Below, piece after piece: positions 1 through 64,000 of a DNA stretch of 64,000 nt (within the stretch, counting starts at the first letter, position 1; the number at the start of each line of letters is the position of its first letter). Source of the DNA: Endozoicomonas numazuensis (GTDB taxonomy: Bacteria > Pseudomonadota > Gammaproteobacteria > Pseudomonadales > Endozoicomonadaceae). The position numbers were made by a program, and so were the translations under genes. A model generated the notes under the pieces. It did no database searches and was not told the origin of the DNA. It was given only the letters and a program-made list of their open reading frames with translations. The stretch is taken from NCBI RefSeq assembly GCF_000722635.1, contig NZ_JOKH01000006.1:214243-278242 (forward strand). The letters run 5' to 3'.

Positions 1-1128
1 CGGTTCATCCCTGCGGGCGCAGGGAACACTGCCCTGAGCAACAGCTCACGGTAAGCACAAACGGTTCATCCCTGCGGGCGCAGGGAACACACCCTGATGC
101 GATATTGCTGACCTCTGATCAGCGGTTCATCCCTGCGGGCGCAGGGAACACCGCTCGAAGATAGAACGCAAGTCACGTTCAACCGGTTCATCCCTGCGGG
201 CGCAGGGAACACATTACAGACGCAGATATCAAGGGTTTGGGACCCGGTTCATCCCTGCGGGCGCAGGGAACACTCCTGCTGTAAAATCATCACCTGATAC
301 GACACCGGTTCATCCCTGCGGGCGCAGGGAACACCGTGATGAGGTAATCACCAATCTGGATATTACCGGTTCATCCCTGCGGGCGCAGGGAACACACTTC
401 ACCCAACTCTCTAACTTCCAATGTTTGCGGTTCATCCCTGCGGGCGCAGGGAACACTGAAGCGGATCGTTTGGCGGCGATCAATGGCGCGGTTCATCCCT
501 GCGGGCGCAGGGAACACACGATGAAGATTCAGCTGAGGGAAAAGCGTACCGGTTCATCCCTGCGGGCGCAGGGAACACATCGGATAATCACGTTCACCTT
601 CCAGCCACACCGGTTCATCCCTGCGGGCGCAGGGAACACGCTGAACTTGTTTCACTTCGATCTGACGATAACCGGTTCATCCCTGCGGGCGCAGGGAACA
701 CCGTTGCCCAGCCGTTTATTGACCAACTCAATGCGGTTCATCCCTGCGGGCGCAGGGAACACTGCAGCGAGCTTATGACCGGCAGAAGGTAGGGCGGTTC
801 ATCCCTGCGGGCGCAGGGAACACTGGTTTATGTGATAGGCCGTTGCCCTATTGCCCGGTTCATCCCTGCGGGCGCAGGGAACACATGTTGGCTCAAGGCT
901 CCCTCAATGATGAATCCGGTTCATCCCTGCGGGCGCAGGGAACACTGTCCTGTTTTGTTTGACATAAAAAGAGCGTTCGGTTCATCCCTGCGGGCGCAGG
1001 GAACACCAACATCAGGCCGTTATTGTCACCCTCTAAGGCGGTTCATCCCTGCGGGCGCAGGGAACACAGCATCATTAGGTGTGTAACCTATCCGAAAACC
1101 GGTTCATCCCTGCGGGCGCAGGGAACAC
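1..1128 (-). CRISPR. Type I-E CRISPR array, truncated at window start. At least 19 repeats of 29 bp and 18 spacers of 32-33 bp. The leader-proximal repeat is at 1100-1128.
   Basis: Exact 29-bp repeat CGGTTCATCCCTGCGGGCGCAGGGAACAC, period 61. Starts: 1, 62, 123, 184, 245, 306, 367, 428, 489, 550, 611, 673, 734, 795, 856, 917, 978, 1039, 1100. The reverse complement GTGTTCCCTGCGCCCGCAGGGATGAACCG matches the E. coli type I-E repeat in canonical orientation. Adjacent cas1-cas2 are on the minus strand. Confidence 0.97.
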
Positions 1129-1236
1129 TCTAAAAAAATACATTATTAAATCAGTACGTTGCAAGACCTAAATATTCCACCAGCAAATTCAGCAAAAAAT
1201 TCACTGAAAAAATTCCATTGTTAAAGAGCAAATTGA
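1129..1236 (-). promoter_or_regulatory. CRISPR leader, AT-rich, lying between cas2 and the first repeat. It should contain the array promoter and the integration-host-factor side of the leader.
   Basis: AT-rich ~108 bp (tctaaaaaaatacattattaaatcag...) directly abutting the terminal repeat, downstream of the cas2 stop on the same strand. This is the standard I-E architecture. Confidence 0.7.
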
Positions 1237-2446
<1,210 letters not shown>

Positions 2447-2520
2447 TCGCCCTCCGGGTGGCCTGTTATTGGAATTTATTCCGCTGTTCTATCAAAAGCT
2501 TTCTTGAGAGAATCGCCAGA

Positions 2521-3360
2521 CTACATCGGGCGAATAAGCATCAGTCCACAACCAAATCGTTTTGCCGGACCAAAGCCTTTATTGAGCTGTGATACAAAAG
2601 TATTTGTATCAGTTACCCGAAGAACGCCCTGATAGTCCATGCTACTGTAACCCGCGTTGCGTTTCTGTTTGACAGTACTCAGTGAATGCCAGAGATAGCC
2701 TGTTGCCTGAGTCTGTTCCAGTTCGAAACCACCTGCTTCAGCCTTTTTCTCCAGCCAGTTAACTGCCGCCAGATCAGCTTTCTGCTGCTGCTCTTGCATA
2801 AAAGCTTCACGGCGGGCATGTTCCTTAAAAGCCGGAAGTGACAGCAGTTTCTGTTGTAACTGTTTGCGGTCCAGATTATTTCGAAGCGTTCTTCGCTGCT
2901 TTTGTTGACCAAGATGTTGCTCAAGATACACATCACCTTCGGTCACCACCCCGTTTTCAAAACAGTGCTGCAGGAGATGCTGATATTTAGCATCCATCAC
3001 TACATCATGACGAGCTGAGTTTTTTTTACCCTCCTGACGCTTGGCTACAGTTGGATTAGCTCGCAGATGAAACGACAGCCGATCACCATTATGCAGCTTT
3101 GGCTGAAAAGGTTTGGAGTCAACCCTAAAGAGAGGTGAATTTTCACTGGGCGGTTTATGAGACAACGCATAAAACAGCGGCCAGCTTTGGACAGTGTTCT
3201 GCTGTTCACGACTATTTTCTTCCCGGAACAGATATTGCCCATCCGGGAATAAATCCCATAACAGCTGATGCATGCCATAGCTGTCTCGGCGAAGCAGCCT
3301 GCCCAACTGGGTTTGCTCCAGCAATGCGGGTGTGAGTTGTATTCGGGATAAATACATCAA
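2521..3360 (-). CDS. cas6e: Cas6e (CasE) pre-crRNA endoribonuclease with an internal ~60-aa insertion
   Basis: N-terminus MMYLSRIQL. FHLRANP and the C-terminal GFGPAKRFGCGLMLIRPM match E. coli CasE (FRLRANP ... GIGPAKSMGCGLLSLAPL). Length is 279 aa against ~199 aa. The extra Q/K/R-rich segment lies around residues 125-195. Confidence 0.88.
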   Translation of the reverse strand: MMYLSRIQLTPALLEQTQLGRLLRRDSYGMHQLLWDLFPDGQYLFREENSREQQNTVQSWPLFYALSHKPPSENSPLFRVDSKPFQPKLHNGDRLSFHLRANPTVAKRQEGKKNSARHDVVMDAKYQHLLQHCFENGVVTEGDVYLEQHLGQQKQRRTLRNNLDRKQLQQKLLSLPAFKEHARREAFMQEQQQKADLAAVNWLEKKAEAGGFELEQTQATGYLWHSLSTVKQKRNAGYSSMDYQGVLRVTDTNTFVSQLNKGFGPAKRFGCGLMLIRPM

Positions 3361-4139
3361 CTATCCTCTCTTACCGTTAGTTGCTGAAGCCATAGGTTTT
3401 CTTTCCGGGGCTGAAACTGCCAGCGTCGACGAGATAATGGCTGGTCATGGCGTACTAGTTGATGCACCTGGCTGGCTGGCACTTCATCGGGCTGGGCAAA
3501 ATCTGTTAACTTCCCCTGCCAGTAATAGTGACAGGCGTTGTCTTTCTTCAGAAAACGCTCATCGGTCGCCCAGTCGTACTCTCTGCTAAGTAACTCTTTA
3601 GGTTGGTAATCCGTCAGTGCCTTAAGGAAACCCTCCGCCTCCATCAGTTCAGGTTGTAATGGTGCTGCCAGAGGGCAGGCTTTGCGGCCAAGGTATAGGT
3701 GAAACATTGGTTTCAACAACGCCTGCTGTAGTTGCTGGAGAGACCAGTAAGCTTGCTCACTGGCTCTGATAGCCACTATTGCCAGCGCATCGGTGCGATA
3801 TTCCCGGCTGGAGAGGACTGTCCCTAAGGGCTTTTTCCCTAAAACAATTTCATCCCGCCGTGTCCGAAAATGAAAGCCTTTCGCTTCATTTTTAGGAGCC
3901 TGCGCTGTGTGATAATCCATGAGAAAACCACCAGCAGAAACCTGTTTAACGGCAATGGAATAATCCTGCGCCAGAGCCTGCTGAGAAGATTCATCGCCAC
4001 GGCGTATACCCAGCGCCGCTCCCAGTAATCCAAGAATGGCTGATTTGCCAGGGTAGCTGGCACTATGGCGATTTTCGCCCAGTGCTATCTCCCCCCAGCT
4101 GGCCATAGGGCCATAGAGTCGAAAAAGCAGATAGTTCAT
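3357..4139 (-). CDS. cas5: Cas5e (CasD)
   Basis: MNYLLFRLYGPMASWGEIALGENRHSASYPGKSAILGLLGAALGIRR resembles the CasD N-terminus (LILRLAGPMQAWGQP ... GLLGACLGI). The operon position is also correct. Confidence 0.9.
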   Translation of the reverse strand: MNYLLFRLYGPMASWGEIALGENRHSASYPGKSAILGLLGAALGIRRGDESSQQALAQDYSIAVKQVSAGGFLMDYHTAQAPKNEAKGFHFRTRRDEIVLGKKPLGTVLSSREYRTDALAIVAIRASEQAYWSLQQLQQALLKPMFHLYLGRKACPLAAPLQPELMEAEGFLKALTDYQPKELLSREYDWATDERFLKKDNACHYYWQGKLTDFAQPDEVPASQVHQLVRHDQPLSRRRWQFQPRKENLWLQQLTVREDS

Positions 4140-4148
4140 CCTCTGCTC

Positions 4149-5216
4149 CTACTCTGCAACAAAAGCCAGAAGCTCTTGAAGGCTGCCTTCACCTGTGATG
4201 GCGTTTAGAGAGCTGTAGACATCAGCACAATCACCATAAACACGGTTAAAGTTGTCACGCTGTTTTTCCAGAGCCTGTACAGCTTCTGTCGCATAATCTT
4301 CAGCGTACTTATTCACTGGCTTCAAGAAAGCAACAGAAAGTGAACGCGGTTGCTGGTCACCCTTTTCTGCCAATACATAGGACGCGTAAGCCCGACTGCC
4401 GAAACTGTTTTGCTTACCTTGTGGGGACACTTTAACTGCCGCTTCGGTTAATGCAGCAATGGCCTTATTAGCCAGCTCAATATCGCTATTCAGGTTTTCG
4501 ACCAACAGTTCTTTGTTGATACAGATGTATGAGTAGAACAACCCAGCGGCAAAACCTGTTTCACCAATATGAGCAGCACCGGCATCTTCACTGCCGTCAT
4601 TCAAATCATCAACAGCGGTAAAGTAGTCATCTTCGATAGTGACAGGGTGAACAGATATAGCGTGGGCGACCTGACAAGCCGCTTCTTGACCAAAATGCTG
4701 CTTGCCTTTTACTGCCAACATCCGACCAAACATTGCAATATCAACACAGTGACTATTTTCCCGCAGCAAGTTCAGCTCTTCTGTTTTAGGAGCCCTTTTT
4801 TCACTTAACAGGGCAGAAACCAGCTCTTGAACTGCGTTATATTCATCCCTAGATAAATGGACAGGTTGTTTTAAAATAGTTTCTTTATATGCATTCGTTT
4901 TATCTTTACCTTCGGTATCAGCAAAAGCAGAAGCTATCTCTTTACCCCATAAAACAGCATCTTTTTCCTTTATTCCATTCTCACTAAACTTTTTTGCCGC
5001 ATCATAACCCATGCGTTTTGTTCGAGTGCCAATATGGTTTCCTAAAGCACGTTCAAATAACTCTGATGTTTTCCAAGATCGCTTCAGGCTCTGGGAAGAA
5101 ACCCTGAGACGATCTGTGCCACCCATTTTGGCGGTTTTTGGCCGTCCAAGATCATCACGATTAAGGTTTGCGGGTGGGTAGGAAGTGAGCAGATGCAGTT
5201 GCAGAAAACGGCTCAT
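4149..5216 (-). CDS. cas7: Cas7e (CasC) Cascade backbone subunit
   Basis: 355 aa. MSRFLQLHLLTSYPPANLNRDDLGRPKTAKMGG is a typical Cas7e N-terminus. It sits between cse2 and cas5. Confidence 0.92.
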   Translation of the reverse strand: MSRFLQLHLLTSYPPANLNRDDLGRPKTAKMGGTDRLRVSSQSLKRSWKTSELFERALGNHIGTRTKRMGYDAAKKFSENGIKEKDAVLWGKEIASAFADTEGKDKTNAYKETILKQPVHLSRDEYNAVQELVSALLSEKRAPKTEELNLLRENSHCVDIAMFGRMLAVKGKQHFGQEAACQVAHAISVHPVTIEDDYFTAVDDLNDGSEDAGAAHIGETGFAAGLFYSYICINKELLVENLNSDIELANKAIAALTEAAVKVSPQGKQNSFGSRAYASYVLAEKGDQQPRSLSVAFLKPVNKYAEDYATEAVQALEKQRDNFNRVYGDCADVYSSLNAITGEGSLQELLAFVAE

Positions 5217-5252
5217 AATGATATCTCCTTCAAATAAAAGGTTAGTTCGCTA

Positions 5253-5798
5253 TCAGTCTTTGAATGCAGCGTAATAGTCACTGGCCCACCTTACAGCCAG
5301 CCGATCCTGAGGACGTGAAGCCGGTGCAAACCGGAACTCCCTGAGCCAGTGCAGGATGCTGTCGGCCAGAGAGAGAATATTCACCTTGCCACCGAGCAGA
5401 TCAACTGCGCGACAGAGGCGGGTAAAAAATTCCTGCTCAGTACGGCTTTTTTGTAACTGCTGAAATCTCAATTCACTCATGGGCACTTTGCCGCCTTTTT
5501 CCTTTGGCTTTGCCAGGCTGGTTGCAAAGCTCTGTTCTGGTGAAGCGTCTTTCACCCGGGCAAGCACAGCGGCTACCATGGCTGCATCTGAAAAACCAAT
5601 TCCGGTCGCATCCGGTGCTACGCCCCAGTAACCCGGCATTTGCTGTAAAAAGCCAGCAAAAGCGGAAGTGAGTAATACATCATCACTGTTGGATACACGC
5701 CGCAACCGGGCTCGTTCTCCCCGATTGTCTTGCAGCGACTTATGCCAGGTTTTTAGTGCCTTTTGGTCGTTTTCATTTATTATGTGATAGGTCTTCAT
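5253..5798 (-). CDS. cse2: Cse2 (CasB) small Cascade subunit
   Basis: 181-aa ORF between cse1 and cas7, of the right size and position for Cse2. Its start overlaps the cse1 stop by 1 bp. Confidence 0.85.
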   Translation of the reverse strand: MKTYHIINENDQKALKTWHKSLQDNRGERARLRRVSNSDDVLLTSAFAGFLQQMPGYWGVAPDATGIGFSDAAMVAAVLARVKDASPEQSFATSLAKPKEKGGKVPMSELRFQQLQKSRTEQEFFTRLCRAVDLLGGKVNILSLADSILHWLREFRFAPASRPQDRLAVRWASDYYAAFKD

Positions 5799-7405
5799 TA
5801 AGCGACCTCCGGTTCTTTAGCTACTAATTCTTGCATTTTCTTAACACAAGGTATGCGATAGAAGTTTTTCTCTAGTGAATTTCTGGCATTGGCTATCCGC
5901 CTCATATTTTTTCCTTCAAAGTCACTGGTCAGCACTGTTTGATCAAACAACTCTGTATAGGTGCTTGAAATCAGTTGAAGCCAACTTTGTGCTACTTTTG
6001 AAGGGAAACGGTGATTATCAATACTATCTATAAGATCAGATAAATTTTTATAAAATTCAGTTTCAGCCATTTTCCAAAAGGCAAGTTCAAGATATTTAGT
6101 TTTCTTAAAAGCAGCTATAGCTTGCTTATTTCGTTCTCTTTCTGCTTTATCATTGCCCCACCACGCCTCAGAGACAGCAACGTACAGTTTTTCAATTGCT
6201 TTTTCAGTGACTTCAATGAGCATAAATGTCCACTCAGATAGTACCGTCTTTTTCTCATTTGCAACACGCAGTGCAGGTATTTTTTTATTTATGAAGCCCA
6301 GTACTTTGGCACTCTCTGCTCGATAACCAAAACACCACAATGAAAGGTCATCAATATTGCGCTCATAGAGAGCAAGCTGAACAACAACTGCTGGTGAGAT
6401 TTGTTTTCCCTGATAATGCATGCCGCACACAATTGATGGCCAATCGGAGAATCCGTAAGAAAAATCCACTCCTGCCAACGCCTTGGGGAATTTATTTTTC
6501 TTTTCTTCCAAAACATAAGGACTTAGTGGATGAACCCAGCCATCGGCGTAGAAAACACCATCTTTGATTCTTTTATAAGTTTTTACCCCCGTAGTAAGAG
6601 ACTCTCCTGAAATATCACAAAATCCGTTTACTTTCTCTACTTGCAAACAAATCCTTCTAGGTTGAGTCCAGTAATGCTGTAAAGGGTTTGTATCAGCAGG
6701 GGATGTTTTCTCTTTTTTAGGACTTATTCTCGTTTTCGTTAACCATGGAAAAATAAACTCGGCATTAGCTTTTTCCCAGTCTCCACGTATTAGAAAACCA
6801 CTTTCTCGATCAATAATGTTAAGCCAGAGTTTTTGCCACAATAAGGATTCATAGCCTGTAGTTAACAAAGTAGTTACAGGGCCATTGTGACGCAACCCAA
6901 TCCTGTGTTTTCCCCATGCTAAAACACCTGTTGTTTGTGTATCAAACAAAGCGATTGCAGCCCAATAAGGCGAAACAACCCTTGTTACTCCAGTTTTTAC
7001 AAAAAGGTCAGTATTTTTGTCTCTTGTATTAACGCTCAATTCTCCGCCAATAATATCCTCAATGGGTAAACTGTCCCCTTCAAAATCTTCAAAATCCTGC
7101 ATAAATGCAGGCCCATCGCTTATATCAATATTGAAAGCCTGCCTAACTGACTCAAAAGCCTTTTTAAGAACCTGTGCATCCGGAACAGTGTCCCAACACT
7201 CAAACCACGCCTCATCATCTTCCGGCGCGAAAGTAGTTTGCAAAAGTCCAATCAAGAACTGATACAAAGCGCCCTGAAAGTCAACCCTGGGGGCGTTGAT
7301 CTCAATCACAGGATTTTCGGTTTCGGCAATTTGCCAGGGAGCGATTTTACAGGGGCTGCCGTCTTGCCGGGTAACAGGCAACCACTGATCTGAAATAAGG
7401 TTCAT
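5798..7405 (-). CDS. cse1: Cse1 (CasA/Cas8e) large Cascade subunit
   Basis: 535-aa ORF that is the first gene of the Cascade operon, downstream of cas3. Size and position fit Cas8e. Confidence 0.85.
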   Translation of the reverse strand: MNLISDQWLPVTRQDGSPCKIAPWQIAETENPVIEINAPRVDFQGALYQFLIGLLQTTFAPEDDEAWFECWDTVPDAQVLKKAFESVRQAFNIDISDGPAFMQDFEDFEGDSLPIEDIIGGELSVNTRDKNTDLFVKTGVTRVVSPYWAAIALFDTQTTGVLAWGKHRIGLRHNGPVTTLLTTGYESLLWQKLWLNIIDRESGFLIRGDWEKANAEFIFPWLTKTRISPKKEKTSPADTNPLQHYWTQPRRICLQVEKVNGFCDISGESLTTGVKTYKRIKDGVFYADGWVHPLSPYVLEEKKNKFPKALAGVDFSYGFSDWPSIVCGMHYQGKQISPAVVVQLALYERNIDDLSLWCFGYRAESAKVLGFINKKIPALRVANEKKTVLSEWTFMLIEVTEKAIEKLYVAVSEAWWGNDKAERERNKQAIAAFKKTKYLELAFWKMAETEFYKNLSDLIDSIDNHRFPSKVAQSWLQLISSTYTELFDQTVLTSDFEGKNMRRIANARNSLEKNFYRIPCVKKMQELVAKEPEVA

Positions 7406-7559
7406 TACTCAGTACCTCTGTAAGCTTGTACAAAGATAGGCATTTTATTCATTTTGTTTCCTTTAATGCAGACATCCCTGTCTAAACTCACTGACGTTAT
7501 TTCTCTGATGCTAAGAGATGAACCGCTTAGCAGTTTGGTAAACAAAGTTGTTCCCTGCC
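7406..7559 (-). promoter_or_regulatory. cas3-cse1 intergenic region. Expected site of the Cascade operon promoter (in E. coli this is the H-NS/LeuO-controlled Pcas).
   Basis: 154-bp AT-rich gap between the cas3 stop and the cse1 start. No motif is confidently identified. Confidence 0.35.
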
Positions 7560-10274
7560 TTAGCAGGGTTTTCGTCCAAAATCCCAGCCACTTTGTGCCT
7601 GATACAGATGTTCTGTTTCAGGAACCAGGGGAAACATCTGAACATACTTTAAAGAAATTATTTCCTGTTTGAGTTGCTCTATGACAGGTAACCAGATTTC
7701 AGGAATCAGAGATCTGGCCTTTTCCCACTCATGGACTGGCAGTTGAATCTGGCTAAGCCGCCAGCGGTGGTTTGGATTTTCGTTTTCTGCCCAGGGCTTT
7801 AACTGGCCACTGTCGTCCGGCATCACCAGTACCACAGCGAGAGTTTCTACTTCATTGAGCCGGGTTGGGGTATGGATCTCTTCATCCCAGACATTGGCAG
7901 GGCCACCACTTTTCGAGGTGTAGCCCGGTTTCAGCTCAAGGCAGTTGAATTCACCTATATTTTTCCTGGATTTATCTTCCCCCTCTGCTTCAAAACTTTG
8001 CTGCTGCAGGCATTCTGGAATATCTGACTGTGCTTCATCGCCATAAACCCCCTCGATTAAACGCCGAGCATCTTCGGGCATAGCAAACCCTTGTTTTTTG
8101 AGAAGTAAACGCGCCGTCAACCAGAGCTGACCAGTGTGGAAATAAACGCTCTGGGTTCCGGGCAAGACAGACCTGAGCCATTGTTCACTATTTACTGAAT
8201 CCGGATCAGGTGAATGCAGGAACAGACAAGGCGGCGGGCGCTGGTCAATTTCATTTGTATTTAGCAGGTTCCCATGTGAATCACGGCTATGCCTCTGCAA
8301 ACGGCCTGCACGTTGAATCAGCAGATCAATAGGGGCCAGATCGGAAATCAGTTGATCAAAATCCAAGTCCAGACTTTGTTCTACTACCTGAGTAGCAATC
8401 AGCACCCGCCCTGCTCTTTGTTCTGCTCCAGATTTTTTACCAAACCGTTCCAACACATTGCCTTCAACAGTTTGCCGGTCAATCATGGCAAACCGGCTGT
8501 GAAATAAAGACAGGTTCTCAGAATCAATGCGCGGGTCATTCAAGAGTTGCTGATAGGCTGCCCGGGCATCTTTAACAGTATTGCGAATCCAACAGATACA
8601 ACGCCCCTGCGCCACTACTTGAGCAATTTGTTCAACCGCCTCTTCCGGGTTATTCACCCTTTTAACCTGAACTTTACGTTTTACGCTGTCACGGGTAGGG
8701 AGTGCCCGTTTATTAAACCCATGATCAGAGACATAGCTGACCAGCGGGTATTCTTCCGTCTCAGACAACCCAGACAATGGAAGCTCCCTGCCCTCAAGGT
8801 AAGCATCCAGCAACTCTTTGCGAAACTGAAACGGTAAGGTAGCCGACAGCAGGACGACACTGCCCCCCTGGGCAGCATGGAATTTTAACAGGGCGGTAAG
8901 GAGCTTCCGCATGTATGAGTCATAGGCATGCACTTCATCCAGTAGCAAAACCTTCCCCTTCAGCCCCAGCATCCTTAACGACTGGTGACGTGCAGGCAGC
9001 ACTGCCAGCAACGCCTGATCAATAGTGCCTATGCCGACATCAGCTAACAGTGCTTTTTTTCGGTTATCTGCTAACCATTGGTTGCAATAGGCACTGGCTG
9101 ACTGATCGCCAGAACCGTAATTATGATCATCTTCCTGCCCAGAAAGCTTCACTGATTCCTGAAACTTTTCGGATAACTGGCTGGCACCATGAGCAAGTAT
9201 CAAAGAGGGTTTAGGTTCTCCCTGAAACAGGGACTGATAACTCTTACTGAGTCGGTTATACATCCCGTTGGCTGTCGCCATAGTGGGCAAACCAACATAT
9301 AAACCTTCTGCCAGCCCCTGATTCATTAAACGATGAACCAGAACCATGGCCGCCTCTGTTTTCCCCGCGCCAGTAACATCTTCAAGAATAAATAACTGTG
9401 GACTTTGGGGAATATCTACCGTTTGTGCAAACTGCTGAAGAGGTGTCGGCTGCTCAATAAAATCGAACTGCTGTTTAATCGAAGAAAAAGGATTAATGGC
9501 TTTAGGTTGAAATTCAGCTTTTGTCAGAACTTCTTTTGCACGGGGCAGTGCCACCTTACTCCAATATTCCTGTAAAGATTGCCGGGTGCATTGGTATTTA
9601 AATACTGTTTGATCAGAACCCAACCAGTCCGCCAGGACTGCGACTCCGGCCAGTTGCCATGACGTTTTTCTGAAACGTTTTCGGCAAATTGTCTCCAGCG
9701 GAGAAAGATCAGGTAACCAATACTCAGCAGCGGCTCTGAAAAAAGCTTCGGCTGCTGGAATGTCTTCGTCAGGAACCAGAGATGTTGTTACAGCCCTTAC
9801 TAGTGGCTGTACTGGTTTCCCATGATGACCACAGACAATTTCCAGCCAGCCGTCAATATTACGCTGTGTTTTACCAACAGGGATAATATCGGTTAGTTTT
9901 TTTCGCAGCTCTTTTTGCCAGAGGCCATAGCCTAAAGAATCATGTCGAATCTGTTCATTATCAATTACAGCAAAGGGTACCAGATCATCGGATAACCCGG
10001 TCACCTTATTTTGAAAGCTCCGGGCAAATTTACCCAGATCGTGCAACATCAGACAAAAAGTGAACCATTGCTGCAACCATTCAGGCTCTACTTTTAACTG
10101 TTCAGCCAAAGATTTGCACAGTGTTTTTTGTGGGTCTAACAGACACCGTCCAACCGCAGCTACATCAAGACAATGATAAACCAGCAAGTGATAACTGTTT
10201 TTATCATCCTGATCTTTACTGGCTTTGCCCCAATAACGGTAGAAAGACATATTTCTTTCAACTCTATGTAGCAT
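7560..10274 (-). CDS. cas3: Cas3 HD nuclease / SF2 helicase (type I-E)
   Basis: 904 aa. The N-terminal HD motif is YHCLDVAAVG ... LHDLGKF. The helicase carries DEVH (LLLDEVHAYD) and a Walker A motif, GAGKTEAA. Confidence 0.95.
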   Translation of the reverse strand: MLHRVERNMSFYRYWGKASKDQDDKNSYHLLVYHCLDVAAVGRCLLDPQKTLCKSLAEQLKVEPEWLQQWFTFCLMLHDLGKFARSFQNKVTGLSDDLVPFAVIDNEQIRHDSLGYGLWQKELRKKLTDIIPVGKTQRNIDGWLEIVCGHHGKPVQPLVRAVTTSLVPDEDIPAAEAFFRAAAEYWLPDLSPLETICRKRFRKTSWQLAGVAVLADWLGSDQTVFKYQCTRQSLQEYWSKVALPRAKEVLTKAEFQPKAINPFSSIKQQFDFIEQPTPLQQFAQTVDIPQSPQLFILEDVTGAGKTEAAMVLVHRLMNQGLAEGLYVGLPTMATANGMYNRLSKSYQSLFQGEPKPSLILAHGASQLSEKFQESVKLSGQEDDHNYGSGDQSASAYCNQWLADNRKKALLADVGIGTIDQALLAVLPARHQSLRMLGLKGKVLLLDEVHAYDSYMRKLLTALLKFHAAQGGSVVLLSATLPFQFRKELLDAYLEGRELPLSGLSETEEYPLVSYVSDHGFNKRALPTRDSVKRKVQVKRVNNPEEAVEQIAQVVAQGRCICWIRNTVKDARAAYQQLLNDPRIDSENLSLFHSRFAMIDRQTVEGNVLERFGKKSGAEQRAGRVLIATQVVEQSLDLDFDQLISDLAPIDLLIQRAGRLQRHSRDSHGNLLNTNEIDQRPPPCLFLHSPDPDSVNSEQWLRSVLPGTQSVYFHTGQLWLTARLLLKKQGFAMPEDARRLIEGVYGDEAQSDIPECLQQQSFEAEGEDKSRKNIGEFNCLELKPGYTSKSGGPANVWDEEIHTPTRLNEVETLAVVLVMPDDSGQLKPWAENENPNHRWRLSQIQLPVHEWEKARSLIPEIWLPVIEQLKQEIISLKYVQMFPLVPETEHLYQAQSGWDFGRKPC

Positions 10275-10709
10275 GGAGTTGTTTATTATACGTATTTACT
10301 CTGTACACGACAGTTTTCCATGAGCTCCTGTTCCATCTTGGTTCAAAGAGGAGCGACAGTATTTTGAGAAACTCGTTAAACCCTGTTTCAGGATGCGCTG
10401 AAGGTGATCCAGCCCTGCACGAAAAAGGGTTTGCGCTTTTCACGCCCCTTAAGGGCTTGAATTTATGAATTCAGAGCAGGCTTTAATCACGAATATGTTC
10501 AGATGCTGATGGGGCACTCCACTGGAAAAATAACGACAGAGTACCAGGAAGGGCACGAGATCCGATACGAGTCTGTAGAGGCTGGGCTGAGTTTGAAAGG
10601 CTTAGAAATTTGATCGTTATTTTTCGAGTTTTTTACGATAATTTTACGACGAGCATAAAAAAGCCCACTATAAAAGCGGGCTTTTCTTCAGTGATTTCAA
10701 TCACTTATT

Positions 10710-10786
10710 TGGTAGGCGGTACTGGAGTCGAACCAGCGACCTTTACGATGTCAACGTAACGCTCTAACCAGCTGAGCTAACCGCCT
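10710..10786 (-). tRNA. tRNA-Val (anticodon GAC), CCA encoded
   Basis: The minus-strand sequence AGGCGGT-TA-GCTC-AGCTGGTTA-GAGC-G-TTACG-TTGACAT-CGTAA-AGGTC-GCTGG-TTCGACT-CCAGT-ACCGCCT-A-CCA folds into a perfect cloverleaf with a 7-bp acceptor stem, U33 and A37. Confidence 0.92.
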
Positions 10787-10915
10787 GAAGTTGCTGCGTA
10801 TATTATCAACGCAGCTGAAAAATGCAAGCCCCGATTCCTGATTAATCTAAAAGAAAATCAAACGTTTAGAAGAAAAGACCAGTACTATCGTTTGTACTTA
10901 CATTCTGAACAAGCA

Positions 10916-11512
10916 TCATCGTACGGGTTTCTTAAACACCAGACAGCGATTGTTGGCGGGCATAGCAATATCCTGAAGGAGCGACAATCCAACCCTGCCT
11001 GCCAACCTTTCTATTGCTTCGAAATCACGAATAGCACTGTTGGGGTCTTGCTGTTTCAGCCATTCATCAAATCGGGCATTACTTTCACTGGAATACTGCC
11101 CCTGATAGTTAAAAGGCCCGTAGAGACAAACCAGACCACCGTCCAGTAACACTCTGCCAATCCCTGCAAAAAGCTTCTCAACTTCCTTCCAACTCATAAT
11201 GTGCAGAGTATTTGCCGTAAAAATATTGTCTGCCTGCTGGATGGGCCAATCTGAATTAACATCCAGCTCCAGTGGTGGAAAATAGTTACTCAAGCCACTG
11301 GCCTGCCGTCTTGCTTCAATCACTGCTAAATGCTCAGCCCTGTCAGTGGGCTGCCAATGAATAGCTGGCATAGAAGAAGCAAAGAATTCAGCGTGCTGAC
11401 CAGTGCCGCTGCCAATCTCCACGACACTGACAGCTTTTTCAAAGAGAGGTCGAATCACTTCCAGAATGGGCTGTTTGTTTTTTTCACAGGCTTCTGAGAA
11501 AGGTAAACTCAT
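10916..11512 (-). CDS. Class I SAM-dependent methyltransferase (DUF938-like)
   Basis: 198 aa with [15 protein letters not shown] (a glycine-rich SAM-binding motif I). Confidence 0.7.
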
Positions 11513-13515
11513 TTTAATACCCGATCCCTGAGTCTGGCGACCTGATCACGGACGGCTGCCGCTTCTTCAAACTCCAGATTCTGAGCATGTTGCATCATCT
11601 GATCTTCCAGTTTCTTGATCTCTTTAGCCAGTTCGTGTGCGGACATTTCTCGATGATACTCTGCTTTTGGCTCAGCCACTTTCCTGCCAGACTGCCCTTT
11701 CTTCTTACCCGGAATGACAGCGCCTTCAAGAATATCTGCCACAGATTTGTGAATACTCCTGGGAGTAATACCGTGCTCTTCGTTATAGGCCAGTTGCTTC
11801 GTGCGACGACGATCGGTTTCATCCATAGCCCTCTGCATCGAACCGGTAACCTTGTCGGCATACAGAATAGCCCGGCCGTTTACATTACGGGCTGCCCGGC
11901 CAATCGTCTGGATCAGCGAGCGTTCGGAACGCAGGAAACCTTCTTTATCGGCATCCAGTATCGCGACCAGGGAGACTTCTGGCATATCCAGACCTTCCCT
12001 CAGCAGGTTGATCCCTACCAGCACATCAAAAGCGCCTATCCTCAAATCCCGGATAATTTCTACCCTTTCTACTGTATCAATGCCTGAATGCAGGTAACGA
12101 CAGCGCACACCATTTTCATGAAGATAATCGGTCAGATCTTCTGCCATGCGTTTGGTCAGGGTTGTGACCAGAACCCTGTCGCCTTTAGCGACCGTTTTAT
12201 TGAGTTCGGTAAACAGATCATCAACCTGTGTCGTGGCAGGACGAATTTCAATCTGCGGATCGATAAGTCCAGTAGGCCTTACCACCTGATCAACAATCTG
12301 CCCCTGGTGCTCGGCTTCATAAGGGCCGGGGGTTGCGGAGACAAAAATAGTTTGTGGTCGTCGTCCTTCCCACTCTTCAAACTTCATAGGCCGGTTATCA
12401 AGGGCAGAAGGCAGCCTGAAACCATACTCAACCAGCGTTTCTTTGCGTGACCGGTCTCCTTTATACATGCCTCCCACCTGAGGCACGGTGACGTGAGATT
12501 CGTCGATGACACACAGTGCATTATCAGGAATATAATCAAACAACGTAGGAGGCGCTTCGCCGGGTGTTGCGCCCGACAAATAGCGGGAATAGTTTTCTAT
12601 GCCGTTGCAATAGCCCAGCTCCAGCATCATTTCCACATCGTACCTTACTCTTTGCTCTAACCTTTGAGCTTCCACCAGTTTGTTGTTGTTCCTGAGTACC
12701 TCCAGACGCTCTGACAGCTCTTCCTTGATGGCATCTGTAGCTTCGATGATGGTCTGGCGAGGGGTTACATAGTGTGTTTTGGGGTAAATCGTGACTCTGG
12801 GCATTTTTCTCAGCACTTCACCCGTCAACGGGGCAAATTCACTGATCTCTTCGACTTCCTCATCAAACAGCTCCAGCCTGATGGCTTCTTTTTCAGATTC
12901 CGCCGGAAAAATATCAATAACATCACCACGCACCCGGTAGGTCGCCCTTTTCAATTCCGTGTCATTGCGGGTGTATTGCAACTCAGCCAGTCGACGCAAA
13001 ACTTCTCGCTGATCGATCATTTCACCCCGGGAGATGTGCAGCATCATTTTCAGATAAGACTTGGGATCACCCAGACCGTAAATCGCTGAAACCGTTGCTA
13101 CGATAATGGCATCTTCCCTTTCCATTAACGCCTTGGTGGCAGAAAGCCTCATCTGCTCAATGTGCTCATTGACCGAAGCATCTTTCTCTATAAAGGTATC
13201 TGAGCTGGGAACATAGGCTTCTGGCTGATAGTAGTCGTAATAGGAGACAAAGTACTCCACCGCATTGTCAGGAAAGAACTCTTTGAATTCGCCATATAAT
13301 TGCGCCGCCAGGGTCTTGTTATGAGCCATAACAATCGTGGGTCTTTGCAGCTTTTCGATCACGTTAGCAATGGTGAAGGTTTTCCCCGAACCGGTCACCC
13401 CCAGCAGGGTTTGGCAAGCCAGCCCCGAATTAATGCCCATCAGCAGCTTCTCTATGGCTTCGGGCTGATCCCCTGAAGGTTGAAACTTCGATGATACCTT
13501 GAATGTCTTTCCCAT
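11509..13515 (-). CDS. uvrB: Excinuclease ABC subunit B
   Basis: 668 aa. [16 protein letters not shown] ... [15 protein letters not shown], a UvrB-length protein with the characteristic C-terminal UvrB/UvrC interaction region. Confidence 0.95.
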
Positions 13516-13823
13516 ATATGTCCACTGGCAAAAGCCGCTGAGAGGGTCTTGAATCTATTGCTGATTATAAACAGCACCGGACAGGAAATGCAGCCGGGCA
13601 TAACGTTTCGGGCAAGATACCGGAACACTTCGGGGACGAATCAGCCTGTAAACGGATAAAAAGCTTCAGGTGAAACCTATAACTGAGCAGCCCTTTACTA
13701 CCCGTATTCGAGGCATTTTGATAATGACTTCGATAGATAAATCAGTGCGATCAAACCAATGCCAGTCGCCACGGTGACAACGGGCAAGGCTGTAGCATAA
13801 GGAATCCAAAGGCTCCCCTCTCA

Positions 13824-15017
13824 TTACCCTTTAACATTGACCACCTGTCTCAGGGTATGAACTACTTCCAGCAGATCGGTCTGGAGATCCATTACCCGAT
13901 CGATGTTTTTGTAAGCAGCCGGTATTTCATCGATAACGCCTTTATCTTTACGACATTCGATGCCTTCTGTCTGCTCACGCAGGTCCTTCTGGGTAAACGA
14001 GTTTCTGGCAGCGGTTCTGGACATGGTTCGTCCTGCACCATGGGCACAGCTACAGAATGATTCGGCATTCCCCTTGCCACGAATGATGTAGGAGCGAGCG
14101 CCCATGGAACCAGGAATAATACCCAGATCCCCTTCCCTGGCACGGATAGCGCCTTTTCGGGTCACCCAGACTCGGTCACCGTCGTGGATTTCACGCTCCA
14201 CAAAGTTATGGTGACAGTTGATGGCCTCACGAGTCACCGAAAACTTCTTGAGACGATGCTTCAATGATCGCAGTACGGCATTCATCATGTGCTCACGATT
14301 CTGCATGGCATAATCCTGAGCCCAGGCGACCGCTTCCACATAATCATCAAAGTATTCGCTACCCTCTTTCAGATAACCCAGCTCTTTATCCGGAAGATGG
14401 ATCTGGTGTCGCTCCATTTCCCTTCTTGCCAGACGAATAAAGTACTGACCAATCATATTGCCGATGCCACGACTGCCGGAATGCAACATCACCCAGACAT
14501 CGTCGTTTTCATCAAGACAGAGCTCGATAAAGTGGTTTCCTGAACCCAGGGTTCCCAGCTGACTGGCAAACTTTCGAGCATTACCGTGTCGGGAGATACC
14601 CGAATGCTTTTCCAGAATATGACTGAGCCTCATGGCCAGTGCTGAACCACCGGCCAGCTGCTCATTTTTATGGGCCCCACCCGCTCCCAGCGGGATGGTT
14701 CTCTCAATGTCATTCCGGATCTGATACAAGTTATCCGGCAGGTCATGCGCTTTCAGTGAAAGCCTGACGGCATTCATCCCGCAACCAATATCCACACCCA
14801 CAGCAGCGGGAATAATGGCATCGGTTGTAGCGATGACCGAACCCACAGTTGCACCCCGGCCCAGGTGGATATCCGGCATGCCGGCAACATGTTTGTATAT
14901 AAACGGCAGGCTGGCCACCCGACGCATCTGCGCCAGGGCTTCATGCTGTACCTCATCGGTCCAGATCTTAACCGGTTTTTGCTGATCCTTCGCGGCCAGC
15001 AGCGTGACTACAGGCAT
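13824..15017 (-). CDS. rtcB: RtcB RNA 3'-phosphate/2',3'-cyclic-phosphate to 5'-OH ligase
   Basis: 397 aa. HLGRGATVGSVIAT ... VGVDIGCGM ... GSGNHFIELC ... HNF are RtcB signature motifs. Confidence 0.93.
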   Translation of the reverse strand: MPVVTLLAAKDQQKPVKIWTDEVQHEALAQMRRVASLPFIYKHVAGMPDIHLGRGATVGSVIATTDAIIPAAVGVDIGCGMNAVRLSLKAHDLPDNLYQIRNDIERTIPLGAGGAHKNEQLAGGSALAMRLSHILEKHSGISRHGNARKFASQLGTLGSGNHFIELCLDENDDVWVMLHSGSRGIGNMIGQYFIRLARREMERHQIHLPDKELGYLKEGSEYFDDYVEAVAWAQDYAMQNREHMMNAVLRSLKHRLKKFSVTREAINCHHNFVEREIHDGDRVWVTRKGAIRAREGDLGIIPGSMGARSYIIRGKGNAESFCSCAHGAGRTMSRTAARNSFTQKDLREQTEGIECRKDKGVIDEIPAAYKNIDRVMDLQTDLLEVVHTLRQVVNVKG

Positions 15018-15850
15018 AATTGCTTTCCTTTTGCTGCCTCCCCTGTTTCAGGCCGGTCATGAACCCAGGCTTTAAACAGGGGATTTAAACGGTCTTCCTG
15101 TTCTTTATGAGCGGGTATCATCAAGGATTTTTCACTGCTTCCCAGTCGCTCCAGCTCTTTGACAAGAAATTCATTAATCGGGGCTATCGGGGTGGAATAG
15201 TCTGCCTCCAGAGAAGCTCTCTTCTTCTTGAGCAGCGCTTCTATAGAAGCCATCAATCCACCTTCCGACAACAAGCCCCTGGCCAGGGTTTCAAAATCCA
15301 GTGGCGGTATGGTGTAGTATGTTTCTATCCATTTCATACACAACACTGGCCTCAATACATAGAAGTATTTCTTTAGTCGAACCCTGTCACCTTTCAGGTA
15401 ATCCCGAAAATTACCATTAGCCATATGGAGATAGTGATAAAAGCCGGCTCTGGGCGAATAGTATTTATCCAGTACCCTGGTCATTGAGCTTCTGAAACTA
15501 CTGACCTCTTTGTAGACATAATCAGAATTCAGCCACTCCACCAGCGATGGATTGGACTTTTTCATCAGTTTGAGCGCCTTGCGAAGGTCCCAACCACTGA
15601 CATCCAACTCATCGGTGATCGGCTTCTCGATCACATCTCGCTTATGTTCGACATTGATCGTCAGATACCAGTCTGCGGGCCTGACATACAGGAATCGAAC
15701 ATCGTAATCGCTGTCTGGGGAAGCAAAACCCCAGGCCCGGCTTCCGGATTCACAGGCGTATAGCACTCGAACATTATGTTCTTTTTCTATGAGTGCAAGC
15801 TCTTCCAGAACTCTGTTTTTCATAGCTTTCATTGGATGACTCCTACCCAA
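15008..15850 (-). CDS. Minimal nucleotidyltransferase (Pol-beta superfamily, COG3541/PF10127-like) associated with RtcB operons
   Basis: YACESGSRAWGFASPDSDYDVRFLY is the GS-x9-DxD nucleotidyltransferase motif. It overlaps the rtcB start by 10 bp, implying co-transcription. Confidence 0.75.
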   Translation of the reverse strand: MGRSHPMKAMKNRVLEELALIEKEHNVRVLYACESGSRAWGFASPDSDYDVRFLYVRPADWYLTINVEHKRDVIEKPITDELDVSGWDLRKALKLMKKSNPSLVEWLNSDYVYKEVSSFRSSMTRVLDKYYSPRAGFYHYLHMANGNFRDYLKGDRVRLKKYFYVLRPVLCMKWIETYYTIPPLDFETLARGLLSEGGLMASIEALLKKKRASLEADYSTPIAPINEFLVKELERLGSSEKSLMIPAHKEQEDRLNPLFKAWVHDRPETGEAAKGKQLCL

Positions 15851-15854
15851 CCTT

Positions 15855-17030
15855 TCAACCCAGCCTGACGGTCTGTTTCATCAACTGGTCGATGCCACCG
15901 TAAACATTCAGGTTCTGAACTTTTTCAGACACCTTTTCCAAAGCTTCCAGCTCTTTTAACCGGAGCAGAATGGCGTTGTTCTCCATCATTTTCGCGGTAT
16001 TGTGCAGACTCCGGGTCGCTGCAGTTTCTTCCCTTCTCTTAATCACGTTCGCTTCAGCCGCTTTCTGGGCTTCAACCACCCGGTTGAGAATCGTCCTGAT
16101 CTCGCCGGGCAGGACAATATCCTTCACACCCACCCGCTCCAGCCGGATGCCTTCTGCCTCCAACTCTGCGACCACCTGATCTTTGACCGTGGTATTAATG
16201 TGCAGTTTGTCTTCCAGAAGCTGATCAAGTGTTCTTGTGCCTACCGCTTCACGCAGAGCTAATTGCAAAGCCCGGTAAGCAAATGCTTCGTGATCGGACT
16301 GACTTTCAGCCACCTGTCGTGCATCAACAATTCTCAAGCCCGCTGTCAGGTTGACCCGGATAGATACCCGATCTTTGGTCAGAATTTCCTGCCCTGACAC
16401 TTCCAGGGTTTTCTGACGCAGATCCAGCAGTTTGACTTCCATCTCATGATTGATCTGCCAGAAACCATAAAGACCTGCCTTCAACTCCTGCTGCAGAACA
16501 CCATCGACATACAGCATGCCTATGTGGCCTGCGGGGACCACAGATTCCAGAACAGGTACCTGCAAGCGACTACCGGGCTCCACCAGTAACCTTTGAGATT
16601 GATTGACGTTTCTGAGCCTGATTTCATTCAGTAAAGAGCGATCCACTTCCAAACCTTCTGAAAGCGACACCTTTTTTAACTCCAGTTTTCCGGCTTTTTT
16701 CCATACCAGAAGCGTGCCACCGGGAAAGGCAATGCCCTGCAGAACATCGTTGTGGTACAGCAGCCCTACTTCATTTTTGTCGACTCTCCATTCATGGAGC
16801 AGTTCGGCAATTTCCTGGTGATCCCGCACCATTTGCAGCGCACTGGGATCATCAAAGTAGAGATCATTGCTATCAAAGCTGTTGATCTCCAATGTGCAGA
16901 GTCTGCCGTGAACATGATGACGACCAGCCGACAGAACCTTTTCAAATTTTTTATTGCGATACAGTAAGGCCACTTCATTCTCGGCCACGGTAATCTGTTT
17001 GCCGAGCCAGGTGTTTTCTATAACTGCCAT
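15855..17030 (-). CDS. SPFH/band-7 (stomatin/prohibitin-like) domain protein. It is the first ORF of the rtcB operon.
   Basis: EAFAYRALQLALREAVGTRTLDQLLEDKL ... ILNRVVEAQKAAEANVIKRREETAA is a typical band-7 core followed by a coiled coil. The start is chosen at MAVIEN because GGAGG lies 8 nt upstream. The ORF track instead extends the start to 17084. Confidence 0.8.
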   Translation of the reverse strand: MAVIENTWLGKQITVAENEVALLYRNKKFEKVLSAGRHHVHGRLCTLEINSFDSNDLYFDDPSALQMVRDHQEIAELLHEWRVDKNEVGLLYHNDVLQGIAFPGGTLLVWKKAGKLELKKVSLSEGLEVDRSLLNEIRLRNVNQSQRLLVEPGSRLQVPVLESVVPAGHIGMLYVDGVLQQELKAGLYGFWQINHEMEVKLLDLRQKTLEVSGQEILTKDRVSIRVNLTAGLRIVDARQVAESQSDHEAFAYRALQLALREAVGTRTLDQLLEDKLHINTTVKDQVVAELEAEGIRLERVGVKDIVLPGEIRTILNRVVEAQKAAEANVIKRREETAATRSLHNTAKMMENNAILLRLKELEALEKVSEKVQNLNVYGGIDQLMKQTVRLG

Positions 17031-17225
17031 TTTCATTACCTCCAGCAGTTTGTTTTTTATCGAGAATAAACAGGGGCAACCCACTTGCCAGACATCAGCC
17101 TGCTCCGGGGTAAACTATCGGGAACCTTTCGGTTTGCGACGCATCATGCCGGAGCTGCAGACACCACACAGAGGTCGGTGCAGCTGTTAATTCATTAGTT
17201 TTTTGAGCAGGACATGCCTGCGAAT

Positions 17226-17297
17226 CATGGGTTACGTAGCGGGACTCGAACCCGCAACACGAGAAATAATTCCCTGCTATACCATTTAGCTATACGT
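17226..17297 (-). ncRNA. tRNA-like RNA (72 nt) with a complete acceptor, D and T arms and an encoded CCA, but a 4-nt loop where the 7-nt anticodon loop should be. Candidate tRNA mimic of Y-RNA/YrlA type in the rtc operon leader.
   Basis: Minus-strand read: CTACGTA-TA-GCTA-AATGGTA-TAGC-A-GGGAA-TTAT-TTCTC-GTGTT-GCGGG-TTCGAGT-CCCGC-TACGTAA-C-CCA. Every stem pairs (one C·A at 1:72 and one G·U). It lies between a sigma-54 promoter and the SPFH gene. Confidence 0.6.
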
Positions 17298-17400
17298 AGT
17301 AGTCAGGAGTCGAACCTGAGCCCTTGGGCTTTCCCATGTCAGCGGCGGAATACGTTTTGGCAGACCACACGCACCGGAGTGTTATTCGAAACACGTCAAA
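17298..17400 (-). other. Structured 5' leader of the rtc operon containing a second tRNA T-arm-like hairpin (CTCAGG-TTCGACT-CCTGAG) and a 5'-proximal hairpin (GTGTT-TCGAAT-AACAC). It does not complete a cloverleaf by eye.
   Basis: The reverse complement of 17300-17325 contains GGCTCAGGTTCGACTCCTGAC, a GGTTCGA T-loop consensus with a 5-bp stem. The element sits immediately 5' of the tRNA-like RNA and just after the predicted transcription start. Confidence 0.4.
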
Positions 17401-17416
17401 GCTGACGGCATAGGTA

Positions 17417-17433
17417 TTTCAAGGTGCGTGCCA
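17417..17433 (-). promoter_or_regulatory. Sigma-54 (RpoN) -24/-12 promoter for the tRNA-like RNA, SPFH, NTase and rtcB operon
   Basis: The minus strand reads TGGCAC-GCACC-TTGAA, against the consensus TGGCAC-N5-TTGCW. The -12 element has TTGA instead of TTGC. It is placed ~160 bp upstream of the divergent rtcR start, as in E. coli rtcR/rtcBA. Confidence 0.55.
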
Positions 17434-17595
17434 AAAATTTAAAAACCCCAACAAAAAGATCATATCCAATTGTTTTTATTGAATTTATTTTTATCACCGT
17501 CTTTTTTGTTGAACAACCAATGAAGCCCCATGCAAACAGAATCTATTTTTTGTGATATTTTTATATCTTTTTAGATATTCATGAATTGATTCGCA

Positions 17596-19197
17596 ATGAC
17601 TAAAAAGAACGTAGTGATCAGTATCCTGGGTGTTATTAAAGACAATAAAGGCCGGGGATCAAAGCGCTGGCAGACTTGGCGCCCCAATGTCAGTCTGGTG
17701 ATGCAGGATGATTTCAAGGTTGATCGCCTGGAGCTGCTTTATGATCCGGAGTACTTCAGAATGGCCGGCAAGGTGGTGGCTGATATCCAGTCGGTATCGC
17801 CTCATACCGAAGTGGTTCTGGTTGAAGCCCCCTGGGCAGACCCTTGGGATTTTGCTGAAATTTATGGTTGGTTCGATCAATACACCCGGCACTACCCGGT
17901 TAAAACCGAGAGTGAAAACTATTTCCTGAATATCACCACCGGAACCCACGTTAATCAGATCTGTATGTTTCTGATCAGTGAGGCCCGTTTAATTCCTGCC
18001 AGCCTCCTACAGGTTTCTCCTGACTTAGACGCAGAAAACCGGGCTGTCGGCACCCTGAGAATCATCGACCTGGATCAGGCGAAATACGATGCACTGGCCA
18101 GCCGCTATCAAGAACAGGCGCAAACCGGCCAGGACTTTCTGAAGTCCGGCATTAAAACCCGAAACGCTGCATTTAATACCCTGATCGCAGAAATTGAGCA
18201 GGTAGCCATTGCTTCCTCAGACCCGATTCTGCTGGAAGGCCCCACAGGTGCGGGTAAAACTCAGTTAGCTCGAAGAATCTATGAACTGAAAGCCAGTCGA
18301 AATGATGTGATGGGCAAATTTGTATCCGTCAACTGCGCTACCTTGAGGGGTGATGGGTCTATGTCGGCCTTGTTTGGTCACAGCAAAGGGGCCTACACCG
18401 GAGCCCAGCAAAGTCGGGAAGGTTATTTGAAAAATGCCCACCAGGGGATTCTGTTCCTGGATGAAATTGGCGAGCTCGGTCTGGATGAGCAGGCCATGCT
18501 GCTGCACGCCATTGAAGAAAAGCGCTTCTACCCGGTGGGCAGTGATAAAACCGTGTTCAGTGATTTTCAACTGCTGGCAGGGACTCACCAGGATCTTCAG
18601 CAGGCGGTCATTAAAGGCACTTTCCGGGAAGATCTAATGGCCCGTATAAACATCTGGAGCTGGAAACTGCCAGGACTGACCGAACGACTGGAAGACTTTG
18701 AACCCAACCTCGATTTTGAACTGCAACAACACGCGCGACAAAAGAACAAACAGGTGCGCTTCAATAAAACGGCTCGCGCCGCTTATATGCGGTTTGCCAC
18801 CCAACCGGATAGTTCCTGGTCATCCAACTTTCGAGACCTGACGGCCAGTGTGAATCGAATGGTAACGCTGAGCGAGGGTGGTCGAATCAATGAAGAGAAC
18901 GTCAACAGAGAAATCTCTCGTTTACAGCAACGCTGGCAACCGGCCAAAAACCAGCATGACTCCTCAGTAGAATTGTCCGATTATCTGAGCGAAGAGCAAC
19001 TGACTTCAATTGATCAGTTTGATCAGTTGCAACTGGTTAATGTCATACATATATGCCGACAATGCCGCTCCATGGCAGAAGCTGGCCGCAGGTTATTTAA
19101 TGTCAGCCGATCAGAGAAAGTCAGCAGTAATGACTCTCACCGGTTAAGAAATTACCTCTCACGGTTCGGATTAACATTCAAAAACATAACTGAATAG
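17596..19197 (+). CDS. rtcR: RtcR, a sigma-54-dependent transcriptional activator with an N-terminal CARF domain
   Basis: 533 aa. MTKKNVVISILGV ... GRGSKRWQTWRPN ... DRLELLYD ... HITTGTHV parallels the E. coli RtcR CARF region. It is followed by a AAA+ module (LLEGPTGAGKTQLARRI; GAYTGA) and a C-terminal HTH. Confidence 0.92.
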   Translation: MTKKNVVISILGVIKDNKGRGSKRWQTWRPNVSLVMQDDFKVDRLELLYDPEYFRMAGKVVADIQSVSPHTEVVLVEAPWADPWDFAEIYGWFDQYTRHYPVKTESENYFLNITTGTHVNQICMFLISEARLIPASLLQVSPDLDAENRAVGTLRIIDLDQAKYDALASRYQEQAQTGQDFLKSGIKTRNAAFNTLIAEIEQVAIASSDPILLEGPTGAGKTQLARRIYELKASRNDVMGKFVSVNCATLRGDGSMSALFGHSKGAYTGAQQSREGYLKNAHQGILFLDEIGELGLDEQAMLLHAIEEKRFYPVGSDKTVFSDFQLLAGTHQDLQQAVIKGTFREDLMARINIWSWKLPGLTERLEDFEPNLDFELQQHARQKNKQVRFNKTARAAYMRFATQPDSSWSSNFRDLTASVNRMVTLSEGGRINEENVNREISRLQQRWQPAKNQHDSSVELSDYLSEEQLTSIDQFDQLQLVNVIHICRQCRSMAEAGRRLFNVSRSEKVSSNDSHRLRNYLSRFGLTFKNITE

Positions 19198-19371
19198 AAA
19201 ATGACACAAATATGAAACTTGTGTGTCGGTTTTCAGATGGCGCAGTGTACAAGCGTTGTGTATGATGCGCAGTGCTGATGCATGATTCCCTGATAAGACA
19301 GCTTGTCAACCTCGAGAAGTTCGCACAGGAATCCGTATCAGCCTGATTTCATAGGGTTTGAATAACGATTA

Positions 19372-20562
19372 ATGAGGAACATCGTGACTGGTCAACCTTC
19401 CCACCGCGTTCAGATGGTTAAGCCATCCCCCACTCTGGCAGTCACTGCCCGAGCCGCTGAACTTCGCGCTGCCGGACAAGATATTATTGGCCTGGGTGCC
19501 GGTGAACCCGACTTCGACACCCCTGATCACATCAAAGCAGCTGCAATCAAGGCCATCAACGAAGGAAAAACCAAGTACACTGCCGTTGACGGTACGGTAG
19601 AACTGAAGCAGGCCATCATTGACAAGTTTAACCGCGATAATGGTCATTCATATGCTCCAGACCAGATTCTGGTTTCCTCTGGTGGAAAGCAGAGTTTCTT
19701 CAACCTCTGTCTGGCCCTGATCGACAAGGGTGATGAAGTCGTTATTCCCGCCCCTTACTGGGTGTCCTACCCGGATATGGTGGCCATTGCCGAAGGTGTG
19801 CCTGTCATCGTCAAGGGTACTATGGAGAATCGTTTTAAACTGACTCCGGATCAACTGGAAGCAGTCATCACCCCCAAAACCAAACTGGTTGTTCTGAACA
19901 GCCCATCCAACCCATCCGGTACTGCGTACACCCGCAAAGAGCTGGAAGGTCTGGCTGCAGTTCTGCTGAAGCACCCTCATGTCATGGTCGCTACGGATGA
20001 TATGTACGAGCATATCCTCTGGAGTGACGAGCCTTTCTGCAACATCTTGATGGCCTGCCCTGAACTGTACGACAGAACTATTGTTCTGAACGGTGTTTCG
20101 AAGGCTTACTCCATGACCGGATGGCGTATTGGTTATGCCGGTGGTCCAGCCTGGCTGATCAAGAACATGAAGAAGATCCAGTCTCAGAGCACTTCAAACC
20201 CCTGCTCTATTGCCCAGGCAGCCGCGACTGAAGCGCTGGCGGGCCCACAGGATTGTGTGAAGGAAATGCTGGTAGCCTTCAAGAAGCGTCATGACTATGT
20301 CGTCGGTCGTCTGAACAAACTGCCGGGTGTTTCTACCATTGAAAGTGACGGTACCTTTTACGCTTTCCCTGATTTCAGCGAAGCCATGAAGAAGCTGGGC
20401 TTTGAAAAAGACACACAGCTGGCAGAAATGCTGCTGGAAAAAGGCGTGGCTCTGGTACCGGGTTCTGCCTTTGGTATGGAAGGCTGCATGCGTCTTTCCT
20501 ACGCTACCAGTGACAAAGCCCTGGAAAAAGCTCTGGATCGAGTGGAAAGTGCACTGATCTGA
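19372..20562 (+). CDS. Aspartate/aromatic aminotransferase (class I PLP-dependent)
   Basis: 396 aa. RVQMVKPSPTLAVTARAAELRAAGQDIIGLGAGEPDFDTP and SKAYSMTGWRIGY (PLP-lysine region). The GTG at 19384, with GAGGAA just upstream, is an alternative start. Confidence 0.9.
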   Translation: MRNIVTGQPSHRVQMVKPSPTLAVTARAAELRAAGQDIIGLGAGEPDFDTPDHIKAAAIKAINEGKTKYTAVDGTVELKQAIIDKFNRDNGHSYAPDQILVSSGGKQSFFNLCLALIDKGDEVVIPAPYWVSYPDMVAIAEGVPVIVKGTMENRFKLTPDQLEAVITPKTKLVVLNSPSNPSGTAYTRKELEGLAAVLLKHPHVMVATDDMYEHILWSDEPFCNILMACPELYDRTIVLNGVSKAYSMTGWRIGYAGGPAWLIKNMKKIQSQSTSNPCSIAQAAATEALAGPQDCVKEMLVAFKKRHDYVVGRLNKLPGVSTIESDGTFYAFPDFSEAMKKLGFEKDTQLAEMLLEKGVALVPGSAFGMEGCMRLSYATSDKALEKALDRVESALI

Positions 20563-20690
20563 TGATTTACTCAGGAGCAGTTTCCCACTGCTCCTGCCAC
20601 CTTACAATGAAAGCCCTGACCTTATTCACTTTAACACTTCTTCTGCTTTGCCCCTTTCCAACGTTGGCTAACTGGAAAGATACCGCTGAA

Positions 20691-20752
20691 TACATCGACC
20701 ATTTAGTTGCCACAGGTAAAATACATCGACCATTTAGTTGCCACAGGTAAAA
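20691..20752. repeat. Perfect 31-bp tandem duplication (tacatcgaccatttagttgccacaggtaaaa x2) at the junction with a truncated IS element
   Basis: Both copies are readable directly. The duplication truncates a small signal-peptide-bearing ORF (MKALTLFTLTLLLLCPFPTLANW...) and abuts the ISL3 fragment. Confidence 0.85.
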
Positions 20753-52782: not shown

Positions 52783-55230
52783 TCAATCCTTCACGGGAGG
52801 TGGTGCAATCACCTCACGATTACCATTATGGCCTGCCGGACTCACAACTCCGGCTGCTTCCATTGCCTCTATCATACGCGCAGCCCGGTTGTATCCGATC
52901 TTTAATTTACGCTGTACTGACGAAATAGAAGCCCTCCGGCTTTCAGTCACAAATGCGACGGCCTCATCATACAGGGCATCTTTCTCGGAATCTTCATCCA
53001 GTCCACCACTGAAGGCACTGCCATCAGAAGCAGACTCTACACCATTGAGGACTTCTTCCACATAATCAGGCTCGCCCCGCTTCTTCCAATCTGCGACAAC
53101 CCGATGGACTTCATCATCGCTGACGAAAGCACCATGAATACGAATGGGAACACTGGTACCCGGCGGCAGGTAAAGCATATCACCATGGCCCAGAAGCTGT
53201 TCGGCTCCCCCCTGATCAATAATGGTACGGGAGTCAATTTTACTGGATACCTGAAAACTGATCCGGGTAGGAACATTCGCCTTGATCAAACCAGTGATAA
53301 CATCCACCGAGGGGCGTTGTGTCGCCAGAATCAAATGAATACCGGCAGCACGGGCTTTTTGAGCAATACGGGCAATCAGCTCTTCTACCTTTTTGCCAAC
53401 AATCATCATCATGTCAGCAAACTCGTCCACCACCACCACAATGAAAGGCAGGGATTCCAGCTCTGGAGCCAGGTCGCCCAGAGTCAACGCTTCGTAGAAG
53501 GGGTCACGAAGAGGCTCACCGGCAGCCGCAGCGTCCTTCACTTTTCTGTTGTAACCGGCAATATTCCGAACGCCCAGAGCCGCCATCAACTTGTATCGAC
53601 GCTCCATTTCCGCCACACACCAGCGCAGTGCGTTAGCGGCTTCTTTCATGTCAGTCACTACAGGTGAGAGCAAATGAGGAATGCCGTCGTAAATAGACAG
53701 TTCCAGCATTTTCGGGTCAATCATGATCAGGCGAACTTCTTCCGGGCCTGATTTAAATAACATGGACAGCAACATAGCATTGACGCCCACTGACTTACCG
53801 GAGCCAGTAGTACCCGCCACCAGCAGGTGTGGCATTTTTGCCAGATCCACTACCGCCGGCTGACCGGCAATATCATGTCCAAGAGCGAGACTGAGTGGAG
53901 AAGAAGCCTCATCGTAAACTTTGGAGGCAATCAACTCAGCGAAAAATACCGTTTCCCGGTCATCATTGGGAATCTCAATACCCATCACGGACTTACCTGG
54001 AATCACTTCCACTACCCGAACACTGACAACAGCAAGAGAACGAGCCAGGTCTCTGGCAAGGTTTGAAATCTTGCTGGCCTTCACACCTGGAGCAGGCTGA
54101 ATTTCATATCGGGTAATCACCGGCCCCGGATGCACAGCAACGACGACAGCTTTGACACCAAAGTCTGCCAGCTTGGCTTCTAATAAACGAGAGACTACTT
54201 CCAGTTCGTCCTGGTTAACACCGCTACCATGATCTTTGACCTGATCCAACAGCCCTACGCCCGGAAGCTCACCTTCTGGAGGAATCTCAACCGCCTCTTC
54301 TTTCTGGGCCACTGCAATCTTGCTTAACTTTCTGGGTTTAATCTCCGGCTCAGGGGCAGGCAGAACAACCACTGGTTCCTGACGCCCCCTGGAGGCCGTA
54401 ATTGCCGGCTCAAGAACAGGCTCAGATTCTGGTTCAGGTTGGGATACTTCAAACGTTTCACGATCCAGCTCTCGCTGTTCTTTCCAACGGGTGATTCGTG
54501 ACTGAACCGTTTCAACCAGCCAGACACTGCCCTGACCCAATCTGGCCAGGATTCTCTTCAAAATACGGCCACTGGCATCCAGTACACGAAACCAGGAAAG
54601 ATGGGTATAAAGCGTGAAACCGATCAAGAAAATAGCTAACAAAATCAAGCTACTGCCAATGGTATTAAAGGCAGGAAGTGACTTGCTCATGATCAGCTGA
54701 CCCAGGATACCGCCGCTTTGTGCTGGCAGGTTACGACCCAAATTTTCCATATGAATCGCAGCCAGTGCAGCGCCCGTGGCCAAAGCCAACAGTAAGCCCA
54801 ATGAACGTAAAACAAACCAGGTTGGCTGCCAACTCCAGGCCGTGTAACGGTGCTGAAAAACTAGAATGGTTTTGATCATCAGCAGCACAGGAATCCACCA
54901 GGCAAACACACCAAACAGAGAGAACAGGACATCACTGAACCAGGCGCCTGCCTGACCGGTACTGTTAGCCACTTGGCCTTCAAAGCCAGCGTAACTCCAA
55001 CCGGGGTCTGTTGGGCTGTATGAAAACAGCGCCAATGCCGTAAAAGCAGCCAGCACCAGCAGGAAGAGCATACCCGCTTCTCTAAACCTGAGTGCTAAAG
55101 CACTGGCTTCTGCAATCCCTTCTCCAGCAACTGAATCGCGAATACCCGTTATGGCTTTAGGTACCGGTTTTTCTTTTGCGGCTCGTTTACGCTTTTTGGT
55201 GATCGTTTCCGACATTCGATTCCCGTTCAA
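52783..55230 (-). CDS. ftsK: DNA translocase FtsK
   Basis: 815 aa. N-terminal TM domain, Pro/Glu-rich linker, C-terminal motor ([23 protein letters not shown]; Walker [12 protein letters not shown]) and gamma domain. Confidence 0.95.
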
Positions 55231-55291
55231 TCTCCTGACAGCCTTGATATAAAGATATTACTTCAAGATACCATGCTCAATGTGGCATAGG

Positions 55292-56290
55292 CTACGCAAG
55301 GCTATAGCTCTCAAAACCCCGCTCCGGATCAAAACCTTCTCTCAACAACATTTGTCGTTTACCAAGATCCATCATCAGGGTCACTAAAGTGCCTCCATTC
55401 CCGGTCAACTCATGATAGCTGTAGGCTCTTAGGACTGGAAAGGGTTTTTCATTATTATCAAGCAGTTGCCTCATTGTCTTAAGGTTCAGTTCAGGATTAT
55501 ACAGTAATGTTTCCTGCAGTCTTTTGAGCCGGGTCTCAGTACAGGGTCTGGAAGACGTGGGTTGCGCCTGGCCTGACTGAAGATAGTGATTAGTGTGCAA
55601 GTATGAGTCTTGCTCGGTTGACTGAAACCAGGGTTGATCAGGAGACAATTCCACAGCCAGTGTTTCTGACTGGTCAGACACCATAATATGACTGGCCTTC
55701 CCTGCTCCATGTTCTTCGATCAGTAATCGGGCTTCCTGAAGACTTTGGGACTCCAGCAAGGCTCTTAAAAGAATATGAACGGGTAACCCCGTCAGTTTTT
55801 GCTTAGCGGGCAGAATATTCAAACAGACACCCAGACCAGCTGAATTCATTCCGATTTTGGCCAGCATGCCGGGTTCCGTCATGGTCAGGAATCGATGGCC
55901 ATTTTCCAACTCAATATCTGCCAGAGCCAAATGACCTTCCAGTGCTTCAGCCCAATCCCAGTTCTGTCCTGCCAACCCCAGCTTCGGAAAAGCAACAGAA
56001 GAGCACTCAACAGGGGAAGACATCAACTCACTGCGGGCATTAATACAATATATCCAGAAAGGCTCAACCCCTGCAGCAGCTGCAATAGCATCCATTTCCT
56101 CTTTATAATGGGGTCTGAATGACAGGACCTTCTGCATCAGCAGATGAACATGCGACTCTAGCTTTCCCCTGTCTGTCAGAAAACGTGACCGGTAGTAGTC
56201 CAGCACTTCGCTGATGTCTTCGCGCATCTGCTCGCCATGGATATGCCCCCGGTTTTTTGCTGATCCATTTAGCACCAGTTTTTTCATCAT
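55292..56290 (-). CDS. Peptidase C45 / acyl-CoA:6-APA acyltransferase-family Ntn hydrolase
   Basis: The ECSSVAF region supplies the N-terminal nucleophile Cys ~100 aa from the start, as in isopenicillin-N acyltransferase. Start chosen at MMKKLVL. Confidence 0.6.
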   Translation of the reverse strand: MMKKLVLNGSAKNRGHIHGEQMREDISEVLDYYRSRFLTDRGKLESHVHLLMQKVLSFRPHYKEEMDAIAAAAGVEPFWIYCINARSELMSSPVECSSVAFPKLGLAGQNWDWAEALEGHLALADIELENGHRFLTMTEPGMLAKIGMNSAGLGVCLNILPAKQKLTGLPVHILLRALLESQSLQEARLLIEEHGAGKASHIMVSDQSETLAVELSPDQPWFQSTEQDSYLHTNHYLQSGQAQPTSSRPCTETRLKRLQETLLYNPELNLKTMRQLLDNNEKPFPVLRAYSYHELTGNGGTLVTLMMDLGKRQMLLREGFDPERGFESYSLA

Positions 56291-56303
56291 TATGAGTCCC
56301 GAA

Positions 56304-56939
56304 ATGTCCCGATTCAGTAACAACCAACTGCTCAGTGGGCTTCTGTTGACGCTGCTGGTATCCGTTCTTGTGCCGGTTTCCGTGGAAGATAACACAATAG
56401 GCGGTCAAATTTTCTCACTCCTCATTATTGCCTCATTGATGACGGTTCTGGCAAGACTGACTGAAAATCAGATTAAAGTACGTCGCTGGCTGCAGATCAC
56501 CGGTCTATCTCTATTAGCTATTCGTATTCTGATTGGGCAAGGAAATACCCCACTCTGGGCAGATACAGCCAGTCTCATGCTGGTCATATTGTTTCAGCTG
56601 GCACTGATGGTGTTATTAATGGGGCATTTGTTTTCAGACGAAGGTCTGAACGAGAAACTGTTGGCGGCTATTAACTTTTATTTTCTGACCGGAATCACCT
56701 TTGGTTTTATCTACACTCTCCTCAACCTGGTGTTACCTGGCGCTTTTGACTTTCCGAGTCATGGCACCTACGACTGGCCAGACTTTATCTATTTCAGCTT
56801 TATCAATCTGACCACACTGGGGTATGGAGATATTACTCCGGTCGCCTCGATCGCCAAAAGTCTGGTCGTTATCGAAGCGGCCATTGGAGTATTAAGCCCT
56901 ACTATTATGATTTCACGGTTTGTTCGTCCGGCTACCTGA
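56304..56939 (+). CDS. Potassium channel family protein (pore with TTLGYGD selectivity filter)
   Basis: FINLTTLGYGDITPV. Multiple TM helices. The start is ambiguous: ATGs at 56292 and 56304 lie 2-14 bp from the divergent C45 start. Confidence 0.75.
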   Translation: MSRFSNNQLLSGLLLTLLVSVLVPVSVEDNTIGGQIFSLLIIASLMTVLARLTENQIKVRRWLQITGLSLLAIRILIGQGNTPLWADTASLMLVILFQLALMVLLMGHLFSDEGLNEKLLAAINFYFLTGITFGFIYTLLNLVLPGAFDFPSHGTYDWPDFIYFSFINLTTLGYGDITPVASIAKSLVVIEAAIGVLSPTIMISRFVRPAT

Positions 56940-57164
56940 GACCGGGACAGGGCGATCGGCCAGGTGGCGACTGAGCCCCAAATAACGTTCAGAATGCCTG
57001 ATCATGAAAAACCAGGGCATCTCTCACTCTCCCAACAAACGGATACTGCAGACAGCTTGGAAGAACATCCAAATCACATAATTTCAGGGTTTGCCCCTAT
57101 GTCAAAATCCTCAGCAGAGAGTATCTTTAAATCTTAAGTTTTTAATCGATTCTCAGGAAATCCC

Positions 57165-57407
57165 ATGACTACTTCCGTTCACGGTCGCAAGTTACTCAAC
57201 CTTCTTCAGGAGCTGCCTCAGCCCATCGAAAAATCCGCGCTGCTGGCACAGATGACTGAACGTTTTGGTGCCCAGGCTGTTTTCCACACTTGTTCTGAGC
57301 AGGGTCATAGTGCACAGAGTCTGGTCGAACTGTTTCTTAAAAAAGGAAAACTGCTTCAAAATCAGGAAGGTATCAGCCACTCTGGATGTTCATGTAAAGG
57401 ACACTGA
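57165..57407 (+). CDS. YecH-like putative metal-binding protein (DUF2492)
   Basis: RFGAQAVFHTCSEQGHSAQSLVELFLKKGKL and a C-terminal CSC..H resemble the E. coli YecH family. Confidence 0.6.
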   Translation: MTTSVHGRKLLNLLQELPQPIEKSALLAQMTERFGAQAVFHTCSEQGHSAQSLVELFLKKGKLLQNQEGISHSGCSCKGH

Positions 57408-57935
57408 TTTTTTTGCCTAATCATTCGTGTTCACGGCTTTGCCGTTAGAGCCCTGAACACTTCCCTTCCCCATTATCCTTTTAAAAGGATTCACCTCAAT
57501 TTCATGCTTGACATAAAACAATGAGGTTATAATCTGGAAGCATGGCTAGATTGTCAGGCCATGACAGTATTGAGCCATTCATTGATTCGTTTTTTGACTT
57601 ACCGAATGTGTTGATGGGTCAATTCATAAAAACCAGAATATTCAGGAAGTGATTCCGAAACGGCCAAGAGCGATAGAAATAATATTCAGGAATCCTCAGT
57701 ATTAAAGGACAAAGAAAATATTTCATGGGAATCTGCAACCGTGGGGTTGGCATTTTAACATCTAAGAATCGAAGCAACATTTTACGCATCACTGATGCCG
57801 AAATGTTCCTGATAGATAGCCCTGTGCAATAAGCCTGAATTTGAATAATGATGCTGTCCAATACCTGGCCGGGCATACCTGATGCCTCGTACCCGGGTTA
57901 CAGTCAGCCTTGAGAAAATCGGAGACCTATTTACC

Positions 57936-58229
57936 ATGCAACAGAATAAACTGTTTGTAGGTAACCTTCCTTTCAACAGTAATGAAAGTGACCTCCAAGA
58001 AGCCTTTGAGCAATTCGGTGAGATCGATGAAATCCATGTCATTACTGACAGAGACACTCGCCGCTCCAGAGGGTTTGCCTTTATTACCTTTTTCGAAAGC
58101 AGTGATGCTGACTCGGCACTGTCCATGGATGGTAAGGAAATGAACGGCAGACCCCTGCGTGTTAACTTTGCAACAGAACGCAGTGGTGGAAAGCGCCGGA
58201 ATCAAAACTCACCAAAAAACAATGCCTGA
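57936..58229 (+). CDS. RRM-domain RNA-binding protein
   Basis: KLFVGNLPFNSNESDLQEAFEQFGEI ... RGFAFITF (RNP2 and RNP1 motifs) followed by an RGG-like tail. Confidence 0.85.
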   Translation: MQQNKLFVGNLPFNSNESDLQEAFEQFGEIDEIHVITDRDTRRSRGFAFITFFESSDADSALSMDGKEMNGRPLRVNFATERSGGKRRNQNSPKNNA

Positions 58230-58362
58230 CTGAATCATTGGATTGAACTGAATGCTTCTCTTTCATTACTAAAGCCCTGAAAGATGAGACGACTAATGCC
58301 TCTGGAAAGGCAATGAAGGGCCAGCGAAGTCCTTTTTTAGCATCCTTGCCAAAAGGCTTGGT

Positions 58363-58842
58363 CTATTTTTTCTCCAGATTTTTCTTCAACACTTCCTGCT
58401 GAAGTTTTATCTGTTCCATTTGCATTCTTTGCAGTTCTTGCTGATTCAACTGCTGCTGCATCTGCTGTTGCTGAAAAGCACTGGGATCACGAAAATCCGG
58501 GATAGGAACTCTTGACTGGTTGGAACAGTTTTTATCCTGAGCAAGGCTAAGAAGGTGATTATAGCGCTGACGGTAGGCATCAATTTCGATTTGTTCTGCC
58601 TGACTCAGATCCATAAAAAACCATGGAACCAAAAAGAAAACACCCGTTACGCCCAGAGCTACGTTTTTACCGGTTTTATCCGTTTTGGGCATCAGTCTGC
58701 TGATCTCTCCCTCTATAAACATCATCTCGCCTTCCAGAGCGGCACAAGAGCGATTGATATCCCCATACTGTCGTACAGCAATTGGATGAGCATCTCTGCC
58801 TGCACAGCCTGTCTGCAATAACACCAGAGCCAGCAGAGACAT
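58363..58842 (-). CDS. Lipoprotein with a Gln-rich C-terminal coiled coil
   Basis: MSLLALVLLQTGCAG lipobox. C-terminal QQQMQQQLNQQELQRMQMEQIKLQQ. The alternative upstream start would encode NRNRNRNR from the hexanucleotide repeat. Confidence 0.6.
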   Translation of the reverse strand: MSLLALVLLQTGCAGRDAHPIAVRQYGDINRSCAALEGEMMFIEGEISRLMPKTDKTGKNVALGVTGVFFLVPWFFMDLSQAEQIEIDAYRQRYNHLLSLAQDKNCSNQSRVPIPDFRDPSAFQQQQMQQQLNQQELQRMQMEQIKLQQEVLKKNLEKK

Positions 58843-58852
58843 CCCCACAATT

Positions 58853-58876
58853 CGATTTCGATTTCGATTTCGATTT
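58853..58876. repeat. Simple sequence repeat (CGATTT)x4, lying 11-34 nt upstream of the lipoprotein ATG or in-frame in its longer N-terminal extension
   Basis: Read directly: ttcgatttcgatttcgatttcgattttt. Confidence 0.9.
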
Positions 58877-59094
58877 TTTAATAACATAACTCTGTTTAAA
58901 CACGCTATAAAACTCAGTACAGCGCAGACCAACAAGACGACTGTTCGTTCACTTCTTGGAAGATATTCATCAATCTAACAACCAACAGTTTGTAAAAAGA
59001 AGAAACAAACTCCTCTAATCAGAAGCCTCATCCATGTCCATTTCTGCCGATACAAACCTAACTCCACTCCTGCAACTGATCACTGGATGACCTG

Positions 59095-59970
59095 ATGAAG
59101 AAAAATTATATTCTCCCCCTACTCCTGATTTTGTCACCAGCTCTGCATGCCAATCAAAAACCGGTTGAATCCACTCAGCCTGAACTGACCCTTAAGACAG
59201 CCATACAACCCGAGTTGACTGATGAATCTCCCATGCCATTAGTGTCTGCTGCTGTTCGTTATGGAATGATGGCCGATGCCTACCTCAGCAGCCCCAGCGG
59301 TATGGTAACAGAAGGATATCGTTTTCAGATCAGAAGTCTCTATCTGTCCTATCTCAAAGAGATGCTGGCAGAGCCGGGTAACACCGTCGATAACATCAAT
59401 GAAGCACTACTGGCAAAATGGATGATGCGTCTGGGTCGCGAAGGTATTGGACCTGAGATATTGGTCAGCATCAAAAATGGTATGCAGAAAAAACTGGCAG
59501 AGTGGAGTCAGAAAAGTCTGTCAGGGCAGATCACCCCTTTTCTGGAATCCACTGAAATCATGCCAAAACTGGAGCAGCAGATTAAGGCGTGTAAGAAAAT
59601 GACTCCACAGCCGTCGAGTGATCCAGCCAAGCGCCGTTCCTGCCACCAGGCCGAATCCCTGACTCGGGTTGAATCAAGCAGACTGATTGACCCCAACCTT
59701 CTGAAAAGCGCCATGCTGAAACTGATACCTTCTTATGCTGAAGGCCTGATTGATGTTTCAAATCGCCCCTATTACCGAGCCTTTCTGACTTCCCGGGAAG
59801 ACTTTGAAGAAAGCCTTACTGCCTTGCTTGGACAAGGGTACACCGCACGCCAACTGGCAGAAATCCTTGAGTTTGCCGGGGTGGATTATCCTGAAGTATT
59901 CGACAGCCTTTATTACCACGCCCTGAGGAATGACAAAAGTATTCACGAACCCGCCATTACCCAGAAATAA
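59095..59970 (+). CDS. Secreted hypothetical protein (291 aa)
   Basis: Signal peptide MKKNYILPLLLILSPALHA. Confidence 0.6.
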   Translation: MKKNYILPLLLILSPALHANQKPVESTQPELTLKTAIQPELTDESPMPLVSAAVRYGMMADAYLSSPSGMVTEGYRFQIRSLYLSYLKEMLAEPGNTVDNINEALLAKWMMRLGREGIGPEILVSIKNGMQKKLAEWSQKSLSGQITPFLESTEIMPKLEQQIKACKKMTPQPSSDPAKRRSCHQAESLTRVESSRLIDPNLLKSAMLKLIPSYAEGLIDVSNRPYYRAFLTSREDFEESLTALLGQGYTARQLAEILEFAGVDYPEVFDSLYYHALRNDKSIHEPAITQK

Positions 59971-60046
59971 ACATAACCATCCAGATAAGCAGGGAACCCA
60001 TCAGTTTCCCTGCTATCCAATCTCTACTGCAAACCCGCTGCTCAAT

Positions 60047-63000
60047 TTAGTCGTACTTGACCTTATATAACAATGAATAGGTCACAGGAAGAACAATCAA
60101 GGTCAGAATCGTTGCAAAGCCCAGACCAAATATAATAGTAACTGCCATTGAGCTGAAGAAAGCATCAAACACCAGTGGAATCATTCCCAGCATAGTTGTG
60201 AGTGCCGCCATACAGACTGGACGCACCCTGCTGACAGCAGCATCCACAATGGCATGACCCAGATGCCCTGTTTTCTCTTCCTCAATATTGATCTGTTCCA
60301 CCAGCACAATACCGTTCTTTATCAACATCCCTGAAAGGCTCAACAAACCCAGCAAGGCGGTGAACGTGAACGGCATATTCAGTGCAAGCAGACCCGCTGA
60401 TACGCCAATAACGCCCAGCGGGACCGTAAACCAGATAGCCAAAGGCTGTCGGATAGTACTGAACAAAAATACGGTAATGATAAACATGATCAGATAGCCC
60501 ATAGGCAAAGACTTGAAGACATTACCCTTAGCTTCACTGGACATCTCATACTCCCCACCCCATTCCAGGCTATAACCTTCTGGCAGGGTGATGGACTCAA
60601 TTTTACTTTTCAGTTTCAGTCGAACCGATTCCGGAGTTTCATCGGTAAACGGTCTCGCATCCGCCATTACGGTCAGAACACGCTTGAGATTACGACGAAT
60701 AATCAACGGATTTTCAGTCGCCGACTCAAAACGACTCACGACCTGCGCTACGGGTACAAAAGCATTACGCTCCTGACTCCAAACCTGAAGATCCGTCAGT
60801 GTATTAGCATTCAGCCGTTCTTCTTCCGGCGCTCTGGCCAGTATTGGCAACAGATGACTTCCATCTCGATAGACGCCTACCTGCATGCCTGTGAAGTTCA
60901 CCAGCAAAGCATCATCCAATGCCTGTTTTGAGATGCCACTTCTTCGGGCTGCCGCTTCATCAATCTGTGGACGGGCAATGGTTACCCGTTCTCGCCAGGA
61001 CTGCCTGATATCGGAGGCTGAAGGTTCTGCCTCCATGATGGCTATAGCCTTGGCACCCAGCTCTCGCAGCACTTCAGGATCTGCCCCATAAAACCTTGCT
61101 TCAATATTAGCGACAGGCGAAGGTCCGTTTTGCAGAAGTTTGAACTTAAATTCAATGCCAGGGTATTTGGCATTCATGGCCTTTTCCATAGGGCCAACCA
61201 ATGCCTTAATCCGATCCCTATCGTCTACTTGAATAATCAGCTGCCCATAACTGCTGTAACTTTTTTCGGGTGCATAGGTCAGAATAAAGCGCTGAGCCCC
61301 CATCCCCATCACCGACGTCACATTTTCTACGCCTTCATAGGCCATCGCATCCTGTTCAAGCTGCTTGATGGCTTTTTCAGTTTCACGAATATCACTGCCT
61401 TCCTGCATCCAGACATCGACAAAAAAGATCGGAGTATTGGAAGGTGGGAAAAAAGCCTGCTTTACGTGACCAAATCCTACAATAGCCAACGCCAGGGCAG
61501 CGACAGTCAACACCAGGGAAATAGTTCTGTGTTTCAGGGCTTTACTCAGGAAACGGCGATAGAAAACAAACAAGGCACCTTTGTATGGATCGGCATCGCT
61601 ACCTGCCATAACTTCAGAAGGTTCCTTGAACATCATATGACAGAAAAAGGGGGTCAATGTGATGGCCAGAACCCAGCTAATCATCAAAGACAACGACAGA
61701 ACCTGGAACAGGGAAACCATGAAATCGCCGGTAGAGTCCGGGGACAAACCAATAGGTGCGAAGGCTATGATCGCAATCACAGTAGCACCCAGCAGAGGCC
61801 ACTGATTCTGGACGACTACCTGTTTGATGGCATCCATGCGGGAAAGCCCTCGGTGCAAACCGACAAGGACTCCTTCGGTCACCACAATAGCGTTATCAAC
61901 CAGCATCCCAAGGGCAATGATTAATGCCCCCAGCGAGATTAACTGCAGTTCCACTCGCAGCACTTTCATACCGATAAAAGTACCCAGAATGGTCAGCAAC
62001 AGAATGCCCCCCATCAGCAGGCCAGAACGCAAGCCCATGGCAAAAAGTAATACCACAATGACAATGGCAATAGCTTCCGCAAGGCTGATCAGAAAGCCAT
62101 TTACCGAAGCTCGTACGACTTCGGGCTGATCATAAACCACCGTAAAATCGATACCCAGCGGGCGACTGGATTCCAGTGCTGCCAGACGGGCATTCACGGC
62201 TTCACCCACATCCACTACATTGACACCCTTGGCAAAAGAGATACCCAGGGAAATCGCTTTCTCACCATTACTTCGGTAAAGGTTCAGAGGGGTCTCATCA
62301 AATGTGCTGTGAATATCAGCAATATCACCCAGATAAATCAATTCAGTCGTGCCTGGCGCGCTGATTACCAGCTGTTTCAGTTCACTGATGTCCTTGAATT
62401 CTCCTGTAGGATGAATACGCACCGAAAAGCCATCAATAAACATATCTCCGGCATTGGACACAACATTCTGATTCTGGATCAGACTGTAGATATAAGCCGG
62501 ATCCACACCCAGTGCAGCCACTTTGGACTGTGAGATCTCGATGACAACCTGTTCGTCTACAGTGCCTGCAAGACTTACCTTCTTGACCCCATCCACCAGA
62601 GACAGTTCACGGCGAAGAAAGTCACCATAGTTTTCCAACTCACGGTAGTTGAAATCATGGCCACTGATATTCAGCATGATGCCAAAGACATCACTGAAGT
62701 CATCGTTCACGATCGAAGGCAGCACACCCGGCGGCATAGACGACTGTGCATCATTAACTTTCCGACGAAGCTCATCCCAGATTTGAGGCTGATCGCTGGC
62801 AGTGAATTCATCTTTCAATTCCACCATGATCTGGGAGACACCCGCATTAGAAACAGAATCGATATTTTTAACGTATTCCAGTTCTTGAATAGCTCGTTCC
62901 AGCGGGAGAGTTACCTCTTCCTCAACCTGTTGAGGCGAGGCCCCCGGATAGGCGGTATTGACCATAGCCTGAGGAATGGGAAATTCAGGAAACTCCAGCT

Positions 63001-63106
63001 GTCCCAGACCAAAAAACGATATCGTTCCGCCAATCAACAGCAGGACAACAAACATCCAGCTGATGACTTTGTTACGTATTGAATACTCTGCGATATTCAT
63101 GCTCAC
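60047..63106 (-). CDS. RND family efflux permease (AcrB/MexB-like)
   Basis: 1019 aa with 12 TM helices and two large periplasmic loops. The typical HAE1 N-terminus is MSMNIAEYSIRNKVISWMFVVLLLIGG. Confidence 0.93.
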   Translation of the reverse strand: MSMNIAEYSIRNKVISWMFVVLLLIGGTISFFGLGQLEFPEFPIPQAMVNTAYPGASPQQVEEEVTLPLERAIQELEYVKNIDSVSNAGVSQIMVELKDEFTASDQPQIWDELRRKVNDAQSSMPPGVLPSIVNDDFSDVFGIMLNISGHDFNYRELENYGDFLRRELSLVDGVKKVSLAGTVDEQVVIEISQSKVAALGVDPAYIYSLIQNQNVVSNAGDMFIDGFSVRIHPTGEFKDISELKQLVISAPGTTELIYLGDIADIHSTFDETPLNLYRSNGEKAISLGISFAKGVNVVDVGEAVNARLAALESSRPLGIDFTVVYDQPEVVRASVNGFLISLAEAIAIVIVVLLFAMGLRSGLLMGGILLLTILGTFIGMKVLRVELQLISLGALIIALGMLVDNAIVVTEGVLVGLHRGLSRMDAIKQVVVQNQWPLLGATVIAIIAFAPIGLSPDSTGDFMVSLFQVLSLSLMISWVLAITLTPFFCHMMFKEPSEVMAGSDADPYKGALFVFYRRFLSKALKHRTISLVLTVAALALAIVGFGHVKQAFFPPSNTPIFFVDVWMQEGSDIRETEKAIKQLEQDAMAYEGVENVTSVMGMGAQRFILTYAPEKSYSSYGQLIIQVDDRDRIKALVGPMEKAMNAKYPGIEFKFKLLQNGPSPVANIEARFYGADPEVLRELGAKAIAIMEAEPSASDIRQSWRERVTIARPQIDEAAARRSGISKQALDDALLVNFTGMQVGVYRDGSHLLPILARAPEEERLNANTLTDLQVWSQERNAFVPVAQVVSRFESATENPLIIRRNLKRVLTVMADARPFTDETPESVRLKLKSKIESITLPEGYSLEWGGEYEMSSEAKGNVFKSLPMGYLIMFIITVFLFSTIRQPLAIWFTVPLGVIGVSAGLLALNMPFTFTALLGLLSLSGMLIKNGIVLVEQINIEEEKTGHLGHAIVDAAVSRVRPVCMAALTTMLGMIPLVFDAFFSSMAVTIIFGLGFATILTLIVLPVTYSLLYKVKYD

Positions 63107-64000: not shown

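Follow-up and report, generated by a model that had tools for sequence, protein, structure and literature searches.

The stretch of Endozoicomonas numazuensis DNA analysed here (64,000 nucleotides, hereafter the window) carries on its minus strand an intact RNA-repair operon, in the order tRNA-like RNA, SPFH/Band-7 protein, RlaP nucleotidyltransferase and RtcB ligase, within an RtcR/sigma-54 context. In profile searches the domain assignments of the operon proteins and of RtcR were all well over the curated cut-offs. The operon is tight: a gap of only 22 nt separates the SPFH and RlaP genes, and the end of the RlaP gene (TAG, 15010-15008) overlaps the start of rtcB (ATG, 15017-15015) by 10 bp. 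A search for an intrinsic terminator 3' of rtcB found none. An earlier note on this DNA had claimed an operon of SPFH, minimal nucleotidyltransferase and rtcB genes with this same overlap, under sigma-54/RtcR control, with a tRNA mimic in the leader and without an RNA cyclase, and all of these claims held up in our analysis.

Regulator and promoter

Divergent from the operon lies rtcR (17596-19197, plus strand), which encodes a sigma-54 activator of CARF-AAA+-HTH architecture with profile scores of 2.4e-68 for PF06956 (RtcR) and 4.4e-47 for PF00158 (Sigma54_activat). The protein reached 762 bits against NF038308 (cut-off 650) and 788 bits against the PADLOC model for RtcR. Between rtcR and the tRNA-like element we found a consensus match to a sigma-54-type -24/-12 promoter element, TGGCACgcaccTTGA (17419-17433, minus strand), the sole such match in the 64-kb window. 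An equivalent TGGCAC-N5-TTGA/TTGC element was present in at least 25 related loci, where it is placed some 100-140 nt ahead of the first tRNA-like element or, in loci with rtcB as the first gene, of rtcB itself. It is also kept in E. arenosclerae. These observations support the predicted grouping of the three genes into a single operon that has a tRNA-like leader and is controlled by sigma-54 and RtcR from this putative promoter.

A tRNA-like RNA in the leader

The leader encodes a tRNA-like RNA of the 'b7a-tRNA' type (17228-17299, minus strand), located 197 nt ahead of the start of the SPFH gene. It scored 46.4 bits against the Rfam tRNA model and 68.2 bits against R1, a covariance model that we built for this family, and was reported by ARAGORN as tRNA-??? 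with an abnormal anticodon loop. The element has a cloverleaf with an 'anticodon' loop of 4 nt and an encoded 3' CCA. Because this loop is only 4 nt long, we ruled out a functional decoding tRNA at this position. Identity of the leader with a Y RNA was not supported (YrlA 28.8 bits versus a gathering threshold of 69 bits), and a long enclosing stem in the minimum free energy fold of the leader was no better than in shuffled sequences (z -1.64).

The cloverleaf of the family is supported by covariation: among 70 homologous tRNA-like elements 94% of cells were paired, versus 34-45% in slid controls, with compensatory changes in 17 of 20 pairs. While the D and T arms are nearly invariant across loci, the anticodon loop is hypervariable in length (4-7 nt) and sequence between orthologous loci, with 'anticodons' that correspond to many amino acids and also to stop codons. 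One to three tandem copies occur per locus, and their loops differ.

The SPFH protein

The first protein-coding gene (15855-17030, minus strand) encodes a slipin-like SPFH/Band-7 protein of 391 aa. Its longest open reading frame spans 15855-17084, with the ATG at 17030, 8 nt after a GGAGG, as the likely true start. The product is identical to an NCBI entry from Endozoicomonas numazuensis named 'slipin family protein'; another name given to it in databases is 'regulator of protease activity HflC'. Domain searches, run with this protein and with the nucleotidyltransferase, placed it in PF01145 (Band_7; E 1.2e-30, residues 182-353). Two extra N-terminal beta modules precede the SPFH core (approximately residues 160-306), which is followed by a long C-terminal helix (309-370), and the C-terminal half of the protein is extremely conserved. 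Membrane-anchored SPFH scaffolds likewise have an SPFH fold and, after it, an oligomerising helix, whereas the N-terminus of the window protein consists of beta modules where these scaffolds have their anchor. No transmembrane, hairpin or hydrophobic segment was detected in the protein (maximum 19-residue Kyte-Doolittle mean 1.14), and a gene for an NfeD or FtsH-type partner is absent, the operon partners being RlaP and RtcB only. The SPFH protein is predicted from these features to be soluble and to lack a membrane anchor, which speaks against the membrane localisation hinted at in the earlier note. A vault-like (MVP) reading of the N-terminal modules failed, as tandem MVP-type repeat domains before the SPFH shoulder were not found. 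A literature search turned up no published experiment, in any organism, on the tRNA-like RNA of such loci, on their SPFH protein or on an association of the two with RtcB.

RlaP, RtcB and the missing RtcA

The second gene (15008-15832, minus strand) encodes an RNA ligase-associated Pol-beta nucleotidyltransferase (RlaP) of 274 aa, identical to NCBI protein P0121. Here the longest open reading frame covers 15008-15850, and the ATG at 15832, with AGGAG before it, is the likely true start. The match to PF10127 (E 4.2e-89, 299 bits with a cut-off of 23) extends over profile positions 1-247 of 249. The GS motif and the three catalytic acidic residues are intact, and all 28 homologues compared, drawn from several phyla, keep G30-S31, D40/D42/D44 and D82 unchanged. 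Homologues with 50-57% identity were found in Paenibacillus, Acidobacteria, Chloroflexi and Bacteroidota. A PDB sequence search with RlaP gave no match; a crystal structure of PfRlaP is reported. Activity has been demonstrated for the enzymes of P. fluorescens and P. aeruginosa only, and consists of the untemplated, Mn2+-dependent addition of 1-2 NMP to an RNA 3'-OH (PMC12776372).

The third gene, rtcB (13824-15017, minus strand), encodes a 3'-phosphate/5'-OH RNA ligase of 397 aa that matched PF01139 over its full length (E 9e-130) and is 54% identical to E. coli RtcB, also over the full length. PDB matches were the RtcB structures of P. horikoshii, T. thermophilus and human. The motifs DIGCG, GSGNHF, HSGSRG, CHHNF and CAHGAGR were recognised in the translation, in which both the metal ligands (Cys/His/Asp) and the His motif that accepts GMP are intact. 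An rtcA gene is missing from the 64-kb window: tblastn with E. coli RtcA gave no match there (E <= 1e-5), and the same query recovered RtcA in 45 related loci.

Census of related loci

A neighbourhood census was anchored on SPFH orthologues and comprised 81 loci. A tRNA-like element lies directly upstream of the SPFH gene in 77 of them, and RtcB is encoded on the same strand in 69. We found RlaP in 46 and RtcA in 45 loci. In 11 of the 81 loci RtcB was not found within 7 kb, and the SPFH/tRNA-like module therefore does not strictly require a ligase next to it. The commonest order was SPFH-RtcB-RtcA-RlaP (31/81). The exact layout of the window, SPFH-RlaP-RtcB without RtcA, was shared by 10 loci from four lineages, namely Endozoicomonas (two loci), Alteromonadaceae (four), Bacterioplanoides (one) and Aliikangiella (three). 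This arrangement is recurrent and not a one-off or chance fusion. Among the census loci the clade of RtcB to which the window protein belongs never adjoins RtcA. In some relatives the module is enclosed by large tRNA arrays (tRNA-array loci of Cellvibrionaceae).

Proposed function and alternative readings

In the proposed course of events metal-independent ribonucleases would cut tRNA (or rRNA) and leave 5' fragments with a 2',3'-cyclic phosphate. Such fragments would bind to the CARF domain of RtcR, which would oligomerise and switch on the sigma-54 promoter, as shown for Salmonella RtcR and expected here from orthology. The gene layout suggests a single transcript comprising the tRNA-like RNA, SPFH, RlaP and RtcB, and translation of RlaP and RtcB would be coupled. 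The tRNA-like RNA may then be excised and join the soluble SPFH protein in its oligomeric form, and the two might act together as an RNP scaffold or repair cofactor analogous to Ro60-Y RNA in rsr-yrlBA-rtcBA; both steps are suggested by strict co-occurrence. RlaP would put back the 1-2 nucleotides lost at the broken 3' end, an activity shown for the Pseudomonas orthologues, and RtcB would join 2',3'>P or 3'-P ends to 5'-OH ends, as shown for its family. Without RtcA, only those breaks with a cyclic or 3' phosphate already in place should trigger induction and be repaired.

The earlier note had suggested 3'-end repair coupled to ligation, which fits the addition of 1-2 NMP by RlaP at the broken end of a nicked tRNA (PMC12776372). 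It had also offered CCA-like addition as an example, and a RlaP that mends the 3' termini of tRNAs or tails RNA, independently of RtcB ligation, would agree with the Pol-beta nucleotidyltransferase fold and the GS/DxD motifs. In vitro RlaP adds to any RNA 3'-OH, full-length tRNAs included, and its 3'-OH product is not ligatable by RtcB (PMC12776372). However, when offered nicked-tRNA mimics it extends the 5' half, at its 3' end, in preference to the 3' fragment; it takes all four NTPs without specificity and halts after 1-2 nt (PMC12776372). RlaP moreover accompanies RNA ligases from two superfamilies that are unrelated to each other and is translationally coupled to rtcB in the window, and we regard a CCA-like function as very unlikely. 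We give hardly any credence to the SPFH gene as a passenger, in which case a common slipin/HflC-like membrane-scaffold gene would have come to lie in an rtc locus by chance and would have no role in RNA repair. The database names would suit such a gene, as would the PA14 paFlo8 deletion mutant, which had no phenotype in the general, standard assays tried (PMC13086221), but the SPFH orthogroup is tied to rtcR, rtcB and the tRNA-like element in most of the 81 loci, across several gammaproteobacterial families and in more than one gene order. The missing membrane anchor and NfeD partner and the conservation of the C-terminal half argue in the same direction.

A different role might fall to the tRNA-like RNA, which could be a decoy for anticodon nucleases, or a sensor of them, and not a cofactor. 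Its fast-evolving anticodon arm would mimic the targets of these nucleases and be cut in their place, or its cleavage would feed the RtcR signal, with SPFH sequestering the RNA and RtcB/RlaP regenerating it. Hypervariable loops between near-invariant D and T arms, tandem copies with differing loops, and the known sensing of tRNA halves by RtcR (PMC7790460) are in line with such a role. Yet with its 4-nt loop the copy in the window would be a poor mimic of an anticodon loop, and loop variability could equally mean a lack of constraint; we consider this role unlikely. In the reading of the SPFH/tRNA-like RNA complex as a repair cofactor, one mismatch stands out, as RlaP leaves a 3'-OH that is not a substrate of RtcB, and neither RtcA nor any kinase is encoded in the operon to bridge this gap. 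A broader scheme, possible though rather improbable in our estimate, would have the SPFH protein without transmembrane segment form a soluble cage-like oligomer that, with its own tRNA-like RNA, makes up a new bacterial RNP. Its task would be to capture broken tRNAs so that RlaP and RtcB can act on them, or to divert or sense anticodon nucleases. In the RtcA-less subtype, with its distinct RtcB clade and coupled RlaP, the reconciliation of the RlaP 3'-OH with the 3'-phosphate used by RtcB would fall to this complex, and the triad of spare or mimic tRNAs, SPFH and RtcB would also underlie the Cellvibrionaceae tRNA-array loci and the Anabaena TrcR regulon.

The anti-phage cassette envisaged in the earlier note received no direct support. 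Among the PADLOC models SPFH, RlaP and RtcB were without a match at E <= 1e-3, and RtcR alone matched (CARF models). Type I-E cas genes are located at 1526-10274, with a tRNA-Val gene, a DUF938 methyltransferase gene and uvrB between them and the operon; they were treated as coincidental neighbours and a defence-island reading was rejected.

Comparison with known systems

With canonical RtcR-regulated rtcBA loci the window shares RtcR, the sigma-54 promoter and an intact RtcB, and it differs from them in that the operon lacks RtcA. E. coli rtcBA/rtcR is similar in its divergent rtcR, its sigma-54 promoter and the sequence of RtcB, but has RtcA and lacks SPFH, RlaP and the tRNA-like leader. The rtc loci of P. 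aeruginosa and P. fluorescens are likewise controlled by RtcR and have RlaP adjoining RtcB and an embedded SPFH gene, PaFlo8 in P. aeruginosa PA14 (PMC13086221), a putative counterpart of the window protein. Unlike the window they keep RtcA, in the order rtcB-rlaP-rtcA (P. aeruginosa, PMC12776372).

Membrane SPFH cages (stomatin/slipin, HflK/C, QmcA, prohibitin, flotillin) have the SPFH fold and oligomerising helix in common with the window protein, which lacks their membrane anchor, and the MVP-type tandem repeats of the vault shell are absent from it. In Salmonella rsr-yrlBA-rtcBA, RtcR governs the joint transcription of RtcB with a structured, tRNA-mimicking ncRNA and a scaffold protein that binds RNA, a cofactor logic analogous to that proposed here. 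The scaffold there is TROVE/Ro60, whereas in the window it is SPFH, and no TROVE/rsr protein was found among the operon proteins. In bioRxiv 10.1101/312249, redundancy of Band-7/b7a-tRNA/RtcB with Ro/YrlA has been proposed.

The closest counterpart is the type described in 2016 by Burroughs and Aravind (Nucleic Acids Res 44:8525), whose abstract reportedly covers Band-7/b7a-tRNA/RtcB systems with RlaP. The passages citing this work in bioRxiv 10.1101/312249 and PMC12776372 attribute to it Band-7 with a tRNA-like RNA and RtcB, and RlaP beside RNA ligases; those in 10.1101/312249, PMC12776372 and PMC7824862 name it as the prediction of a 'Band-7 + b7a-tRNA + RtcB (+RlaP)' repair system. With this earlier description and the PA14 rtc locus with PaFlo8 and RlaP (PMC13086221, PMC12776372), as far as these passages go, the novelty implied in the earlier note was overstated. 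The locus is a further member and not a discovery, because its type was already known from comparative genomics and has many representatives among marine gammaproteobacteria; this type gains one member and the locus itself leaves the state of knowledge unchanged. It probably belongs to, and works as proposed for, the RtcR-controlled repair class of Band-7/SPFH with a cognate tRNA-like RNA and RtcB, here with RlaP and without RtcA. What the census contributes is that the RtcA-less layout is a recurrent subtype, that it tracks a distinct RtcB clade and that its SPFH partner is predicted to be soluble. The locus bears on the role of the SPFH protein and a dedicated tRNA mimic in RNA repair, and on how a RlaP 3'-OH end becomes an RtcB substrate. 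As a compact, RtcA-free version in four parts it is therefore a convenient minimal case for reconstitution. Compared with the type of Burroughs and Aravind it shows Band-7 after a tRNA-like ncRNA, an adjacent RtcB, an accessory RlaP and the RtcR/sigma-54 context, and differs in nothing essential, with RtcA absent and RlaP placed between SPFH and RtcB.

Organization of the operon

The compact operon spanned 13824-17433 on the minus strand. At its upstream end was a sigma-54-type -24/-12 element (TGGCACgcaccTTGA, 17433-17419, minus strand), the single match to TGGCAC-N5-TTGM across the 64-kb window, followed by a tRNA-like element (17299-17228, minus strand; Rfam tRNA 46.4 bits) for which ARAGORN reported an abnormal anticodon loop. 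About 197 nt past this element the same strand encoded a 391-aa SPFH/Band-7 protein (PF01145, 1.2e-30) and, after a gap of 22 nt, the 274-aa nucleotidyltransferase RlaP, which matched the full-length profile of PF10127 (4.2e-89). Their likely true starts, at 17030 and 15832, respectively, both had good Shine-Dalgarno spacing, and each product was 100% identical end to end to an NCBI protein of Endozoicomonas numazuensis. The last gene was rtcB (PF01139, 9e-130; minus strand), whose ATG overlapped the RlaP stop by 10 bp. The divergent rtcR was located at 17596-19197 on the plus strand (NF038308, 762 bits with a cut-off of 650). A tblastn search with E. coli RtcA gave no match in the 64-kb window, and the same query detected RtcA in 45 related loci. 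Because all these parts were confirmed and RtcA was not detected in the window, the earlier note was right throughout in observing a sigma-54 operon of tRNA-like element, SPFH gene, nucleotidyltransferase and overlapping rtcB without RtcA, including the two protein families that it named for searching.

The window also contained a type I-E CRISPR-Cas set (1526-10274, minus strand) with Cas3 HD-helicase, Cse1, Cas7/CT1975, Cas5, a Cas6e-type 'CRISPR_assoc' protein and Cas1. Between the cas genes and the operon lay a gene for a normal tRNA-Val(GAC) (10710-10786) and two unrelated ones, for a DUF938 methyltransferase and uvrB. A 140-aa ISL3-family transposase fragment (20823-21245, plus strand; PF01610, 5.8e-33) was followed downstream by a 940-aa ORF (22143-24965, plus strand), for which Pfam gave nothing at E <= 1e-4.

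Census of related loci

We anchored a census on the SPFH protein, the product of the most unusual gene of the operon; its full-length relatives (about 385-395 aa) number in the thousands. Scanning one genome per species yielded 472 genomic relatives, of which the best 80 were taken with 7-kb flanks, giving 81 loci with the window included. Loci were scored by tblastn (window RtcB, RlaP and RtcR; E. coli RtcA and RtcB) and ARAGORN, and three RtcA matches slightly below the 40% identity filter were reassigned manually. RtcB lay no more than 7 kb away and on the same strand in 69 of the 81 loci. RlaP was encoded in 46 loci and RtcA in 45, and a covariance model built from 70 upstream elements placed a tRNA-like element directly 5' of the SPFH gene in 77. 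The commonest layout was rtcR< [tRNA-like] SPFH> RtcB> RtcA> RlaP> (31/81). The layout of the window, SPFH-RlaP-RtcB without RtcA, recurred in 10/81 loci, from two Endozoicomonas species, four Alteromonadaceae, Bacterioplanoides and three Aliikangiella. Given these frequencies, the arrangement is not a one-off fusion of unrelated operons, a possibility raised in the earlier note. At least 25 loci had a sigma-54 element at the equivalent relative position. In loci with rtcB first, the sigma-54 element stood ahead of that gene, and rtcA was followed by the tRNA-like element and the SPFH gene.

Two RtcB-less loci from different genera (L006, 12188-14323; L058, 8484-10802) encoded a large secreted protein within a few kb past SPFH, a putative VIT/vWA-type sortase target as judged by eye from the translation, with a sortase-like ORF after it in L058. 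This is probably local synteny.

The tRNA-like RNA and its leader

The cloverleaf was strongly supported across 70 tRNA-like elements: 94.2% of cells were paired, versus 34-45% with slid partners, 17 of the 20 cloverleaf pairs showed both-sided changes, and none of 500 shuffles reached the observed covariation. D and T arms were nearly invariant, and the 'anticodon' loop varied in sequence and length (4-7 nt), with stop-codon 'anticodons' included. Loci carried one to three tandem copies. With its 4-nt loop and encoded CCA, the copy in the window is unable to decode.

Just upstream, the leader (17303-17349) contained an extra T-arm-like hairpin, UCAGG-UUCGACU-CCUGA (17319-17303, minus strand), with 100% conservation in E. 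arenosclerae. A sub-threshold match to YrlA (Y RNA-like; 28.8 bits, gathering score 69) took in this hairpin and the D arm of the tRNA-like element. The hairpin may be a remnant of a second tandem copy or a piece of a larger leader structure; a long enclosing stem in the leader MFE fold was not significant (z -1.64).

The SPFH protein

No hydrophobic segment was found in the SPFH protein (maximum 19-residue Kyte-Doolittle mean 1.14). Its AlphaFold model (pLDDT 84.6) showed two extra beta-rich N-terminal modules, the SPFH core and a long C-terminal helix. We conclude from sequence and model that the protein is likely soluble and stomatin-like; a vault-like architecture was not supported. Longer orthologues of 534-551 aa (proteins P0005 and P0011; loci L035, L040-L042, L051, L054, L055, L057, L061-L063), from the Pseudoalteromonas luteoviolacea group and Vibrio quintilis, had about 150 aa of the N-terminal beta module duplicated internally, giving an additional copy of the module. 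The tRNA-like elements upstream of their genes were missed by ARAGORN and recovered by the covariance model.

RlaP and RtcB

RlaP of the window retained the residues that are invariant across 28 homologues, namely the GS motif and the acidic D40/D42/D44 and D82. It was 50-57% identical to homologues from distant phyla, which is consistent with lateral spread.

The RtcB of the window shared 54% identity with E. coli RtcB, and the census contained two clades, the window type (397 aa) and an E. coli-like type. Twelve other loci encoded window-type RtcB (68-96% identity), making 13 in all (window, L002-L005, L008-L011, L053, L070, L077, L078). RtcA was adjacent in 0/13 window-type versus 45/56 E. 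coli-like loci (Fisher p = 6e-8, the loci not being phylogenetically independent). In six loci (L016, L030, L032, L065, L072, L078) a further RtcB paralogue, divergent at 27-31% identity, lay a few kb outside the operon on one strand or the other; it may be an RtcB2/PrfH-type ligase.

Proposed function

We consider a five-step repair model, taken as a whole, to be probable. RNA ends with cyclic phosphate would switch on RtcR, as shown in Salmonella, and the sigma-54 transcript would supply the tRNA-like RNA with SPFH, RlaP and RtcB. An SPFH oligomer and the tRNA-like RNA, to judge by their co-occurrence, might form a scaffold RNP. RlaP would then refill lost nucleotides, as shown for orthologues, and RtcB would seal the break, as shown for its family. 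RtcR is activated by 5' tRNA halves with 2',3'-cyclic phosphate ends, and RtcA is needed for its induction only where breaks bear 3'-phosphate (PMC7790460). Because RtcA is lacking, both the response and the repair by this subtype should be confined to already phosphorylated ends.

RlaP enzymes of P. fluorescens and P. aeruginosa append one or two NMPs at RNA 3'-OH ends, favour the broken 5' half of nicked tRNA and can restore aminoacylation to tRNA missing an anticodon-loop nucleotide (December 2025 preprint, PMC12776372). According to its authors the 3'-OH product is no RtcB substrate, and the operon has no extra enzyme that could make this product ligatable. Even so, we think it improbable that RlaP carries out CCA-like end repair or RNA tailing without dependence on ligation. 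Somewhat less improbable, though still unlikely, is that the tRNA-like RNA serves as a decoy or sensor for anticodon nucleases, and we give hardly any weight to the SPFH gene being a passenger. Under the repair model, the functional reading of the earlier note was largely right as to RNA repair; the membrane localisation that it proposed for SPFH was not supported, the protein having no hydrophobic segment. Its anti-phage suggestion is possible if taken broadly, as the countering of ribotoxins, and found no specific support: PADLOC matched RtcR only, and other genes lie between the nearby type I-E cas genes and the operon.

Comparison with known systems

The operon adds one more member to a system that comparative genomics had already described and biochemistry has characterised in part, and the combination is not new. 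Residual interest lies in the SPFH/tRNA-like module, in the operon as a minimal version without RtcA, and in two side observations possibly worth follow-up: the association of RtcA absence with one RtcB clade, and the arrays of tRNA genes next to the module in some relatives. As cited by Wang et al. [quoted passage not shown] The rtc locus of P. aeruginosa PA14 resembles the operon in containing an SPFH gene, PaFlo8, which gave no phenotype in general assays (PMC13086221), and RlaP, but PA14 keeps rtcA, with RlaP between rtcB and rtcA (PMC12776372).

In five loci from Cellvibrionaceae/Kangiellaceae MAGs (L070, L072, L078, L079, L080), arrays of 6-23 tRNA genes with many anticodons flanked RtcB and SPFH within about 6 kb; the order in L078 was 12 tRNAs, RtcB, 4 tRNAs, SPFH, and in L079 SPFH was preceded by 23 tRNAs. 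These arrays parallel in gene content (tRNA array, rtcB, slipin gene) the TrcR regulon of Anabaena, in which a 26-tRNA operon, rtcB and the slipin gene alr0740 are co-induced (PMC10272220).

Follow-up and report, generated by a model that had tools for sequence, protein, structure and literature searches.

A 72-nt RNA gene on the minus strand of the window, the whole 64-kb stretch of DNA analyzed here, forms a genuine cloverleaf that is able to adopt the L-shape of a tRNA and cannot decode. It is found immediately before the gene for a slipin, a protein of the SPFH/Band-7 type, in an operon for RNA repair, and it very probably belongs to the b7a-tRNA class ("band 7-associated tRNA") that was predicted in 2016. 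In related proteobacteria it is the pairing of this RNA with slipin that has been conserved. The features of the locus are given below.

17596-19197, plus strand: RtcR, a CARF-type sigma-54 enhancer-binding activator, divergent (Pfam RtcR and Sigma54_activat)
17418-17433, minus strand: sigma-54-type promoter-like site, TGGCACGcaccTTGA / TGGCACGCACCTTGAA, with 1 mismatch to TGGCACG-N4-TTGCW
17300..17412, minus strand: upstream leader domain, conserved in three Endozoicomonas (86% identity in alignment A2; RNAalifold)
17228..17299, minus strand: tRNA-like RNA gene (very probably of the b7a-tRNA class), 72 nt with its encoded C-CCA (ARAGORN, Rfam, fold, family model R1, RNAalifold)
17207..17221, minus strand: conserved hairpin GCAGG-CATGT-CCTGC, 6 nt past the CCA, with the stem kept and the loop variable in three Endozoicomonas
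15855-17030, minus strand: slipin (SPFH/Band-7), 391 aa (Pfam Band_7, E = 1e-30)
15008-15850, minus strand: RlaP nucleotidyltransferase, PF10127 (Pfam E = 4e-89)
13824-15017, minus strand: RtcB RNA ligase (Pfam RtcB, E = 9e-130)
after RtcB, minus strand: uvrB

An earlier note on this DNA had placed the cloverleaf at 17226-17297. The element is real, and its coordinates had to be moved by 2 nt, to 17228-17299 on the minus strand. Read from 17299 to 17228, it is composed of the 5' side of the acceptor stem (CTACGTA), U8 A9 (TA), a D arm that includes the GG (GCTA-AATGGTA-TAGC), a single A, an anticodon arm with a 5-bp stem and a 4-nt loop (GGGAA-TTAT-TTCTC), a 5-nt variable region (GTGTT), a T arm (GCGGG-TTCGAGT-CCCGC), the 3' side of the acceptor stem (TACGTAA), the discriminator C, and the CCA. 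The acceptor stem has 6-7 bp, with a mismatch at C1·A72. Each piece of the cloverleaf listed in the earlier note (the acceptor stem, C1·A72, U8 A9, the D, anticodon, and T arms, and C-CCA) is present, and the nucleotides of the tRNA elbow, as read from the sequence, are complete: U8, A14, G18G19, U54 U55 C56, A58, and G53-C61.

Folding and the tRNA covariance model, two of the checks that had been proposed for this element, both gave a tRNA shape. Calculated with ViennaRNA, the minimum-free-energy structure of the 72-mer reproduces the cloverleaf exactly, its 5-bp anticodon stem closing on a UUAU tetraloop. The fold energy of -20.2 kcal/mol corresponds to a z-score of -1.38, which is unremarkable, so that stability alone is no proof for the element. 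The Rfam tRNA model (RF00005), with a gathering score of 29, gave the element 46.4 bits (E = 1e-6 in the 64-kb window) and deleted three positions of the anticodon loop in the alignment; the YrlA model, whose gathering score is 69, gave 28.8 bits. The only other tRNA match in the window is a normal tRNA-Val at 10713-10786. The family model R1, a covariance model constructed from 75 elements found by ARAGORN and applied with a match threshold of E < 1e-3, gave 67.1 bits for the element, the window sequence being itself in the R1 training set. ARAGORN reports the element as tRNA-??? with a 2-nt "anticodon" and draws a 4-bp anticodon stem and a 6-nt loop; the loop is UUAU (4 nt) in both the minimum-free-energy fold and the R1 alignment, in agreement with the 4-nt, noncanonical loop first claimed. 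The cloverleaf was also recovered without a tRNA finder, by RNAalifold, from three Endozoicomonas leaders aligned by their flanking sequence. The thermodynamic minimum-free-energy fold of the whole 388-nt leader does not keep the full cloverleaf, a failure that we ascribe to the limits of folding from one sequence, since RNAalifold finds the cloverleaf with three species.

The 3' end of the element (17228) is located 197 nt 5' of the slipin ATG (17030) on the same strand, and the start of rtcB overlaps the end of rlaP by 10 nt. Pfam and the consensus scan agree with the gene context that had been described, consisting of RtcR, a sigma-54-like promoter, SPFH, a nucleotidyltransferase (RlaP), and RtcB. 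The operon was also said to be without rsr, and no TROVE/Ro60 domain was found among the eight neighboring proteins scanned with Pfam. The sequence TGGCACGcaccTTGA is the sole match to the sigma-54 consensus with 1 mismatch in the 64-kb window. It is positioned between the divergent rtcR and the operon, approximately 119 nt upstream of the element, and it is kept in the Endozoicomonas and Aliiglaciecola leaders. We infer that this site at 17418-17433 has promoter activity.

For the comparative survey, 80 loci were fetched from reference genomes of the Gamma-, Beta-, and Alphaproteobacteria by alignment of slipin homologues, and three Endozoicomonas loci were added. ARAGORN identified tRNA-like genes upstream of slipin, and on the slipin strand, in 64 of 81 regions. 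With R1, one or more matches on the slipin strand within about 1 kb 5' of slipin were obtained for 80 of the 84 sources, and the stems carry compensatory changes. Most of the R1 elements end 140-490 nt from the start of slipin, and a few are up to about 1 kb away. The 71 sources tallied for copy number contain one copy (49 sources), two copies (21), or three copies (1), and the tandem copies are mostly abutting, with gaps of 0-3 nt. The four exceptions are two Aliiglaciecola loci (L001 and L017), a Mangrovibacter locus (L068), and one truncated contig. The two Aliiglaciecola loci, which are the closest relatives outside Endozoicomonas, retain just a GNRA hairpin and a T arm, and an Rfam scan of the cloverleaf-less L001, L017, and L068 returned nothing at E ≤ 0.1. 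Because these three loci are without the full cloverleaf, the RNA is dispensable or replaceable in some lineages.

The tblastn searches placed the element directly 5' of slipin in both operon orders, namely RtcR<>tRNA-slipin-(RlaP)-RtcB, which is that of the window, and RtcR<>RtcB-...-tRNA-slipin. Neither rtcB nor rtcR was found within the locus in 21 cases, 12 of which had the full 5 kb on each side, and for five of these loci the Pfam search identified unrelated neighbors only (e.g., permease, lipase, LysR, and MCP). The element therefore stays with slipin whether rtcB is upstream, downstream, or not found, and the conserved unit is the tRNA-like element or elements together with slipin. The initial description of a leader element of an RtcR-controlled rtcB operon was wrong; in the 83 related loci the element tracks slipin and not the promoter or rtcB.

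The cloverleaf is supported by covariation. In alignment A4, 94.3% of the cells are paired, compared with 34-43% when the partners are slid by 1-3 columns, and this pairing figure is inflated since the A4 sequences were picked by ARAGORN or covariance-model matches and are thus preselected for the shape of a cloverleaf. Compensatory changes are found in 20 of the 21 pairs of A4, and the covariation score of 0.727, relative to 0.185 in shuffles, was reached by none of 500 shuffles. All four stems covary in this alignment, with 96% pairing in the anticodon stem. Among the three Endozoicomonas, the anticodon stem is formed by GGGAA/TTCTC, GAGAA/TTCTC, and GGAT/ATCC, which are compensatory changes.

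Across the 88 distinct elements, the information content is concentrated in the D and T arms with their loops, the acceptor and anticodon arms having low values. Between close relatives there is almost no change in the acceptor, D, and T parts, and the anticodon loop varies freely in both sequence and length. The leaders of two Enterovibrio norvegicus strains are 90.8% identical, and their 71-nt elements differ at 2 positions, both of which are in the anticodon loop. For the Pseudoalteromonas luteoviolacea strains and Endozoicomonas, the changes and indels are concentrated in the anticodon loop and stem and in the variable region. This pattern of substitutions shows that purifying selection acts on the D/T elbow and on the overall shape.

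Of the 88 distinct elements, 57 have a 7-nt anticodon loop and 31 a loop of another length; among the latter, 4 elements (that of the window included) have 4 nt, 11 have 5 nt, 7 have 6 nt, 5 have 8 nt, and 2 have 9 nt. The frequency of the 7-nt loop in the three classes of loci is as follows.

Slipin-first operon class (that of the window): 7-nt loop in 17 of 43 elements
RtcB-first class: 7-nt loop in 20 of 25 elements
Stand-alone class: 7-nt loop in 22 of 26 elements

The short loop of the window is a trait of its clade and no singularity, because a 7-nt loop is found in only 17 of the 43 elements of the slipin-first class; within the clade, lengths of 4-6 nt and of 8-9 nt are frequent, and the 4-nt loop can no longer be taken as peculiar to this genome. 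The Met-like loop CTCATAA, which was seen in 11 loci or more, is a recurrent one in the RtcB-first and stand-alone classes. Because the anticodon loop is free in sequence and length, the RNA is not a decoder. The element in the window cannot decode; it has no 7-nt loop with U33 and a purine at 37, and the loops of the family are not the same in different strains of a single species. Of 86 elements, 51 have a mismatch at the 1-72 pair, the commonest type (14 cases) being C·A, as in the window. The CCA is encoded in 18 of the 88 elements, whereas about 1.6% would be expected by chance.

The element is a member of a class that had already been predicted, and it is typical of its clade. According to the summary provided in bioRxiv 10.1101/312249, b7a-tRNA was predicted in 2016 by Burroughs and Aravind, is thought to be functionally analogous to YrlA, at times exchanges protein partners with YrlA, and is stated as not experimentally validated. 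As far as that summary conveys the 2016 proposal, it already included the joint working of the RNA and the Band-7 protein. Every feature stated there for the class is present in the window, where a tRNA-shaped RNA with an adjacent Band-7/SPFH gene is found in an RtcB repair neighborhood and has homologues at the same position, and there is no difference in the class-defining features as these are known from the same summary. The suggestion of an "undescribed variant" of the Rtc RNA-repair system is therefore unsupported, because the class, as summarized in that source, had been predicted. No later experimental work on b7a-tRNA was found in literature searches, and Rfam 15 contains no dedicated family for the element, the match being to the generic tRNA model only. 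The abstract of the 2016 study reportedly refers to "SPFH/Band-7 modules" with "a novel tRNA-like molecule".

The SPFH protein of the window is 100% identical to the "slipin family protein" of Endozoicomonas numazuensis and is without an N-terminal hydrophobic or membrane segment. In the AlphaFold model (pLDDT 85), approximately 160 N-terminal residues of beta-repeats are followed by the SPFH domain and a long C-terminal helix. The SPFH domain and the long helix resemble those of the cage-forming stomatin, HflK/C, and prohibitin, and the major vault protein is the sole solved structure that aligns over the full length of slipin (411-470 columns, E values of 1e-11 to 1e-8). The model is suggestive of a soluble, vault-like assembly.

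The combined reading, in which the element is a b7a-tRNA that acts in trans as part of a ribonucleoprotein with slipin, is one that we favor slightly. The trans-acting mechanism taken by itself is tentative, and we would place it somewhat short of probable. The element would be co-transcribed with the operon upon activation by RtcR and then excised by the tRNA-processing machinery, with RNase P acting at the 5' end, followed by trimming at the 3' end and a CCA that is either encoded, as it is here, or added. The excised RNA would function in trans as a tRNA mimic that is bound to, or works with, the soluble cage-type slipin, in parallel with Y RNA and Ro60 or with vault RNA and the major vault protein. 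A physical interaction between slipin and the RNA is conjectured purely from the linkage of the two genes. The most plausible job for such an RNA would be that of a decoy that occupies tRNA-binding toxins or of a competitive inhibitor of tRNA-targeting nucleases, a role that is favored because the anticodon loop is reduced, unconstrained, and not cleavable. Alternatively, it may serve as an adaptor that recruits RtcB and RlaP to broken tRNAs. The YrlA RNA of M. smegmatis is cleaved by RNase P and receives a CCA (PMC4201824), and characterized RlaP homologues add 1-2 NMP to the 3'-OH ends of RNA, including the 3' ends of damaged tRNA (PMC12776372). For YrlA, competitive inhibition of the anticodon nuclease has been put forward, and the idea of a decoy or substrate mimic for the present element agrees with that proposal (PMC7790460).

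It is also conceivable that the conserved position reflects a signal in cis. The element would then be a processing or "punctuation" mark at which RNase P and the 3' enzymes cut the transcript just 5' of slipin, setting the 5' end, the stability, or the translation of the slipin mRNA and releasing an RNA without a function of its own. The element is always on the slipin strand and 140-490 nt 5' of the start codon, even when it lies between rtcB and slipin, and the tandem copies abut (gaps of 0-3 nt) in the manner of polycistronic tRNA precursors. What RNase P recognizes is the acceptor stem together with the D/T elbow, and this enzyme can do without the anticodon stem. The acceptor stem and the elbow are the conserved parts of the element and the anticodon loop is free, as a signal of this type would have it; however, the dispensable anticodon stem is itself kept by compensatory changes (the 96% pairing and the Endozoicomonas trio), and a mismatched 1-72 pair in 51 of 86 elements is unlike an optimized RNase P site. 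The presence of one to three copies and of an encoded CCA in 18 of 88 elements (about 1.6% by chance) suggests that the product matters. We consider a purely cis-acting signal unlikely. We hold it to be highly unlikely that the element is a built-in sensor or substrate whose cleavage yields fragments with 2',3'-cyclic phosphates that bind the CARF domain of RtcR and exert positive feedback on the operon. Fragments of tRNA with cyclic-phosphate ends are reported to activate RtcR (PMC7790460), and in the window the element is downstream of a predicted RtcR-dependent promoter. Against this stand the 21 tRNA-like/slipin loci (12 with the full 5 kb per side) in which rtcR and rtcB were not found in the locus, which weaken the idea that the general role is that of a feedback ligand for RtcR; the loop of 4 nt here and of 5-6 nt in relatives, which removes the usual target of anticodon nucleases; and the finding that YrlA fragments were not detected in Salmonella (PMC7790460).

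Two further identities for the element are, in our judgment, extremely improbable. As a bacterial Y RNA of the YrlA type, the upstream T arm, the D arm, and the flanking stems would constitute a permuted tRNA-like module. The YrlA match (28.8 bits, E = 6e-4 for a 1-kb search, 17248-17349) is weak and far under the gathering score of 69. It leaves the acceptor-like hairpin out of the alignment, and it is explained by the use of the upstream lone T-arm hairpin in that alignment. The YrlB and YrlA RNAs are likewise found in Rtc operons, YrlB having a lone T arm (PMC4201824), but the alternative pairing of an upstream GGGAA with TTCTC is lost in E. arenosclerae and the local anticodon stem covaries. 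Membership in YrlA was rejected on the score, these lost YrlA-style pairings, and the covarying local stem. The ends of the RNA are free and carry CCA, no rsr is present in the operon, and no GNCGAAN0-1G motif for the binding of Ro60 was seen in the leader by reading. The non-YrlA topology first claimed, with free acceptor ends and CCA, is the one favored by the fold and by RNAalifold. The other identity is that of a decayed tRNA pseudogene, or of a working spare tRNA, that is there by chance. The generic tRNA model matches the element, many relatives have canonical 7-nt loops (with the Met-like CTCATAA in at least 11 loci), and large arrays of real tRNA genes adjoin the module in some loci. 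The position before slipin, however, is conserved across three proteobacterial classes. A spare tRNA is countered by the 4-nt loop, which excludes decoding here, and by "anticodons" that change between strains of one species; a pseudogene is ruled out by a body that is more conserved than the flanking leader and by the compensatory changes in 20 of 21 pairs.

The preferred reading of the element as a trans-acting partner of slipin can be set beside the known systems. It shares with YrlA and YrlB (RF02553; rsr-yrlBA-rtcBA; Chen et al. 2014, PMC4201824) the placement of a tRNA mimic inside an RtcR-controlled RNA-repair operon and beside the gene of a presumed protein partner, with the D and T arms and the tRNA tertiary contacts kept and no functional anticodon loop, and the lone T arm of YrlB is matched in the upstream domain of the window. 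The two differ in that circular permutation leaves YrlA with an acceptor stem that is closed and with 5' and 3' ends that form the Ro60-binding helix, whereas the acceptor ends of the element are free and carry CCA, and in that the partner gene of the element is slipin rather than rsr. With the canonical tRNA (RF00005) it has in common the cloverleaf, U8, A14, G18G19, the equivalents of T54-Psi55-C56, A58, a 5-nt variable region, and the CCA end. It departs from RF00005 in the loop of 4 nt (6 nt by ARAGORN), which offers no register for U33, an anticodon, and R37, in the C1·A72 mismatch, and in an "anticodon" that is not conserved across the b7a-tRNA family. The vault particle and the Ro60-Y RNA complex are ribonucleoproteins in which a small structured RNA is combined with a protein that forms a cage or ring. 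A possible likeness to them would lie in the beta-repeats, SPFH domain, and long helix of the slipin model and in the genetic coupling of slipin to a small structured RNA. A crystal structure of YrlA exists, and we know of no effector of YrlA.

A bolder reading, which we regard as quite unlikely, is that the tRNA-like RNA and slipin constitute an autonomous, mobile two-part module, a bacterial vault-like particle whose soluble SPFH cage carries one to three L-shaped RNAs with uncleavable, fast-evolving anticodon loops. If this were true, the particle, induced by tRNA damage, might soak up tRNA-targeting toxins as a sponge or hold broken tRNAs and present them to RtcB and RlaP, and the turnover of the anticodon loop between strains would represent an arms race and not neutral drift. 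What would be new in such a module is a demonstrated particle, a decoy mechanism, and independence from RtcB. The element bears on the use of tRNA mimics in bacterial RNA repair; it leaves the existing picture of a specialist in RNA repair unchanged, and a bench experiment is worthwhile. The free acceptor ends, the encoded CCA, and an anticodon arm consisting of a stem and a tetraloop are natural features that are friendly to experiment, and the survey supplies the testable constraints that the element tracks slipin rather than RtcB, that the elbow is conserved, and that the anticodon loop is free.

The remainder of the leader contains additional structure. The upstream domain is composed of a long-range helix (GTCAGC/GCTGAC) around two hairpins, then a hairpin AGCC-NNNN-GGCT, and at its end a lone T-arm-like hairpin, (T)CAGG-TTCGACT-CCTG(A), at 17303-17319 on the minus strand. 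When R1 was applied to this domain, only the T arm was matched (12.4 bits). The domain may well be what is left of the distal tandem copy found in relatives, in reduced form, or a partner to that copy. By analogy it may alternatively be a YrlB-like partner, because YrlB likewise has a lone T arm (PMC4201824). Searches of all loci with nhmmer, using the 197-nt spacer and the upstream leader domain, returned nothing convincing outside Endozoicomonas, and the operon had no match in complete E. coli genomes by megablast. A second sigma-54-like or terminator-like site at 17075-17090 was rejected, since chance alone would give about 10 matches with 2 mismatches per window and E. arenosclerae has not kept the site. 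The hairpin at 17207..17221 was not called by the terminator scan and, because it is without a U-run, is not an intrinsic terminator. No slipin relatives were found in the scan of viral contigs. At some loci, large arrays of real tRNA genes are found beside the module.

The tRNA-like/slipin pair was found with no gene for rtcB, rtcR, or rlaP within 5 kb in five of the loci fetched around slipin homologues (L041, L046, L054, L062, and L069; slipin near position 5001 in every locus). The pair appears to be an autonomous module. The neighboring genes in these loci encode a permease, a lipase, a LysR protein, an MCP, an HNH endonuclease, and an FtsH-like AAA/M41 protease.

In eight unrelated genomes, the tRNA-like/slipin module is directly adjoined by an array of canonical tRNA genes, with between 3 and 18 genes per array. 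The arrays are located as follows, each adjoining the module:

L033:6983-10694, tRNA array
L037:3058-3787, tRNA array
L041:878-3827, tRNA array
L045:2829-3669, tRNA array
L055:32-971, tRNA array
L071:3906-4431, tRNA array
L075:3163-3723, tRNA array
L079:153-2031, tRNA array

In Anabaena, a single repressor, TrcR, controls rtcB and a slipin gene together with an array of 26 tRNAs (PMC10272220). Together with the arrays that adjoin the module, this co-regulation hints at a broader connection between spare-tRNA arrays, slipin, and RtcB. The slipin of the window (15855-17030, minus strand) lacks a membrane anchor and carries beta-repeats at the N-terminus. Among solved structures, only the major vault protein was aligned to it over the full length.

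Among strains of the same species, the tRNA-like elements are identical outside the anticodon loop, which differs in sequence and even in length (L020:4640-4710 compared with L021:4640-4710; L012, L016, L018, and L019 near 4706-4781). The closely related L012, L016, L018, and L019 have loops of either 8 or 9 nt; in L013 and L022, which are more divergent, the loop is 5 nt long. The change in this loop from strain to strain may reflect relaxed or diversifying selection. A Met-like loop, CTCATAA, is present in at least 11 loci whose acceptor stems differ from one another. In the alignment of 88 distinct tRNA-like elements, 51 of 86 have a mismatch at the terminal 1-72 position, most commonly C·A.

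The leader domain upstream of the tRNA-like element in the window (17300-17412, minus strand) is structured; at its end stand a hairpin and, after it, an isolated T-arm hairpin. In two Aliiglaciecola loci (L001:4700-4760 and L017:4698-4758) the sole remnant is a GNRA-hairpin-plus-T-arm unit, with the D arm absent. This unit may be a minimal or alternative version of the tRNA-like RNA. The segment TGGCAAGTGGGTTGCC (17075-17090, minus strand), 45 nt upstream of the slipin start, matches a sigma-54 site with two mismatches and is equally compatible with a weak hairpin that has a T-run after it. The segment lacks significance by count and is not kept in E. arenosclerae.

An ISL3 transposase fragment of the window lies near the locus (20823-21245, plus strand). 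In a metagenomic relative of 93% identity (L082:534-2333, 4859-5788, and 7252-8505), the operon is riddled with IS elements and rlaP is shortened. The operon of the window (13824-17030, minus strand) is without rtcA. The gene order in a more distant Endozoicomonas (L083) is slipin-RtcB-RtcA-RlaP, plus an HD-domain gene, and this locus contains three tRNA-like copies.

Follow-up and report, generated by a model that had tools for sequence, protein, structure and literature searches.

Conserved junction and reduced T-arm modules precede the tRNA mimic of a Band-7/RtcB operon in Endozoicomonas numazuensis

The DNA immediately upstream of the tRNA mimic in an RtcB operon of Endozoicomonas numazuensis encodes two further conserved RNA structures, a three-way-junction leader and a reduced T-arm unit that we call the mini-elbow, and both recur in front of Band-7 genes in related genomes. 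With the integration of these structures, their conservation and their link to Band-7/RtcB operons, our results indicate that the segment probably belongs to a modular tRNA-mimicking RNA, expressed from an RtcR/sigma-54 promoter, in which the junction and the mini-elbow accompany the full mimic and each T-loop module would present an imitation of the tRNA elbow. RtcB operons are widespread, and their bacterial substrates and cofactors are poorly understood. RNAs of this kind are known as a prediction, namely the tRNA-mimicking RNAs of RtcB repair operons. [quoted passage not shown] The 2016 paper may already describe part of the anatomy presented here; in the literature outside it, we found no description of the leader, the extra T-arm, the tandem copies or the variable module order, and both the junction leader and the mini-elbow are absent from Rfam 15.

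The segment is located within an intergenic gap of 565 nt (17031-17595) flanked by divergent transcription units, in a 64,000-nt stretch of E. numazuensis DNA, hereafter the window, whose relevant features are listed in Table 1. On the minus strand the RNA is followed, in this order, by the genes for an SPFH/Band-7 protein, the nucleotidyltransferase RlaP and the RNA ligase RtcB, a layout also found in Alteromonas, and the gene diverging from the operon encodes the sigma-54 activator RtcR. The encoded proteins are identical to their E. numazuensis counterparts, the Band-7 protein matching a slipin family protein of this species at 100% identity. Nine genes across 7560-21245 correspond to Cas3, DUF938, UvrB, RtcB, RlaP, Band_7, RtcR, an aminotransferase and a transposase fragment, and no match to the intergenic region was found in E. 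coli genomes.

A sigma-54-type promoter was read by eye in front of the segment and confirmed by script, fitting the sigma-54 consensus; further, a script-based search recovered TGGCAC-N5-TTG(A/T/G)A at the corresponding position in approximately 25 related marine gammaproteobacterial loci, and no sigma-70-like promoter was detected in 16950-17650. From the usual -12 spacing of such promoters, transcription would start near 17407, and the operon would be controlled by RtcR and sigma-54. A second sigma-54 candidate, TGGCAAG-N-GGATGCT, was flagged by script some 60-90 nt before the Band-7 start and was rejected because its GG is not conserved in the relatives; this sequence forms the tip hairpin of a third structured domain described below.

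Table 1. Genes, promoter and RNA structures of the Band-7/RtcB locus, with coordinates of the window; minus-strand RNA elements are given in the direction of transcription.
Feature	Position	Strand	Support or remarks
RtcB RNA ligase	13824-15017	-	Pfam RtcB, E = 9e-130
RlaP nucleotidyltransferase	15008-15850	-	Pfam RlaP, E = 4e-89
SPFH/Band-7 (slipin) protein, first gene of the operon	15855-17030	-	Pfam Band_7, E = 1.2e-30
Sigma-54-type promoter TGGCACgcaccTTGAA	17433-17418	-	read by eye, confirmed by script
Three-way-junction leader domain	17419-17334	-	R1 45.2 bits, E = 9e-13
Helix P1, GUCAGC paired with GCUGAC	17406-17401 with 17343-17338	-	6 bp, closes the domain
Arm P2, hairpin GTGTT-TCGAAT-AACAC	17394-17379	-	GUG...CAC
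Arm P3, GGUGCG opposite CGUAUUCC	17375-17347	-	pattern GGUGCR...YGUAUNCC, variable tip
Mini-elbow module	17345-17300	-	R2 52.6 bits, E = 4e-13 (partly circular, the window being in the seed)
Mini-elbow, GGG followed by AAA	17335-17333 (GGG)	-	
Mini-elbow, hairpin AGCC-CAAG-GGCU	17330-17319	-	
Mini-elbow, T-arm	17319-17303	-	stem UCAGG 17319-17315, loop UUCGACU 17314-17308, stem CCUGA 17307-17303
Mini-elbow, CUA linker	17302-17300	-	
Full tRNA mimic	17299-17228	-	ARAGORN tRNA, undetermined anticodon; Rfam tRNA (RF00005) 46.4 bits
Third domain, long imperfect hairpin	17193-17064 (tentative)	-	closing helix GAAUUAACAG/CUGUUUAUUC, read by eye
Hairpin GGCAA-GUGGG-UUGCC in the third domain	17089-17075	-	
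RtcR, divergent sigma-54 activator with CARF domain	17596-19197	+	Pfam RtcR, E = 2.4e-68; Sigma54_activat, E = 4.4e-47

The full tRNA mimic displays a cloverleaf whose "anticodon" loop has 4 nt, it contains a C1.A72 mismatch, and its CCA is encoded (17230-17228); given the size of the loop, a decoding role is very unlikely. From its gene context and from the description quoted for the b7a-tRNA, this element is evidently the b7a-tRNA: as far as that quoted description goes, a tRNA-like RNA beside a Band-7 gene and RtcB is what is found here. The upstream segment departs from the same description, as it consists of a three-way junction and a reduced T-arm module rather than a cloverleaf. A preliminary description of this DNA had pointed out a canonical T-arm only 3 nt ahead of the mimic and lacking an acceptor 3' strand of its own, and our analysis bears out all of this: the T-arm is canonical, the CUA linker is directly followed by the first base of the mimic, C17299, and the upstream 110 nt lack GUAGUAG, the sequence that would pair with the CUACUAC following the T-arm. 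The motif GGTTCGANTCC is present three times in the 64-kb window, corresponding to a tRNA-Val, the tRNA mimic and the upstream T-arm, against a chance expectation of 0.10 matches from shuffles, none of which (0/100) reached three copies. Over 17300-17410, no tRNA was called by ARAGORN or by Rfam (E <= 10).

For the comparative analysis, 80 genomic loci were gathered through the alignment of Band-7 homologues, representing Gammaproteobacteria, Betaproteobacteria and a small number of other groups, to which one Alteromonas locus was added. MAFFT placed helix P1 of the leader and the mini hairpin of the mini-elbow out of register, and the sequences were re-aligned with covariance models built from hand-set structures. 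In marine gammaproteobacterial loci, a conserved domain of about 85 nt directly follows the sigma-54 promoter and forms a three-way junction, whose helix P1 begins, in the window, about 2 nt after the predicted transcription start. The hairpin GTGTT-TCGAAT-AACAC, previously placed at the predicted 5' end, is indeed present; its position is internal, as arm P2 of this junction. Helix P1 is represented in the relatives by variants such as GUAGC/GCUAC, GUGAUU/GAUCAC, GUGGUU/AACCAC and UGGUUA/UAACCA.

The covariance model of the leader (R1), based on 21 seed sequences (the window and 20 loci), matched the window and 36 of the 81 related loci, with a single match per locus that was always upstream of the Band-7 gene; 16 of these matches lay outside the seed, including six (L013, L017, L022, L023, L025 and L027) that are near-duplicates of seed loci. 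Within the R1 alignment, 85.8% of the cells were paired, compared with 65.9% in shuffled and at most 47% in slid alignments, and both sides changed in 22 of 27 pairs; as with R2 below, these counts come from an alignment fitted to the model itself, which favors the modeled structure, and the slid and shuffled controls, which are informal, argue against an artefact. Furthermore, the three-way junction is the minimum-energy structure of the window leader (-22.4 kcal/mol), and a search of Rfam 15 at E <= 10 returned no family for it. In more distant loci, which R1 did not recover, a GGUGC...GYAUGCC signature was noticed by eye, and these loci seem to carry diverged versions of the junction.

The upstream T-arm was found to be part of a second conserved module, identified by aligning all T-loops that ARAGORN did not assign to tRNA. 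This recurring unit of about 40 nt is composed of (U)GGNAAA, a hairpin of 3-4 bp, usually with a tetraloop, and a directly abutting T-arm. In the window, the invariant GG, the mini hairpin and an abutting T-arm of the form GGTTCRANTCC are all present upstream of the Band-7 gene, with the T-stem readable as CAGG/CCUG or UCAGG/CCUGA around the loop UUCGACU. The window, which reads GGGAAA, GCC-CAAG-GGC, U and CAGG-UUCGACU-CCUG, corresponds in every alignment column to three genome bins of uncultured Gammaproteobacteria: L031 (GGGAAA, GCC-UUCG-GGC, U, GGGG-UUCGACU-CCCC), L033 (GGUAAA, GCC-UUAG-GGC, U, GGGG-UUCGACU-CCCC) and L030 (GGAAAA, GCC-CUCG-GGC, U, GGGG-UUCGAAU-CCCC). Two small hairpins had been noted ahead of the T-arm, GGGAAAGCCC (17335-17326) and GCCCAAGGGC (17329-17320). 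Both can be found; they are mutually exclusive because they overlap, and only the second is kept in the relatives, the conserved hairpin reading A-GCC/CAAG/GGC-U (17330-17319) and leaving GGGAAA single-stranded.

A covariance model of this module (R2), with 8 seed sequences (the window and 7 loci), gave strong matches of 21-58 bits in 22 other loci, 7 of them in the seed and 15 independent of it, belonging to Gamma- and Betaproteobacteria and to one Myxococcota genome bin. Conversely, the full tRNA mimic of the window scored only 12.7 bits with R2, and the T-arms of full mimics elsewhere at most 20 bits. The R2 alignment, again fitted to its own model, had 97.7% of its cells paired vs. 76.3% when shuffled, with hairpin pairs switching between GC and CG and among CG, AU and GC, and with the GG and the T-loop bases invariant throughout. 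Thus, the comparative alignment of homologous leaders that had been proposed as a check on the T-loop motif yielded invariant T-loop bases and covarying stems.

In tRNA, the elbow is built by G18 and G19 of the D-loop together with the T-loop. These are the parts that the reduced module retains, for which we named it the mini-elbow, and the acceptor stem, the D-stem and the anticodon arm are absent from it. By analogy, we infer a tertiary contact between the GG and the T-loop of the mini-elbow, which cannot covary because both of its sides are invariant. The design also resembles the tRNA-like domain of tmRNA, which combines a T-arm with a canonical T-loop and a reduced, stem-less analogue of the D-loop, and has no anticodon arm. 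The Rfam tmRNA model (RF00023) aligns to the T-arm only, with 7.4 bits in the window and 10.3 bits in L033, far below threshold, and ARAGORN reported no tmRNA; unlike tmRNA, the mini-elbow has no acceptor stem, mRNA-like reading frame or pseudoknots.

Folding of the region as a single transcript, another check that had been suggested, gave a divided answer: the structure of 17420-17226 is not significantly more stable than those of shuffled sequences (z = -1.58), but in a 189-nt fold the cloverleaf still forms, as do the T-arm and the mini hairpin. In the fold of 17420-17226, the D-arm of the mimic is paired with the 5' end of the RNA, a pairing that was dropped in favor of the comparative structure.

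Across the related loci, two or three T-loop motifs are located upstream of the Band-7 gene in approximately 66 of 82 loci, spaced by 62-76 nt. In many of these loci, ARAGORN reports two or three tRNA-like genes that abut or overlap slightly, and tRNA-like elements precede the Band-7 gene in most of the 80 loci; a second T-loop in this position is therefore the rule and not a peculiarity of the window. Designating the junction leader as L, the mini-elbow as E and the full tRNA-like unit as F, the layout L-E-F is shared by the window and eight Pseudoalteromonas loci (P. luteoviolacea group). Many uncultured Gammaproteobacteria and others display L-F-E or F-E, often with an anticodon-arm-like hairpin before E, and L-F-F or L-F-F-F is found in Pseudoalteromonas, Colwellia, Catenovulum and others. 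The Enterovibrio/Grimontia loci L024, L025 and L034 carry a related reduced unit that is not a strong R2 match, and were classed as L-t-F-F. Finally, two Aliiglaciecola loci have L-E alone, and ARAGORN finds no tRNA-like gene in them. This variation in order and number suggests that the modules may behave as independent units on a string, and the loci with E as sole T-loop module argue that the mini-elbow could be functional by itself.

These data bear on the two readings offered in the preliminary description, which proposed that the T-arm and the tRNA mimic form a composite structured RNA or, alternatively, that the T-arm is a second, degenerate mimic. The former is supported. As for the latter, the module is in fact a reduced tRNA-like unit, made of the GG strand, the mini hairpin and the T-arm, but it is not decaying, because R2 finds it in 22 other loci, its stems covary, it lies before or after the full mimic, and it stands alone in the two Aliiglaciecola loci. 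If the T-arm were the functionless remnant of a duplicated and decaying tRNA mimic, the missing acceptor stem and D-stem would be accounted for, and many relatives do contain two or three complete tandem tRNA-like units, so that loss of parts is a plausible origin of the module. Nonetheless, the same reduced design throughout the R2 matches, the compensatory changes in its stems and its invariant GG and T-loop make a functionless remnant highly improbable. An exact degenerate 30-nt pattern, GGNAAAGSCNNNNGNCTNNGGTTCGANTCC, speaks against it as well: searched in metagenome and viral contigs, it was found in 39 further metagenome contigs and in 0 viral contigs. In 26 contigs the sequence extends 700 nt or more beyond the pattern, and 19 of them had a Band-7 homologue on the same strand, starting 276-515 nt downstream; five further contigs had an RtcB or RtcB-like match on the same strand. 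Since the pattern contigs mostly carry Band-7 downstream, the module is specific to the Band-7/RtcB system.

A close known parallel is the rsr-yrlBA-rtcBA operon of Salmonella (Chen et al. 2014, PMC4201824), whose YrlA and YrlB RNAs (RF02553) are likewise tRNA-mimicking RNAs of an RtcR/sigma-54-controlled RtcB operon, and in which a T-arm RNA, YrlB, precedes the fuller tRNA-like YrlA, with a small hairpin before the T-arm. It could be proposed that the upstream T-arm and the D-arm that follows it constitute a YrlA-type Y RNA, with T-arm, acceptor hairpin and D-arm permuted, acting with Ro60/Rsr. YrlA RNAs do occur in RtcR-controlled RtcB operons, with a V hairpin before the T-arm, and RF02553 aligns 17349-17248 through precisely these two arms (local E = 4.5e-4); however, this alignment reaches 28.8 bits, far short of the gathering threshold (69), and is gapped where the acceptor hairpin is expected. 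No such hairpin separates the T-arm from the D-arm, which belongs to the cloverleaf of the full mimic, a normal tRNA topology without a Ro-binding stem. Furthermore, a Pfam search revealed no TROVE/Ro60 domain among the nine genes nearest the RNA (7560-21245), the module elsewhere follows a full mimic or stands alone with no D-arm after it, and L033, a locus with the F-E layout, reaches only 18.9 bits. A permuted Y RNA is thus a very unlikely identity for the segment.

Downstream of the tRNA mimic, the third domain was delineated tentatively in the window. In an alignment of 10 relatives, from which the window was left out, RNAalifold predicts a rod of 41 pairs, 33 of them with compensatory changes, and 20-40 nt separate the end of the domain from the ribosome-binding site. 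Within the scanned region 16950-17650, no convincing terminator was found that would separate the RNA modules from the Band-7 start codon. The only terminator-like site there is the weak hairpin at 17089-17075, and no GC-rich hairpin with a U run behind it, as expected of an intrinsic terminator or attenuator, occurs in the T-arm/junction segment itself. The continuity of modules and coding region, the proximity of the third domain to the ribosome-binding site and the position of P1 at the predicted transcription start are all compatible with a segment that is mainly a cis-acting part of the 5'UTR, in which P1 would protect the 5' end, the T-arm would cap the 3' end left by RNase P, or the whole would act as a sensor controlling Band-7 translation; in addition, the Mycobacterium smegmatis YrlA, with its 7-bp acceptor-like stem, is cut by RNase P in vitro. 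The free variation in number and order of the modules is a poor fit to a fixed switch, no terminator/antiterminator and no alternative pairing masking the ribosome-binding site was seen, and an exact tRNA T-loop combined with an invariant GG points to recognition of a tRNA shape instead of a generic stabilizing hairpin. We regard a mainly cis-acting role as unlikely, though worth keeping in view, and it is partly compatible with the modular mimic that we favor.

Under this favored interpretation of a modular mimic, the RNA would be induced together with the repair genes, and the three-way junction would tie up the transcript's 5' end in helix P1. RNase P might process the transcript between A17300 and C17299. 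Each T-loop module would serve as an independent mimic of the tRNA elbow, the RNA displaying from one to three of them to a partner able to recognize the shape of tRNA. Candidates for such a partner are the oligomeric SPFH protein, RtcB and RlaP, a Pol-beta-family enzyme shown in vitro to extend RNAs, cleaved tRNAs among them, by adding nucleotides (PMC12776372). Alternatively, the partners could be tRNA-cleaving toxins or nucleases, with the RNA serving as a decoy that they cannot cleave, a role that Hughes et al. suggested for YrlA against tRNA-cleaving toxins (PMC7790460).

An AlphaFold2 model of the Band-7 protein (mean pLDDT 78) shows N-terminal beta repeats, an SPFH domain and a long helix, and its fold matches stomatin, HflK/C, prohibitin and the major vault protein. 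Pfam assigns no domain to the first ~160 residues, and no RNA-binding fold was found in the N-terminal beta repeats of the model. The match to the rabbit major vault protein spans 400 alignment columns (E = 2.8e-9), and the gene adjoins a small structured RNA, two features reminiscent of the vault particle. This likeness is an analogy drawn from a predicted model, and it is weakened by the stronger matches to stomatin, HflK/C and prohibitin and by the fact that vault RNAs are not tRNA-like. A more speculative scheme, which we consider quite doubtful, is that a sigma-54 transcript of about 370 nt, made up of the junction, the mini-elbow, the tRNA mimic and the rod domain, is the dedicated RNA subunit of a soluble, vault-like SPFH cage, whose one to three elbow mimics would dock it to RlaP and RtcB, to broken tRNAs or, as decoys, to anticodon nucleases. 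If true, the cage would constitute a bacterial ribonucleoprotein parallel to both Ro60/Y RNA and eukaryotic vaults, and the mini-elbow, being the only T-loop module in Aliiglaciecola, would be its minimal recognition unit.

Taken together, our results show that the Band-7-associated RNA is not a lone tRNA look-alike, as it is accompanied by a 5' junction, a separable unit of T-arm and GG, and a third domain shaped like a rod. Defined targets for mutation are available in the invariant GG, the mini hairpin and helix P1, and the R1 and R2 covariance models can be used for the annotation of this RNA family. Finally, the loci having the mini-elbow as their only T-loop module suggest that what the system needs is the tRNA elbow, and not the acceptor or anticodon end, which narrows the search for the protein partner.

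Upstream of the Band-7 gene, the tandem tRNA-like units abut or overlap by 0-3 nt in ten of the related loci fetched for comparison (L003, L004, L006, L007, L009, L011, L018, L019, L044 and L045), and acceptor-stem nucleotides are therefore common to neighbouring units. It would not be possible for every one of these units to be freed as a canonical tRNA of its own. In two loci from Betaproteobacteria (L064 and L068), the first T-arm upstream of Band_7 is followed by GUGCC-ACCA, with a matching GGCAC further upstream; these segments constitute an acceptor-like stem, short in length, and the ACCA is encoded immediately 5' of the full tRNA mimic. This reduced first module differs in kind from that of the window. 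Regarding the full mimic itself (i.e., the tRNA-like cloverleaf), its encoded CCA comes after discriminator C17231, and the Alteromonas counterpart (L001, 4424-4495) also displays a C.A mismatch at positions 1-72. A mismatch at the first pair may be a family trait.

Features of the Band-7 gene and its leader in the window
Feature	Position	Strand	Description
Full tRNA mimic	17228-17299	-	C1.A72 mismatch; 4-nt anticodon loop (UUAU); encoded CCA
Third structured domain	17064-17193 (tentative)	-	Relatives in alignment A8; window version read by eye
Band-7 protein	15855-17030	-	AlphaFold2 model, mean pLDDT 78

The relatives display a third domain of conserved structure, located downstream of the final tRNA-like module and upstream of the ribosome-binding site of the Band-7 gene; it is a long imperfect hairpin with closing helix GUUAGUAAG/CUUACUAAC and the hairpin AGC-NGGAN-GCU at its tip. 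RNAalifold predicted 41 pairs from 10 sequences, with compensatory changes in 33 of them; in the window, the closing helix, identified by eye only, reads GAAUUAACAG/CUGUUUAUUC.

In the modeled Band-7 protein, approximately 160 N-terminal residues of beta-strand repeats lead into the SPFH domain, which is followed by a long helix. Foldseek matches included stomatin, HflK/C and prohibitin, as well as the rabbit major vault protein (400 alignment columns, E = 2.8e-9), a hint that the protein may form a soluble cage resembling the vault, with a small RNA encoded beside it. Farther out in the window, the genes 3' of RtcB on the same strand (7560-13515, -) comprise UvrB, a DUF938 methyltransferase, tRNA-Val (10710-10786) and a Cas3 gene, and an ISL3 transposase fragment lies past rtcR (20823-21245, +).

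According to a 2026 paper (PMC13086221), the rtc locus of Pseudomonas aeruginosa PA14 encodes the SPFH protein PaFlo8 (PA14_60630) alongside RtcA, RtcB and RtcR. A single tRNA-like unit was found at the corresponding place in a locus of an uncultured Pseudomonas (L076). Taken together, these observations indicate that a genetically tractable host for testing the Band-7-associated tRNA-like RNA may exist.
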